In this document: positions 1-32,000 of the stretch, in pieces
Position numbering within the stretch: the first letter of the stretch is position 1
How the letters are laid out: each line of letters opens with the position of its first letter
Assembly: GCF_000092105.1 (NCBI RefSeq)
Contig: NC_014148.1
Location: 4,680,001 to 4,712,000, forward strand
DNA from: Planctopirus limnophila DSM 3776
Lineage (GTDB): Bacteria > Planctomycetota > Planctomycetia > Planctomycetales > Planctomycetaceae
DNA: 32,000 nucleotides
Direction: 5' to 3'
The notes under the pieces: generated by a model
Database searches by the model: none
What the model was told of the DNA's origin: nothing
The model's input: only the letters and a program-made list of their open reading frames with translations
Translations under genes and position numbers: made by a program

Positions 1-1
1 T

Positions 2-1513
2 GAATATCTGGCAACAGTTGTGGCTCAACAAGGCGAAACGGCTGCCGAAAGTCTCTGGCATGCGCCGACTCTCTTTCAAGGTGTCCTGGTCGAAGAATCC
101 GAACGTGCCCGGGGGAACATTCGCTTTTCTGTCGTTTCACCCCTTCCTCAAGACATCGCCACTTACTCCATTCGTTATGGCGTCATGGATGAATCCGGAA
201 AGCTCAATCTCAATCGACTCTCGGCTCTGAAGCTGACCGAAGAGGAGATGACGGCTCTCCTGATGGGAATTCCCAACATGACAGAAGACATCGCCGCTGC
301 CATTCGCGACTGGATTGACACCAACGACGAAGAGCTACCAGGTGGTGCTGAATCGAGCTATTACGAAACTCTTTCGCCACCTTATCAGGCCAAAAACGGG
401 CCACTGGAATCGCTGGATGAACTCCTGATGGTCAAGGGAGTCACTCCTCAGTTGCTCTATGGCGAAGATGCCAATCGGAATGGTCTCTTGGATCAGAATG
501 AGGTTGATGGTGACTCGAGCCCTCCCTTTGATAACAACGACACCTTCCTTGATCAGGGGTGGAGTGCTTACTTTACAGTTCACAGCCGCGAAAAGAACAA
601 GCGTCCCGATGGCACGAAGAAAATCTATCTCAACAACGATTTTCTGACAGATCTCTACGATGCCCTCGAACCCGAATTTGGCGAAGATGTCGCCAAATTC
701 ATCATTGCCTATCGAGTCAACGGGCCGAACAGTACCACAGAAGCACAACCTGCCAACAGCACCAGTGGCAATGACCGCATTCGCAACATTGGTGGCTCAC
801 CGACAGGTTCCAGTTCTCAGCGTGGACGCCAGCAGCGCGATTCTCAGGCCGTTCAATCGCTGGTTCGAGGTCTAAGCGAAGCCGCCAGCAGCGAAACGGG
901 AACAGTCACGCGTGGAGGTATCGACATCACCCGTGGTGGACAGTTCAAAGTGAACTCGATCTTTGACCTTGTGGGTGTCTCAGTGACCGCCACGGTCAAT
1001 GGTGCACAAACCACACTCGAAAGCCCCTGGAAAGACGAACCCAACGAACTGGCCGCGACTCTGCCTGCCATTCTGGACAATTTAAGCACCATCGAAGATG
1101 ACTTCATCGAAGGGCGCATCAACATCAACGAAGCACGCGTCGAGGTTCTCTCCGGCATCCCCGGCATGACCGAAGAACTCCTCGACGGCATCATGGCTTC
1201 ACAGCCAGTCGATTCCAACGGGATGCCCAATACCAGCCTCCTGGCTCAACGGAAAAACATTGCCTGGCTCTATGCCGAAGGGATTGCCGATCTCGCGACT
1301 TTACGCACACTCGACCCTTACCTCACCTGCCAGGGAAGTGTCTTTCGTGCGCAGATTCTGGGCTTCACAGACGGCGGCGGGCCGATCAATCGCTCGGAAG
1401 TCATCGTCGATGCCACCGTCAATCCACCACAGGTCATCTATCGGCGAGATCTCACTTCGCTAGGGAGAGGCTATCCCCGCAGCATGATCGCGCCTCAAGC
1501 AGCCCCCTTATGA
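2..1513 (+). CDS. gspK: GspK-like type II secretion minor pseudopilin, 5' end cut by the window edge
   Basis: The frame is open from nt 2 (the ORF track starts it at an internal GTG, nt 20); stop TGA 1511-1513. The product has the GspK-type signature YGVMDESGKLNLN. It also has two helix-hairpin-helix-like segments (ESLDELLMVKGVTPQLLYG and ININEARVEVLSGIPGMTEELLDGI) separated by a Ser/Gly/Gln-rich low-complexity insert. Confidence 0.7.
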   Translation, partial: EYLATVVAQQGETAAESLWHAPTLFQGVLVEESERARGNIRFSVVSPLPQDIATYSIRYGVMDESGKLNLNRLSALKLTEEEMTALLMGIPNMTEDIAAAIRDWIDTNDEELPGGAESSYYETLSPPYQAKNGPLESLDELLMVKGVTPQLLYGEDANRNGLLDQNEVDGDSSPPFDNNDTFLDQGWSAYFTVHSREKNKRPDGTKKIYLNNDFLTDLYDALEPEFGEDVAKFIIAYRVNGPNSTTEAQPANSTSGNDRIRNIGGSPTGSSSQRGRQQRDSQAVQSLVRGLSEAASSETGTVTRGGIDITRGGQFKVNSIFDLVGVSVTATVNGAQTTLESPWKDEPNELAATLPAILDNLSTIEDDFIEGRININEARVEVLSGIPGMTEELLDGIMASQPVDSNGMPNTSLLAQRKNIAWLYAEGIADLATLRTLDPYLTCQGSVFRAQILGFTDGGGPINRSEVIVDATVNPPQVIYRRDLTSLGRGYPRSMIAPQAAPL

Positions 1514-1710
1514 CTGCTCGCCGCATATGCTTTCTAAGAGTCCAAATCGCTCCTATGTGCGATGCATGTCCCCCTCAAGAACCCTCGCCCATGTCTTCGT
1601 AGAAGAAGTCAAGGTGAAGGTCTGCCCAAACGATTTGTGTCCAAAACAAACGTTTCCGCAGGAGCACCAATTGTCTGCCACTGGCCAGAGATGAAAAGCA
1701 TCCCGCATCG

Positions 1711-1827
1711 GGTGGCAGGGATCGGATGTCTTCATCCGCCCTCTGGTCAATCGAGTTCACCAGCACGAATGCATCGACACATGCTTTCCTGCCATGGCCG
1801 GCAACGAAAACGTTTGACCCCAGCCAC
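1711..1827 (+). repeat. Short (core-only) copy of the intergenic repeat family also present at 27705-28070 and 31626-32000
   Basis: GGTGGCAGGGATCGGATGTCTTCATCCGCCCTCTGGTCAATCGAGTTCACCAGCACGAATGCATC (1711-1775) matches the core of the long copies with a few substitutions and a 1-nt deletion. After a divergent spacer it ends with ACGTTTGACCCCAGCCAC (to 1827), as the long copies do. It lies about 110 nt upstream of the sulfatase start. Confidence 0.75.
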
Positions 1828-1937
1828 TCAGAATCCAAACCTCGCCTCATGCTCGATTGCTTTATGCAATCGAATTGAGTGATGGTTATGATCAACCAGA
1901 TCATCCGAGAGAATTCTGACTGCAGGACTGGATTTTT

Positions 1938-3500
1938 ATGAAACTGAAACGATGGCTGTTGACTCTATGCACTCTGGCTTTATGCGTGGTAAACCACTCG
2001 GAAGTTCCTTCAGCTCTGGCTGCTGAAACCACAGGAAAGCCCCAGGTTTCCCGGCCCAACATCGTGCTCATCTATGTGGACGATCTCGGTTATGGCGACA
2101 TCAGTTGTCATGGCGCCACGCTGGTCAAAACGCCCCATGTCGATCGATTGGCTCGCGAAGGACTCAACTTTTCTGATGGACACTCACCGTCGGCCACTTG
2201 CACTCCCTCGCGCTACGCCATGCTCACCGGCGAATATGCCTGGCGGAAAAAAGGGACTGGAGTTCTTCCGGGCGATGCCAGGCTGATTATTGAACCGGGC
2301 CGCCGCACTCTCGCTTCGACACTTCAAAAGGCGGGCTATCGCACCGGTGTCGTCGGGAAATGGCATCTGGGTTTAGGAGACGAAAAACTTAACTGGAACG
2401 GCGTCATCAAACCCGGCCCTCTCGAAGTGGGCTTTGATGAATCGTTCATCATGGCCGCGACCGGCGATCGAGTGCCATGTGTCTACGTTGAGCAGGATCG
2501 TGTGCTCAACCTTGACCCGAACGACCCAATCAAAGTCCAGTTCGGCAAACCAATTGATCCTGCCCTACCCACAGGGAAATCGCATCCAGAATTGCTCACG
2601 GTCATGAAGCCGAGCCACGGTCACGACATGACGATTATCAATGGTGTCAGCCGGATTGGCTATATGACAGGTGGCAAGGCCGCTCTCTGGAACGATCAGG
2701 AGATGGCCGATGTCTTTACCTCAAAAGCACTCAAGTTCATGACCGATCATTGGGCTCGCCATGCCGATCAGCCGTTTTTCTTGTTCTTTTCGCTGCACGA
2801 TATTCACGTTCCCCGCTTGCCTCACCCCCGCTTTGTCGGCAGCACCAGCATGGGCCCGCGCGGCGACGTGATTGTCGAAATGGATTGGTGTGTCGGTCAG
2901 GTGCTCGACAAGCTCGCGGCCTTAGGAATTGACGACGAGACGATGGTCATCTTTACCAGCGATAATGGCCCCGTCGTCGATGATGGATACAAAGATGAAG
3001 CCGTCACGAAGCTGAGTCATCATCAACCGGCTGGCCCTTATCGAGGTGGTAAATATAGTGCCTATGAAGGAGGGACTCGCGTCCCCTTCATTGTCCGCTG
3101 GCCAGGTCGCATCCAGCCGGGAACATCGAACGCGTTGATGTGTCAGATCGACCTCATGGCCTCGCTCGGCAAACTGGTGGGGCAACCTGTCCCACCCCAG
3201 GAAGCGTATGACAGTATTGATGTCCTTCCCGCTTTATTGGGTGAGTCACAGGCAGGTCGAGAGCAACTGGTGGAGCACTCGGGAGTTCTGGGCCTGCGCG
3301 CGGGCCCCTGGAAACTGATTGAGCCCGGCAAAGCCCCGCGTGTCTTCCAGCAGACCAATACCGAAACCGGCCAGCTCCCCAGACCTCGCCTGTTTAATCT
3401 CGAAGAAGACCCCGGCGAAACCCGCGACCTCGCCGAAGACCAACCCGAAAAAGTCAAAGAACTCCAAGCCCTCCTCGAGAGAATCAAAGGTGAGATCTAA
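1938..3500 (+). CDS. Secreted arylsulfatase (formylglycine-dependent sulfatase family)
   Basis: ATG 1938, TAA 3498-3500. Signal peptide LLTLCTLALCVVNHSEVPSALA. Metal-binding DDLGYGD. Canonical C-x-P-x-R motif in SATCTPSRYAMLTGEY. GKWHLG, HDIHVP, FTSDNGP and GGKYSAYEGGTRVPFIVRWPG are all intact. Confidence 0.92.
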   Translation: MKLKRWLLTLCTLALCVVNHSEVPSALAAETTGKPQVSRPNIVLIYVDDLGYGDISCHGATLVKTPHVDRLAREGLNFSDGHSPSATCTPSRYAMLTGEYAWRKKGTGVLPGDARLIIEPGRRTLASTLQKAGYRTGVVGKWHLGLGDEKLNWNGVIKPGPLEVGFDESFIMAATGDRVPCVYVEQDRVLNLDPNDPIKVQFGKPIDPALPTGKSHPELLTVMKPSHGHDMTIINGVSRIGYMTGGKAALWNDQEMADVFTSKALKFMTDHWARHADQPFFLFFSLHDIHVPRLPHPRFVGSTSMGPRGDVIVEMDWCVGQVLDKLAALGIDDETMVIFTSDNGPVVDDGYKDEAVTKLSHHQPAGPYRGGKYSAYEGGTRVPFIVRWPGRIQPGTSNALMCQIDLMASLGKLVGQPVPPQEAYDSIDVLPALLGESQAGREQLVEHSGVLGLRAGPWKLIEPGKAPRVFQQTNTETGQLPRPRLFNLEEDPGETRDLAEDQPEKVKELQALLERIKGEI

Positions 3501-3524
3501 CCACGAGCAATTGACGTGTCATCA

Positions 3525-3630
3525 ACGAGCCGGAAGCGTCAGCGACGGGCATTTGTATTGTCATAATATCTAGTATATTCTGCCACGAAGAAAAGTAGAG
3601 AAGCACCCGTCGCTCACGCTTCCGGCTCGT
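3525..3630. repeat. REP doublet (REPIN-like long hairpin) abutting the 3' end of the RAYT gene
   Basis: Arm CGAGCCGGAAGCGTCAGCGACGGG (3526-3549) pairs with CCCGTCGCTCACGCTTCCGGCTCG (3606-3629): 24 positions with one central C.C mismatch (3540/3615), plus A3525-T3630. The spacer (3550-3605) is 56 nt and AT-rich. It ends 2 nt before the RAYT stop codon. Confidence 0.9.
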
Positions 3631-3632
3631 GA

Positions 3633-4154
3633 TCATTGTGGCTCGCTTTGGTCGAGCCGTGTGTTGTAGACCGACATCTGCTCGCCTTGTTCGTTGATAA
3701 CGTAGGCTATGGCTGACTCCAGCGATTTCATGTCATTGAGGTATCTCGTGCTGCCGTGTTGAGTCCAGCGGTCGCGGTCCGCATCCTCTTGAAAAGCTTC
3801 CCGTAATCGACGACTCGACCACGCTCTCAGATCACTCATGACCTTTTCCGGCGATATCGGCGCGTTCAGCAGAATATGCACATGGTTGCTGCAGACGTGA
3901 ACGGCATGAAGACTCCACGAACGATGAGTGCATACCTCGCGAATAGTCTTCAGGACGACTTCACGGTGTACGTGATTGAGCTGATAAGGTGCCTGGCGTA
4001 ATGACTGGTGGCGACGAGCTTCCAGTTCTTCATCAGGAGCAACTAACGGAGTGCCAGGAAGATTGTGCTGACGATCCACCGATCCCGGATCCCGACCATG
4101 CAGCCATGTGCCATACGTCGTGAACGTGATGAAGTAAGCCAGCGGCGGATTCAA
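3633..4154 (-). CDS. REP-associated tyrosine transposase (RAYT; IS200-like Y1/HUH transposase family)
   Basis: 173 aa. TTG start at 4152-4154 with GAGGGA about 10 nt upstream; stop at 3633-3635. N-terminal YFITFTTYGTWLHG, HUH motif in SNHVHILL, and a C-terminal catalytic-Tyr-type motif AIAYVINEQ. The gene is bracketed by REP doublets at 3525-3630 and 4188-4291. Confidence 0.82.
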   Translation of the reverse strand: MNPPLAYFITFTTYGTWLHGRDPGSVDRQHNLPGTPLVAPDEELEARRHQSLRQAPYQLNHVHREVVLKTIREVCTHRSWSLHAVHVCSNHVHILLNAPISPEKVMSDLRAWSSRRLREAFQEDADRDRWTQHGSTRYLNDMKSLESAIAYVINEQGEQMSVYNTRLDQSEPQ

Positions 4155-4187
4155 GGTGCGATATCCCTCGACATACGTGTGCTAATA

Positions 4188-4291
4188 CGAGCCGGAAGCG
4201 TCAGCGACGGGCATTTCTCGACTTTTCTTCGTGACGATTCACACTAAACATCAAGACAATACAAATACCCGTCGCTCACGCTTCCGGCTCG
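4188..4291. repeat. REP doublet (REPIN-like long hairpin) 33 nt upstream of the RAYT start
   Basis: The same two 24-nt arms as at 3526-3549/3606-3629 occur at 4188-4211 and 4268-4291, with the same central C.C mismatch. Pairing extends inward (GCATTT 4211-4216 with AAATAC 4263-4268, one mismatch). The 56-nt spacer is roughly the reverse complement of the spacer in the first doublet. Confidence 0.9.
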
Positions 4292-4298
4292 TGGCGCG

Positions 4299-5528
4299 TT
4301 ACATACCAACTAACCCTCGGGCCGTTTCGAGTTCTTTTCCCAGGCCCGCGATGATCGCTTCCGTGCGGGGTTGTCCCGGGAGGACATTCCAGGTGTAGGT
4401 TTCCACTTCCAAGTGCGGGGCGTAGGGAAGAGCCTCGACGGCTTTAAGAGCCGCTTCAAGATCCGGCCTCGTCGTGAAGAGCGGGCCAATCGAAACTTCC
4501 GAGATGGGCACATGGTAATGCACGCGCCAACTCTCGGCCTGCTGGAATTCGAGTGGTGGTGCTGCCAGAAATTCTTCCGTCAGATCGACCTGGCGAATGA
4601 AGCCACTCTCCTGCCGGTCGCCCGAGATGCAGCGGGCGATCGTCTGGTGCAGGTAACGCGGCTCGATATAGCTTTTAAGAGCCGCCTGAACTTCGGGGGT
4701 GAGGGGTTGCCTCGCATCGATGGCGCAGCTTAAGTGAACCTTGTTGATGCGAATACCGGCTCGTTCAATGGCATGAATGGCCTGATCGGCTGGTTCGAAT
4801 TCAACCGCCTGATGGCAGACGTCGTAGCACAGCCCCAGATGCGTTCTGGCCTGAGAGAGCACGCCCTTCTCTTCCGCCTGACGAAACAACTGCTCGAAAA
4901 AGGCAATCGCCTCATCGGTCGTTTCCAGCAGGCAGAGTGGTTCAGGTTCAATCGCCAGCCGAATCAGGCGGCCAGTGGAATCATGCAGGTCATCGAGGGC
5001 CATGGCCAGATCGAGTAATTGACGAATACAAATGCTCGTAAAATCACCCGTGGGTTCATGCGGCTTGAACGCGAGTGGCAATGTTGACAGGCTCCCTTGC
5101 AGATCTTCGGGGAGCAGTGCCGCAAGAATGCGGGCACAATTCAAGGTGTAATCGTACCGCTGCGGAGACGACCAGTTGGGAAGATAGACCTGATCTTTGA
5201 CGCGCTCGGAGTGAAAGTTTCCGTAAGGGAAGGCATTGAGTGTGTAGCAGATGAGATTTCGTGAGGAAAGCGCCGCGCGAAGTTCTTCGAGAGCCTGGGG
5301 CGTAGCGAGTAACTCATCGATGATGGTGGCTTGCAGCCATAAGCCGACGGCGAGTTCGCCACCACTGGCCTGGCGAATAGGAAGGGCGAAGGTATCAAGA
5401 CCTTGAATCACTTCAGCGAGAGTCTGAGCCGGATGAACATTGGTGCAATAGCTGAGGGGCAAAAGTGGAAAGGTCATGAGCTCTTCCGGCTGTGGGTTCG
5501 CAAGCTGAATCTGGGTTCTCTTCGGCAC
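4299..5528 (-). CDS. eboE: Xylose-isomerase-like TIM-barrel protein, EboE-like (sugar phosphate isomerase/epimerase superfamily)
   Basis: 409-aa ORF with an alternative ATG at 5477 (MTFPLLPLSYCTNVHP...). The segments LSYCTNVHPAQTL, YTLNAFPYGNFHSERVKDQVYLPNWSSPQRYDYTLNCARILAALLPE and LRLAIEPEP match my recollection of the EboE family. This is memory of family motifs, not a search. Confidence 0.55.
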   Translation of the reverse strand: MPKRTQIQLANPQPEELMTFPLLPLSYCTNVHPAQTLAEVIQGLDTFALPIRQASGGELAVGLWLQATIIDELLATPQALEELRAALSSRNLICYTLNAFPYGNFHSERVKDQVYLPNWSSPQRYDYTLNCARILAALLPEDLQGSLSTLPLAFKPHEPTGDFTSICIRQLLDLAMALDDLHDSTGRLIRLAIEPEPLCLLETTDEAIAFFEQLFRQAEEKGVLSQARTHLGLCYDVCHQAVEFEPADQAIHAIERAGIRINKVHLSCAIDARQPLTPEVQAALKSYIEPRYLHQTIARCISGDRQESGFIRQVDLTEEFLAAPPLEFQQAESWRVHYHVPISEVSIGPLFTTRPDLEAALKAVEALPYAPHLEVETYTWNVLPGQPRTEAIIAGLGKELETARGLVGM

Positions 5529-5607
5529 TCCTCATCATGCCAGCTTTTGTTGTCCAAGGCACTCCTCCGAAGCGAAGAAGCAGGCTGAAAATGGGATCAT
5601 GGCCAAC

Positions 5608-6624
5608 TCAGCCATTTTCGCCACCAGCCGCAATCTGCTCCCGCGCGGGGGCCAGCGTGTTGGTCGGTACGCTGCGGACTGTGACCAGTTCTGTTGCTTC
5701 GTCTGTGACTTCGAGTGGAGGGATGGCGGGTGCCGCAACCGGAGGGTGAGCAGGTGTCTTCGCACCAGCAGCGCGATACTGCACGACGAGAACCGAGCCC
5801 AGCACACCAACCACACAGACCAGTTGCAACAAAGTGAGTGGTTCTCCATCGAGCCAGGCCCAGTAAAAGGCCCAGAGTGGTACGAGGTTCGTCACCATCC
5901 CGGCAAACAGCGGGCCTTGATCGCGAATGAGAATGTTAAAGCCATACATGGCCAATCCCGTTCCTGCGACACCGAGGATCGCCACAGCACCAATCGCGGT
6001 GATCCAGTCGATCCGGGTGGCATCCGGGGCCGCAGATTCGGTGAACCAGGCAAGTGGCAACAGGATGATTGCAGCGGCAGCCAGTGCGACCAGTGTCAAT
6101 TCGAGAGGATTCGCATCCTTCATCGTGCGGCGAATGATGACATTCGAGAAGGCGTAACCTAAGGGGACTGAAATCAGTACAGCCAGGTCGAGCAGTGGCA
6201 GGTTCTTATGAATCTCGCCAGCGAAGAGCACAATGAGAAACGAAAGAGCAGCCAGCACACCCCAGAATTGCCGCTGGGTGGGCCAGACACCCAGAAGTGG
6301 TATGGCAATGAAGATCGTCATCAGTGGATTGAGGCTCACACTCCCACCCACGATAAAACTGCCATTCCGCTCGACCAGCCACGGCTGCACCACATAAGGC
6401 CAGGTGAATCCGAGAAAGGTCACAATGACCAGTGCCCCCAGATGTTTTCTCCGAAGCGTTCGAGATGGGCCGAGCCACCAGAAAATCAACCCCAGTGCGA
6501 TGGCACCACCCGCCACACGCCAACCACCAATCGTGATCGCTTCGAGGACAGGATTGGCCTTCTTCATCAGGATGAAGCTGCCCCCCCACACAGTGCAGAT
6601 CAGTAGAAACAGCAGATAAGGCAC
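5608..6624 (-). CDS. EamA/DMT-family transporter
   Basis: GTG start at 6622-6624. The 338-aa protein is very hydrophobic with about 10 predicted TM segments in two halves. The N-terminus LLFLLICTVWGGSFILMK is typical of EamA proteins. It has a Pro/Ala-rich cytoplasmic tail. It lies 79 nt upstream of, and co-oriented with, the EboE-like gene. Confidence 0.8.
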   Translation of the reverse strand: MPYLLFLLICTVWGGSFILMKKANPVLEAITIGGWRVAGGAIALGLIFWWLGPSRTLRRKHLGALVIVTFLGFTWPYVVQPWLVERNGSFIVGGSVSLNPLMTIFIAIPLLGVWPTQRQFWGVLAALSFLIVLFAGEIHKNLPLLDLAVLISVPLGYAFSNVIIRRTMKDANPLELTLVALAAAAIILLPLAWFTESAAPDATRIDWITAIGAVAILGVAGTGLAMYGFNILIRDQGPLFAGMVTNLVPLWAFYWAWLDGEPLTLLQLVCVVGVLGSVLVVQYRAAGAKTPAHPPVAAPAIPPLEVTDEATELVTVRSVPTNTLAPAREQIAAGGENG

Positions 6625-6915
6625 ATCATCCTCAAGTCAAAAATGCTCCGTCCATGCCGAGCGTACAGACAGTTGTTCAGCAGGGCGGCTAGCGTGTGGG
6701 TCGATCCACAGGCTGGAAGGAAAATCTTCTAGCGGATCATAGCGGCTGATGATGCCCAGTCTTTCAGTCACATAGCGATTCTGAACAAATTTCGGCCTGA
6801 TGGCCTCTGATTCTCCCGACCTTCACACGATTCTGACATCGAATCCGACATCAAAACTCAGAAAAAGTTCGCTGGAGCATGAGTCAAATGCCCGAACTAT
6901 CGAACTCGAAGCGCA

Positions 6916-7347
6916 CTAGATGTTAACCGCCAGCACGGCAGCGTCGATCTGAAAGTAGGCGGCCAGCTTGTGGATCATCTGTCGGCTGAATCGTCTTTTC
7001 CCTTTGAGCACTTCGGAGATCGTTGATCTGGGCAGACCCGCTTCTCGACTGAGCTGTGCCTGAGATAATCCTTTCGCCTCAAGAAGCTGCTGGAGCAGAT
7101 CGGCATCAGTAGCAGGAGCGATGGCATGATGCTCGTCTTCGTAGGTCTCCACAAGATCACTCAGTGCGTCGAGGTAAGTCGCTTCACCCTCGTTAAGACG
7201 TTCGCGGGCCAAGAGGCCATCGATCACTTTTTGTGCTTCAACCAGATGTGCATCACTTCGGATCGAAGCCAGGGGAAAATCCAGAATCAGCTCCAGATAA
7301 GAATCTTTGTTCTTCCCTCTGAGACGAAACTGTGAATGGATCGTCAT
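6916..7347 (-). CDS. HigA-like XRE-family HTH antitoxin/transcriptional regulator
   Basis: 143 aa. The C-terminal HTH is GLSQAQLSREAGLPRSTISEVLKGKRRFSRQMIHKLAAYF. The N-terminal half (LVEAQKVIDGLLARERLNEGEATYLDALSDLVETYEDEH) has the layout of COG5499-type HigA antitoxins. No intact toxin ORF is adjacent. Confidence 0.7.
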   Translation of the reverse strand: MTIHSQFRLRGKNKDSYLELILDFPLASIRSDAHLVEAQKVIDGLLARERLNEGEATYLDALSDLVETYEDEHHAIAPATDADLLQQLLEAKGLSQAQLSREAGLPRSTISEVLKGKRRFSRQMIHKLAAYFQIDAAVLAVNI

Positions 7348-7543
7348 GGTCGGTTCCCCCGTTCTCTCAATGATCTTGCAGAATGCACCTTAGAATGTCC
7401 CGATCACTCGATCGAATGCTGGTGATGTCGCAATCTGTCATGATGTTACAAAAACTCTTTGGCAATGATCAGGTGGCGCAGTTATTGTCGCGAGCGTTCT
7501 TACTGAACACCCAATGTTTCCGATACCCCACGTTTCTGTTTGT

Positions 7544-7551
7544 GAAGGAGG
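7544..7551 (+). promoter_or_regulatory. Shine-Dalgarno sequence for the VOC gene
   Basis: GAAGGAGG lies 6 nt upstream of the GTG start at 7558. Confidence 0.7.
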
Positions 7552-7557
7552 TTTCCT

Positions 7558-7941
7558 GTGCGTCCAAATCCTGGTTGCTGGTTTGAAATTTATGTCGATG
7601 ATCTCGACCGCGCGACGGCTTTTTATCAGACCGTCCTCGGAACAAAGCTCGATAAGCTGGCCAGCCCGGTCGACAATCTGCAGATGATGACCTTTCCCAT
7701 GTCGATGGACGGCCCGGGAGCCTCTGGGGCTTTATGCAAAATGGAAGGGATGTCAGCCGGGGGAAACAGCACAATGATCTACTTCAGTTGCGAAGACTGC
7801 GCTGTCGAAGCCGGTCGCATTGAAGCCGCCGGTGGCAAGCTGATGATGCCCAAAACATCCATCGGCATGTACGGCTTTATCGCCACAGGGATCGATACCG
7901 AAGGGAACGCCTTCGGTCTGCATACCGCCCCCTCGTTCTAA
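7558..7941 (+). CDS. VOC-family (glyoxalase/bleomycin-resistance fold) protein
   Basis: 127 aa; GTG start with a strong SD; TAA 7939-7941. WFEIYVDDLDRATAFYQTVLG, and later GFIATGIDTEGNAFGLH, are typical of small VOC/glyoxalase-fold proteins. Confidence 0.8.
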   Translation: MRPNPGCWFEIYVDDLDRATAFYQTVLGTKLDKLASPVDNLQMMTFPMSMDGPGASGALCKMEGMSAGGNSTMIYFSCEDCAVEAGRIEAAGGKLMMPKTSIGMYGFIATGIDTEGNAFGLHTAPSF

Positions 7942-7945
7942 TCAA

Positions 7946-8083
7946 CAACTCGACTGATACGGATTCCAATAATCAACTGCATTCCCTGGTATGGAGTGGC
8001 TGGGGTTGAGCCTCTTCGCGAACCCCCAGATCGTGCCGAAAATCGCTGGGGGTTCGAAGACTCAACCCCAGCCACCCGCCGCT
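7946..8083. mobile_element. MITE-like insertion carrying an 80-nt imperfect hairpin, flanked by a direct duplication of the VOC gene 3' end
   Basis: CCCTCGTTCTAATCAA occurs at 7930-7945 (it includes the VOC stop codon) and again at 8084-8099. With one mismatch the repeat extends to 21 nt (7925-7945 / 8079-8099). Between the copies, GTGGCTGGGGTTGAG..AACCCCCA (7996-8028) pairs with TGGGGGTT..CTCAACCCCAGCCAC (8047-8075). Confidence 0.6.
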
Positions 8084-8215
8084 CCCTCGTTCTAATCAAA
8101 CTGAATTCCTCAGCATGACAAGAGGCCGGTGGTATGGGAATTTACCCATCGGCTGTCATAACGTGACCTGTGGCCACTCTCGTATTAGCCTCGTTCTGGA
8201 AAGTTCCTGCATAAC

Positions 8216-9544
8216 ATGCCTGCACCTGCTCCCGCTCAAAGTCTGCTCCCGGAAATTGCTGCGCTACTGCCCGCCTCGATCAATGACACCTGGACTCACG
8301 GGCAAGTCAAAGCTGTGGAAGATTTGCTCATCGAGCAGGGAACTTTCCACTTCCCGAGGCTGGAGACAGGTCTGTTTGCGGCAGCGACATCGGTCGCCGA
8401 TGACTTTCACCTGACGGGGTATCAGAACGTCTGGGTACGAGACAACGTGCATGTCGCCCATGGCCATTTTCTCTGGGGTGAGCAGGCCATCGCCGTCGAG
8501 GATGTTGAGGCACTTCTGGCATTCTTTGCGACCCAGAAGCAGCGACTGGCGAACATGATCGAAGGGCGAACCACTCCCGATCAGATCCAGCAGCGGCCGC
8601 ACATTCGCTTTAATGGGAGGACTTTGACGGAAAACAGCGAGTCATGGTCTCACGCCCAGAACGATGCCCTGGGCTATTTTCTCTGGCTCACTTCCAGGCT
8701 CGCAACGACTGGGCAACTCGAGCTTTCCATCGAACAAGCCGCCTTGCTCAATGAGTTCCCGCATTACTTTCAAGCCATCGATTACACGACCGATGAAGAC
8801 AGTGGCCACTGGGAAGAAGAGCGCAAAGTCGAGGCTTCGAGCATCGGTGTCGTCGTGGCGGCCTTGAAGCTGTGGGCCGTCATTCTCGATGAACACCCCG
8901 AGTTCCGCACGGCTGGACGGGGTGCGACGTCGGAGTTCTGCAGTCAGTTGGTGCATCGCGGTGAAGACGCGCTGGCCCGTATTTTGCCCTATGAATGTCG
9001 CCAGGAGAATTCCAGAAAAGTCCGCGCTGTCGATGCGGCTCTGCTCTTCCTGATCTGGCCATTGCAGGTGACAACGGAACCCATGGCCCGCACCATTGTG
9101 GCCAATGTGAGTGAACAACTCGCGGGGCCTTATGGCATTCGCCGCTACCTGGGAGATTCCTATTGGTGTGCCGATTATCGCACGCTGGTCAGTGCCGAAA
9201 AACGATCGACCGATTACAGCGAAGATCAGTCGGCTCGCGATCAGCTCTTGAAGAAAGGTTTCGAAGCACAGTGGTGCCTGTTTGATCCGATCATTTCGAT
9301 CATTGCTGGCGAATGGTACCGCTCGCACGGCCAGCCGGAAGATCTGGCGCTGCAGAAGTTCCACCTATTGCGGGCACTCACACAGCTCACTCGACCAGAG
9401 AGCCGCTTTGGTCCCTACAAATGCCCGGAGTCCTACTTCTGCGAAGCAGGATCGTACATACCCAATGACATCACACCCCTGTTGTGGACTCAGGCCAATT
9501 TGCGCCTGGCACTGGTCGGCATGCTCCAGTCGCTCTCGTCGTAA
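8216..9544 (+). CDS. Glycoside hydrolase family 15 (glucoamylase-like) protein
   Basis: 442 aa. GYQNVWVRDNVHVAHG, SWSHAQNDALGYFLWL and DSGHWEEERKVEASSIGVVVAAL resemble the (alpha/alpha)6-barrel GH15 / phosphorylase-kinase-like catalytic domain. Confidence 0.8.
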   Translation: MPAPAPAQSLLPEIAALLPASINDTWTHGQVKAVEDLLIEQGTFHFPRLETGLFAAATSVADDFHLTGYQNVWVRDNVHVAHGHFLWGEQAIAVEDVEALLAFFATQKQRLANMIEGRTTPDQIQQRPHIRFNGRTLTENSESWSHAQNDALGYFLWLTSRLATTGQLELSIEQAALLNEFPHYFQAIDYTTDEDSGHWEEERKVEASSIGVVVAALKLWAVILDEHPEFRTAGRGATSEFCSQLVHRGEDALARILPYECRQENSRKVRAVDAALLFLIWPLQVTTEPMARTIVANVSEQLAGPYGIRRYLGDSYWCADYRTLVSAEKRSTDYSEDQSARDQLLKKGFEAQWCLFDPIISIIAGEWYRSHGQPEDLALQKFHLLRALTQLTRPESRFGPYKCPESYFCEAGSYIPNDITPLLWTQANLRLALVGMLQSLSS

Positions 9545-9715
9545 TGGCAAATTTTTCAGGAGGTTGTGTCACTCCTGGCAGGTCATTCACGCACTGGTTT
9601 TTTGACTCGATTCACCAACTACGAATAAAATTCATTTTTCCTGGCCATCATCTTTTGCCATTCTCGCATTGATCTCTGAGGGTCTGCGAAGAATGCAAGT
9701 TTTGAGGTTGATGGT

Positions 9716-12700
9716 ATGCATCCGGACGACAAAAAGACGGGCACGCCCGATGAAGAATCGATCTTTCTGGCAGCCATTGACATCGACGACCCTCAGCGGC
9801 GAAGTGCTTATCTCGAAGAGGCTTGTCTATCCGATCCTGCATTACTCAAACGAGTGGAAGCACTCCTTAAAGCGCATGAGGAATCGGGCGCGTTTCTGAA
9901 GATTGCCGGCCTTACCAATTTCGCAGGGAACACACGCGACGATACCGATGCCGAACCCAATGCTTCATCCGCTCCTGCAGGAGAAATTACCAGCGTCGAT
10001 TCGACCAGCAGTCAAGAACGCCTCGATTTATCGATTCTCACTCCCTCGACCAAGCCCGGTTCACTGGGGCGATTACTGCATTACGAGATCGAAGAAGTTC
10101 TGGGAAGTGGTGGTTGCGGGACGGTCTTTCGCGCTTTCGATGAAAAGCTGCATCGCCGCGTTGCTCTCAAGCTGATGGCACCGGAATTGGCAGTCACATC
10201 GCCAGCCAGAAAGCGGTTTCTGCGCGAAGCGCGGGCCTCAGCAGCCATTCGCCATGATAATGTCGTGCAGATTTACGCCGTCGAAGAACAGCCACTTCCT
10301 TTCATCGTCATGGAGTACATTGCAGGCAAAACGTTGCAGCAGATGCACGAAGAGAAGGGGCCGTTCTCTATCGACGAAGTCGTTGCCATTGGCCATCAGA
10401 TCGCCAGTGGCTTGGCAGCTGCCCATGCGACCGGGCTCATTCATCGCGATATCAAGCCAGGGAACATTCTGGTTGAAGATGGTACGCATCGCGTCAAGAT
10501 TACCGATTTCGGACTGGCACGCACTGCCGACGATGCGAGCATTACGCAAAGTGGCGTGATAGCCGGTACGCCGCTGTATATGTCTCCTGAGCAGGCACGC
10601 GGGGAGCCACTCGATTATCGTTCGGATCTGTTCAGCCTGGGAAGTGTGCTCTATGTCCTCTGCACAGGCAGGCCTCCCTTTCGTGCCGGCAATACGATGG
10701 CTGTCCTCAAGCGGGTGGTGGAAGACACGCCGCGCGACATGCACGACATTGTTCCCGAGATCCCCGTCTGGTTGATTGGCGTTGTCGAAAAGCTCCATGC
10801 CAAAGACCGCGAAGCGCGTTTTCAATCAGCGACAGAAGTGGCCGCCCGGCTGAATCTACGGGAAAAAGCTCCTCGCCTCGCTGAGTCTGAACTCCCCCAA
10901 GGTGATGCAAAACCGCTCAGTTCACAGGGAGAAAAACAGCCCCCGAAACAAGAACCTGCCACGACGGTCTTTCTCGCGGGTTCGCATAGGATCACCAGAC
11001 GGTTTTCGGAGGCAGTGCGCCAACCGTGGGGATTAGCCGCGACGGTTTTGCTGGCCATACTTCTCGGCTTTGGCATGACAGAAGCCTCCGGTGTTACCGC
11101 CGTCACGAAAACAGTCATCCGCCTGTTCACACCCACCGGGACACTCGTGGTCGAAGTCGATGATCCGAACATCTCTCTGAGAATCGATGGGCAGGAAATC
11201 GTCGTGACTGGTGCCGGTGTGAAGGAACTTCGATTGCAGCCCGGTCAGTACGAAGTGGAAGCCAAAGAGGGGGATGCCCTCATTCTCAAGCAGTTGGTCA
11301 ACATCTCCAGCAATGGTCGGGAAGTGCTCAAGATTAGCCAGGAAGCCACGAAAAAACCCGCTCAGGCCACAGCCACAATGGGCCAATCAAGTGCTGGATC
11401 GGGGCTTTACAAAGATCGCTCGGTAACCATTCTCAAAGGGAACTGGACGGCAGACGGCAACGAAGTCGTCTTGTCATCCATATTTCCATCTCACATGAGT
11501 TTCGGAAATCCGGCGTGGACGGATATCGACTTCAGCTATGAAACGATGACCACTTCGAATGCCGCCGACAGTCAGGGAGGAATTGGCCTCTTTCGCGTGC
11601 TCGATTTCAATAATGTGCTGAATTTCCCTTTGGGTGCGTATGGTGGACGAGCGATTGAACTCAATCGAGTCATCGAGGGGAAATGGAGCCGCGATAACGA
11701 CGGTGGATATCTCAATTTCGCCTTCGAGCGACAGCGCTGGTATCAAGTCAAGCTGCAGCTTCGCGGCGATAAAACGACCTGTTTTCTGGATGGAGCACAG
11801 GTTCTCACGATGGCCGATCCTCATCGTCTTCAAGGGAAGGTCGGGTTCGCCAGTTGGAACGCTGCGGTTCGCTTTCGCAACATCCGCGTCACCGACCCGC
11901 AGGGAAATCTGCTCTGGGAAGGAGTTCCCGATCTGCCGCAGGTATCACCAGCTGCACCGATTCCGGCAACATCCAAAACGGTTGATCCCGCCGCACCTGT
12001 GGTCACCATGCAGCATATCGACCCGGTGCGCTGGGTCGCCTTCAGCAAAGATGGTTCACGAATCGTTTCGGCCAGCAATGGTGATGATCACGAGATTCGT
12101 GGCGGGATTCGTTATCACGTCGCAGGGAAGGATAACACAGTTCGCGTGTGGGATGCCCAATCCGGTAAAGAGATTCGCCGCTTGTGGATGACGGAAGGGA
12201 GTCATTACGGCCCTATGGGGATTGCCATCTCACCGGATGGAACATCGCTCGCGGCCTCTTCGGGCTGGGCGACGGCCAATGGCCCTTCGGAGCCGCGAGT
12301 CTATGTCTGGAACATGGAAACCGGCGAGCGGTTGCATCACTTCCCGCTGGCCGACAATCACTGCGTCCGCTGTGTGACATTCTCGCCTCAGGGAGGTGTG
12401 GTGAAGCTGGCCCGCAGTGGGAAAGGGGGCATTAACTCATGGACGTTGCCCGAAGGAAAAGAACTGCCCCGAGTCGTTTTTCAAGAGACTCCACCCGGAG
12501 TCGAAGCACCGCGAATGTCGTTCTCGCCTGATGCAAACTATTTGTTGAGTGCAGTGTGGAATGGCGCGGGTGAGATCCGAGCGTGGAAGACTGACGCCGG
12601 CGAGATTGCCAAAACTTTTCAGGGTCATACGAGGCCCCCCACACATGTGGTGATGTCGGCCAATGGCCAGTTGCTCCTCTCCTGTGCACCAGACTTTACG

Positions 12701-14683
12701 ATCCGACTGTGGGATTGGGCTTCAGAACGACAATTGCTCTGCATCGGCGACGATGAGATCCTCGACAGCCAACCTCGTTGCGTGGCCTTCTCGCCGGACG
12801 GCTCATCCTTTGTGGTCGGTGATGACTCCGGCCAGGTTTCGCTTTACGACACCCGTTCTGGATCGATTCTCGAACGATTCACTGGCCACGCTGCAAGGGT
12901 CAATGATGTTGGTTTCTCGGCTGACGGCAAACGTCTCGTCTCGGGGAGCGACGATCGTACCGTTCGCATCTGGCCCCTTTCCGATCATCCACTATCCGAT
13001 CGACTGATGACGGAGAATGTCAACCCGAGCGCTGGCTCGGATCACGCTGCCACCCGCTATGTGCTGAACCAACAGGGTTCCGTTTGGATCAACGGGGAAT
13101 CGACCGCACGGCAATCGCTGTCCGTCGCGGAATTCGCCAATTCTGTGCAACTCACCGGAATTGAATTTAGAAACAAGCGCGACCTCGACGCGAAGGACTT
13201 CGAAGTCTTTTCCGGATGTCGGGATCTTGAAAAGGTGCGGCTGGGATTCTCTTCCATCAGCGATGCCCACTTGAAACCTCTGGAGAATCTGCCAAAGCTC
13301 ACGCACCTTGAACTGAGCCAGTGCGAGAAGGTCACGGGGGCGGCGATCCGAAAGTTCAAGCACCTGACACATCTGGAAGCGTGGGCGGTGCCCGTGGGTG
13401 ACGACGATCTCGCCCCCCTCAAAGACAACCCTTTCAGAAACCTCGATCTGGGTGGCACGCGGATCACAGGAAAAGCCCTGGCGGCATTCACCAACCTCTC
13501 GGATCTCCGCAGTTCACGGCTGGCCTTCACATCGATCAAAAACAAAGATCTTGCCGCACTCAAGGATTGCCATCGACTCACCTTCCTCGCGCTTTACAAC
13601 ACGGGGATCGGTGATGAAGGTGTTCGCGAGATCTGCGAACTGAAGGCTTTGCGATCTCTTGAGCTGCAGGGTTCCAAAGTCACCAACGAGGTCTTTTTCT
13701 ATTTGATGAAGCTACCCCATCTGCTCTCGGTCGATCTGCGGTACACTCAGGTCACGCCAGAGGCGATCGAGTCATTCCGCAAGCAGAAACCGCTTTGCGA
13801 AGTAAAGTGTGATGCGGGCGTGCTGCCGAGATGGGAGCCGAATGGCGATGAACTGGTGAAGAACGCCAAGGCCGATCGCGCAGCGGCAGCGTTTGTCCTC
13901 AAACAGGGAAAATACGTCTGGCTCGATAATGCCAAAGATCCGCTGCACGGGGACCCGGCGATACTGCCGCCGCACCTGTTCAAATTGACGGGGATCAGTC
14001 TTGAAGGGTTGAAAACTCTCACACCTCGTGATTTCGAGATCTTCAAAGGGTGCCAAAACTTGTCCGATCTGCAGCTTTTGAACATGGGAATCACCGACGA
14101 ACATCTCAGGGCGTTTGAAGGAACAACCTCCATCACAAAGTTAAAGCTCGATGGCCAGGCAGTAACGAGCAAGGGGCTCTCGTACTTTTCAGGCTGCAAA
14201 AGGCTGACCTTTTTATCCGTCTGGGCCACACAGGCAGATGACAAATTCATCCAGTCGATCGCGTCACCTGATTACACTTATCTCAATCTCGGAGGCACTC
14301 GGATCACCGATGCCTCGATCGCGGCCTTTGAAAGCTTACAGAATCTGGAAATGGCGACTTTGAACTTTACCGGGCTGACCGACGAGGGTATCGAACATCT
14401 GGCCAGTGCTGAAAACCTTACTTACCTCGGACTCAATCACACACGATTGACCGACGCCTCAGCCAAAGTTTTTCTCAAGCTCAATCAGCTCGAAGAACTG
14501 ACCCTCAGCAACACACAGTTCAGTGATCAGGGTTTATTGCTGCTGGTGAACGCCCTGCCCAACCTGAAACGACTGAATCTCCTCGAAACGAAGGTCACGG
14601 CCGACTCCGTCGACAAATTCCAATCCTTGCATCCGAAATGCCGGATTCTCTGGAACGGTGGTGAGTTCAAGGACTTCAATTGA
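9716..14683 (+). CDS. Giant membrane Ser/Thr protein kinase with extracytoplasmic lectin-like, WD40 and duplicated LRR modules
   Basis: ATG 9716, TGA 14681-14683, 1655 aa. The Hanks kinase domain spans about nt 10079-10850 (GSGGCGTVF, VALK, HRDIKPGN, DFG, GTPLYMSPE). One TM helix lies at about 11027-11083 (WGLAATVLLAILLGFGMTEA). A DUF1080/jelly-roll-like segment spans about 11420-11900 (ends VRFRNIRV). WD40 repeats span about 12010-12980 (DNTVRVWD, DFTIRLWD, DRTVRIWP). Two paralogous leucine-rich-repeat modules follow at about 13037-13810 and 13871-14680. Confidence 0.9.
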   Translation: MHPDDKKTGTPDEESIFLAAIDIDDPQRRSAYLEEACLSDPALLKRVEALLKAHEESGAFLKIAGLTNFAGNTRDDTDAEPNASSAPAGEITSVDSTSSQERLDLSILTPSTKPGSLGRLLHYEIEEVLGSGGCGTVFRAFDEKLHRRVALKLMAPELAVTSPARKRFLREARASAAIRHDNVVQIYAVEEQPLPFIVMEYIAGKTLQQMHEEKGPFSIDEVVAIGHQIASGLAAAHATGLIHRDIKPGNILVEDGTHRVKITDFGLARTADDASITQSGVIAGTPLYMSPEQARGEPLDYRSDLFSLGSVLYVLCTGRPPFRAGNTMAVLKRVVEDTPRDMHDIVPEIPVWLIGVVEKLHAKDREARFQSATEVAARLNLREKAPRLAESELPQGDAKPLSSQGEKQPPKQEPATTVFLAGSHRITRRFSEAVRQPWGLAATVLLAILLGFGMTEASGVTAVTKTVIRLFTPTGTLVVEVDDPNISLRIDGQEIVVTGAGVKELRLQPGQYEVEAKEGDALILKQLVNISSNGREVLKISQEATKKPAQATATMGQSSAGSGLYKDRSVTILKGNWTADGNEVVLSSIFPSHMSFGNPAWTDIDFSYETMTTSNAADSQGGIGLFRVLDFNNVLNFPLGAYGGRAIELNRVIEGKWSRDNDGGYLNFAFERQRWYQVKLQLRGDKTTCFLDGAQVLTMADPHRLQGKVGFASWNAAVRFRNIRVTDPQGNLLWEGVPDLPQVSPAAPIPATSKTVDPAAPVVTMQHIDPVRWVAFSKDGSRIVSASNGDDHEIRGGIRYHVAGKDNTVRVWDAQSGKEIRRLWMTEGSHYGPMGIAISPDGTSLAASSGWATANGPSEPRVYVWNMETGERLHHFPLADNHCVRCVTFSPQGGVVKLARSGKGGINSWTLPEGKELPRVVFQETPPGVEAPRMSFSPDANYLLSAVWNGAGEIRAWKTDAGEIAKTFQGHTRPPTHVVMSANGQLLLSCAPDFTIRLWDWASERQLLCIGDDEILDSQPRCVAFSPDGSSFVVGDDSGQVSLYDTRSGSILERFTGHAARVNDVGFSADGKRLVSGSDDRTVRIWPLSDHPLSDRLMTENVNPSAGSDHAATRYVLNQQGSVWINGESTARQSLSVAEFANSVQLTGIEFRNKRDLDAKDFEVFSGCRDLEKVRLGFSSISDAHLKPLENLPKLTHLELSQCEKVTGAAIRKFKHLTHLEAWAVPVGDDDLAPLKDNPFRNLDLGGTRITGKALAAFTNLSDLRSSRLAFTSIKNKDLAALKDCHRLTFLALYNTGIGDEGVREICELKALRSLELQGSKVTNEVFFYLMKLPHLLSVDLRYTQVTPEAIESFRKQKPLCEVKCDAGVLPRWEPNGDELVKNAKADRAAAAFVLKQGKYVWLDNAKDPLHGDPAILPPHLFKLTGISLEGLKTLTPRDFEIFKGCQNLSDLQLLNMGITDEHLRAFEGTTSITKLKLDGQAVTSKGLSYFSGCKRLTFLSVWATQADDKFIQSIASPDYTYLNLGGTRITDASIAAFESLQNLEMATLNFTGLTDEGIEHLASAENLTYLGLNHTRLTDASAKVFLKLNQLEELTLSNTQFSDQGLLLLVNALPNLKRLNLLETKVTADSVDKFQSLHPKCRILWNGGEFKDFN

Positions 14684-14846
14684 TGCCGGGTGCCAACCAA
14701 CTTTGGCTGCCCCGGAGGATGTGGAAAAGTTGCCCAGCCTGTTGGCCGCCGGTCTCCGGCATGATCCAATGATTCTCGAAATGCGTTCTCACAGGAACGA
14801 AATCACTTCGCATCATTGACAGGCCTTCAGAGCCGCAGGATTGACC

Positions 14847-15926
14847 ATGGAAGACGAACTCCCACTCCCGATTGCGGGTGAAGCCGAAGAACACACGCTG
14901 ATTTCCGAACAGGAACCGGAGATTGGTGGCAAGTCGGCGTTTCTCGCGCAGATTCGCGAAGTGGCCGACAAGCTGGCACACGATCAGGCCACGCGCGGTG
15001 ATATCAAAATTATTGCCCGGGCCGCTAAAGAACTGCGCTACGCCTTCAAGGTCTTTACCCCCTATCGACTCCATCGCAAGGTGACGGTTTTTGGTTCGGC
15101 CCGCACTCCGGCCAATCATCCCGATTATCTTTCATCGGTCGAGTTTGGCCGCCTGATGGCCAGGAACAACTGGATGGTTTTAACAGGCGCAGGTAGCGGC
15201 ATCATGGAAGGTGCCCATGTCGGCGCCGGTTTACCGATGTCGATGGGTGTGAACATTCTGCTCCCCTTTGAGCAACAGGCCAATTCGGTCATTGATGGTG
15301 ATCCGAAGCTGGTCACGTTTCGATTTTTCTTTACCCGTAAACTGATGTTCGTCAAAGAAGTCCATGCCATCGTGGTCTATCCCGGGGGCTTCGGAACACT
15401 CGATGAACTCTTTGAAACACTCACGCTGATCCAGACCGGGAAGCGGGACATGCTCCCCATCGTGCTGGTCGATCAGCCCGATTGCAATTACTGGTGTGCT
15501 CTGCAGGACTTCATTCGTCATCAACTTCTGGAGCGGGGCCTGATTTCACCGGCTGATCTCTCGCTCTACCGGATCGTCCATTCGCCAGCAGCAGCCGTCT
15601 CTGAAGTGCTGAGTTTTTACCGTGTCTATAACAGCATGCGCTTCGTCAAACAGAATCTGGTACTCAGGCTGAACCACCCCATCAGCGATGAACTGCTGGA
15701 TCAGTTGAATGTCGAGTTTGCCGATCTGCTCATTTCAGGCAGGATCGAGCGAACAGCGGCCCATCCGTTTGAAGCGGACGAGCCACATTTGAAAGATCTC
15801 CCCCGCTTGCGCTTCCATTTCGAGCGGCGGGAAACTGGCCGCCTTAGGCAAATGATCGACGCCCTCAACCTTTCGCCAGAACTTCCGACACCAGAACTTT
15901 CCCCTCAGCAGCCATCTTTATCGTGA
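14847..15926 (+). CDS. LOG / TIGR00730-family Rossmann-fold protein (nucleotide 5'-monophosphate nucleosidase-like)
   Basis: The track starts it at TTG 14841, but the ATG at 14847 is more likely. TGA 15924-15926. Motifs: VTVFGSARTP, GAGSGIMEGAHVGA, PGGFGTLDELFETLTLIQTGK. About 100 aa of extra C-terminal sequence follow the LOG core. Confidence 0.85.
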   Translation: MEDELPLPIAGEAEEHTLISEQEPEIGGKSAFLAQIREVADKLAHDQATRGDIKIIARAAKELRYAFKVFTPYRLHRKVTVFGSARTPANHPDYLSSVEFGRLMARNNWMVLTGAGSGIMEGAHVGAGLPMSMGVNILLPFEQQANSVIDGDPKLVTFRFFFTRKLMFVKEVHAIVVYPGGFGTLDELFETLTLIQTGKRDMLPIVLVDQPDCNYWCALQDFIRHQLLERGLISPADLSLYRIVHSPAAAVSEVLSFYRVYNSMRFVKQNLVLRLNHPISDELLDQLNVEFADLLISGRIERTAAHPFEADEPHLKDLPRLRFHFERRETGRLRQMIDALNLSPELPTPELSPQQPSLS

Positions 15927-16883
15927 GGGAAGATGCTGGAAAGGTTTGACGATTGAACCTCCAGGGAGTGTCAACGGGCCTTCCAGAACGGCATGCGGGC
16001 CAATGTGGCTGTCGGGCCCGATTTCGACCGCACCACGGATGACGACAAAAGGCTCGATGACGACATCAGCAGCGATCTTCGCCTGAGGATCAATCGACAC
16101 CAGCCGGGGATCTACAATCGTTACACCTTCAGCCATCAATTGCCGATCGGTTCGATCTTTGATGACCTGTGCCACCTCGGCCAGTTGAATACGCGTATTC
16201 ACGCCCATCGCTTCTTCGATATCGAAGCAGTCGGCTGCAATGACTAACTCTCGATCGGCTTTGAGCAGAGCCGGTGCATCGGTGAGATAATACTCGCCCT
16301 GGGCATTGGTGGGCTGGAGTCGCTCGAGAGCACTGGCGAGCTTCTGACCATCAAAGGCGTAGCATCCGGTATTGATCTCCTGAATCCGCTTTTCGGCAGG
16401 TGTCGCATCGCGTTCTTCAACAATACGCAGAAACTCACCTTCGGGAGAACGGACAATGCGGCCCAACCCTTCATTGGCCTGAGTCTTGGCTGTCCCAATC
16501 ACAGCCGCAGCACCAGCCCCCTGGGCAGCCAGGAGTTTTTTGAGTGAATCGACTTTGAGCAGTGGAGTATCACCAGAAAGAATCAGCACTGGCCCCTGAT
16601 GCGTCTGCAGGGCTGGCAGACACATTTTGACGGCGTGGCCAGTTCCCTTCTGCTCAGTCTGTAAAGCGAATTCGACATCTTTGTGATGTGCCAGAATCGC
16701 CTGGACTTCATCGGCTCGATGGCCCACCACGACGACGAGTCGTTCAACACCAGCGGCGCGGGCGGCATCAAAGACGTATTCGACCATGGGGCGACCGAAG
16801 AGTGGATGCACGACTTTCGGGAGTGCCGACTTCATGCGAGTGCTTTTGCCAGCTGCAAGAACGATTGCCAGTGGAGCCGCCAT
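15918..16883 (-). CDS. glmU: GlmU-like N-acetylglucosamine-1-phosphate uridyltransferase; short form lacking most of the acetyltransferase domain
   Basis: The likely start is ATG 16881-16883 (MAAPLAIVLAAGKSTRMKSALPKV..., the classic nucleotidyltransferase G-loop), giving 322 aa; the track ORF extends to 17141. QTEQKGTGHAV is present. Only about 70 aa of left-handed beta-helix follow before the stop at 15918-15920. Confidence 0.75.
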   Translation of the reverse strand: MAAPLAIVLAAGKSTRMKSALPKVVHPLFGRPMVEYVFDAARAAGVERLVVVVGHRADEVQAILAHHKDVEFALQTEQKGTGHAVKMCLPALQTHQGPVLILSGDTPLLKVDSLKKLLAAQGAGAAAVIGTAKTQANEGLGRIVRSPEGEFLRIVEERDATPAEKRIQEINTGCYAFDGQKLASALERLQPTNAQGEYYLTDAPALLKADRELVIAADCFDIEEAMGVNTRIQLAEVAQVIKDRTDRQLMAEGVTIVDPRLVSIDPQAKIAADVVIEPFVVIRGAVEIGPDSHIGPHAVLEGPLTLPGGSIVKPFQHLPSR

Positions 16884-17046
16884 ATAAGCGTGAGACCTTA
16901 TGTTGATAGATGCCACTTGTAGGGTGCATGCCAATGCACCAATCTTCTGTGACTTCATATACCTGTTGTGGATAGCAACGCCGAATGTGGTGCATTCCGC
17001 TGGCGCTGCATGCACCCTACGCAAAGACTCCATCTGGCAGCGATGT

Positions 17047-18288
17047 TTAGAAACGAATGCCAAAACGGGCCATGAAGGTGTCAGAGAGATCGAAGTTGGG
17101 TGTGCCGTACTTGAAATCGACCTCACGTCCGAGGACCGCACCGACTTCGATGAATTTTTCGTAATAGCAGTGATCGCTGCGAATACCCAGCATCACTCGC
17201 CAATCAGTAAACTGGATCTGCTCGGCGATATCTGGCCCCTGCATCTGGATTTGATAGCTTTCTGCGTAGAAGCCACCGGAGACATAGAGCCAGTGGCTCC
17301 CATTGAGGAAATTCCCCATGAAATAACTGATTTTGCCTCGGGGGAAGAGCACCTGGAACTCCCATCGGTCACTGGGCAACCAGATCACACCGCCGTAAGG
17401 CAACAGAAAGTTATCCACACGATCCCAGTAGGTGACACCACCGACTATGGTGAATGTGGGAGATGCCTGATAGACCAGGGCGGCAGTACCATCCCAGTTA
17501 AACGCATCGGAACCGAGGCTGGCAGTCAAGTCAGAGTTGATCGAAGGATTGAAGCCCACCCGCACACCCCAGCCATTGACCGGGACGGTATCGAGTTGCA
17601 TATCGAGACCAAAACGATAGACCTCACCAGGCAGGTTGGGGGAAAGTGGGCCATCCCAGAATCGCATGCCGAATTGCGGGGCGATGGAGAATAAGCCGCC
17701 CCGTCCGATGATCGTGTTGTAGCGCAATTCACTGTCGATTTCGAAGATCTGCATATCGCCGCTGGCATTCCCCCCAGTTGCATTGGCGGGAGCGAGCCAC
17801 CCCAGTTCCAGGCTGGGAATCCATCCGGTGCGGAAAGGTTGCGGGCCATTGACACCAAAGACCTGGGAACCCCCGAAAGCATTCATCGAATCGGGAACGG
17901 CATTTCCTGGATATTGCAGAAAAGGATCCTGATAACCTCCTTGCGGGGCCAGATAAGGGGCCTGATCGGTAGGAACCTGATATTGAGGAGACGCCCCAGC
18001 CGGTGGAGCCCCTAAGGAAGGGTTGTAAGGTTGCTCAAACGTGGGAGAAGGGGATTGCGCTCGAATGGCCTGCTCGAATTCTTCCGAGCGATTGTAGCCA
18101 ATCAGAGAAGATGTCTGATTGTTGGCATAAGTGAAGCGTGGCCCGTGTGGCAGGAAGCTCTGGGCGTGAGCCGGAACATCATGGGCGAGGCAACAGGTGC
18201 ATGCCAGAACCACACCCACCAATCTCCAGGCGAATGAAGAGAGTTGGCGTGTGCCCGAAAGCATGTAGTAGTCAGGAGATCCATCCAT
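17047..18288 (-). CDS. Outer-membrane beta-barrel (porin-like) protein, possibly planctomycete BBP7/DUF1551 type
   Basis: The start is probably ATG 18288 (GGAG 7 nt upstream) or ATG 18264. Signal peptide: FAWRLVGVVLACTCCLAHDVPAHA. The protein is rich in Gly/aromatic residues with alternating beta-strand patterns. The terminal ...MARFGIRF ends in the Phe typical of OMP barrels. Confidence 0.6.
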   Translation of the reverse strand: MDGSPDYYMLSGTRQLSSFAWRLVGVVLACTCCLAHDVPAHAQSFLPHGPRFTYANNQTSSLIGYNRSEEFEQAIRAQSPSPTFEQPYNPSLGAPPAGASPQYQVPTDQAPYLAPQGGYQDPFLQYPGNAVPDSMNAFGGSQVFGVNGPQPFRTGWIPSLELGWLAPANATGGNASGDMQIFEIDSELRYNTIIGRGGLFSIAPQFGMRFWDGPLSPNLPGEVYRFGLDMQLDTVPVNGWGVRVGFNPSINSDLTASLGSDAFNWDGTAALVYQASPTFTIVGGVTYWDRVDNFLLPYGGVIWLPSDRWEFQVLFPRGKISYFMGNFLNGSHWLYVSGGFYAESYQIQMQGPDIAEQIQFTDWRVMLGIRSDHCYYEKFIEVGAVLGREVDFKYGTPNFDLSDTFMARFGIRF

Positions 18289-18504
18289 GGCAAAGCTCCA
18301 GCAGCCACAATTCCTGCCAGTCAATTTCACTCGCATGATCCTCATGGCGGGTGGACTGGCAATTAATCCGTCACTCACGAACCATCGAGCGGGAACAGTT
18401 CGCACGAAGGCCCTTGAGAGCTGGTCAGTGGCCGCGGTGAGAATGTTGGGGAAATCGGCAATTTCGTCAACATCATTTCCGGCAAGGATTGCCGATGGCA
18501 GAAT

Positions 18505-19998
18505 ATGTGCATTTCGATAAGGAGCAAAGTGGAAGCGAGCCGGGCTGAGAATTCATCACAGCAACCTGACGATCTGCCAGTGGAGGGAAAGAGTTCTCGT
18601 TCGTCGAGGGCCATTGCACTGCTGGTGGCGGCGTGCTTTTTTATGGAGCATCTGGACAGTACGGTGATTGCCACGGCGTTGCCTCAAATGGCCATCTCGT
18701 TTGGCGAAAACCCTGTCGATCTGAACATGGGGTTGTCGGCTTACCTGTTTGCCCTGGCGATTTTTATTCCGCTCAGTGGCTGGCTGGCAGATCGACTGGG
18801 AGCGAGACGGGTCTTTGCGACGGCAATCGTCGTTTTCACTCTGGCATCGGTGCTGTGCGGGTTCAGTCAGAGTTTGTCGCAATTTACCTGTGCGCGTGTC
18901 CTGCAGGGGCTGGGTGGAGCGATGATGGTGCCCGTCGGCCGCGCGGTGGTGCTGCAGGCGACATCGAAGCAGGATCTGTTGCGTTCCATTGCCTATCTCA
19001 CCTGGCCTGCGCTGTTTGGGCCATTAATCGGGCCTCCCCTGGGCGGGCTGATCACGACATATGCTTCGTGGCCATGGATTTTTTACTTGAATGTCCCCTT
19101 GGGAGTGGTGGCCTTCGCGCTGACGCTACGGATGATCCCGCCCATTCCCAGTGAGCATCAGAATCCGTTTGACCTGATGGGCTTCTGCCTGTGCGGTCTG
19201 GCGTCGTCCTGTCTGTTGTATGGCATGGAGTTGATTGGCCAGCCGGGCGAGAACTGGAGTCTGGCTGTTTCTTTGCTGATTGGCAGTCTGTTCGCGGGGA
19301 GTTTGATGATTGTCCATCTGCTGAGAACACCTCATCCACTGTTTGATCTGCGGGTCTTCTGGTATCCCACGTTTCAGGTGACGATGCTGGGGGGAGGGTT
19401 GTTCCGCATGGTGGTGGGATCGACGAGTTTTCTGTTTCCACAACTGTTTCAAGTGGGGTTTGGTTACAGCGCAGCGAAGTCAGGGTTTTTGATGCTCGCC
19501 ATTTTCGCGGGAAATCTGGGGATGAAACCTGCGACGACATTCATGCTCAGGCGTTATGGGATCCGGCGCGTCTTGATCGTAAACGGCTTGATTTGTGCAG
19601 CAACACTCTGGGCCTGCACGGCAATCCAGGCCCAGACCCCGATCATGCTGATCATGGCGATTCTGTTTGCTGGCGGGCTTTCGCGTTCGATGCAGTTTAC
19701 CTGCCTGAATACCCTGGCGTTCTCAGATATCCCTCCGACTTTAACCGGACAGGCCAATGTCATTTTCAGCCTGGGGCGGCAACTGCATATCGGCGTGGGG
19801 ATCGCTGCCGCAGCTCTGTCACTCAGGCTTTCGTCACTCTGGACGGGATCGTCGATCGATCTGGAAACCGCCGTTCCCTCACTGATCGACTTCCAGATCA
19901 CACTCGGGTTGATTGGTGGGATGGTGGTAATTTCGACGATCGACAGTTGGCGACTCGCTCACGATGCGGCGGCAGAAGTGACCGGCCATCGGATCTGA
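18505..19998 (+). CDS. MFS transporter, DHA2 (EmrB/QacA-like, 14-TMS) family
   Basis: ATG 18505. An in-frame GTG at 18529, preceded by AAGGAG at 18519-18524, is an alternative start. TGA 19996-19998. LDSTVIATALPQMA and the motif-A-like LSGWLADRLGARRVF are present. The protein is hydrophobic throughout. Confidence 0.88.
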   Translation: MCISIRSKVEASRAENSSQQPDDLPVEGKSSRSSRAIALLVAACFFMEHLDSTVIATALPQMAISFGENPVDLNMGLSAYLFALAIFIPLSGWLADRLGARRVFATAIVVFTLASVLCGFSQSLSQFTCARVLQGLGGAMMVPVGRAVVLQATSKQDLLRSIAYLTWPALFGPLIGPPLGGLITTYASWPWIFYLNVPLGVVAFALTLRMIPPIPSEHQNPFDLMGFCLCGLASSCLLYGMELIGQPGENWSLAVSLLIGSLFAGSLMIVHLLRTPHPLFDLRVFWYPTFQVTMLGGGLFRMVVGSTSFLFPQLFQVGFGYSAAKSGFLMLAIFAGNLGMKPATTFMLRRYGIRRVLIVNGLICAATLWACTAIQAQTPIMLIMAILFAGGLSRSMQFTCLNTLAFSDIPPTLTGQANVIFSLGRQLHIGVGIAAAALSLRLSSLWTGSSIDLETAVPSLIDFQITLGLIGGMVVISTIDSWRLAHDAAAEVTGHRI

Positions 19999-20053
19999 CG
20001 GCTCGCCCCATACGTGCGGGCTCGCCAAATACGTTCGAGTTCTCCTCATCCCA

Positions 20054-20081
20054 TCCTTCTCCCGTCAGAACGGGAGAAGGA
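20054..20081 (+). terminator. Hairpin downstream of the MFS gene (terminator-like, no U-tract)
   Basis: CCTTCTCCCG (20055-20064) pairs perfectly with CGGGAGAAGG (20071-20080), with loop TCAGAA and an extra T20054-A20081 pair. It lies 57 nt after the stop. No T-run follows on either strand, so its function is uncertain. Confidence 0.4.
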
Positions 20082-20284
20082 GCAAAACCCTCGCCCGCGT
20101 CCTGTACCACAGGGTTCCAGACACCTCTTCTCCAGCCAGTAATTGACAAAGCACACGAGCAACGTTGTACCTCAGAGACAGCCGCGTAAGCAGGTATGCT
20201 TGCAGTGCACAGCCAGACTGCGGAAGATATTGCCAACCGATTTTCACGTCGCGATCAATTGACCTTCAGCAGCAGGTGCCACTT

Positions 20285-20809
20285 ATGGATTTGCGGGAAT
20301 ACATTCGCAGCATTCCAGACTTCCCCAAACCCGGAATCCTGTTTCGCGATATCACCCCCTTACTCTCCAATCCCGATGCCTTTGGCTACGCGATTGACGA
20401 ATTCAAACGCACCTTCGCACCCACTCGACCCACAGCTATTCTGGCGGCGGAATCGCGGGGCTTCCTCTTTGGGGCACCACTTGCTCTTGCTTTAGGTGCA
20501 GCCTTCATCCCCGTACGAAAGCCCGGCAAGCTCCCTTACAAAACACGCAAATTCTCCTACGACCTCGAATACGGTTCCGACTCGCTCGAAATTCACGTCG
20601 ATGCCGTTGGCCAGGGGAGCCGGGTGCTGTTGATCGATGATCTGCTCGCCACCGGCGGCACCATCGAAGCCTGCGCAAAACTCGCTCAAGAAGCCGGTGC
20701 CGAAGCCGTCGGCTGTGGCTTCGTCGTCGAACTCTCTTTCCTCGATGGCCGCAAAAAGCTGGGGAACTACCCCATCAAGAGCCTCATCACTTATGATGGG
20801 GAAACCTGA
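20285..20809 (+). CDS. apt: Adenine phosphoribosyltransferase
   Basis: Start at ATG 20285 ([27 protein letters not shown], the canonical Apt N-terminus); the track ORF starts at 20165. PRPP-binding motif [16 protein letters not shown] 20807-20809. 174 aa. Confidence 0.93.
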
Positions 20810-20925
20810 TCTTTTGCTACCATTCATGAACCACTGGCAACGATCAGGCCATTATGCCTCATCAACGCCGGTACAAAGTCTCTCATGTTCCTATGGATGA
20901 ACCACTCTTTGAAAGGATGCTCACC

Positions 20926-21501
20926 ATGATGAATCGTCGCGAAGCCCTGGCTACTGCCGTTGCAGCAGCCACTGTGGGATCTCACCTGTTTGCAGCGGAA
21001 GGCAAAAAATTGAGCAAGGTCTACTTTGATATCAGCATTGGCGGCAAACCCGCCGGTAAAATCGTCATGGAACTCCGTGATGACGTAGTTCCCAAGACAG
21101 CCGAAAACTTCCGCGCTCTCTGCACAGGCGAAAAAGGTTTCGGCTTCAAAGGCTCCTCCTTCCACCGCGTGATTCCCGGCTTCATGTGCCAGGGTGGTGA
21201 CTTCACCAATCACAACGGCACCGGGGGCAAGTCGATCTACGGCAGCAAGTTCGCCGACGAAAACTTCCAGCTCAAGCACACCGGCCCAGGCATTCTGAGC
21301 ATGGCCAATGCCGGCCCCAACACCAACGGCTCGCAGTTCTTCCTCTGCACCGAAAAGACCGAATGGCTCGACGGCAAGCACGTCGTCTTCGGCTCAGTTG
21401 TGGAAGGCATGGATGTCGTCAAGGCCATCGAAAAGGTCGGCAGCCAAAGCGGCAAGACCAGCCAGAAGGTCGAAATCACCGACTGCGGCGAAGTGAAGTA
21501 G
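20926..21501 (+). CDS. Cyclophilin-type peptidyl-prolyl cis-trans isomerase with an N-terminal export signal
   Basis: The likely start is ATG 20926 (AAGGA 9 nt upstream); other in-frame ATGs are at 20917 and 20929. [26 protein letters not shown] looks like a Tat/Sec signal. The core has [28 protein letters not shown] and [24 protein letters not shown] 21499-21501. Confidence 0.9.
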
Positions 21502-21639
21502 TTTGGTGGGTGGTTGTGGGTGGATGGTTGGGATTTGCTGTTGGCTGTTGGGTATTGGGTGTTTGTCACTGATCCAGTAGGTGGCACCCCAAAGGGTGGC
21601 ACGTCCCTGAGGTCCGCCGAAGGGCGTGGTCTTCATCCG
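21502..21639 (+). repeat. G/T-rich degenerate heptad tract followed by a left-module copy of the intergenic repeat family
   Basis: 21502-21565 is GT-rich with TTGGGTG-like units (for example TTGGGTATTGGGTG), the complement of the CACCCAA repeat at 23963-24039. 21580-21639 holds GGTGGCACCCCAAAGGGTGGCACGTCCCTGAGGTCCGCCGAAGGGCGTGGTCTTCATCCG. This matches GGTGGCACGACCCTGGAGG...AAGGGCGTGGTCTTTAC of the long copies. Confidence 0.65.
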
Positions 21640-21828
21640 ACTGACTGACACCCAACCTCCTGTCAGAATTCGCTTTCACAATGCCCATCTACCCACCGAC
21701 ACAGCCCAAAGTCTCTTCCAGCAACGACGAAAGCAGTTATAAAAAGGCACCCGGTGTTCTATGCAACACCGGGTGCTTTCATTGAGTCTAGGATTTTACC
21801 GAAACGAAAAGACTCTCAACCAGCAACT

Positions 21829-22293
21829 TCATGACTCGACAGGTTCATGAGCGACCGCCTGTTGCAAAGCGCTAATAAGCGTTTGAACCGACTTCTCGTC
21901 CAGCTTTGAAGACGTTCTCAACCAATTTTCAAAGGCAGGAACCTGCTCGGACTTGGACAATGTATCCACTCGACGCAATTTTGTCAGAATGTCATCCGCG
22001 ATCATTTCGAGCGTCTGCGGCGCGCTGGAAGGCCCACTGCCCCCATGCTCAACAATACCTCCTTCACGGATGGCTAATTGAGCACCCTCGGAGCTTGGCT
22101 TTTTCGTTGCCTGAAAGCGGCTGACAAACTCCTGCCCGACAACATCGAGTGTATAGGGCAATTCCTTGAGTCGATTGTTCGTCTGCTCTCCGGTGTCTGT
22201 CGAGCAACCCGAAAAGATGAATACCCAAAGGCAGAGAAATATGCCAACTGCCGCATGGCTGTGGCGGATAGTATTAAGAAAATTAGAATTCAC
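21829..22293 (-). CDS. Small hypothetical lipoprotein
   Basis: The track ORF starts at TTG 22341, inside the upstream gene. An in-frame GTG at 22291-22293 gives VNSNFLNTIRHSHAAVGIFLCLWVFIFSGC with a lipobox-like FSGC, followed by a soluble helical-looking domain. This start overlaps the DUF1559 stop region by 11 nt. Confidence 0.5.
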   Translation of the reverse strand: MNSNFLNTIRHSHAAVGIFLCLWVFIFSGCSTDTGEQTNNRLKELPYTLDVVGQEFVSRFQATKKPSSEGAQLAIREGGIVEHGGSGPSSAPQTLEMIADDILTKLRRVDTLSKSEQVPAFENWLRTSSKLDEKSVQTLISALQQAVAHEPVES

Positions 22294-23392
22294 CGAGAAC
22301 CTCGTTTTCTCCCTTGGTACCCAACGCCCACCATGTCGCAAGATCTACACTGTTGGAGACAAAACGTACCGAGCCATCCATCATCGTCACATGGACGCCA
22401 CCCGTATGTTCGCTGGAGGCCGTGATCCCGCCATCTCCTTCATGGCAACGAAATGTCTCCGTGCTGTAGGCGGCAATATTGACTGTATTGGGAGGGAAGA
22501 GATGGGCGTAAACATGTTTCTGCCAAGAATCGGTATACATCCATGAATGGCCCTTATAAGTTGTCCAGGAGGCGAAGTTGATTGGATTCGCTAGTCCATC
22601 CCGCACAACGTTGTCGATGTAGGCATCGTACTGCTCAATGGCTGCGGAGTTGGTGTACGAGAGATTGCGGCGCCGGTCAGTATGTGAGCTACTCGAAGCA
22701 ACAAGTGATTCACTCAGCATGGCGGTGTTGGAAGTTCCGTCAGTCACGTCACGAATACGAACCACGTTGTTCGTTGTCTGCGACCAATTCGCACTAAACC
22801 CGCAGCCGGGATTCATTCGGGACATTGTGACGATCCCTTTTGACGGTGGGGGTGGGCCACCGCTTGTTGAAGGCTGGCCAGGCATCAGCAGGTTTCTTGG
22901 GCGACCAGCATTCGCCAGATAGCTGAAATTAGCAGCAGGAATCCCATCCGCCGTATTGACCATCGACTCTGACGGGCATTTGAAGGCTGGCATCTGAATT
23001 CGGGATACCCGCATCTGGTTCGTCGTTCCCGCGGCAAATTCAGACCAGCCACCGCCCGAAGAAAAATTCAACTCATTATATGCCGGAGCCTGATCGATAA
23101 ACGGCAGGATGAAGCAATACCATGACTTGCCACCCGCTCGGCCATTCCCGCCGGTATAGTCACCTGCGATTCGATGCTGGTGAATCGGCGTGGTGCCGTG
23201 CGTTTCCATATAGTTGTGGAACGCCAAACCCAACTGCTTCAGATTATTACGGCATTGAGTTCTTCGCGCGGCTTCTCGCGCCTGCTGCACTGCTGGCAGC
23301 AATAGCGCAATCAGAATGGCAATGATCGCAATCACCACCAGCAACTCAATCAGCGTAAATCCAGACTTCCTCGAAGACATCAACTTCGACAT
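22283..23392 (-). CDS. DUF1559 protein with type II secretion/prepilin N-terminal cleavage-methylation domain
   Basis: ATG 23392 (alternative ATG 23380). GFTLIELLVVIAIIAILIALLLPAVQQAREAARRTQCRNNLKQLGLAFHNY is the hallmark planctomycete DUF1559 N-terminus. The C-terminal H-x9-DG type motif is HTGGVHVTMMDGSVRFV. Confidence 0.93.
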   Translation of the reverse strand: MSKLMSSRKSGFTLIELLVVIAIIAILIALLLPAVQQAREAARRTQCRNNLKQLGLAFHNYMETHGTTPIHQHRIAGDYTGGNGRAGGKSWYCFILPFIDQAPAYNELNFSSGGGWSEFAAGTTNQMRVSRIQMPAFKCPSESMVNTADGIPAANFSYLANAGRPRNLLMPGQPSTSGGPPPPSKGIVTMSRMNPGCGFSANWSQTTNNVVRIRDVTDGTSNTAMLSESLVASSSSHTDRRRNLSYTNSAAIEQYDAYIDNVVRDGLANPINFASWTTYKGHSWMYTDSWQKHVYAHLFPPNTVNIAAYSTETFRCHEGDGGITASSEHTGGVHVTMMDGSVRFVSNSVDLATWWALGTKGENEVLGEF

Positions 23393-23826
23393 AGTGACCG
23401 CCCCCTAAAATCTTGAACCATCCGGGAAAAAACGGATAAATACATACCAATGCGTATATAGGCTCATCTGACGACTAACCCTCTATAGAACGAACTGAAA
23501 TGCTACAATGCACCTCATCACTGCCTAGTCCAGTTCTTCATCTCGACGAATATTCACGAAAATTTGTTCGTGCATCAAACATCGTTAGACACCTCACAAA
23601 ACCAAGCACATCAGGAGGTTAAAACGATTGAATTGACCATGAGCGACAACAGGATGCACGCACACTTGCTCGCGCTCATCTTCTGCCAGATCGCACCATG
23701 CTCGGCCAACTCATTCGCTGGAACATCAGCCTCCTGGTGACTCAATCAGCATCGCGAAACCTCTTGCGTACCACTACTGGCTCGCCAGCAATGTCTTGCC
23801 CCGATCAAACTCCACACGACAGCGGG

Positions 23827-23896
23827 GGCACACCCTGAGGTCTTCCCCAAGGCGTGGTCTTCTTTTAACTTTCCGCCATCCCAACCGCCCAGCCAC
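23827..23896 (+). repeat. Left-module fragment of the intergenic repeat family
   Basis: GGCACACCCTGAGG (23827-23840) and AAGGCGTGGTCTTC (23849-23862) match the GGCACG.CCCTG.AGG / AAGGGCGTGGTCTT pair seen at 21598-21634, 27726-27764 and 31631-31683. CCCAGCCAC follows at 23888-23896. Confidence 0.6.
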
Positions 23897-23962
23897 AGGT
23901 TTCGACTTTCCCACGCCATTCAAACAACGTAGCTTCAATGAACATCACCACCGCATGGGCCA

Positions 23963-24039
23963 CACCCAACACCCAACACCCAACACCCAACACCCAACAC
24001 CCAACACCCAACACCAAATACCAAATACCAAATACCCAA
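23963..24039 (+). repeat. Heptanucleotide tandem repeat: (CACCCAA)x7 perfect plus 4 degenerate units
   Basis: There are seven perfect CACCCAA units (23963-24011). They are followed by CACCAAA, TACCAAA, TACCAAA and TACCCAA (to 24039). The tract ends 5 nt before the MOSC ATG at 24045. Confidence 0.95.
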
Positions 24040-24044
24040 CAACC

Positions 24045-24710
24045 ATGCCCCTCGGTCATATCACCTCCCTGCAAGTCGGCAGACCGCAACAGCGGCCCGC
24101 GCTGAGTGACCGGCAACCCGCCTATTGGACAGGCTTCTGGAAATCTCCCGTCACAGGGCGATTACTCCTCGATGCTCATGGACTCGAAGGGGATGGTCAG
24201 GCCGATCTCATCAATCATGGCGGCACCGACAAAGCCCTCTGCATCTATGCCGCCCTGCATTACCCCGCATGGAAAACCACACTGCAGCGAGATGATTTCT
24301 CTTACGGTGCCTTTGGCGAAAATCTCACGGTCAGTGGCGAAACTCTTCATGAAGCCGAAGTCTGCGTCGGCGATCTCTGGGCCATTGGCACAGCCAGGCT
24401 CCAGGTCTCTCAACCGCGCCAACCCTGCTGGAAGCTGGGCCGCCGCTGGGAAATGACCGATCTTCCCGGCAAAGTCATTCAGACCGGCAAGACGGGCTGG
24501 TACCTGCGCGTCATTCAGCCGGGAACATTGGCTCAAGGCGATGAAATCACACTCATCGCGCGACCAGCACCTGCCTGGCCCATCAGCCGCCTGAACCAAC
24601 TGATGTACCGCGAAAAGCAAAACATCAGCCTGCTCAAAGAAGCTTTGGCACTTCCGTTTCTCTCGACCAGTTGGCGCGACACCTTCATGAGCCGCCTGCA
24701 TTCGTCATAA
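24045..24710 (+). CDS. MOSC domain-containing protein (YiiM-like)
   Basis: The start is taken at ATG 24045 (MPLGHITSLQVGRPQ...), giving 221 aa; the track ORF runs from TTG 23796 through repeat DNA. DKALCIYA, GAFGENLTVSG and VSQPRQPCWKLG (conserved Cys) are MOSC-like. TAA 24708-24710. Confidence 0.85.
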   Translation: MPLGHITSLQVGRPQQRPALSDRQPAYWTGFWKSPVTGRLLLDAHGLEGDGQADLINHGGTDKALCIYAALHYPAWKTTLQRDDFSYGAFGENLTVSGETLHEAEVCVGDLWAIGTARLQVSQPRQPCWKLGRRWEMTDLPGKVIQTGKTGWYLRVIQPGTLAQGDEITLIARPAPAWPISRLNQLMYREKQNISLLKEALALPFLSTSWRDTFMSRLHSS

Positions 24711-26024
24711 ATCAGGACGCTCCAGCAGCACACCCATCAAATGCCCGCCAAAGCCACTCGACAGCTTCAAAGCCACGTTTTTTCTCATGGGCAGGGCTTC
24801 TGCCGGTAACAGATACTTCTCGAACTCGCCATCAACCTGAGTTCGGTTTGCCGTCGGTGGAACCACTCCTCGATCGAGTGCCAGCACTGTACCCACCAGT
24901 TCCACACTCCCCGCAGCCCCCAGCAGATGACCAATCGTCCCCTTGAAACTGCTCACAGGAAGTTCTTCGAGCAATGACGATCCCAGCACCTGTTGCAAGG
25001 CCATCAACTCCGTCTGATCGTTGAGCCTGGTCCCCGTTCCATGGGCATTGACATACCCCAGTTCTTGAGCGTCACAATCACCCGATTTGAGCAGATCGAC
25101 AATCAGCCGCTGCAGGCTCTGCGCTTCAGGATCGGGCTGCATCAAACTGGCCGCATCCGTCAATTGCCGCCCGGCCCGCCAGCGCGCCAGAATCTTTTGC
25201 CCGCGGGCGACCGCCGACGATTCGCGCTCCAGCACCAGGCAACCAGCTCCTTCACCCACCAGAAATCCATGCCGATACTTGTCGAAAGGTCGGCATTCGA
25301 TCGAACTTTGTCGGGAGTATCCTTCCGGCAGATTGCGCTGCGACGCGAGCACTCCCAACCGCTGAAATGCCGCCAGAATGAGGGGATGCAGCGAAGCATC
25401 CGCACTCCCGGTGATCACGACATCGCATAACCCTTCTTCAATCCAGCGCGCCCCCTGCATCGCAGCTGCCAGTCCTGTCGCACAGGCCGCAATGGGAGCG
25501 GAGCATGGCCCGCGTGCTTTGCAGACCGTCGCCACCAGTCGCGAAGCCTCATGCGGAAAAACCGATAAGAAAACATCTCTCTCAATCGCGCTCAGATGAC
25601 GGGCCTGCTCGCGCGATAACTGCCACGCCTGGGTCGCTGCGTAAACGCCCCCTTTGCTGGTACCGAAAGCACAGCCAATCCTCACAGGCTCAAACTGCCC
25701 ATCACCATCCGCACTCTCCCACGCTTCGCGGGCAGCAGCCACAGCGGCCGCTTCCAACGGATCGTGCCACGGTTCGTTCTGGCGAAAAAGCTCCTGCGGA
25801 AGATAACCACCTGTCATCGCTATAGAGGCTGGTATGTGCCGCAAGCCGCGAAAAGTTTCGCCCTCATGGCGGGTTTCGATGAGCGACTGACCCCGGATCA
25901 ATCCCTGCCAGAGAGCTTCCGTCCCGGTGCCAGCTGCCGAAACAGCCCCCAATCCGGTAATGACGACACTGCTCTCACCCACGCTGACACTCTGCCTTTG
26001 CCATGAGGAATTTCCCGCCAACAT
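24705..26024 (-). CDS. Beta-ketoacyl-ACP synthase family protein (FabF/KAS II-like)
   Basis: 439 aa. VVITGLGAVSAAG is at the N-terminus. Active-site Cys in PIAACATGLAA. Both His residues are present (VNAHGTGT and KGTIGHLLGAAG). C-terminal SSGFGGH. The stop at 24705-24707 overlaps the convergent MOSC gene by 6 nt. Confidence 0.88.
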   Translation of the reverse strand: MLAGNSSWQRQSVSVGESSVVITGLGAVSAAGTGTEALWQGLIRGQSLIETRHEGETFRGLRHIPASIAMTGGYLPQELFRQNEPWHDPLEAAAVAAAREAWESADGDGQFEPVRIGCAFGTSKGGVYAATQAWQLSREQARHLSAIERDVFLSVFPHEASRLVATVCKARGPCSAPIAACATGLAAAMQGARWIEEGLCDVVITGSADASLHPLILAAFQRLGVLASQRNLPEGYSRQSSIECRPFDKYRHGFLVGEGAGCLVLERESSAVARGQKILARWRAGRQLTDAASLMQPDPEAQSLQRLIVDLLKSGDCDAQELGYVNAHGTGTRLNDQTELMALQQVLGSSLLEELPVSSFKGTIGHLLGAAGSVELVGTVLALDRGVVPPTANRTQVDGEFEKYLLPAEALPMRKNVALKLSSGFGGHLMGVLLERPDL

Positions 26025-26311
26025 GGCGGCATATTTTCCTCAACAACGTCCCGGTAAGGGTATCGCAGTCACCATCCCCGCGAAAAGCGAGTCCTCTTCC
26101 TCAGACTTCAACGCCACACATTTTGTATAGCAGTTGTTCATCAAAACCGACCTTTGAAACCTCGTTTCACGACAATTGACCTTTCGTTTCTTTCGCGATG
26201 AGAGTTACGATCGCCCTCCACGCTAGAATGTTGGAGGCCACCTGCTTCCAATACGTATGCCAGTTGACAGGCAGGCTGACGACCACATCGAAGGATCGGG
26301 AGAAGTTTGGA

Positions 26312-27700
26312 ATGCTGCATTTCGCGTGGCAAAATCTGGCCAGTCGTCCGGCTCGTTCAATTCTCGCTCTCCTGGGCCTGACCGTCGCCATCACGGGGAT
26401 GGTGGGCCTTTTCTCGATTGCTGTCGGCCTGCAACGAACTGTCGGCAGAACCTTTGATCGCATCCCGGGCTTGGCAGCCATGCAACCCGGCGCACCCATC
26501 CCCTTGTTTTCCCGCATGCCCGCCGCCTGGGCCGAAGAAATCCGCGAAGTTCCCGGCGTGAGTGTCGTCAGGCCCGAACTCTGGACCAGAGCCCAGATGG
26601 TCGATGGCAAAATGACCTTCAACCCGCCACGCTTCCTATTCGGAACCGATATCCCCACCACTCTCCAGATGAAGTCGGCCGTCTATCGCGACGACATTCA
26701 AGCCGGGCGCTTCCTGGAACTTGCCGACGTCGGCACCAACCGCTGCGTCATCAGCGAAGCCATTGCCCGCGATTCCAGCAAAAAACCAGGTGATATCATC
26801 AAAGTCGATGGCAACCTGTTGGAAGTTATTGGCGTCTACAAAACAGGTTCCATCCTGCTCGATGTGGCCATCGTCATTGATCAATCCACTCTGCGACAAC
26901 TCTACCGCATGGATCCTTCGATCATCTCTTCGGTCTATATCGAACCGGTGGAAAAGATGAATCCTGACGAACTCTCCAAGGCTATTCGCGAGAAATTCCG
27001 TGGACGTTCCCTCGGCAAATGGCAACCGTCGGCTGATACCATCGCCGGCCTTTCTGGTCGAACAGAAGCGACACTCGCCGACAAGTTCGTCGCTGGCTTA
27101 TCGGGGCTGTCAGATCTCGGAAAACCACGCAAACCAGCGCCGGCCAACTCGTCGACTTCTGGCGAAGTCCTTCTCGCAGGAGGTGAAAAGCCCAGCCCCG
27201 AAGACATCTCCGGCGAAAACTCTGCAGCCGACACCAGCGATGCCGAAGAAGGTCTCGAAGTTCGTTCCGCCCGTGACTGGGGCACCAAAATTCAGGAGTT
27301 CAGCTCCGACCTGGATATCTTCATGTACCTCATGAGTGGCATCGGGGTCGTGATTGCCCTGCTCAGCATTCTCAACACCATGCTCATGAGTGTCACCGAA
27401 CGGATGACCGAGTTCGGCATTCTGAAAGCCAATGGCTGGTCATCGTGGGATCTTCTGCGGCTCATCGCTTACGAATCAGCGGCTCTCGGGCTGATTGGCG
27501 GGATTCTCGGCTGCACACTGGGCTGGATTGGCACACTCGTCGTCAATGCGTCCATTCCCGATAAACTCAACCTTTATGCAAGTCCCGGCCTGCTCCTCTT
27601 CAGCCTCGCTTTCAGTATGGCACTGGGTGTGCTCGGCGGACTTTACCCCGCCCTGTGGGCCACCAGACTCACACCCATGGAAGCGATCCGCCGCTCATAA
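26312..27700 (+). CDS. ABC transporter permease, FtsX/MacB-LolE type
   Basis: The likely start is ATG 26312 (MLHFAWQNLASRPARSILALLGLTVAITGMVG, the typical MacB/FtsX N-terminus); the track starts at 26198. A periplasmic domain is followed by the C-terminal FtsX segment LNTMLMSVTERMTEFGILKANGWSSWDLLRLIAYESAALGLIGGILG. TAA 27698-27700. Confidence 0.88.
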   Translation: MLHFAWQNLASRPARSILALLGLTVAITGMVGLFSIAVGLQRTVGRTFDRIPGLAAMQPGAPIPLFSRMPAAWAEEIREVPGVSVVRPELWTRAQMVDGKMTFNPPRFLFGTDIPTTLQMKSAVYRDDIQAGRFLELADVGTNRCVISEAIARDSSKKPGDIIKVDGNLLEVIGVYKTGSILLDVAIVIDQSTLRQLYRMDPSIISSVYIEPVEKMNPDELSKAIREKFRGRSLGKWQPSADTIAGLSGRTEATLADKFVAGLSGLSDLGKPRKPAPANSSTSGEVLLAGGEKPSPEDISGENSAADTSDAEEGLEVRSARDWGTKIQEFSSDLDIFMYLMSGIGVVIALLSILNTMLMSVTERMTEFGILKANGWSSWDLLRLIAYESAALGLIGGILGCTLGWIGTLVVNASIPDKLNLYASPGLLLFSLAFSMALGVLGGLYPALWATRLTPMEAIRRS

Positions 27701-27704
27701 AACC

Positions 27705-28070
27705 GTTGGGTGGCCCGACGTTGGGTGGCACGACCCTGGAGGCTTTGCGGAAGGGCGTGGTCTTTACGCCTTTTCTGAGTGAGAGTTTATGCATTGCCGG
27801 TGTGGCAGGGGTCGGATGTCTTCATCCGCCCCCTGGTCAAATCGAGTTCACCAGCACAAATGCATCTGTAGCGTTCTTCAGAACTCCGCAACATCGCCAT
27901 CAACAACCAACATCAAACGACCTGGGGGCAAACGAGGACGTTTGACCCCAGCCACACAGTCTCCAGCGACCCCTGTACTCAGCACGCCGGCAAAGTTGTG
28001 TGTAATAGACAGCAGCTCTGGGCAAGCATGCCTTCGCAACCAGCACAACGCTGTTACTTCCTGGGAAACG
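27705..28070 (+). repeat. Long copy of the intergenic repeat family (left module + core + tail)
   Basis: It shares long identical runs with 31626-32000: TTGGGTGGCACGACCCTGGAG, AAGGGCGTGGTCTTTAC, CCTTTTCTGAGTGAGAGTTTATGCATTGCC, GTGGCAGGGGTCGGATGTCTTCATCCGCCCCCT, CAAATCGAGTTCACCAGCAC and AATGCATCTGTAGCGTTCTTCAGAACTCC. It contains hairpins at 27806-27835 and 27922-27951. It starts 5 nt after the permease stop. Confidence 0.85.
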
Positions 28071-28106
28071 TATCATTTCCCTCAGCCTGAAAGAAATCAT
28101 CATCAC

Positions 28107-28148
28107 CAACAAAATCGCCCGCCTGATGTGAATCATCAGGCGGGCGAT
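28107..28148 (-). terminator. Rho-independent terminator for the Cys-rich protein gene
   Basis: A perfect 15-bp GC-rich stem, ATCGCCCGCCTGATG (28114-28128) with CATCAGGCGGGCGAT (28134-28148), has a 5-nt loop. On the minus strand it is followed by TTTTGTTG. It lies 134 nt downstream of the stop at 28282. Confidence 0.7.
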
Positions 28149-28203
28149 CTGTTTCAAGCTCAATTCAAACGGGTGCTCTAATGACCATACTCACTCAGAG
28201 TGC

Positions 28204-28229
28204 CATGCTTGCGGCTCTGGGCAAGCATG
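28204..28229. repeat. Repeated hairpin CATGCTTGC-N8-GCAAGCATG (copy 1)
   Basis: A 9-bp perfect stem with loop GGCTCTGG, followed on the plus strand by TTTT. The 29-nt string GTGCCATGCTTGC(G/A)GCTCTGGGCAAGCATG recurs at 31487-31515. Its 3' half recurs at 28012-28032. Confidence 0.7.
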
Positions 28230-28281
28230 TTTTGGCCATTGAACCCACCATTTAACGTCTCACTCGAGCATTACATCGGGC

Positions 28282-28782
28282 TTAGTCGTGATAGGTCACG
28301 GTAATCCCACGACGTGATGACGAAGTCAGTTCAACCGAGTACTTGCCGTAGTCATAAACGACCTTGTCACCACAGCGACTCACCTTGACTTCTTCTTCGC
28401 AGGCACAAGGTGGTACGCAGATCTTCACACAGACGCACTGACAGGGATTGCAGGGATCCTTGATCGACACAATTTTGGAAACTGCACATGGTGCAATGTT
28501 CCGCTCTCTGCGGTAATTCACACACTCATAGAGCACACAGGAAGTTGTGGAAACATAAGCCGCACCCGGCGAAACCACGGTTGTGGTCATGCTGTCGTAA
28601 GCCGGATCAGCCATAGGCTGCAGAGCGGTGGGCTCCTGGCCAGGAACTGGCGGAATCTGGCCGAACGAAGGGCCACCATAGACAGCCCCAGGTTGCTTCG
28701 CTTCGACAAATCCCGAAGCAGAAATCCCCAGTGCAGTGACGACTGCCAGTGCAGCCACATTGCGGATAAAACGACCCATCAT
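28282..28782 (-). CDS. Small secreted Cys-rich hypothetical protein
   Basis: The start is taken at ATG 28782 (AGGAG 4 nt upstream); the track ORF starts at 28830. Signal peptide MMGRFIRNVAALAVVTALGISASGFVEA. The C-terminal half holds the Cys cluster CVLYECV...PCAV...PCNPCQCVCVKICVPPCACEE...RCG. Confidence 0.65.
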   Translation of the reverse strand: MMGRFIRNVAALAVVTALGISASGFVEAKQPGAVYGGPSFGQIPPVPGQEPTALQPMADPAYDSMTTTVVSPGAAYVSTTSCVLYECVNYRRERNIAPCAVSKIVSIKDPCNPCQCVCVKICVPPCACEEEVKVSRCGDKVVYDYGKYSVELTSSSRRGITVTYHD

Positions 28783-29150
28783 TTCACTCCTTCTCCCAGT
28801 GATGTCCCTGATACGCTTTGAGTGAGGCAAGAGAACAGGTTCCAGCCCTCATCAGGCCTTTCCACACGAAAGGCTCGCTCAGTCGAACACCAGCAAGGCC
28901 CGTTGCTGACATTTCTCAATCTATCGGCGACACACCCTCGATTGATGGCAAAAATTGCCGAATGTCGCTTCGACACCTCCATGATACATGGACTTAGGGA
29001 TAATGGGTAAAATTTTCCGCCGCAAGCGTCAGCAACCTGCGAGATCCCAGATCGTGAAAATGGATAATTGCGATAGATACATGGATCCGGGGTTTTGGCT
29101 GATCCAGGGGGTTCTGCGGCATCCTTGCGCGTTCAAAGAATCTCGATTGC

Positions 29151-29486
29151 TCATGACAGTTCGTTCGTCCCCGGGTCGTTTGTGAACCTCTTCTTCTCAG
29201 GTTCTTCATCAAAATCAACGAAGATCTCCCGATCTTCACCAGTAGATCTCCGAGTGCCTGGCGATATCAATCGATCTTTCACTTGAGCACTGACTGAAAG
29301 TCCAGTATGACAATGAGCACGATGATTTGTGAAATGGACTGTCACTGCGCCCGATGGCAGGCCTCCACGAATCATTTCAGGTTTGAGACAAACTGATCCT
29401 GAATTGAACGGATCACTGGATTGAATCAGGATTCCAGCGGCTCGCCAGACCGCAGACCTGTATTTTGACCTGAGCATGACCACCAC
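29151..29486 (-). CDS. Hypothetical protein (weak call; possible shorter form from ATG 29375)
   Basis: This is the only sizeable ORF in the 690-nt gap between 28830 and 29524. Codon usage looks plausible and the C-terminus is acidic (EDREIFVDFDEEPEKK). I found no recognisable motif and no convincing SD. Confidence 0.25.
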   Translation of the reverse strand: MVVMLRSKYRSAVWRAAGILIQSSDPFNSGSVCLKPEMIRGGLPSGAVTVHFTNHRAHCHTGLSVSAQVKDRLISPGTRRSTGEDREIFVDFDEEPEKKRFTNDPGTNELS

Positions 29487-29523
29487 AGAAAACCACCGAT
29501 GATCGGATAGAAGCGGGCGCTCG

Positions 29524-31437
29524 ATGTTGCCGGATCGCCAAGCGTACTTGAATCAGCGTCGCCTCACTCGCATTGTCTCGGGGCTTTGCCTGCTCTTTGC
29601 CTGCCTGATCTGGATCCTCACAACCAGCCCGACACCTGTCGTACTCGCACAAATCACTCCGGAAACGAGTGTTGACACCACCTCGGCAGCCCTCGCCGAC
29701 CGCCCCAACATCATCGTCATCATGGTCGATGACCTCGGCTGGCGAGACACTTCCATCTACGGCAGCAAGTCGTCCCGCACTCCTCACATCGATGCCCTCG
29801 CCGCTCGCGGCGTCATCTTCACTCAAGCCTACTCGAGCAGTTCGCTCGATGAACCCAGCCGGGCCAGCCTCCTCACTGGAAAATGGCCCGCACGTCTGAA
29901 GCTGACTCAATCGCGGGAACTCAACCCGGGCGAAATTCTCGAACCCTCTTTGCCACAAACCGCCCTTTCCCATATCTCGATGATCACCCCGACATCACGC
30001 ACTCAACTCCCTGGCGATGAACTCACTGCAGCAGAAATTCTCCAAAACGCAGGCTATGCCACCGCTTTCATGGGCGAATGGAACCTGGGCGAAAACGCTT
30101 CTCAGCCAGAAAATCAGGGCTTCTCTCACGTTGTCTGCAGTTCGCCGCTTACCAGTCAGCCGCAGTTCGCCGGTCAACATGCTGATGATCTGCTGACACA
30201 ACAGGCCATCAACTGGATGGAAACCAATTCAAAGGAACCGTTCTTTCTGAATCTGTGGTATCAATCAGTCGGTGCACCTTTTCAAGCTCCATCTGGGGAT
30301 ATACAGCAGGCACGCACATTGGCAGACCCCTCTCAAGATCCACAGCAGGCCCCGGTCATGGCCGCCATGATCGCGGCACTCGACCAGCGCGTCGGCCTCA
30401 TTGTCGCCGCACTGGAGCGACTCCAGCTCACGCAGCGCACCATCATCGTTTTCACCTCCGATAACGGTGGCAACATGACCGACACGATCGAAGGCGACCT
30501 CCTCACCAGCAATCGACCGCTCCGTGGTGGCAAAGGCTCGATGTATGAAGGGGGCAGTCGGGTCCCTCTCATCGTCGTCTGGCCTGGCGTCGCCACTCCT
30601 GCTCGCAGCTGCGACGACGCCGTCAGTGCTGTGGATCTCCTCCCGACCCTGGTCGATATGGCGCGCGGCACCATCCCCGCAGGTCATCAGATTGACGGCG
30701 TCAGTCTGAAACCCGCACTCACAGGGGCCACAGGTTTTGATCGAGGTGCCATCTTTCATCACTACCCGCACTACAACCCAACGACAGGAACCACACCTGC
30801 GATCTCTGTTCGCAGTGAAAACATGAAGCTCATTCGCTTCTTCGGTGGTCATGTCACCCAGACAGACCGCATTGAAGTCTACGACCTGCAGAATGATCCC
30901 GGCGAGCGCATCAACCTCGCACGTTCACGCCGGGATGAAATCGTACGCCTGACGAACCTCATCCAGAACTTTCTCATAGAAACCCGCGCATTGGTTCCAC
31001 AGAAAAATCCGAACTTTGAAAGACCGCAACAAGGCTGGGCGACTGGTGCCGATGCCGAAGTCGAAGATGGCGAGCTAGTCCTCAAACGTTCCGGAGATCG
31101 ACCCATTCTCTTTGAAACCTACGATGTACCGCATGTGAATCGGCAACTGCGCCTTCGCCTGCCACTCAAGACCTCGTCCCGCATGGAAGGGCGTGTCATG
31201 TGGTCAACTGCCAGCGAGCCAAGCTTTACGCAAAACCGGCAGGCCAAATTTGCAGCCACACAGACAGGTGAATGGGAAACTCACGAGATCACCTTGCCAG
31301 TTCAAGACCTGCTCACCGGGATCCGCATCGAGTTCGGTCGAGGAAATAGCGACCTCTCTCTCGGCTGGATCCGGGCCGAACTGATCGATGGCAACCTCGT
31401 TAAAGAATGGCAATTCGGCGAAGTCGAATCTGAGTAA
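29524..31437 (+). CDS. Sulfatase-family protein with a degenerate active site (pseudo-sulfatase) and an extra C-terminal beta-rich domain
   Basis: 637 aa with a signal/anchor (IVSGLCLLFACLIWILTT). The sulfatase fold is clear (IIVIMVDDLGWRD, FTSDNGGN, GGKGSMYEGGSRVPLIVVWPG). However, the FGly position is Asp (SSLDEPSRASLLTG; GAT at 29848-29850). GKWHLG is replaced by GEWNLG (30076-30084). The HxP His is Gly (SVGAPF). About 130 extra C-terminal residues follow. Confidence 0.85.
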   Translation: MLPDRQAYLNQRRLTRIVSGLCLLFACLIWILTTSPTPVVLAQITPETSVDTTSAALADRPNIIVIMVDDLGWRDTSIYGSKSSRTPHIDALAARGVIFTQAYSSSSLDEPSRASLLTGKWPARLKLTQSRELNPGEILEPSLPQTALSHISMITPTSRTQLPGDELTAAEILQNAGYATAFMGEWNLGENASQPENQGFSHVVCSSPLTSQPQFAGQHADDLLTQQAINWMETNSKEPFFLNLWYQSVGAPFQAPSGDIQQARTLADPSQDPQQAPVMAAMIAALDQRVGLIVAALERLQLTQRTIIVFTSDNGGNMTDTIEGDLLTSNRPLRGGKGSMYEGGSRVPLIVVWPGVATPARSCDDAVSAVDLLPTLVDMARGTIPAGHQIDGVSLKPALTGATGFDRGAIFHHYPHYNPTTGTTPAISVRSENMKLIRFFGGHVTQTDRIEVYDLQNDPGERINLARSRRDEIVRLTNLIQNFLIETRALVPQKNPNFERPQQGWATGADAEVEDGELVLKRSGDRPILFETYDVPHVNRQLRLRLPLKTSSRMEGRVMWSTASEPSFTQNRQAKFAATQTGEWETHEITLPVQDLLTGIRIEFGRGNSDLSLGWIRAELIDGNLVKEWQFGEVESE

Positions 31438-31489
31438 TCATCGCATTCCACGCCACCACACTTCATTCTGCCATCGGGTACTTGTGTGC

Positions 31490-31556
31490 CATGCTTGCAG
31501 CTCTGGGCAAGCATGCCTCCAAGGATGACGGGTAGCCCGGCCAACTCGTGGCCGGG
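31490..31556 (+). terminator. Two tandem hairpins downstream of the sulfatase-like gene (probable terminator region; the first is copy 2 of the CATGCTTGC hairpin)
   Basis: CATGCTTGC (31490-31498) pairs with GCAAGCATG (31507-31515), loop AGCTCTGG. CCCGGCCA (31536-31543) pairs with TGGCCGGG (31549-31556), loop ACTCG. Neither hairpin is followed by a U-tract. Confidence 0.4.
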
Positions 31557-31625
31557 TCATCGTACTTAGTGCGATGACAAGAAGCCGCGCCATGCGCGTG
31601 TCACGCCATCACTCTTGTCTCGCCC

Positions 31626-32000
31626 TTGGGTGGCACGACCCTGGAGCCACAAAAATCAAAACTGTGCGAAAGGGCGTGGTCTTTACCCCTTTTCTGAGTG
31701 AGAGTTTATGCATTGCCAGGGTGGCAGGGGTCGGATGTCTTCATCCGCCCCCTCTTCAAATCGAGTTCACCAGCACCAATGCATCTGTAGCGTTCTTCAG
31801 AACTCCCCAACATCGCCATAAACAACCAGCGTCAAGAAACCTGGGGGCAAACGAAGACGTTTGACCCCAGCCACCCAGCCTCCAGCCACATACCAAAAAG
31901 CACACAATCAACGTTGTGTGTCATAAACAGTAGCTCCAAGCAAGTATGCTGATCAACCCTCAACACGCCATTGATTTCTGGTATGCGTTTTAGAGATGCT
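31626..32000 (+). repeat. Long copy of the intergenic repeat family, running to the window edge
   Basis: It is collinear with 27721-28070 (see that feature). The only large differences are a longer spacer between the two left-module boxes (31647-31669) and scattered substitutions. Similarity continues at least to about 31988, so the element may extend beyond the window. Confidence 0.85.

Follow-up and report, generated by a model that had tools for sequence, protein, structure and literature searches.

Quentin et al. (2018; BMC Genomics 19:475, PMC6006769) divide the Y1 transposases into class 1 (IS200), class 2 (TnpA-REP/RAYT) and a small class 3. Class 3 proteins, of which 24 were known in 2018 (PMC6006769), are about 178 residues long, have a conserved N-terminus and carry the motifs NHVH, W[TA] and YV[VI][AENY]EQ; their hosts are mainly Planctomycetes, Acidobacteria and Proteobacteria (PMC6006769). 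The genes are flanked by REP-like 'atypical secondary structures' with the 5' foot CnGA, and Solibacter has about 600 class 3 REPs and three class 3 genes (PMC6006769). The same authors suggest that class 3 may lie between insertion sequences and REP systems that have been domesticated (PMC6006769). Table S1 of that paper (Additional file 2), in which single REPs are folded as small hairpins of -7 to -8 kcal/mol, gives two REPs for PlimA01 / ADG69454.1 of Planctomyces limnophilus, whose genome also encodes canonical RAYTs of class 2.2 and their GTAG REPs. We found no follow-up paper on class 3 in the later literature.

The window analysed here is a stretch of 32,000 nucleotides from Planctopirus limnophila DSM 3776 (NC_014148.1:4680001-4712000), and all positions are counted from its first letter. 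A sequence-only reading had picked out a 173-residue HUH/Y1 ORF lying between two repeat elements. The ORF is present (3633..4154, minus strand, TTG start) and the two elements are each 107 nt long (3525-3631 and 4187-4293), consisting of two inverted copies of CGAGCCGGAAGCGTNAGCGACGGG; the 24-nt arm and its near-perfect complement differ, in each element, by one mismatch (GTCA versus GTGA). The order of the unit is [REP> spacer <REP] leader-ORF [REP> spacer <REP], with the feet of both inner REPs directed toward the gene. The outer-left REP (3525..3554, plus strand, a 30-nt direct repeat) has the foot ACGA(G) and the small hairpin CCGG-AA-GC-[GTCA]-GC-GA-CGGG. It is followed by the left spacer (3550..3605, 56 nt, 32% GC), which is inverted relative to the right spacer, and by the inner-left REP (3605..3631, minus strand, GTGA loop), whose foot points toward the gene and which lies 2-3 nt past the stop codon. 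On the other side of the ORF are the leader (4155..4187, minus strand, 33 nt), in which GAGGGA precedes the TTG start by 9 nt, the inner-right REP (4187..4216, plus strand, GTCA loop, foot toward the gene), the right spacer (4212..4267, 56 nt, 34% GC) and the outer-right REP (4267..4293, minus strand, GTGA loop). The gaps to the gene are as the earlier reading gave them, 33 nt (4155-4187) on one side and, according to where the arm boundary is drawn, 2-3 nt on the other. It was also right that the unit fills the gap between two convergent genes: a sulfatase gene (1938..3500, plus strand) ends at 3500 and a gene for a 409-residue protein (4299..5528, minus strand) ends at 4299. Both lie outside the unit and serve as synteny anchors.

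The frame of the elements is made of two direct-repeat families, a 30-mer (3525-3554 and 4187-4216) and a 27-mer (3605-3631 and 4267-4293). Between the two elements the arms are repeated directly, and each element has one and the same C.C mismatch on the plus strand, whereas the spacers are mutually inverted, being identical at 43/57 positions as reverse complement and at 27/58 in direct alignment. Spacer GC is 32-34%, against 55% for the window. With up to three mismatches, the 24-mer arm CGAGCCGGAAGCGTCAGCGACGGG occurs four times in the 32 kb (3526+, 3606-, 4188+ and 4268-), every copy at this locus as had been claimed, and matches were absent from 100/100 dinucleotide-preserving shuffles of the window. 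A scan allowing six mismatches found no relic arms outside the locus in the 32 kb. Folding of the 107-nt elements as ssDNA, a check that the earlier reading had proposed, gave -32 to -40 kcal/mol for both (z = -7.7 to -10); on ssDNA a doublet would form one 24-bp hairpin of this stability and not two small hairpins.

The elements in the window have no T-tract and are not called by the terminator scan, and no Rfam family matches in the window. Inward-facing promoters in both AT-rich spacers were considered and found unsupported: a sigma-70 scan of 3400-4400 was empty, a result to be read with the proviso that planctomycete promoters may differ from the sigma-70 model. Other perfect hairpins in the window, with stems of 12-15 bp (28114-28148, 20054-20081 and 21747-21776), are unlike the REP in sequence and are probably terminators. 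An exact look-up of the Y1 protein gave no entry, and the sulfatase was matched exactly only by read-assembly contigs (Logan SRR017854/5; 1.8 kb), which end 52 nt past its stop codon, directly after the first arm. The local repeat by itself would be expected to cause such a break, which is thus silent on the genome-wide REP copy number.

The window protein matches the Pfam Y1_Tnp profile with 42 bits against a cut-off of 23, in agreement with the family proposed from sequence. It scores 28 bits against the NCBIfam REP_Tyr_transpos model (NF047646; cut-off 80), which places it outside the RAYT sequence family, and 37.3 bits against the IS200/IS605 TnpA model (NF033573; cut-off 55), which likewise places it outside that family. 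The HUH and tyrosine residues, whose alignment the sequence-only reading had put forward as a check, did align. H91, H93, W130, Q132, Y151 and Q156 are invariant in 37 sequences, and in the window protein they lie in SNHVHILL (H91-V-H93), W130-T-Q132 and AYVINEQ (Y151 to Q156). Invariant N-terminal residues in the same alignment include A6, Y7, Y14, W17, G20, R21, G24, V26, D27 and H30. A profile search of PDB sequences returned spurious SETD2 matches only (E 0.02-0.4) and reached no solved TnpA; since profiles cannot tie class 3 to the solved TnpAs, a fold search was needed. A confident AlphaFold model of the window protein (pLDDT 83, pTM 0.78), which places the HUH motif in a β-strand and Y151 in the C-terminal helix, was compared with the PDB by Foldseek. 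The top match is 4er8_A [E 5e-5, TM 0.50/0.52], E. coli TnpA-REP bound to a REP hairpin, and the next fold matches are the IS200, ISDra2 and IS608 TnpAs. At least 800 homologous proteins were found at E ≤ 1e-5 in genomes and metagenomes, nearly all with one contig per cluster.

The protein has the features by which class 3 was defined: NHVH in S-N-H91-V-H93, W[TA] in R-W130-T-Q, the tyrosine motif in Y151-V-I-N-E-Q156, a length of 173 residues and the invariant N-terminal residues listed above. Its four REPs are hairpins preceded by ACGA or CACGAG as the foot; none of the arms in the window has a GT[AG]G foot, the foot there being C-n-G-A-G, and a search of the window for the canonical GTAG REPs of P. 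limnophilus was empty. By these sequence characters the gene is a class 3 TnpAY1 gene and not a canonical RAYT. The RAYT or REPtron-like unit that had been proposed therefore stands in its architecture, which is family-wide (37/40 loci at ≥ 55% identity), and falls in its RAYT identity (28 bits versus 80; no GT[AG]G foot). The published record settles the matter of novelty. Listed REP 1, ACGAGCCGGAAGCGTCAGCGACGGGCATTT, is identical to window 3525-3554 and 4187-4216, and listed REP 0, CACGAGCCGGAAGCGTGAGCGACGGGT, is the reverse complement of window 3605-3631. Both strings equal the PlimA01/ADG69454.1 entries of Table S1 (PMC6006769), so the locus is already in the literature. The 2018 catalogue already includes it as a REPtron-like unit of class 3, and the novelty implied by the sequence-only reading gives way to confirmation of a known locus. 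What is new relative to PMC6006769 is the doublet geometry, a REP that hardly varies across phyla, stop codons placed within the REP loop, the inverted cassette and the premature stop in P. ephydatiae.

Comparison of arms from many genomes suggests what the REP itself is. The window has the P-type REP, GAG CCGG AA GC GTNA GC GA CGGG; around more distant homologues we found an S type (Solibacter/Legionella), GAG CCGC GA CC GTNA GG GA GCGG, and a T type, GAG CCCG GA AC GTCA GT GA CGGG, and the REP type follows the protein clade. All fit a model in which a 5' foot that hardly varies, C-n-GAG, comes before a hairpin with an outer stem CCNN/NNGG, an internal loop of tandem R-A/G-A, a 2-bp inner stem and a GTNA tetraloop. 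In 120 distinct REP cores the covariation of the proposed pairs is 0.189, compared with 0.053 ± 0.009 for shuffled cores (0/500 reach the observed value), the inner-stem pair is GC (100), CG (15) or AU (2), and 74.9% of cells are paired in the proposed register as against at most 45% in slid registers. With few independent REP types represented, this covariation gives moderate support to the predicted small hairpin. The term 'REP doublet' used earlier for each element was well chosen, its arms being small-hairpin REPs. Position 15 of the arm takes all four bases and corresponds to the third base of the GTNA loop. We had considered the C.C mismatch at this position as a strand-specific recognition mark and dropped the idea, the small-hairpin model accounting for it as the third loop base. 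REPs normally differ between related species. The P-type core is conserved to at least 95% at each position apart from the loop base and the last base, values that are an upper bound since sampling favoured near-matches, and its conservation persists where the associated proteins are only 52-65% identical. Such invariance, seen in several Planctomycetota orders, in Abditibacteriota and in two or three proteobacterial MAGs, is unusual for REPs.

The linkage of gene and REPs was examined in 80 metagenomic loci encoding homologues. Arms are present on both sides of the gene in 37/40 evaluable loci at ≥ 55% protein identity and in 11/23 below 55%. The common layout is [REP> <REP], a leader of about 20 nt, the ORF and [REP> <REP], with the inner feet toward the gene; L139, for instance, and likewise the genome contig L023, have a REP-flanked unit as in the window but with short loops. 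Longer arrays of arms occur beside the gene or apart from it: in L142 (2260-3330) 6 arms precede the gene and 8 follow it, on both strands, L163 (3013-3420) has 11 minus-strand arms downstream with a 33-nt period, and L013 (2255-2383) has a same-strand tandem run of arms, the period in L163 and L013 being 33-35 nt.

In 30 of 78 loci (about 40%) the downstream REP begins 13 nt before the stop codon. The C-terminal ...EPEA is then read from the 5' bases of the REP, and the T-N-A of its GTNA loop supplies the stop; the codons are ...GAG CCG GAA GCG T[A/G]A, an overlap also present in L023 (2183-2206). The window ORF ends just before the REP, in ...SEPQ (3636-3647, AGCGAGCCACAA; AGC GAG CCA CAA). 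These codons resemble the 5' end of a REP, and we infer from the resemblance that they may be a relic of the overlapped state.

The P-type REP is widely dispersed. At least 120 8-kb blocks from many GTDB genomes contain the 24-mer with position 15 free; among the blocks listed, the gene is present in 1 of 120 and the other 119 are without it. Carriers among the matches listed are Gemmataceae, Isosphaeraceae, Planctomycetaceae, Phycisphaerae, a complete Abditibacteriota genome and Alcaligenaceae and Lysobacterales MAGs. The proteobacterial carriers, two or three MAGs, are possibly the result of bin contamination. Most dispersed copies among the matches listed form tight doublets, in which a 24-bp stem closes a loop of about 9 nt. 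Each lineage has its own loop length: it is 52-56 nt in Planctopirus, about 18 nt in Abditibacteriota and, in one Phycisphaeraceae MAG, 64-66 nt. Around the Planctopirus gene the REPs are confined to the unit, both in the 32 kb of the window and in the sequence examined from two relatives (20 kb and 14 kb). The Phycisphaeraceae MAG CAZSBB01 has at least 35 blocks with the REP. It contains 21 dispersed doublets whose arms are almost perfect and whose spacers keep a length of 64-66 nt but are only ~50% identical, a pattern which implies that selection or gene conversion would have acted on the arms after insertion. The possibility that these spacers are copy-specific palindromes arising by inverted flank duplication was rejected (self-complementarity 0.37, against 0.42 between copies).

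Four of 94 doublets (L002 3016-3098, L043 6384-6474, L078 6292-6372 and L116 3150-3230) lie inside locus-specific perfect palindromes of 12-15 nt, several of them followed by T-runs, where about 0.1 would be expected by chance. They suggest that insertion into terminator-like hairpins happens now and then; the idea that complementary locus-specific flanks mark insertions in general was discarded on the same count of 4/94. BLAST of the left element against plasmids gave no match. In the scan of viral contigs a tight REP doublet was seen on one contig only (IMG/VR UViG_3300047160_035965, 1379-1434), and with a single such contig the element is not phage-borne.

The unit was compared across four Planctopirus-type assemblies: the window, P. 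ephydatiae CP036299 (L121), VFQR01001308 (L127) and a JGI contig (L128). They differ by 7-13% in nucleotides, and in all of them the unit lies at the same site, between the same sulfatase and EamA-side genes. This comparison with related genomes, which the sequence-only reading had called for, supports a gene that is inherited vertically and is single-copy at the level of the exact protein. The complete P. ephydatiae genome has one place only for that exact protein. The flanking genes align directly (88-92%, window versus L121 and L127), whereas the inner-arm cassette of leader and ORF aligns with L121 and L127 as the reverse complement only (87-89%) and with L128 directly (93%). The leader is conserved in the orthologues and inverts along with the ORF. 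The inverted cassette spans window 3631-4187, L121 9884-10450 and L127 3932-4490. Its breakpoints are the inward-facing REP feet, and the orientation of the flanking genes and of the outer spacers is kept. The left spacer of the window matches the orthologous spacers of L127 and L128 directly (87.5-91%). That of P. ephydatiae (L121 9804-9859) is flipped relative to it and resembles the right spacers in direct orientation, so spacers can invert between their own arms. Cassette orientations follow phylogeny, {window, L128} against {L121-L127}, with one orientation in six P. ephydatiae-type assemblies. One inversion in the history of the genus explains this pattern, for which recombination between arms or template switching is sufficient; a role of the enzyme in it is speculation.

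The P. ephydatiae orthologue carries TAC>TAA at codon 7 (LNPPLA*FITF...; L121 9944-9946) in 6/6 assemblies (L121-L126). The annotated protein of 148 residues begins at an internal GTG and is without the invariant N-terminal strand. Judged from its sequence, this copy is probably a recent pseudogene and inactive.

The locus is, with high probability, a REPtron-like class 3 TnpAY1 unit, in which the enzyme would copy or move its cognate REPs while the gene stays in place and is inherited vertically. By analogy with E. coli TnpA-REP and the IS608 and ISDra2 TnpAs, the protein would recognise each REP on ssDNA as a small hairpin preceded by its foot. Tyr151 would serve to cut and rejoin the strand, His91 and His93 would hold the metal, and REPs or REP doublets would be copied or moved to new intergenic sites; the gene itself would stay put and pass from parent to offspring. 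We infer the binding, the cleavage site and the mobilisation of REPs by this protein from those relatives. The reading brings together the fold, the catalytic residues, the family-wide REP flanks, the hairpin covariation, the gene-less doublets elsewhere and the orthologous position, all of which were observed. Against it weigh the confinement of the REPs to the gene in the 32 kb of the window and in the stretches of two relatives, and the single long hairpin that a tight doublet would form in place of two weak small ones.

That the locus is instead an autonomous IS200/IS605-like insertion sequence, its ends being the 107-nt elements and the whole 769-bp unit moving, is quite unlikely. With 83% complementarity over 106 nt, the two elements recall terminal inverted repeats, the Y motif (Y----Q) is similar to that of class 1, Solibacter has three class 3 genes, and horizontal spread is suggested by the near-identical REP that Planctomycetota, Abditibacteriota and some proteobacterial MAGs have in common. 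However, in four assemblies with nucleotide differences of 7-13% the gene occupies the same orthologous site, its protein clusters are almost always on a single contig, no TnpB is adjacent and the score is under the IS200 equivalog cut-off; moreover, gene-less REP doublets far outnumber gene copies (119/120 blocks listed), and there were no plasmid matches and one viral match. The invariance of the catalytic residues across the family, the maintained gene-REP linkage and the tracking of protein clade by REP type speak against the repeats being host structural elements (terminators, mRNA stabilisers or protein-binding sites) beside a domesticated Y1 remnant that no longer moves REPs, as does the behaviour of the window elements, which are without T-tract and escape the terminator scan. 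We consider that explanation unlikely, while acknowledging on its side the doublets between convergent genes, the near-perfect arms of the Phycisphaeraceae MAG around spacers that are ~50% identical at a constant 64-66 nt, and the 4/94 doublets inside locus-specific palindromes followed by T-runs. Host use and mobilisation of REPs are not mutually exclusive.

The inverted cassette raises the question of a DNA-inversion switch, in which the Y1 enzyme or recombination between arms flips the cassette and the spacers. The cassette of the window and L128 is indeed inverted with respect to P. ephydatiae and VFQR01, with breakpoints exactly at the inward REP feet, and the left spacer of P. ephydatiae is flipped too. 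A switch is nevertheless highly improbable: the orientations follow phylogeny and a single ancient event is enough, all six assemblies of the P. ephydatiae type agree in orientation, ordinary recombination, or template switching during replication, between inverted repeats of 24-106 nt accounts for the flip with no need of an enzyme, and a simple scan found no promoter in the spacers. Quite unlikely as well, like the insertion-sequence reading, is a self-delimited cassette, in which the enzyme would cut at the two inward REP feet and so could excise or invert its own gene, the REP would encode the C-terminus (N/S/D-EPEA) and stop of the protein, and the invariance of the REP would reflect a dual constraint of coding and recognition. 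The loop base would then act as a stop (A/G) or allow read-through (C/T), coupling REP identity to the C-terminal end of the protein.

A re-discovered published example matters little alone. The side observations provide concrete handles for work on class 3, namely the larger family, the invariant REP, the small-hairpin motif, the stop within the REP and the cassette inversion; the family, with at least 800 members at E ≤ 1e-5, is much larger than the 24 proteins of 2018.

Among known systems, the E. coli TnpA-REP/RAYT REPtron (class 2.2; 4er8) shares with the window the HUH-Y1 fold, of which it is the best structural match, and a single-copy gene between inverted REP pairs; the E. coli REPs are dispersed over the genome. 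It differs in the foot, which is GT[AG]G in RAYTs and C-n-GAG in the window, and in the Y motif, the window having Y----Q as in IS200; in the window REP the internal loop is GA-rich and the tetraloop is GTNA, and in many class 3 members the ORF ends inside the REP. The IS200/IS605 TnpAs (IS608, ISDra2 and IS200) have the same fold, matching catalytic residues and hairpins adjacent to the gene, but the window gene is not multi-copy, has no TnpB and keeps an orthologous chromosomal position, and its flanks are symmetric REP doublets whereas IS ends are distinct on left and right. REPINs (Bertels and Rainey, 2011; PMC3116915) likewise consist of two inverted REPs of ~25 nt and a spacer in a hairpin of ~110 nt, and class 3 doublets flank the Y1 gene and are also dispersed. 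The class 3 REPs belong to a different REP family, however, and in most carrier genomes the spacer is only ~9 nt, while one MAG keeps spacer length and not spacer sequence. With the class 3 TnpAY1 systems (PMC6006769) the window shares the motifs, the CnGA foot, the host phylum and the REPtron-like flanks, and nothing essential differs.

Follow-up and report, generated by a model that had tools for sequence, protein, structure and literature searches.

What kind of element is the non-coding repeat that stands downstream of two unrelated genes, once behind a MacB/FtsX-type permease gene (copy 1) and once behind a sulfatase gene (copy 2), in the 32,000-nt stretch of DNA analysed here (hereafter the window; C1:4680001-4712000 of genome G000, which comprises 5.46 Mb on two replicons)? 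The original prediction described a repeat of at least 350 nt that is present twice downstream of unrelated genes, and named a non-autonomous mobile element, a structured RNA gene family and a 3' UTR/terminator cassette as candidates, with a decaying segmental duplication as the fallback. Both copies are real: an ungapped block of 228 nt (27743-27970 versus 31662-31889) is 92% identical, and the gapped alignment (27721-28031 versus 31626-31949) is 83% identical over 327 nt. Judging from the spans of these matches, the common stretch is therefore approximately 310-325 nt, which is shorter than claimed and ends before position 32000. The two stems quoted in the prediction lie exactly where they were placed (hairpins 1 and 2 of copy 1 in Table 1), the difference between the copies in one loop (AGGA/AAGA) was read correctly, and the neighbouring genes are those for the permease and the sulfatase.

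BLAST of the repeat against the genome yielded 239 HSPs, which make up a mosaic of modules, and an iterated nhmmer search with the central module (hereafter the core) recovered 103 loci, 67 of them near full length (33 on the plus and 34 on the minus strand) and none on the small replicon. The genome-wide copy-number check proposed originally thus shows that "present twice" was too low a count, and the window alone contains a third core copy. We consider it very likely that the window copies belong to a genus-specific, REPIN-like family of ~100 members of the REP/RAYT type, and are not a new RNA gene. The core is ~158-165 nt long (158 nt in both window copies), and its consensus has sharp edges, extending from GGGTGGCAGGGG to CCCCAGCCAC. 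Across the 67 copies, the variability per column is 5-6% at the two core ends and 27% in the interior. Every core matches its own reverse complement at approximately half the score, so that the core can be regarded as a long imperfect palindrome.

According to gene positions from a rough, custom codon-usage gene caller, all of the 67 near-full-length cores are intergenic, 33 being located in convergent, 30 in tandem and 4 in divergent gaps; the background of gaps longer than 150 nt (n = 1883) comprises 304 convergent, 1039 tandem and 540 divergent ones. Within the tandem gaps, 17 cores are oriented with the upstream gene and 13 against it. Taken together, the gap types and the orientations indicate that the cores avoid promoter regions and do so without polarity. 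GC skew placed the origin near 5.14 Mb (minimum) and the terminus near 2.08 Mb, and no replichore-relative orientation bias was found among the core copies. The family is unevenly spread over the chromosome, with no copy at 1.6-2.6 Mb around the GC-skew maximum and 41 of the 103 loci at 4.2-5.0 Mb; local hopping, gene dosage near the origin and the age of the terminus region are candidate causes.

In the core, one imperfect hairpin occurs twice in inverted orientation, with a semi-conserved, partly palindromic spacer of ~86 nt in between. The hairpin has GGGTGGC as its lead-in and a lower stem of 5 bp (WGGGG/CCCCW), then a T·C mismatch that is conserved and, above it, an upper stem that is variable. 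When read on the minus strand, hairpin 2 (CTGGGGTCAAACG-TCCT-CGTTTGCCCCCAG) is built like hairpin 1 (CAGGGGTCGGATG-TCTT-CATCCGCCCCCTG), and G(G/T)GTGGC stands ahead of both. In more than 90% of the copies, GGGTGGC is found before hairpin 1 and its complement after hairpin 2. The covariation check on the stems came out in favour of both local hairpins, which are supported by both-sided compensatory changes among the 67 copies, namely at pairs 12-39 (A-T to T-A, 17), 20-31 (8) and 13-38 (4). Of the 67 copies, 62 retain the T·C at pair 17-34, and 62 likewise retain G·A, its other-strand equivalent, at 132-149. The intermediates in hairpin 1 were scarce alike (G·U, 12; A·C, 13), and because the two are equally rare, neither strand is favoured. 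The core of copy 1 folds with z = -6.5 as RNA (-72 kcal/mol) and z = -4.2 as DNA. A long-range pairing of the core ends with each other was rejected: it found no independent support (at pair 12-154, 46 copies have A·A), and Watson-Crick pairs between the ends are uninformative because they arise automatically from the symmetry of an inverted doublet.

The consensus of the tag upstream of the hairpin is GGCCGGGTGGC or GACTGGGTGGC, which is neither GTAG nor CGTC; as some of the copies that flank RAYT genes read GTAGGGTGG, GGGTGGC may represent a GTAG tag in extended or degenerate form. The heptamer is enriched between genes (421 of 1387 occurrences versus 17.7% of the genome being intergenic). 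It leads five classes of intergenic hairpins, including both core hairpins and module A (type GGGTGGC-ACGACCCT, with 18 intergenic copies), and module A is found 5' of 29 of the 67 cores. Units of the form GTGGC-W-GGGGT number ~550 in G000 and form two classes of doublets, one of ~80 nt (40 pairs, 29 of exactly 80 nt) and the other of ~165 nt (39 pairs). Two hairpin-lead "pairs" of 490 nt were discarded as chance matches in unrelated sequence.

Table 1. Features of the repeat family and related palindromes in the window (positions count from the first nucleotide of the window; TIR and modules A, C and D as in the text).
Feature	Position	Strand	Remark
Third core copy	1710-1835	+	internal deletion removes left arm of hairpin 2; without module A or TIR
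Short doublet of the 80-nt class, sister class GGGTGGC-TGGGGTTGAG	7996-8078	+	class that brackets the RAYT gene R6
Truncated lead-in of another GGGTGGC-led hairpin (GGGTGGCCCG)	27708-27717	+	complete hairpin here in G002; left edge of the G000/G002 difference
Module A, copy 1: GGGTGGC-led hairpin (CACGACCCT ... AGGGCGTG)	27723-27766	+	own REP type
Core, copy 1 (REPIN-like doublet)	27800-27957	+	matches own reverse complement, 78 bits
Core, copy 1: lead-in GTGTGGC	27800-27806		
Core, copy 1: hairpin 1	27806-27835		
Core, copy 1: spacer	27836-27921		
Core, copy 1: hairpin 2	27922-27951		
Core, copy 1: inverted lead-in GCCACAC	27951-27957		
Right terminal inverted repeat (TIR) of the ~290-nt composite, copy 1 (GTTGTGTGTAATAGACA)	27995-28011	+	33 genome copies, 26 of them at most 120 nt from a core
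Split C hairpin, loop and right arm (GCAGCTCTGGGCAAGCATGC)	28012-28031	+	target side, common to G002
Complete C hairpin (CATGCTTGC-GGCTCTGG-GCAAGCATG)	28200-28229	+	separate palindrome family of 137 copies
Complete C hairpin, upstream of copy 2	31486-31515	+	
Module D (GGGTAGCCCGGCCAACTCGTGGCCGGG hairpin and tail)	31528-31602	+	first part of the 372-nt segment that G002 lacks
Module A, copy 2	31628-31682	+	
Core, copy 2	31719-31876	+	
Core, copy 2: hairpin 1	31725-31754		
Core, copy 2: hairpin 2	31841-31870		
Right TIR of copy 2 (GTTGTGTGTCATAAACA), then decayed C half	31913-31949	+	

The cores are embedded in BIME-like mosaics that also contain other small palindromes. Copies 1 and 2 each represent the "A + core + right TIR" form of a composite of ~290 nt, which is lodged in the loop of a C hairpin, and the spacings within the two are near-identical (83/82 and 30/29 nt). 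The motif G(T/A)TGTGTGTNATAGACA, counted in Table 1 as the right TIR, faces outward on both sides of some cores, with the loop and arm of a C hairpin after it. Among the 67 cores, 27 are bare, 14 have the form A + core, 9 core + right TIR, 5 the form of the window copies, 3 left TIR + A + core and 2 left TIR + core + right TIR, while 7 represent the complete form (left TIR + A + core + right TIR). The C family (consensus CATGCTTGC-RGCTCTGG-GCAAGCATG) is the preferred landing site of the composite. At the left junction of copy 1, G002 reads GGGTGGCCCG-GCCAACTCGTGGCCGG... and G000 reads GGGTGGCCCG-ACGTTGGGTGGCACG.... Elsewhere in the window, solitary module-A-type hairpins (GGGTGGCACGTCCCTGAGG...GGGCGTGGTC) occur without a core at 21594-21631 and 23833-23881. 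The short doublet at 7996-8078 is flanked by 21-nt direct repeats, CCGC(C/T)CCCTCGTTCTAATCAA, at 7925-7945 and 8079-8099, and an additional ~50 nt separate the left repeat from the doublet.

The elements are mobile on the evidence of empty sites. The ends of the genes that flank 16 copies and the window copies are 87-98% identical in the genomes G001 and G002, and many of the sites are empty there. Filled and empty sites were compared by anchored local alignment at 11 sites with counterparts in G002. In these clean comparisons, the search for target duplications suggested in the original prediction revealed direct duplications at 6 of the 11 sites, measuring 7, 7, 18, 27, 42 (37 against G001) and 75 nt, and the remaining 5 sites are more complex replacements. 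The reverse case, insertions in G001 at sites empty in G000, was also found, and some core copies are common to G000 and G002 or G003. Within G000 alone, 8 of the 67 loci had flanking direct repeats (22-133 nt) beyond the 99th percentile of a null of mismatched loci, and the like was true of 5 of the 40 short doublets. At the locus of copy 1, window positions 27718-28011 replace 96 nt of G002 (the rest of the GGGTGGC hairpin and the left arm of the C hairpin), and at the locus of copy 2, positions 31528-31899 replace 20 nt. Relative to G002, the window loci are thus replacement or mosaic changes, not clean insertions.

Larger rearrangements were noticed at some of the same places. The gene flanks of the copies at 4500924(-) and 4681708(+, window 1710-1835) are swapped in both G001 and G002, from which we infer that ~181 kb were inverted in the G000/G003 lineage, with one breakpoint in each of the two element-bearing gaps; G003 has the arrangement of G000. 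In C51 of G001, the block between the window copies (27994-31662) appears to be inverted, such that the permease end faces the sulfatase end. A partial core is located at this permease/sulfatase junction, and the second junction is unlike a simple hairpin-to-hairpin recombination.

We surveyed the genome for transposases of the RAYT type. A six-frame search of G000 with Pfam PF01797 detected five RAYT-like genes, each with its own flanking palindromes, none of which are core hairpins. One of them, R1, is a clear RAYT (120 bits versus a cut-off of 80), and in four sister genomes, GGGTGGC-led hairpins whose stems differ flank its orthologues. Another, R5, is a RAYT-like pseudogene with an internal TAG, and one copy of the C hairpin lies 240 nt from it (C1:3286667). 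The window itself holds a RAYT-like Y1 transposase gene on the minus strand (3633-4154; Pfam Y1_Tnp, 42 bits) between 106-nt inverted repeats (3525-3630 and 4187-4292), each of which contains a ACGAGCCGGAAGCGTCAGCGACGGG hairpin with 22 genome copies; the locus 3525-4292 is a REPtron that belongs to another REP family, one that contains CGTC.

A sixth RAYT gene, R6 (C1:3383020-3383580), was found by a search with the R1 protein combined with a scan for hairpin pairs, and it matches NF047646 (REP-associated tyrosine transposase) with 85.7 bits at a cut-off of 80. R6 had been missed by both the six-frame PF01797 search and the custom gene caller, so that a RAYT census based on Pfam only undercounts in these genomes. 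R6 is bracketed by inverted GGGTGGC-TGGGGTTGAG...AACCCCCAG hairpins (lead GGGTGGC-TGGGGTTGAGTCTTCGAACCCCCAG, close CCCCCAG), that is, by the sister class TGGGGTTGAG and not by the core stems. Its orthologues in other genera share 53-61% identity, and in G016, G019, G023 and G012 they lie between GGGTGGC-TGGGG...CCCCAG hairpins, the upper stems of which differ in a compensating manner: GGGTGGCTGGGTCGGAG... in G016, GGGTGGCTGGGGTCGAGC...GCTCGCCCCCAG in G019, GGGTGGCTGGGGACGGCG... in G023 and GGGTGGCTGGGGCAGGAGCG... in G012. The bracket in G019 reads GGGTGGC-TGGGGTCGAG...CCCCCAG, with the mismatch at the same position as in the core. Downstream of the orthologue in G018 there are two GGGTGGCTGGGGC leads (the lead is also given as GGGTGGCTGGGG), and an R6-like RAYT in G020 is bracketed by module-A-type hairpins. 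Altogether, GGGTGGC leads hairpins around RAYT genes in nine genomes. In G000-G004, no RAYT gene has bracketing hairpins whose upper stems are exactly those of the core (CGGATG/CATCCG and CAAACG/CGTTTG).

Several genera contain many copies of the 13-mer GGGTGGCWGGGGT (for example 84 in G020 and 51 in G019, versus 0-3 for a reversed-pattern control), and the 165-nt core is confined to the genus, with further copies in four sister genomes. From this difference in spread, we conclude that the type of hairpin is old, and that the doublet with the long spacer is a derivative specific to the genus. Across 41 genomes, the 13-mer and RAYT genes of the R1 or R6 type co-occurred only partially, and we draw no support from this comparison: G001 has 62 copies of the 13-mer and no R6 orthologue at E<1e-25, G001 and G017 both have many copies without a close R6, and G012 and G018 have an R6-like gene and few copies. 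Of the original candidates, it is the non-autonomous mobile element that is supported, by the ~100 scattered intergenic copies, the empty orthologous sites, the target duplications and a matching RAYT system.

The other readings have to be weighed against these data. The 96-aa open reading frames found in both copies do exist, and the earlier judgement that they are not coding holds: at most 14 of the 67 copies are open in any one frame, the core lengths are not multiples of 3, no Pfam match was found, and in a coding test on the 67 cores the variability by codon phase (0.235, 0.281 and 0.286) displayed no marked excess at the third position. The elements are non-coding and act at the level of DNA, not as RNA genes, as part of an overall REPIN-like explanation in which we have high confidence. 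If they were structured RNAs instead, either small RNA genes or modules that stabilise or terminate 3' UTRs, their hairpins would be under selection as RNA. The location of the cores downstream of genes (63 of them in convergent or tandem gaps versus 4 in divergent ones) and the strong predicted RNA fold of copy 1 are in line with that idea, and an effect on mRNA stability has been proposed for REPs elsewhere (PMC3733652), which could be a secondary, exapted role. On the other hand, the cores show no orientation preference relative to the upstream gene in tandem gaps, G·U and A·C are equally rare so that no strand is favoured, and species with flanks that are 90-98% identical differ in whether a copy is there. 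Rfam contained nothing above the gathering threshold (at E<=1, only a chance match to a snoRNA with E = 0.054), and no promoter-like or T-tract terminator-like site was detected in window 27500-28400. We therefore regard an RNA family as unlikely, and the terminator cassette finds no support because a T-tract is absent after both hairpins. A decaying local segmental duplication, without any family or function, has next to no probability. Each window copy has the other as its best match (92% ungapped) at a distance of only 3.9 kb, for which reason one may have arisen from the other by local copying, but the 103 genome loci rule out this fallback as an account of the repeat, copies are found in four sister genomes as well, and the genes between the window copies are not duplicated.

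A further alternative is a classical MITE derived from a DDE-type IS, of which the mobile unit would be the composite between the GTTGTGTGTNATAGACA inverted repeats and the doublet a passive cargo. The 17-nt TIRs do face outward on both sides of 9 of the 67 cores and on one side of 17 more, and they abut a split C hairpin at its loop and arm, with a C arm following 17 of 23 right TIRs. A 12-nt direct duplication of the loop was seen in three cases (442147-442407, 4165213-4165527 and the G001 insertion in L013), and IS elements that target REPs are known (PMC1525189). Nevertheless, G000 has no gene-carrying element bearing these TIRs, 27 of the 67 cores are bare, clean insertions of the core only were observed with duplications of 7-75 nt instead of a fixed length, and the best-conserved part is the core ends, not the TIRs. 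A scan of G000 likewise revealed no gene-bearing pair of core hairpins or composite TIRs that fits an autonomous parent. We thus find a MITE quite improbable as the explanation of the family; the TIR-composite layer probably exists alongside the REP-type layer rather than in its place.

The REPIN-like reading finds its closest counterparts in described systems. REPINs were defined in PMC3116915, and PMC3733652 describes REP dimers with spacers of 20-100 bp, often conserved, between unidirectional or convergent ORFs, and reports REPs in Planctomycetes. As in the REPIN-RAYT system of Pseudomonas fluorescens SBW25 (PMC3116915, PMC3337134), the elements comprise inverted REP hairpins around a less conserved spacer and can be folded as a whole into one long hairpin, occur in tens to hundreds of copies, all extragenic, with ends far better conserved than the spacer, and include a RAYT gene bracketed by the same type of hairpin. 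Unlike in SBW25, where the invariant ends are spaced by 71 bp, the doublet here is ~165 nt long with a ~86-nt spacer. A sister-hairpin class of 80 nt exists as well, GGGTGGC serves as lead-in, variable-length target duplications occur, the hairpins flanking the RAYT gene differ from the core in the upper stem, and there are at least six RAYT paralogues instead of one.

With the REP/BIME and TnpA-REP system of E. coli (PMC3333891), the family shares an imperfect hairpin with a conserved 5' tag and a stem mismatch, mosaic clusters with other palindromes, and a Y1/HUH transposase gene between inverted REPs as in the REPtron. The differences are the 7-mer tag GGGTGGC in place of GTAG and a single T·C in place of a two-base mismatch. 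Similar to the GTAG and CGTC REP superfamilies (PMC3733652), there are stem-loops tagged at one end, dimers separated by 20-100 bp with some conserved spacers, a location between unidirectional or convergent ORFs, several REP families per genome, and clusters that include tandemly reiterated units along with variable lengths of flanking DNA; the tag here matches neither superfamily, and the genus is not among the genomes named in the text consulted. The present family is unusual in its GGGTGGC tag, in a spacer that is long and conserved, in being packaged into a composite that targets loops, and in its variable target duplications.

To our knowledge, target duplications are no described feature of IS200/IS605-type or REPIN transposition. 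They are not described for REPINs in PMC3116915 or PMC3733652. The only bacterial precedent that we found is IS1634/IS1549, with direct repeats of 8-514 bp (PMC2266710): the duplications linked to insertion range from <10 to >100 bp as they do here, but those are autonomous DDE-transposase elements of 1.5-2 kb, without a link to hairpin doublets or Y1 transposases. TnpA-REP of E. coli needs the conserved GTAG tag and the stem mismatch to bind and cut REPs, and in vitro it makes C|T cuts on both strands over >400 nt around a BIME (PMC3333891). By analogy, a RAYT of the R6 clade would recognise the single-stranded hairpin via the lead-in and the mismatch, and this recognition may drive, or may once have driven, the spread of the elements. 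Cutting by the RAYT at variable distances on both strands, followed by fill-in, could then leave variable flanking duplications; template switching of replication at the hairpins is another option. That insertion of the doublet is coupled to duplication of a variable target stretch (7 to >100 nt), with the TIR-bounded composite homing to the loop of another REP family, is a tentative proposal that we consider less likely than not.

For the annotation of this genome, the result means that ~100 intergenic structures, together with spurious open reading frames of ~96 aa, drop out as candidate genes or RNAs. It also ties the elements to a RAYT clade with a predicted recognition tag (GGGTGGC and the T·C mismatch) that is kept across genera as the upper stem drifts in a compensatory manner. 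The pairs of empty and filled sites with duplications of 7-75 nt offer a concrete, testable footprint for REPIN insertion. If the coupling of insertion to duplication is true, these would be the first reported footprints of REPIN-type insertion, left by a mechanism unlike the "peel and paste" of IS200/IS605. As the elements are located at rearrangement breakpoints between sister species, they matter for the genome plasticity of this group.

Follow-up and report, generated by a model that had tools for sequence, protein, structure and literature searches.

A degenerate S1 sulfatase homologue under purifying selection in a clade of Planctopirus

The gene, its protein, and its surroundings

The window, a 32,000-nucleotide stretch of the genome of the freshwater planctomycete Planctopirus limnophila DSM 3776 (contig NC_014148.1), contains on its forward strand a gene of the S1 sulfatase fold (29524..31437) whose reading frame is open and intact, as the original prediction had it, and encodes 637 amino acids. 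Orthologues in genomes G001, G002, and G003 are likewise uninterrupted and share 93–95% of their amino acids with it. The gene stands alone among unrelated genes for a FabF-like ketosynthase, a MOSC protein, a MacB/FtsX permease, a Cys-rich secreted protein, a methyltransferase, and an esterase-like protein, and these neighbours give no hint of a ligand or function. The features of the locus are the following:

29524..31437, + strand: degenerate S1 sulfatase homologue, complete ORF (637 aa + stop); PF00884 match, orthologues with 93–95% aa identity
29524..29649, + strand: putative N-terminal signal peptide or membrane anchor (residues ~1–42); hydrophobic helix, then VLA/Q, read from the sequence
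29698..31023, + strand: sulfatase (alkaline-phosphatase-like) catalytic domain and C-terminal subdomain, residues 59–500; Pfam, 9fo1
29728..29733, + strand: metal ligands Asp69-Asp70, retained; invariant in all orthologues
29845..29862, + strand: degenerate FGly motif L-D109-E-P-S-R113 (family consensus L-C-S-P-T-R); alignments and DNA
29920..29922, + strand: Leu133 replacing a family-conserved His (61/64); alignments
30073..30090, + strand: G-E185-W-N187-L-G replacing GKWHLG; alignments and DNA
30160..30165, + strand: 15-residue loop deletion relative to the canonical G004 orthologue, junction Pro213/Gln214; alignment
30271..30273, + strand: Gly250 replacing the His of V-H-x-P; alignments, GGT against CAT in G004
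30460..30465, + strand: metal ligands Asp313-Asn314, retained; alignments
30532..30534, + strand: Lys337 of the R-G-G-K motif, retained; alignments
31024..31434, + strand: C-terminal CBM-like β-jelly-roll domain, residues 501–637; AF2 and fold matches

In the AF2 model the N-terminus forms a helix (residues 5–34) followed by a low-pLDDT linker (38–47). A Tat signal suggested by “QRRL” was discarded, as G003 reads “QFRL” instead. The Pfam search assigned residues 61–380 to PF00884 (E 3e-49) and residues 337–472 to PF16347. The closest solved structure is the S1_16 sulfatase 9fo1_A, which aligns over residues 59–511 at 39% identity (HMMER E 1e-89) and matches in Foldseek with an E value of 1e-45 and a target-normalised TM of 0.88, which shows the fold and the cleft of a sulfatase to be preserved; the S1_16 structures 7oza and 7oz9 are, with 9fo1, among the best solved relatives.

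The C-terminal domain (137 aa) is modelled with a pLDDT of 93 and has no Pfam match at E 0.1 or better. Foldseek matched it to CBM4, CBM29, CBM16, CBM6, and a hyaluronan-binding module (E 1e-4 to 1e-3), VIA-align to CBM4/6/22/29/35 and a hyaluronan-binding module (Z 10–11, rmsd 2.2–3.4 Å over 102–123 residues), and its neighbours in the Atlas carry either no name or the label “galactose-binding domain-like”. We therefore describe it as putatively CBM-like on the basis of fold similarity at ~10–17% identity, with no Pfam or CAZy family match. The original prediction had treated this region as an extra domain, and its ~137 aa are indeed extra when set against the 520-aa neighbouring enzyme (1938–3500), which is canonical as stated (CTPSR, GKWHLG, and HVP). 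However, the domain is common to the whole 600–660-aa family, canonical members included, and is not an addition.

Replaced and retained active-site residues

The four replacements reported from the sequence fall in identical columns in the HMMER alignment to 9fo1_A and in a MAFFT alignment with the best 120 homologues: Asp109 sits under the formylglycine (FGly) Cys (LDEPSR against CSPTR), Glu185 and Asn187 under the Lys and His of GKWHLG, and Gly250 under the His of VHTP. The DNA reads CTC GAT GAA CCC AGC CGG at the FGly motif and GGC GAA TGG AAC CTG GGC at the former GKWHLG. Codon 109 is GAT in the window gene and TGC in G004, and the changes from Cys to Asp and from His to Gly each take at least two nucleotide changes, in agreement with the earlier count for Asp109. 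The PF00884 fold and the Ca ligands (DD...DN) are present, and neither alignment places a Cys or Ser at the FGly position. Asp69, Asp70, Asp313, Asn314, Arg113, and Lys337 are kept, but the sulfate (S) site is incomplete, with Arg113 and Lys337 present and Glu185, Asn187, and Gly250 standing for Lys, His, and His, a loss of three of the five sulfate-contacting residues.

Further changes accompany C109D, K185E, H187N, and H250G, namely S110E, H133L, and the 15-residue loop deletion. In 9fo1 the residue opposite Leu133 is the Trp of “TDWIPG”, and position 133 probably corresponds to the sugar (0-subsite) residue at the stacking position of S1_16 enzymes. Around the deletion (210–214) family-conserved Pro residues are lost, and the AF2 pLDDT drops below 50 at residues 209–213.

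The loss of FGly chemistry is well supported. Given that FGE cannot convert Asp to formylglycine and that only two of the five residues in contact with sulfate are left, the alignments, read in the light of what is established for S1 sulfatases, predict that the protein does not hydrolyse sulfate esters. The genome has 37 sulfatase-domain genes and eight matches to PF03781 (FGE homologues; best 296 bits); these FGE homologues, together with 35 other Cys-type sulfatase paralogues, indicate that the FGly system works in Planctopirus limnophila and that the Asp109 protein alone stands outside it.

The original prediction favoured a binding protein for sulfated substrates, in effect a lectin that holds sulfated glycans through the former S site. 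The sulfatase fold and cleft, Lys337, and, in most copies, Arg113 are kept and a CBM-like module is attached, and engineered Cys/Ser-to-Ala sulfatases bind their substrates without turnover (e.g., 6psm, C77S with ligand). However, with Lys185, His187, and His250 lost and Asp109, Glu110, and Glu185 gained, the old sulfate pocket would, to judge by the sequence changes, have been acidified by a net ~−4 charges, which argues against sulfate binding there, and the putative sugar-stacking His133 is Leu. These losses and acidic gains, together with drift at positions 113, 185, and 187 (see below), make the proposed sulfated-substrate binding doubtful, and we consider a lectin of this kind very unlikely.

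Distribution, selection, and rate of change

Outside the genus, the canonical Cys, Lys, His, and His at positions 109, 185, 187, and 250 are invariant in 64/64 aligned family members, so that the replacements are not due to chance; Arg113 is likewise canonical in all 64. The most divergent congener, G004 (MBA4030375.1, a “Planctomyces sp.” MAG), shares upstream synteny with the window and holds a positional orthologue that is canonical at C109, R113, K185, H187, and H250. The substitutions are confined to one Planctopirus clade that comprises four species genomes and metagenome copies, named “arylsulfatase” or “sulfatase” in the public records. A word search of residues 96–136 against clusters representing 5.8 billion proteins returned no other DEPSR-motif protein, and there is hence no wider family of such enzymes. 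The one other protein seen with Asp at the FGly position, P0204, has also lost the DN and Lys and is by its residues plainly dead.

Among 107 family-conserved columns, 19 are altered in the clade as opposed to six in G004, and these cluster at the FGly motif, H133, K185/H187, the 210–214 loop, and H250. Asp109, Glu110, and Gly250 are fixed in every clade copy, and the metal ligands (D69, D70, D313, and N314) and the GGK Lys (K337), described as retained in the original prediction, are invariant as well. The motif Arg, also described as retained, is present in the window protein but has become Gln in G002 (P. ephydatiae) and P0002. Three of the six former active-site positions are thus variable, compared with 11.4% of mature columns (Fisher p 0.022), since copies that are 93–95% identical to the window's differ at 113 (R/Q), 185 (E/K), and 187 (N/H). 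The apparent “reversions” E185K and N187H (P0002, P0270) are read from protein sequences and a quick IQ-TREE tree (SH-aLRT 81–96).

Stops and frameshifts are absent from 9/9 full-length copies (eight distinct 637-aa sequences and a 629-aa alternative start call of the P. ephydatiae gene), which come from the four species genomes and metagenome assemblies. Six comparisons between the four species genomes give pairwise dN/dS values of 0.13–0.21 for the whole gene, 0.11–0.19 for the catalytic domain, and 0.03–0.12 for the C-terminal domain; control values are 0.11–0.15 for the canonical sulfatase paralogues that these genomes also carry and 0–0.32 for neighbouring genes (local median ~0.08). Purifying selection across species maintains the gene, and the clade is shallow (dS 0.15–0.27), so this selection is measured over a short time only. 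The changes are accordingly neither strain-specific nor accompanied by raised dN/dS, the signs of decay named beforehand, and the view that this is not a pseudogene stands, with all copies uninterrupted and dN/dS like that of neighbouring genes and canonical paralogues. A supposedly broken sulfatase in G002 (one TGA), considered as a contrast, proved to be a 529-aa open frame with no G000 counterpart.

Formylglycine chemistry would have been lost after the split from the G004 lineage. In the ML tree (quick IQ-TREE) the stem branch of the clade measures 0.87 and its sister 0.20, a roughly fourfold speed-up, and relative-rate counts, as an independent check on this asymmetry, gave 97 against 26 lineage-specific changes (Tajima test, p 1.5e-10). 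Synonymous sites would be saturated at the G000–G004 divergence, where a neighbouring gene is ~71% identical in amino acids. The excess is limited to the catalytic domain (76–92 against 18–25 changes), with 3–8 against 5–15 in the C-terminal domain, which is the most constrained part of the protein. In none of 2016 canonical pairs does conservation of the C-terminal domain exceed that of the catalytic domain, and it is on average 24 points lower (sd 7; 1422 pairs with 48–70% catalytic-domain identity), whereas between G000 and G004 the difference is +5.

The gene might be functionless and heading for loss, a recently inactivated sulfatase with its stop codons yet to come, given that the changes are lineage-specific to a single genus, that former active-site positions drift, and that dN/dS lies somewhat above the local median. 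Against this, dN/dS is as low as in active paralogues and nowhere near 1, the C-terminal domain is held at 0.03–0.12, and at least four species carry copies free of any disruption; the ~90 extra stem substitutions furthermore make the loss old relative to the crown and leave ample time for disruption. We regard this explanation as highly improbable.

Alternatively, the protein could be a neo-functionalised enzyme, a reading that takes in the changed nucleophile which the original prediction also allowed for. Catalysis would rely on Asp109, either as nucleophile or as general base, or on a water activated by metal, and together with the Ca/Mg site and Lys337 it would hydrolyse or transfer a substrate other than a sulfate ester, e.g., an ester of phosphate or phosphonate or, in keeping with the more acidic pocket, a neutral or cationic molecule. 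Catalytic promiscuity is a trait of the alkaline-phosphatase superfamily, and its families differ in having Ser, Thr, or FGly as nucleophile. All four metal ligands and Lys337 are invariant, Asp109, Glu110, and Gly250 are fixed, catalytic-domain dN/dS equals that of active paralogues, and a burst of change centred on the active site, with at least two nucleotide changes each for Cys to Asp and His to Gly, fits adaptive remodelling. However, variation at 113, 185, and 187 among near-identical orthologues is unexpected in a tuned active site, neither the DEPSR search nor the dead P0204 offers a second such enzyme, and we know of no Asp nucleophile in the superfamily, nor did one turn up in the literature searched. 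Neo-functionalisation therefore seems unlikely to us, and the specific case of a working enzyme whose formylglycine-independent active site combines Asp109, the divalent-metal site, and Lys337 for a non-sulfate substrate distinctly more so, although if true it would represent a new nucleophile or chemistry for the superfamily.

Proposed role and relation to known systems

The protein is probably a selected, Planctopirus-specific, secreted pseudo-sulfatase that works non-catalytically in binding a glycan or another ligand. Its ancestor would have been an S1_16-like sulfatase of the Cys type to which the CBM-like module was already attached. Purifying selection maintains the fold along with the residues that bind Ca and the C-terminal β-jelly-roll. 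The CBM-like domain may be the main functional part of this extracytoplasmic protein; the cleft, remodelled and more acidic, may serve as a secondary site, where Asp109 possibly completes the Ca coordination that normally comes from FGly. The absence of any catalysis, the binding role, and the nature of the ligand are what we infer here; the strictly conserved metal site and Lys337 would also fit a remaining catalytic function, and the fixed Asp109, Glu110, and Gly250 are compatible with a new tuned site and with a structural requirement alike.

S1 sulfatases are counted by the hundreds in planctomycete and other PVC genomes and taken as degradative capacity. The present case shows that the annotation “arylsulfatase” or “sulfatase” may stand on a selected non-sulfatase, so that inventories of this kind call for checks at the level of motifs; its scope is narrow (one genus and one of the 37 sulfatase-domain genes). 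It would also be a clean natural case of the birth of a pseudoenzyme, with a canonical positional orthologue still in the genus and a sequence of events that leads from loss through a burst in the catalytic domain only to renewed purifying selection. Genetic tools exist for Planctopirus limnophila, and the gene offers a tractable system for asking why a dead sulfatase scaffold with a CBM-like module is kept.

A comparable case is offered by pseudoenzymes that descend from carbohydrate-active enzymes, e.g., the GH18 chitinase-like lectins: a scaffold stays under selection after its catalytic residues are lost and presumably acts by binding. Their fold and chemistry differ from those of the Planctopirus protein. 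The S1_16 FGly sulfatases, i.e., the κ-carrageenan sulfatase 9fo1 and the 4S-Gal/GalNAc sulfatases BT3057 and BT3796, share its fold, Ca ligands (three Asp and Asn), RGGK Lys, and, putatively, secretion. In contrast to them, the Planctopirus protein has Asp for Cys/Ser, replacements of the GKWH Lys and His and of the HxP His, an altered sugar-stacking position, a 15-aa loop deletion, and a C-terminal CBM-like domain that is absent from the solved S1_16 structures. Its own 600–660-aa family (Planctomycetota, Verrucomicrobiota, and others; P0003–P0121) and G004 have the same two-domain architecture at 38–58% identity but keep CSPTR, GKWHLG, and VHAP, and only the Planctopirus clade is degenerate.

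The literature searched yielded nothing specific on natural pseudo-sulfatases, the only relevant statement being a remark in SulfAtlas on nine S1 sequences from Lentisphaerae and Planctomycetes that have Ile/Leu for the motif Arg and are possibly inactive (Barbeyron et al. 2016, PMC5066984). Cys or Ser occupied the FGly position in 4058/4058 curated S1 sequences (PMC5066984). The Arg-less sequences are likewise PVC sulfatase homologues that lack an essential residue but keep the Cys/Ser nucleophile, whereas the Planctopirus protein has other residues in place of the nucleophile itself and at three more positions, and its dead copy is demonstrably under selection.

Domain architecture and active-site replacements

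The gene at 29524-31437 encodes a homologue of S1 sulfatases with the following features (residue numbers are those of the protein):

29524-31437, + strand: sulfatase-homologue ORF, open frame of 637 codons
Residues 61-380: PF00884 sulfatase domain (Pfam, E 3e-49)
Residues 337-472: SGSH_C-type subdomain (Pfam)
Residues 501-637: C-terminal domain, predicted β-jelly-roll (pLDDT 93)

The closest solved relative found with HMMER is the S1_16 κ-carrageenan sulfatase 9fo1 (E 1e-89, 39% identity), and a confident AlphaFold model (pLDDT 88.8, 69 input sequences) matches it with a target-normalised TM of 0.88. A hydrophobic N-terminal helix, seen in sequence and model and continuing into VLA/Q, is read here as a putative export signal or anchor. 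The unrelated flanking genes are divergent upstream and convergent downstream, so that the gene appears to be transcribed on its own. In the ~690-nt “empty” gap upstream, positions 28837-29035 show translated-level conservation with the most divergent congener, the “Planctomyces sp.” MAG G004 (tblastx 52–69% identity over ~60 codons, in several frames and on both strands), and could contain either a small gene or a conserved leader or regulatory element. Synteny with P. ephydatiae (G002:C1:306000-360000) begins only at ~20165; that compared stretch has no counterpart of the window's first 20 kb, which include a canonical sulfatase (1938-3500) and a 1655-aa ORF (9716-14683).

All residue placements were the same in two MAFFT alignments and in the HMMER alignment with 9fo1. 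The formylglycine (FGly) Cys column is occupied by Asp109 (LDEPSR versus CSPTR), the Lys and His of GKWHLG by Glu185 and Asn187, and the VHxP His by Gly250, with the codons confirmed in the DNA, so the four replacements described in the original prediction are correct. Asp69, Asp70, Asp313, Asn314, Arg113, and Lys337 are retained. In family members from outside the genus, the C, R, K, H, and H of the sulfatase site are each invariant (64/64). Because S1 chemistry requires FGly derived from Cys or Ser together with an invariant sulfate site (PMC5066984; Luis et al.), the protein, judged by its sequence, cannot be an FGly-dependent S1 sulfatase.

Distribution and selection

Among the best 120 database matches, Asp occupies the FGly column in one cluster only (93% identical to the window protein, with members named Planctopirus ephydatiae and P. 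hydrillae), and Cys in all others. The orthologue survey proposed with the original prediction found the Asp variant in four Planctopirus species genomes (G000–G003, the first being the window's own) at 93–95% amino acid identity and without stops, and Cys in the fifth species, G004. The canonical G004 protein (58% identical; CSPTR, GKWHLG, VHAP) is encoded by the positional orthologue, which shares upstream synteny with the window. A word search centred on residues 96-136 against clusters representing 5.8 billion proteins found the DEPSR motif in no other protein. The window's own genome encodes homologues of the FGly-generating enzyme, and 35 of its 36 other sulfatase-domain genes have Cys, the exception being an NPP-type protein with Thr. 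The weak PF00884 match at G000:C1:931972-932709, with “VTWPNHT” at the nucleophile position, was rejected as a sulfatase and belongs to the Thr-type (NPP/phosphodiesterase-like) members of the superfamily.

Across the four genomes, pairwise dN/dS is 0.13–0.21 for the gene, 0.11–0.19 for the catalytic domain, and 0.03–0.12 for the C-terminal domain, compared with 0–0.32 for 19 neighboring genes (G000 versus G002) and 0.11–0.15 for three canonical sulfatase paralogues from these genomes. All full-length copies are uninterrupted (9/9; eight distinct 637-aa sequences and one of 629 aa, an alternative start call of the P. ephydatiae gene). With low dN/dS and intact copies, the gene does not appear to be decaying. 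The outcome that would have refuted the original prediction, strain-specific changes and raised dN/dS, was not seen; the earlier view that it is no pseudogene holds, and simple decay is very improbable.

Catalytic-domain divergence and putative function

In a tree from a quick search, the stem of the Asp clade measures 0.87 versus 0.20 for its canonical sister branch (~fourfold), and relative-rate counts give 97 versus 26 lineage-specific changes (p 1.5e-10). This excess lies entirely within the catalytic domain (76–92 versus 18–25 changes; C-terminal domain, 3–8 versus 5–15). In 2016/2016 canonical family pairs, conservation is lower in the C-terminal than in the catalytic domain (mean difference −24 points), whereas the order is reversed between G000 and G004 (62% versus 57%). 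Family-conserved columns have changed at 19/107 positions in the Asp clade and 6/107 in G004. Changes specific to the clade are concentrated in the FGly motif (105-113) and the 210-214 loop, where 15 residues are deleted, and at the single residues His133 (now Leu), K185, H187, and H250. Opposite His133, 9fo1 has the Trp of “TDWIPG”; to judge from Luis et al., S1_16 enzymes probably stack the sugar at this position.

The C-terminal model most resembles carbohydrate-binding modules (CBM4, 6, 22, 29, 35, and a hyaluronan-binding module; Z 10–11), and no Pfam family was found for residues 501-637. The “extra” domain originally noted is present but is no addition to this protein: the type occurs across the whole 600–660-aa family, to which it is therefore ancestral, and is also found by itself in small proteins and attached to further proteins of the PVC group. 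Within the protein, constraint is strongest in this domain.

Conservation of the scaffold and the Ca site, and strong conservation of the CBM-like module, point to selection for a role other than catalysis, most probably the binding of a ligand or glycan, which we consider reasonably likely. The suggested binding of sulfated substrates, if through the old site as in a sulfate lectin, is unlikely, since, by sequence, the pocket no longer has three of its basic or imidazole groups, has acquired Asp109, Glu110, and Glu185, and drifts at its other positions. Of the six former nucleophile and S-site positions, three are polymorphic among crown copies, 113 (R/Q), 185 (E/K), and 187 (N/H), compared with 11.4% of the columns of the mature protein (Fisher p 0.022). 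No crown copy differs at D109, G250, or any of the four metal ligands. That Asp109 and the metal serve a new catalytic function is in general rather improbable, and true Asp-based chemistry decidedly improbable.

Other, possibly degenerate sulfatase homologues and precedents

The closest own-genome paralogue (G000:C1:2456464-2457771, outside the window; 40% identity) retains Cys at the FGly position (CAPTR) but has GMWNLG in place of GKWHLG, Met and Asn replacing Lys and His at the positions equivalent to 185 and 187; its dN/dS is 0.11–0.15 versus G001 and G003. It is a possible second case of a sulfatase, here partly degenerate. Two metagenome proteins deviate at the FGly position itself. P0122 (JGI, 2712 aa) is a giant protein in which at least five sulfatase domains stand in tandem; four of these have Gly there (G-A/F-P-S/T-R) and intact DD, GK, VH, DN, and GGK. 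P0204 (491 aa), an independent homologue with Asp (ADDATR) in which K, H, DN, and GGK are missing too, is fully degenerate.

Our literature search turned up no natural S1 homologue with a replaced nucleophile that had been shown to be under selection. In SulfAtlas, nine sequences from PVC bacteria that lack the motif Arg are noted as ones that “may be inactive” (PMC5066984). We rate the 29524-31437 protein as a probable pseudoenzyme derived from an S1_16-like sulfatase and confined to one genus.
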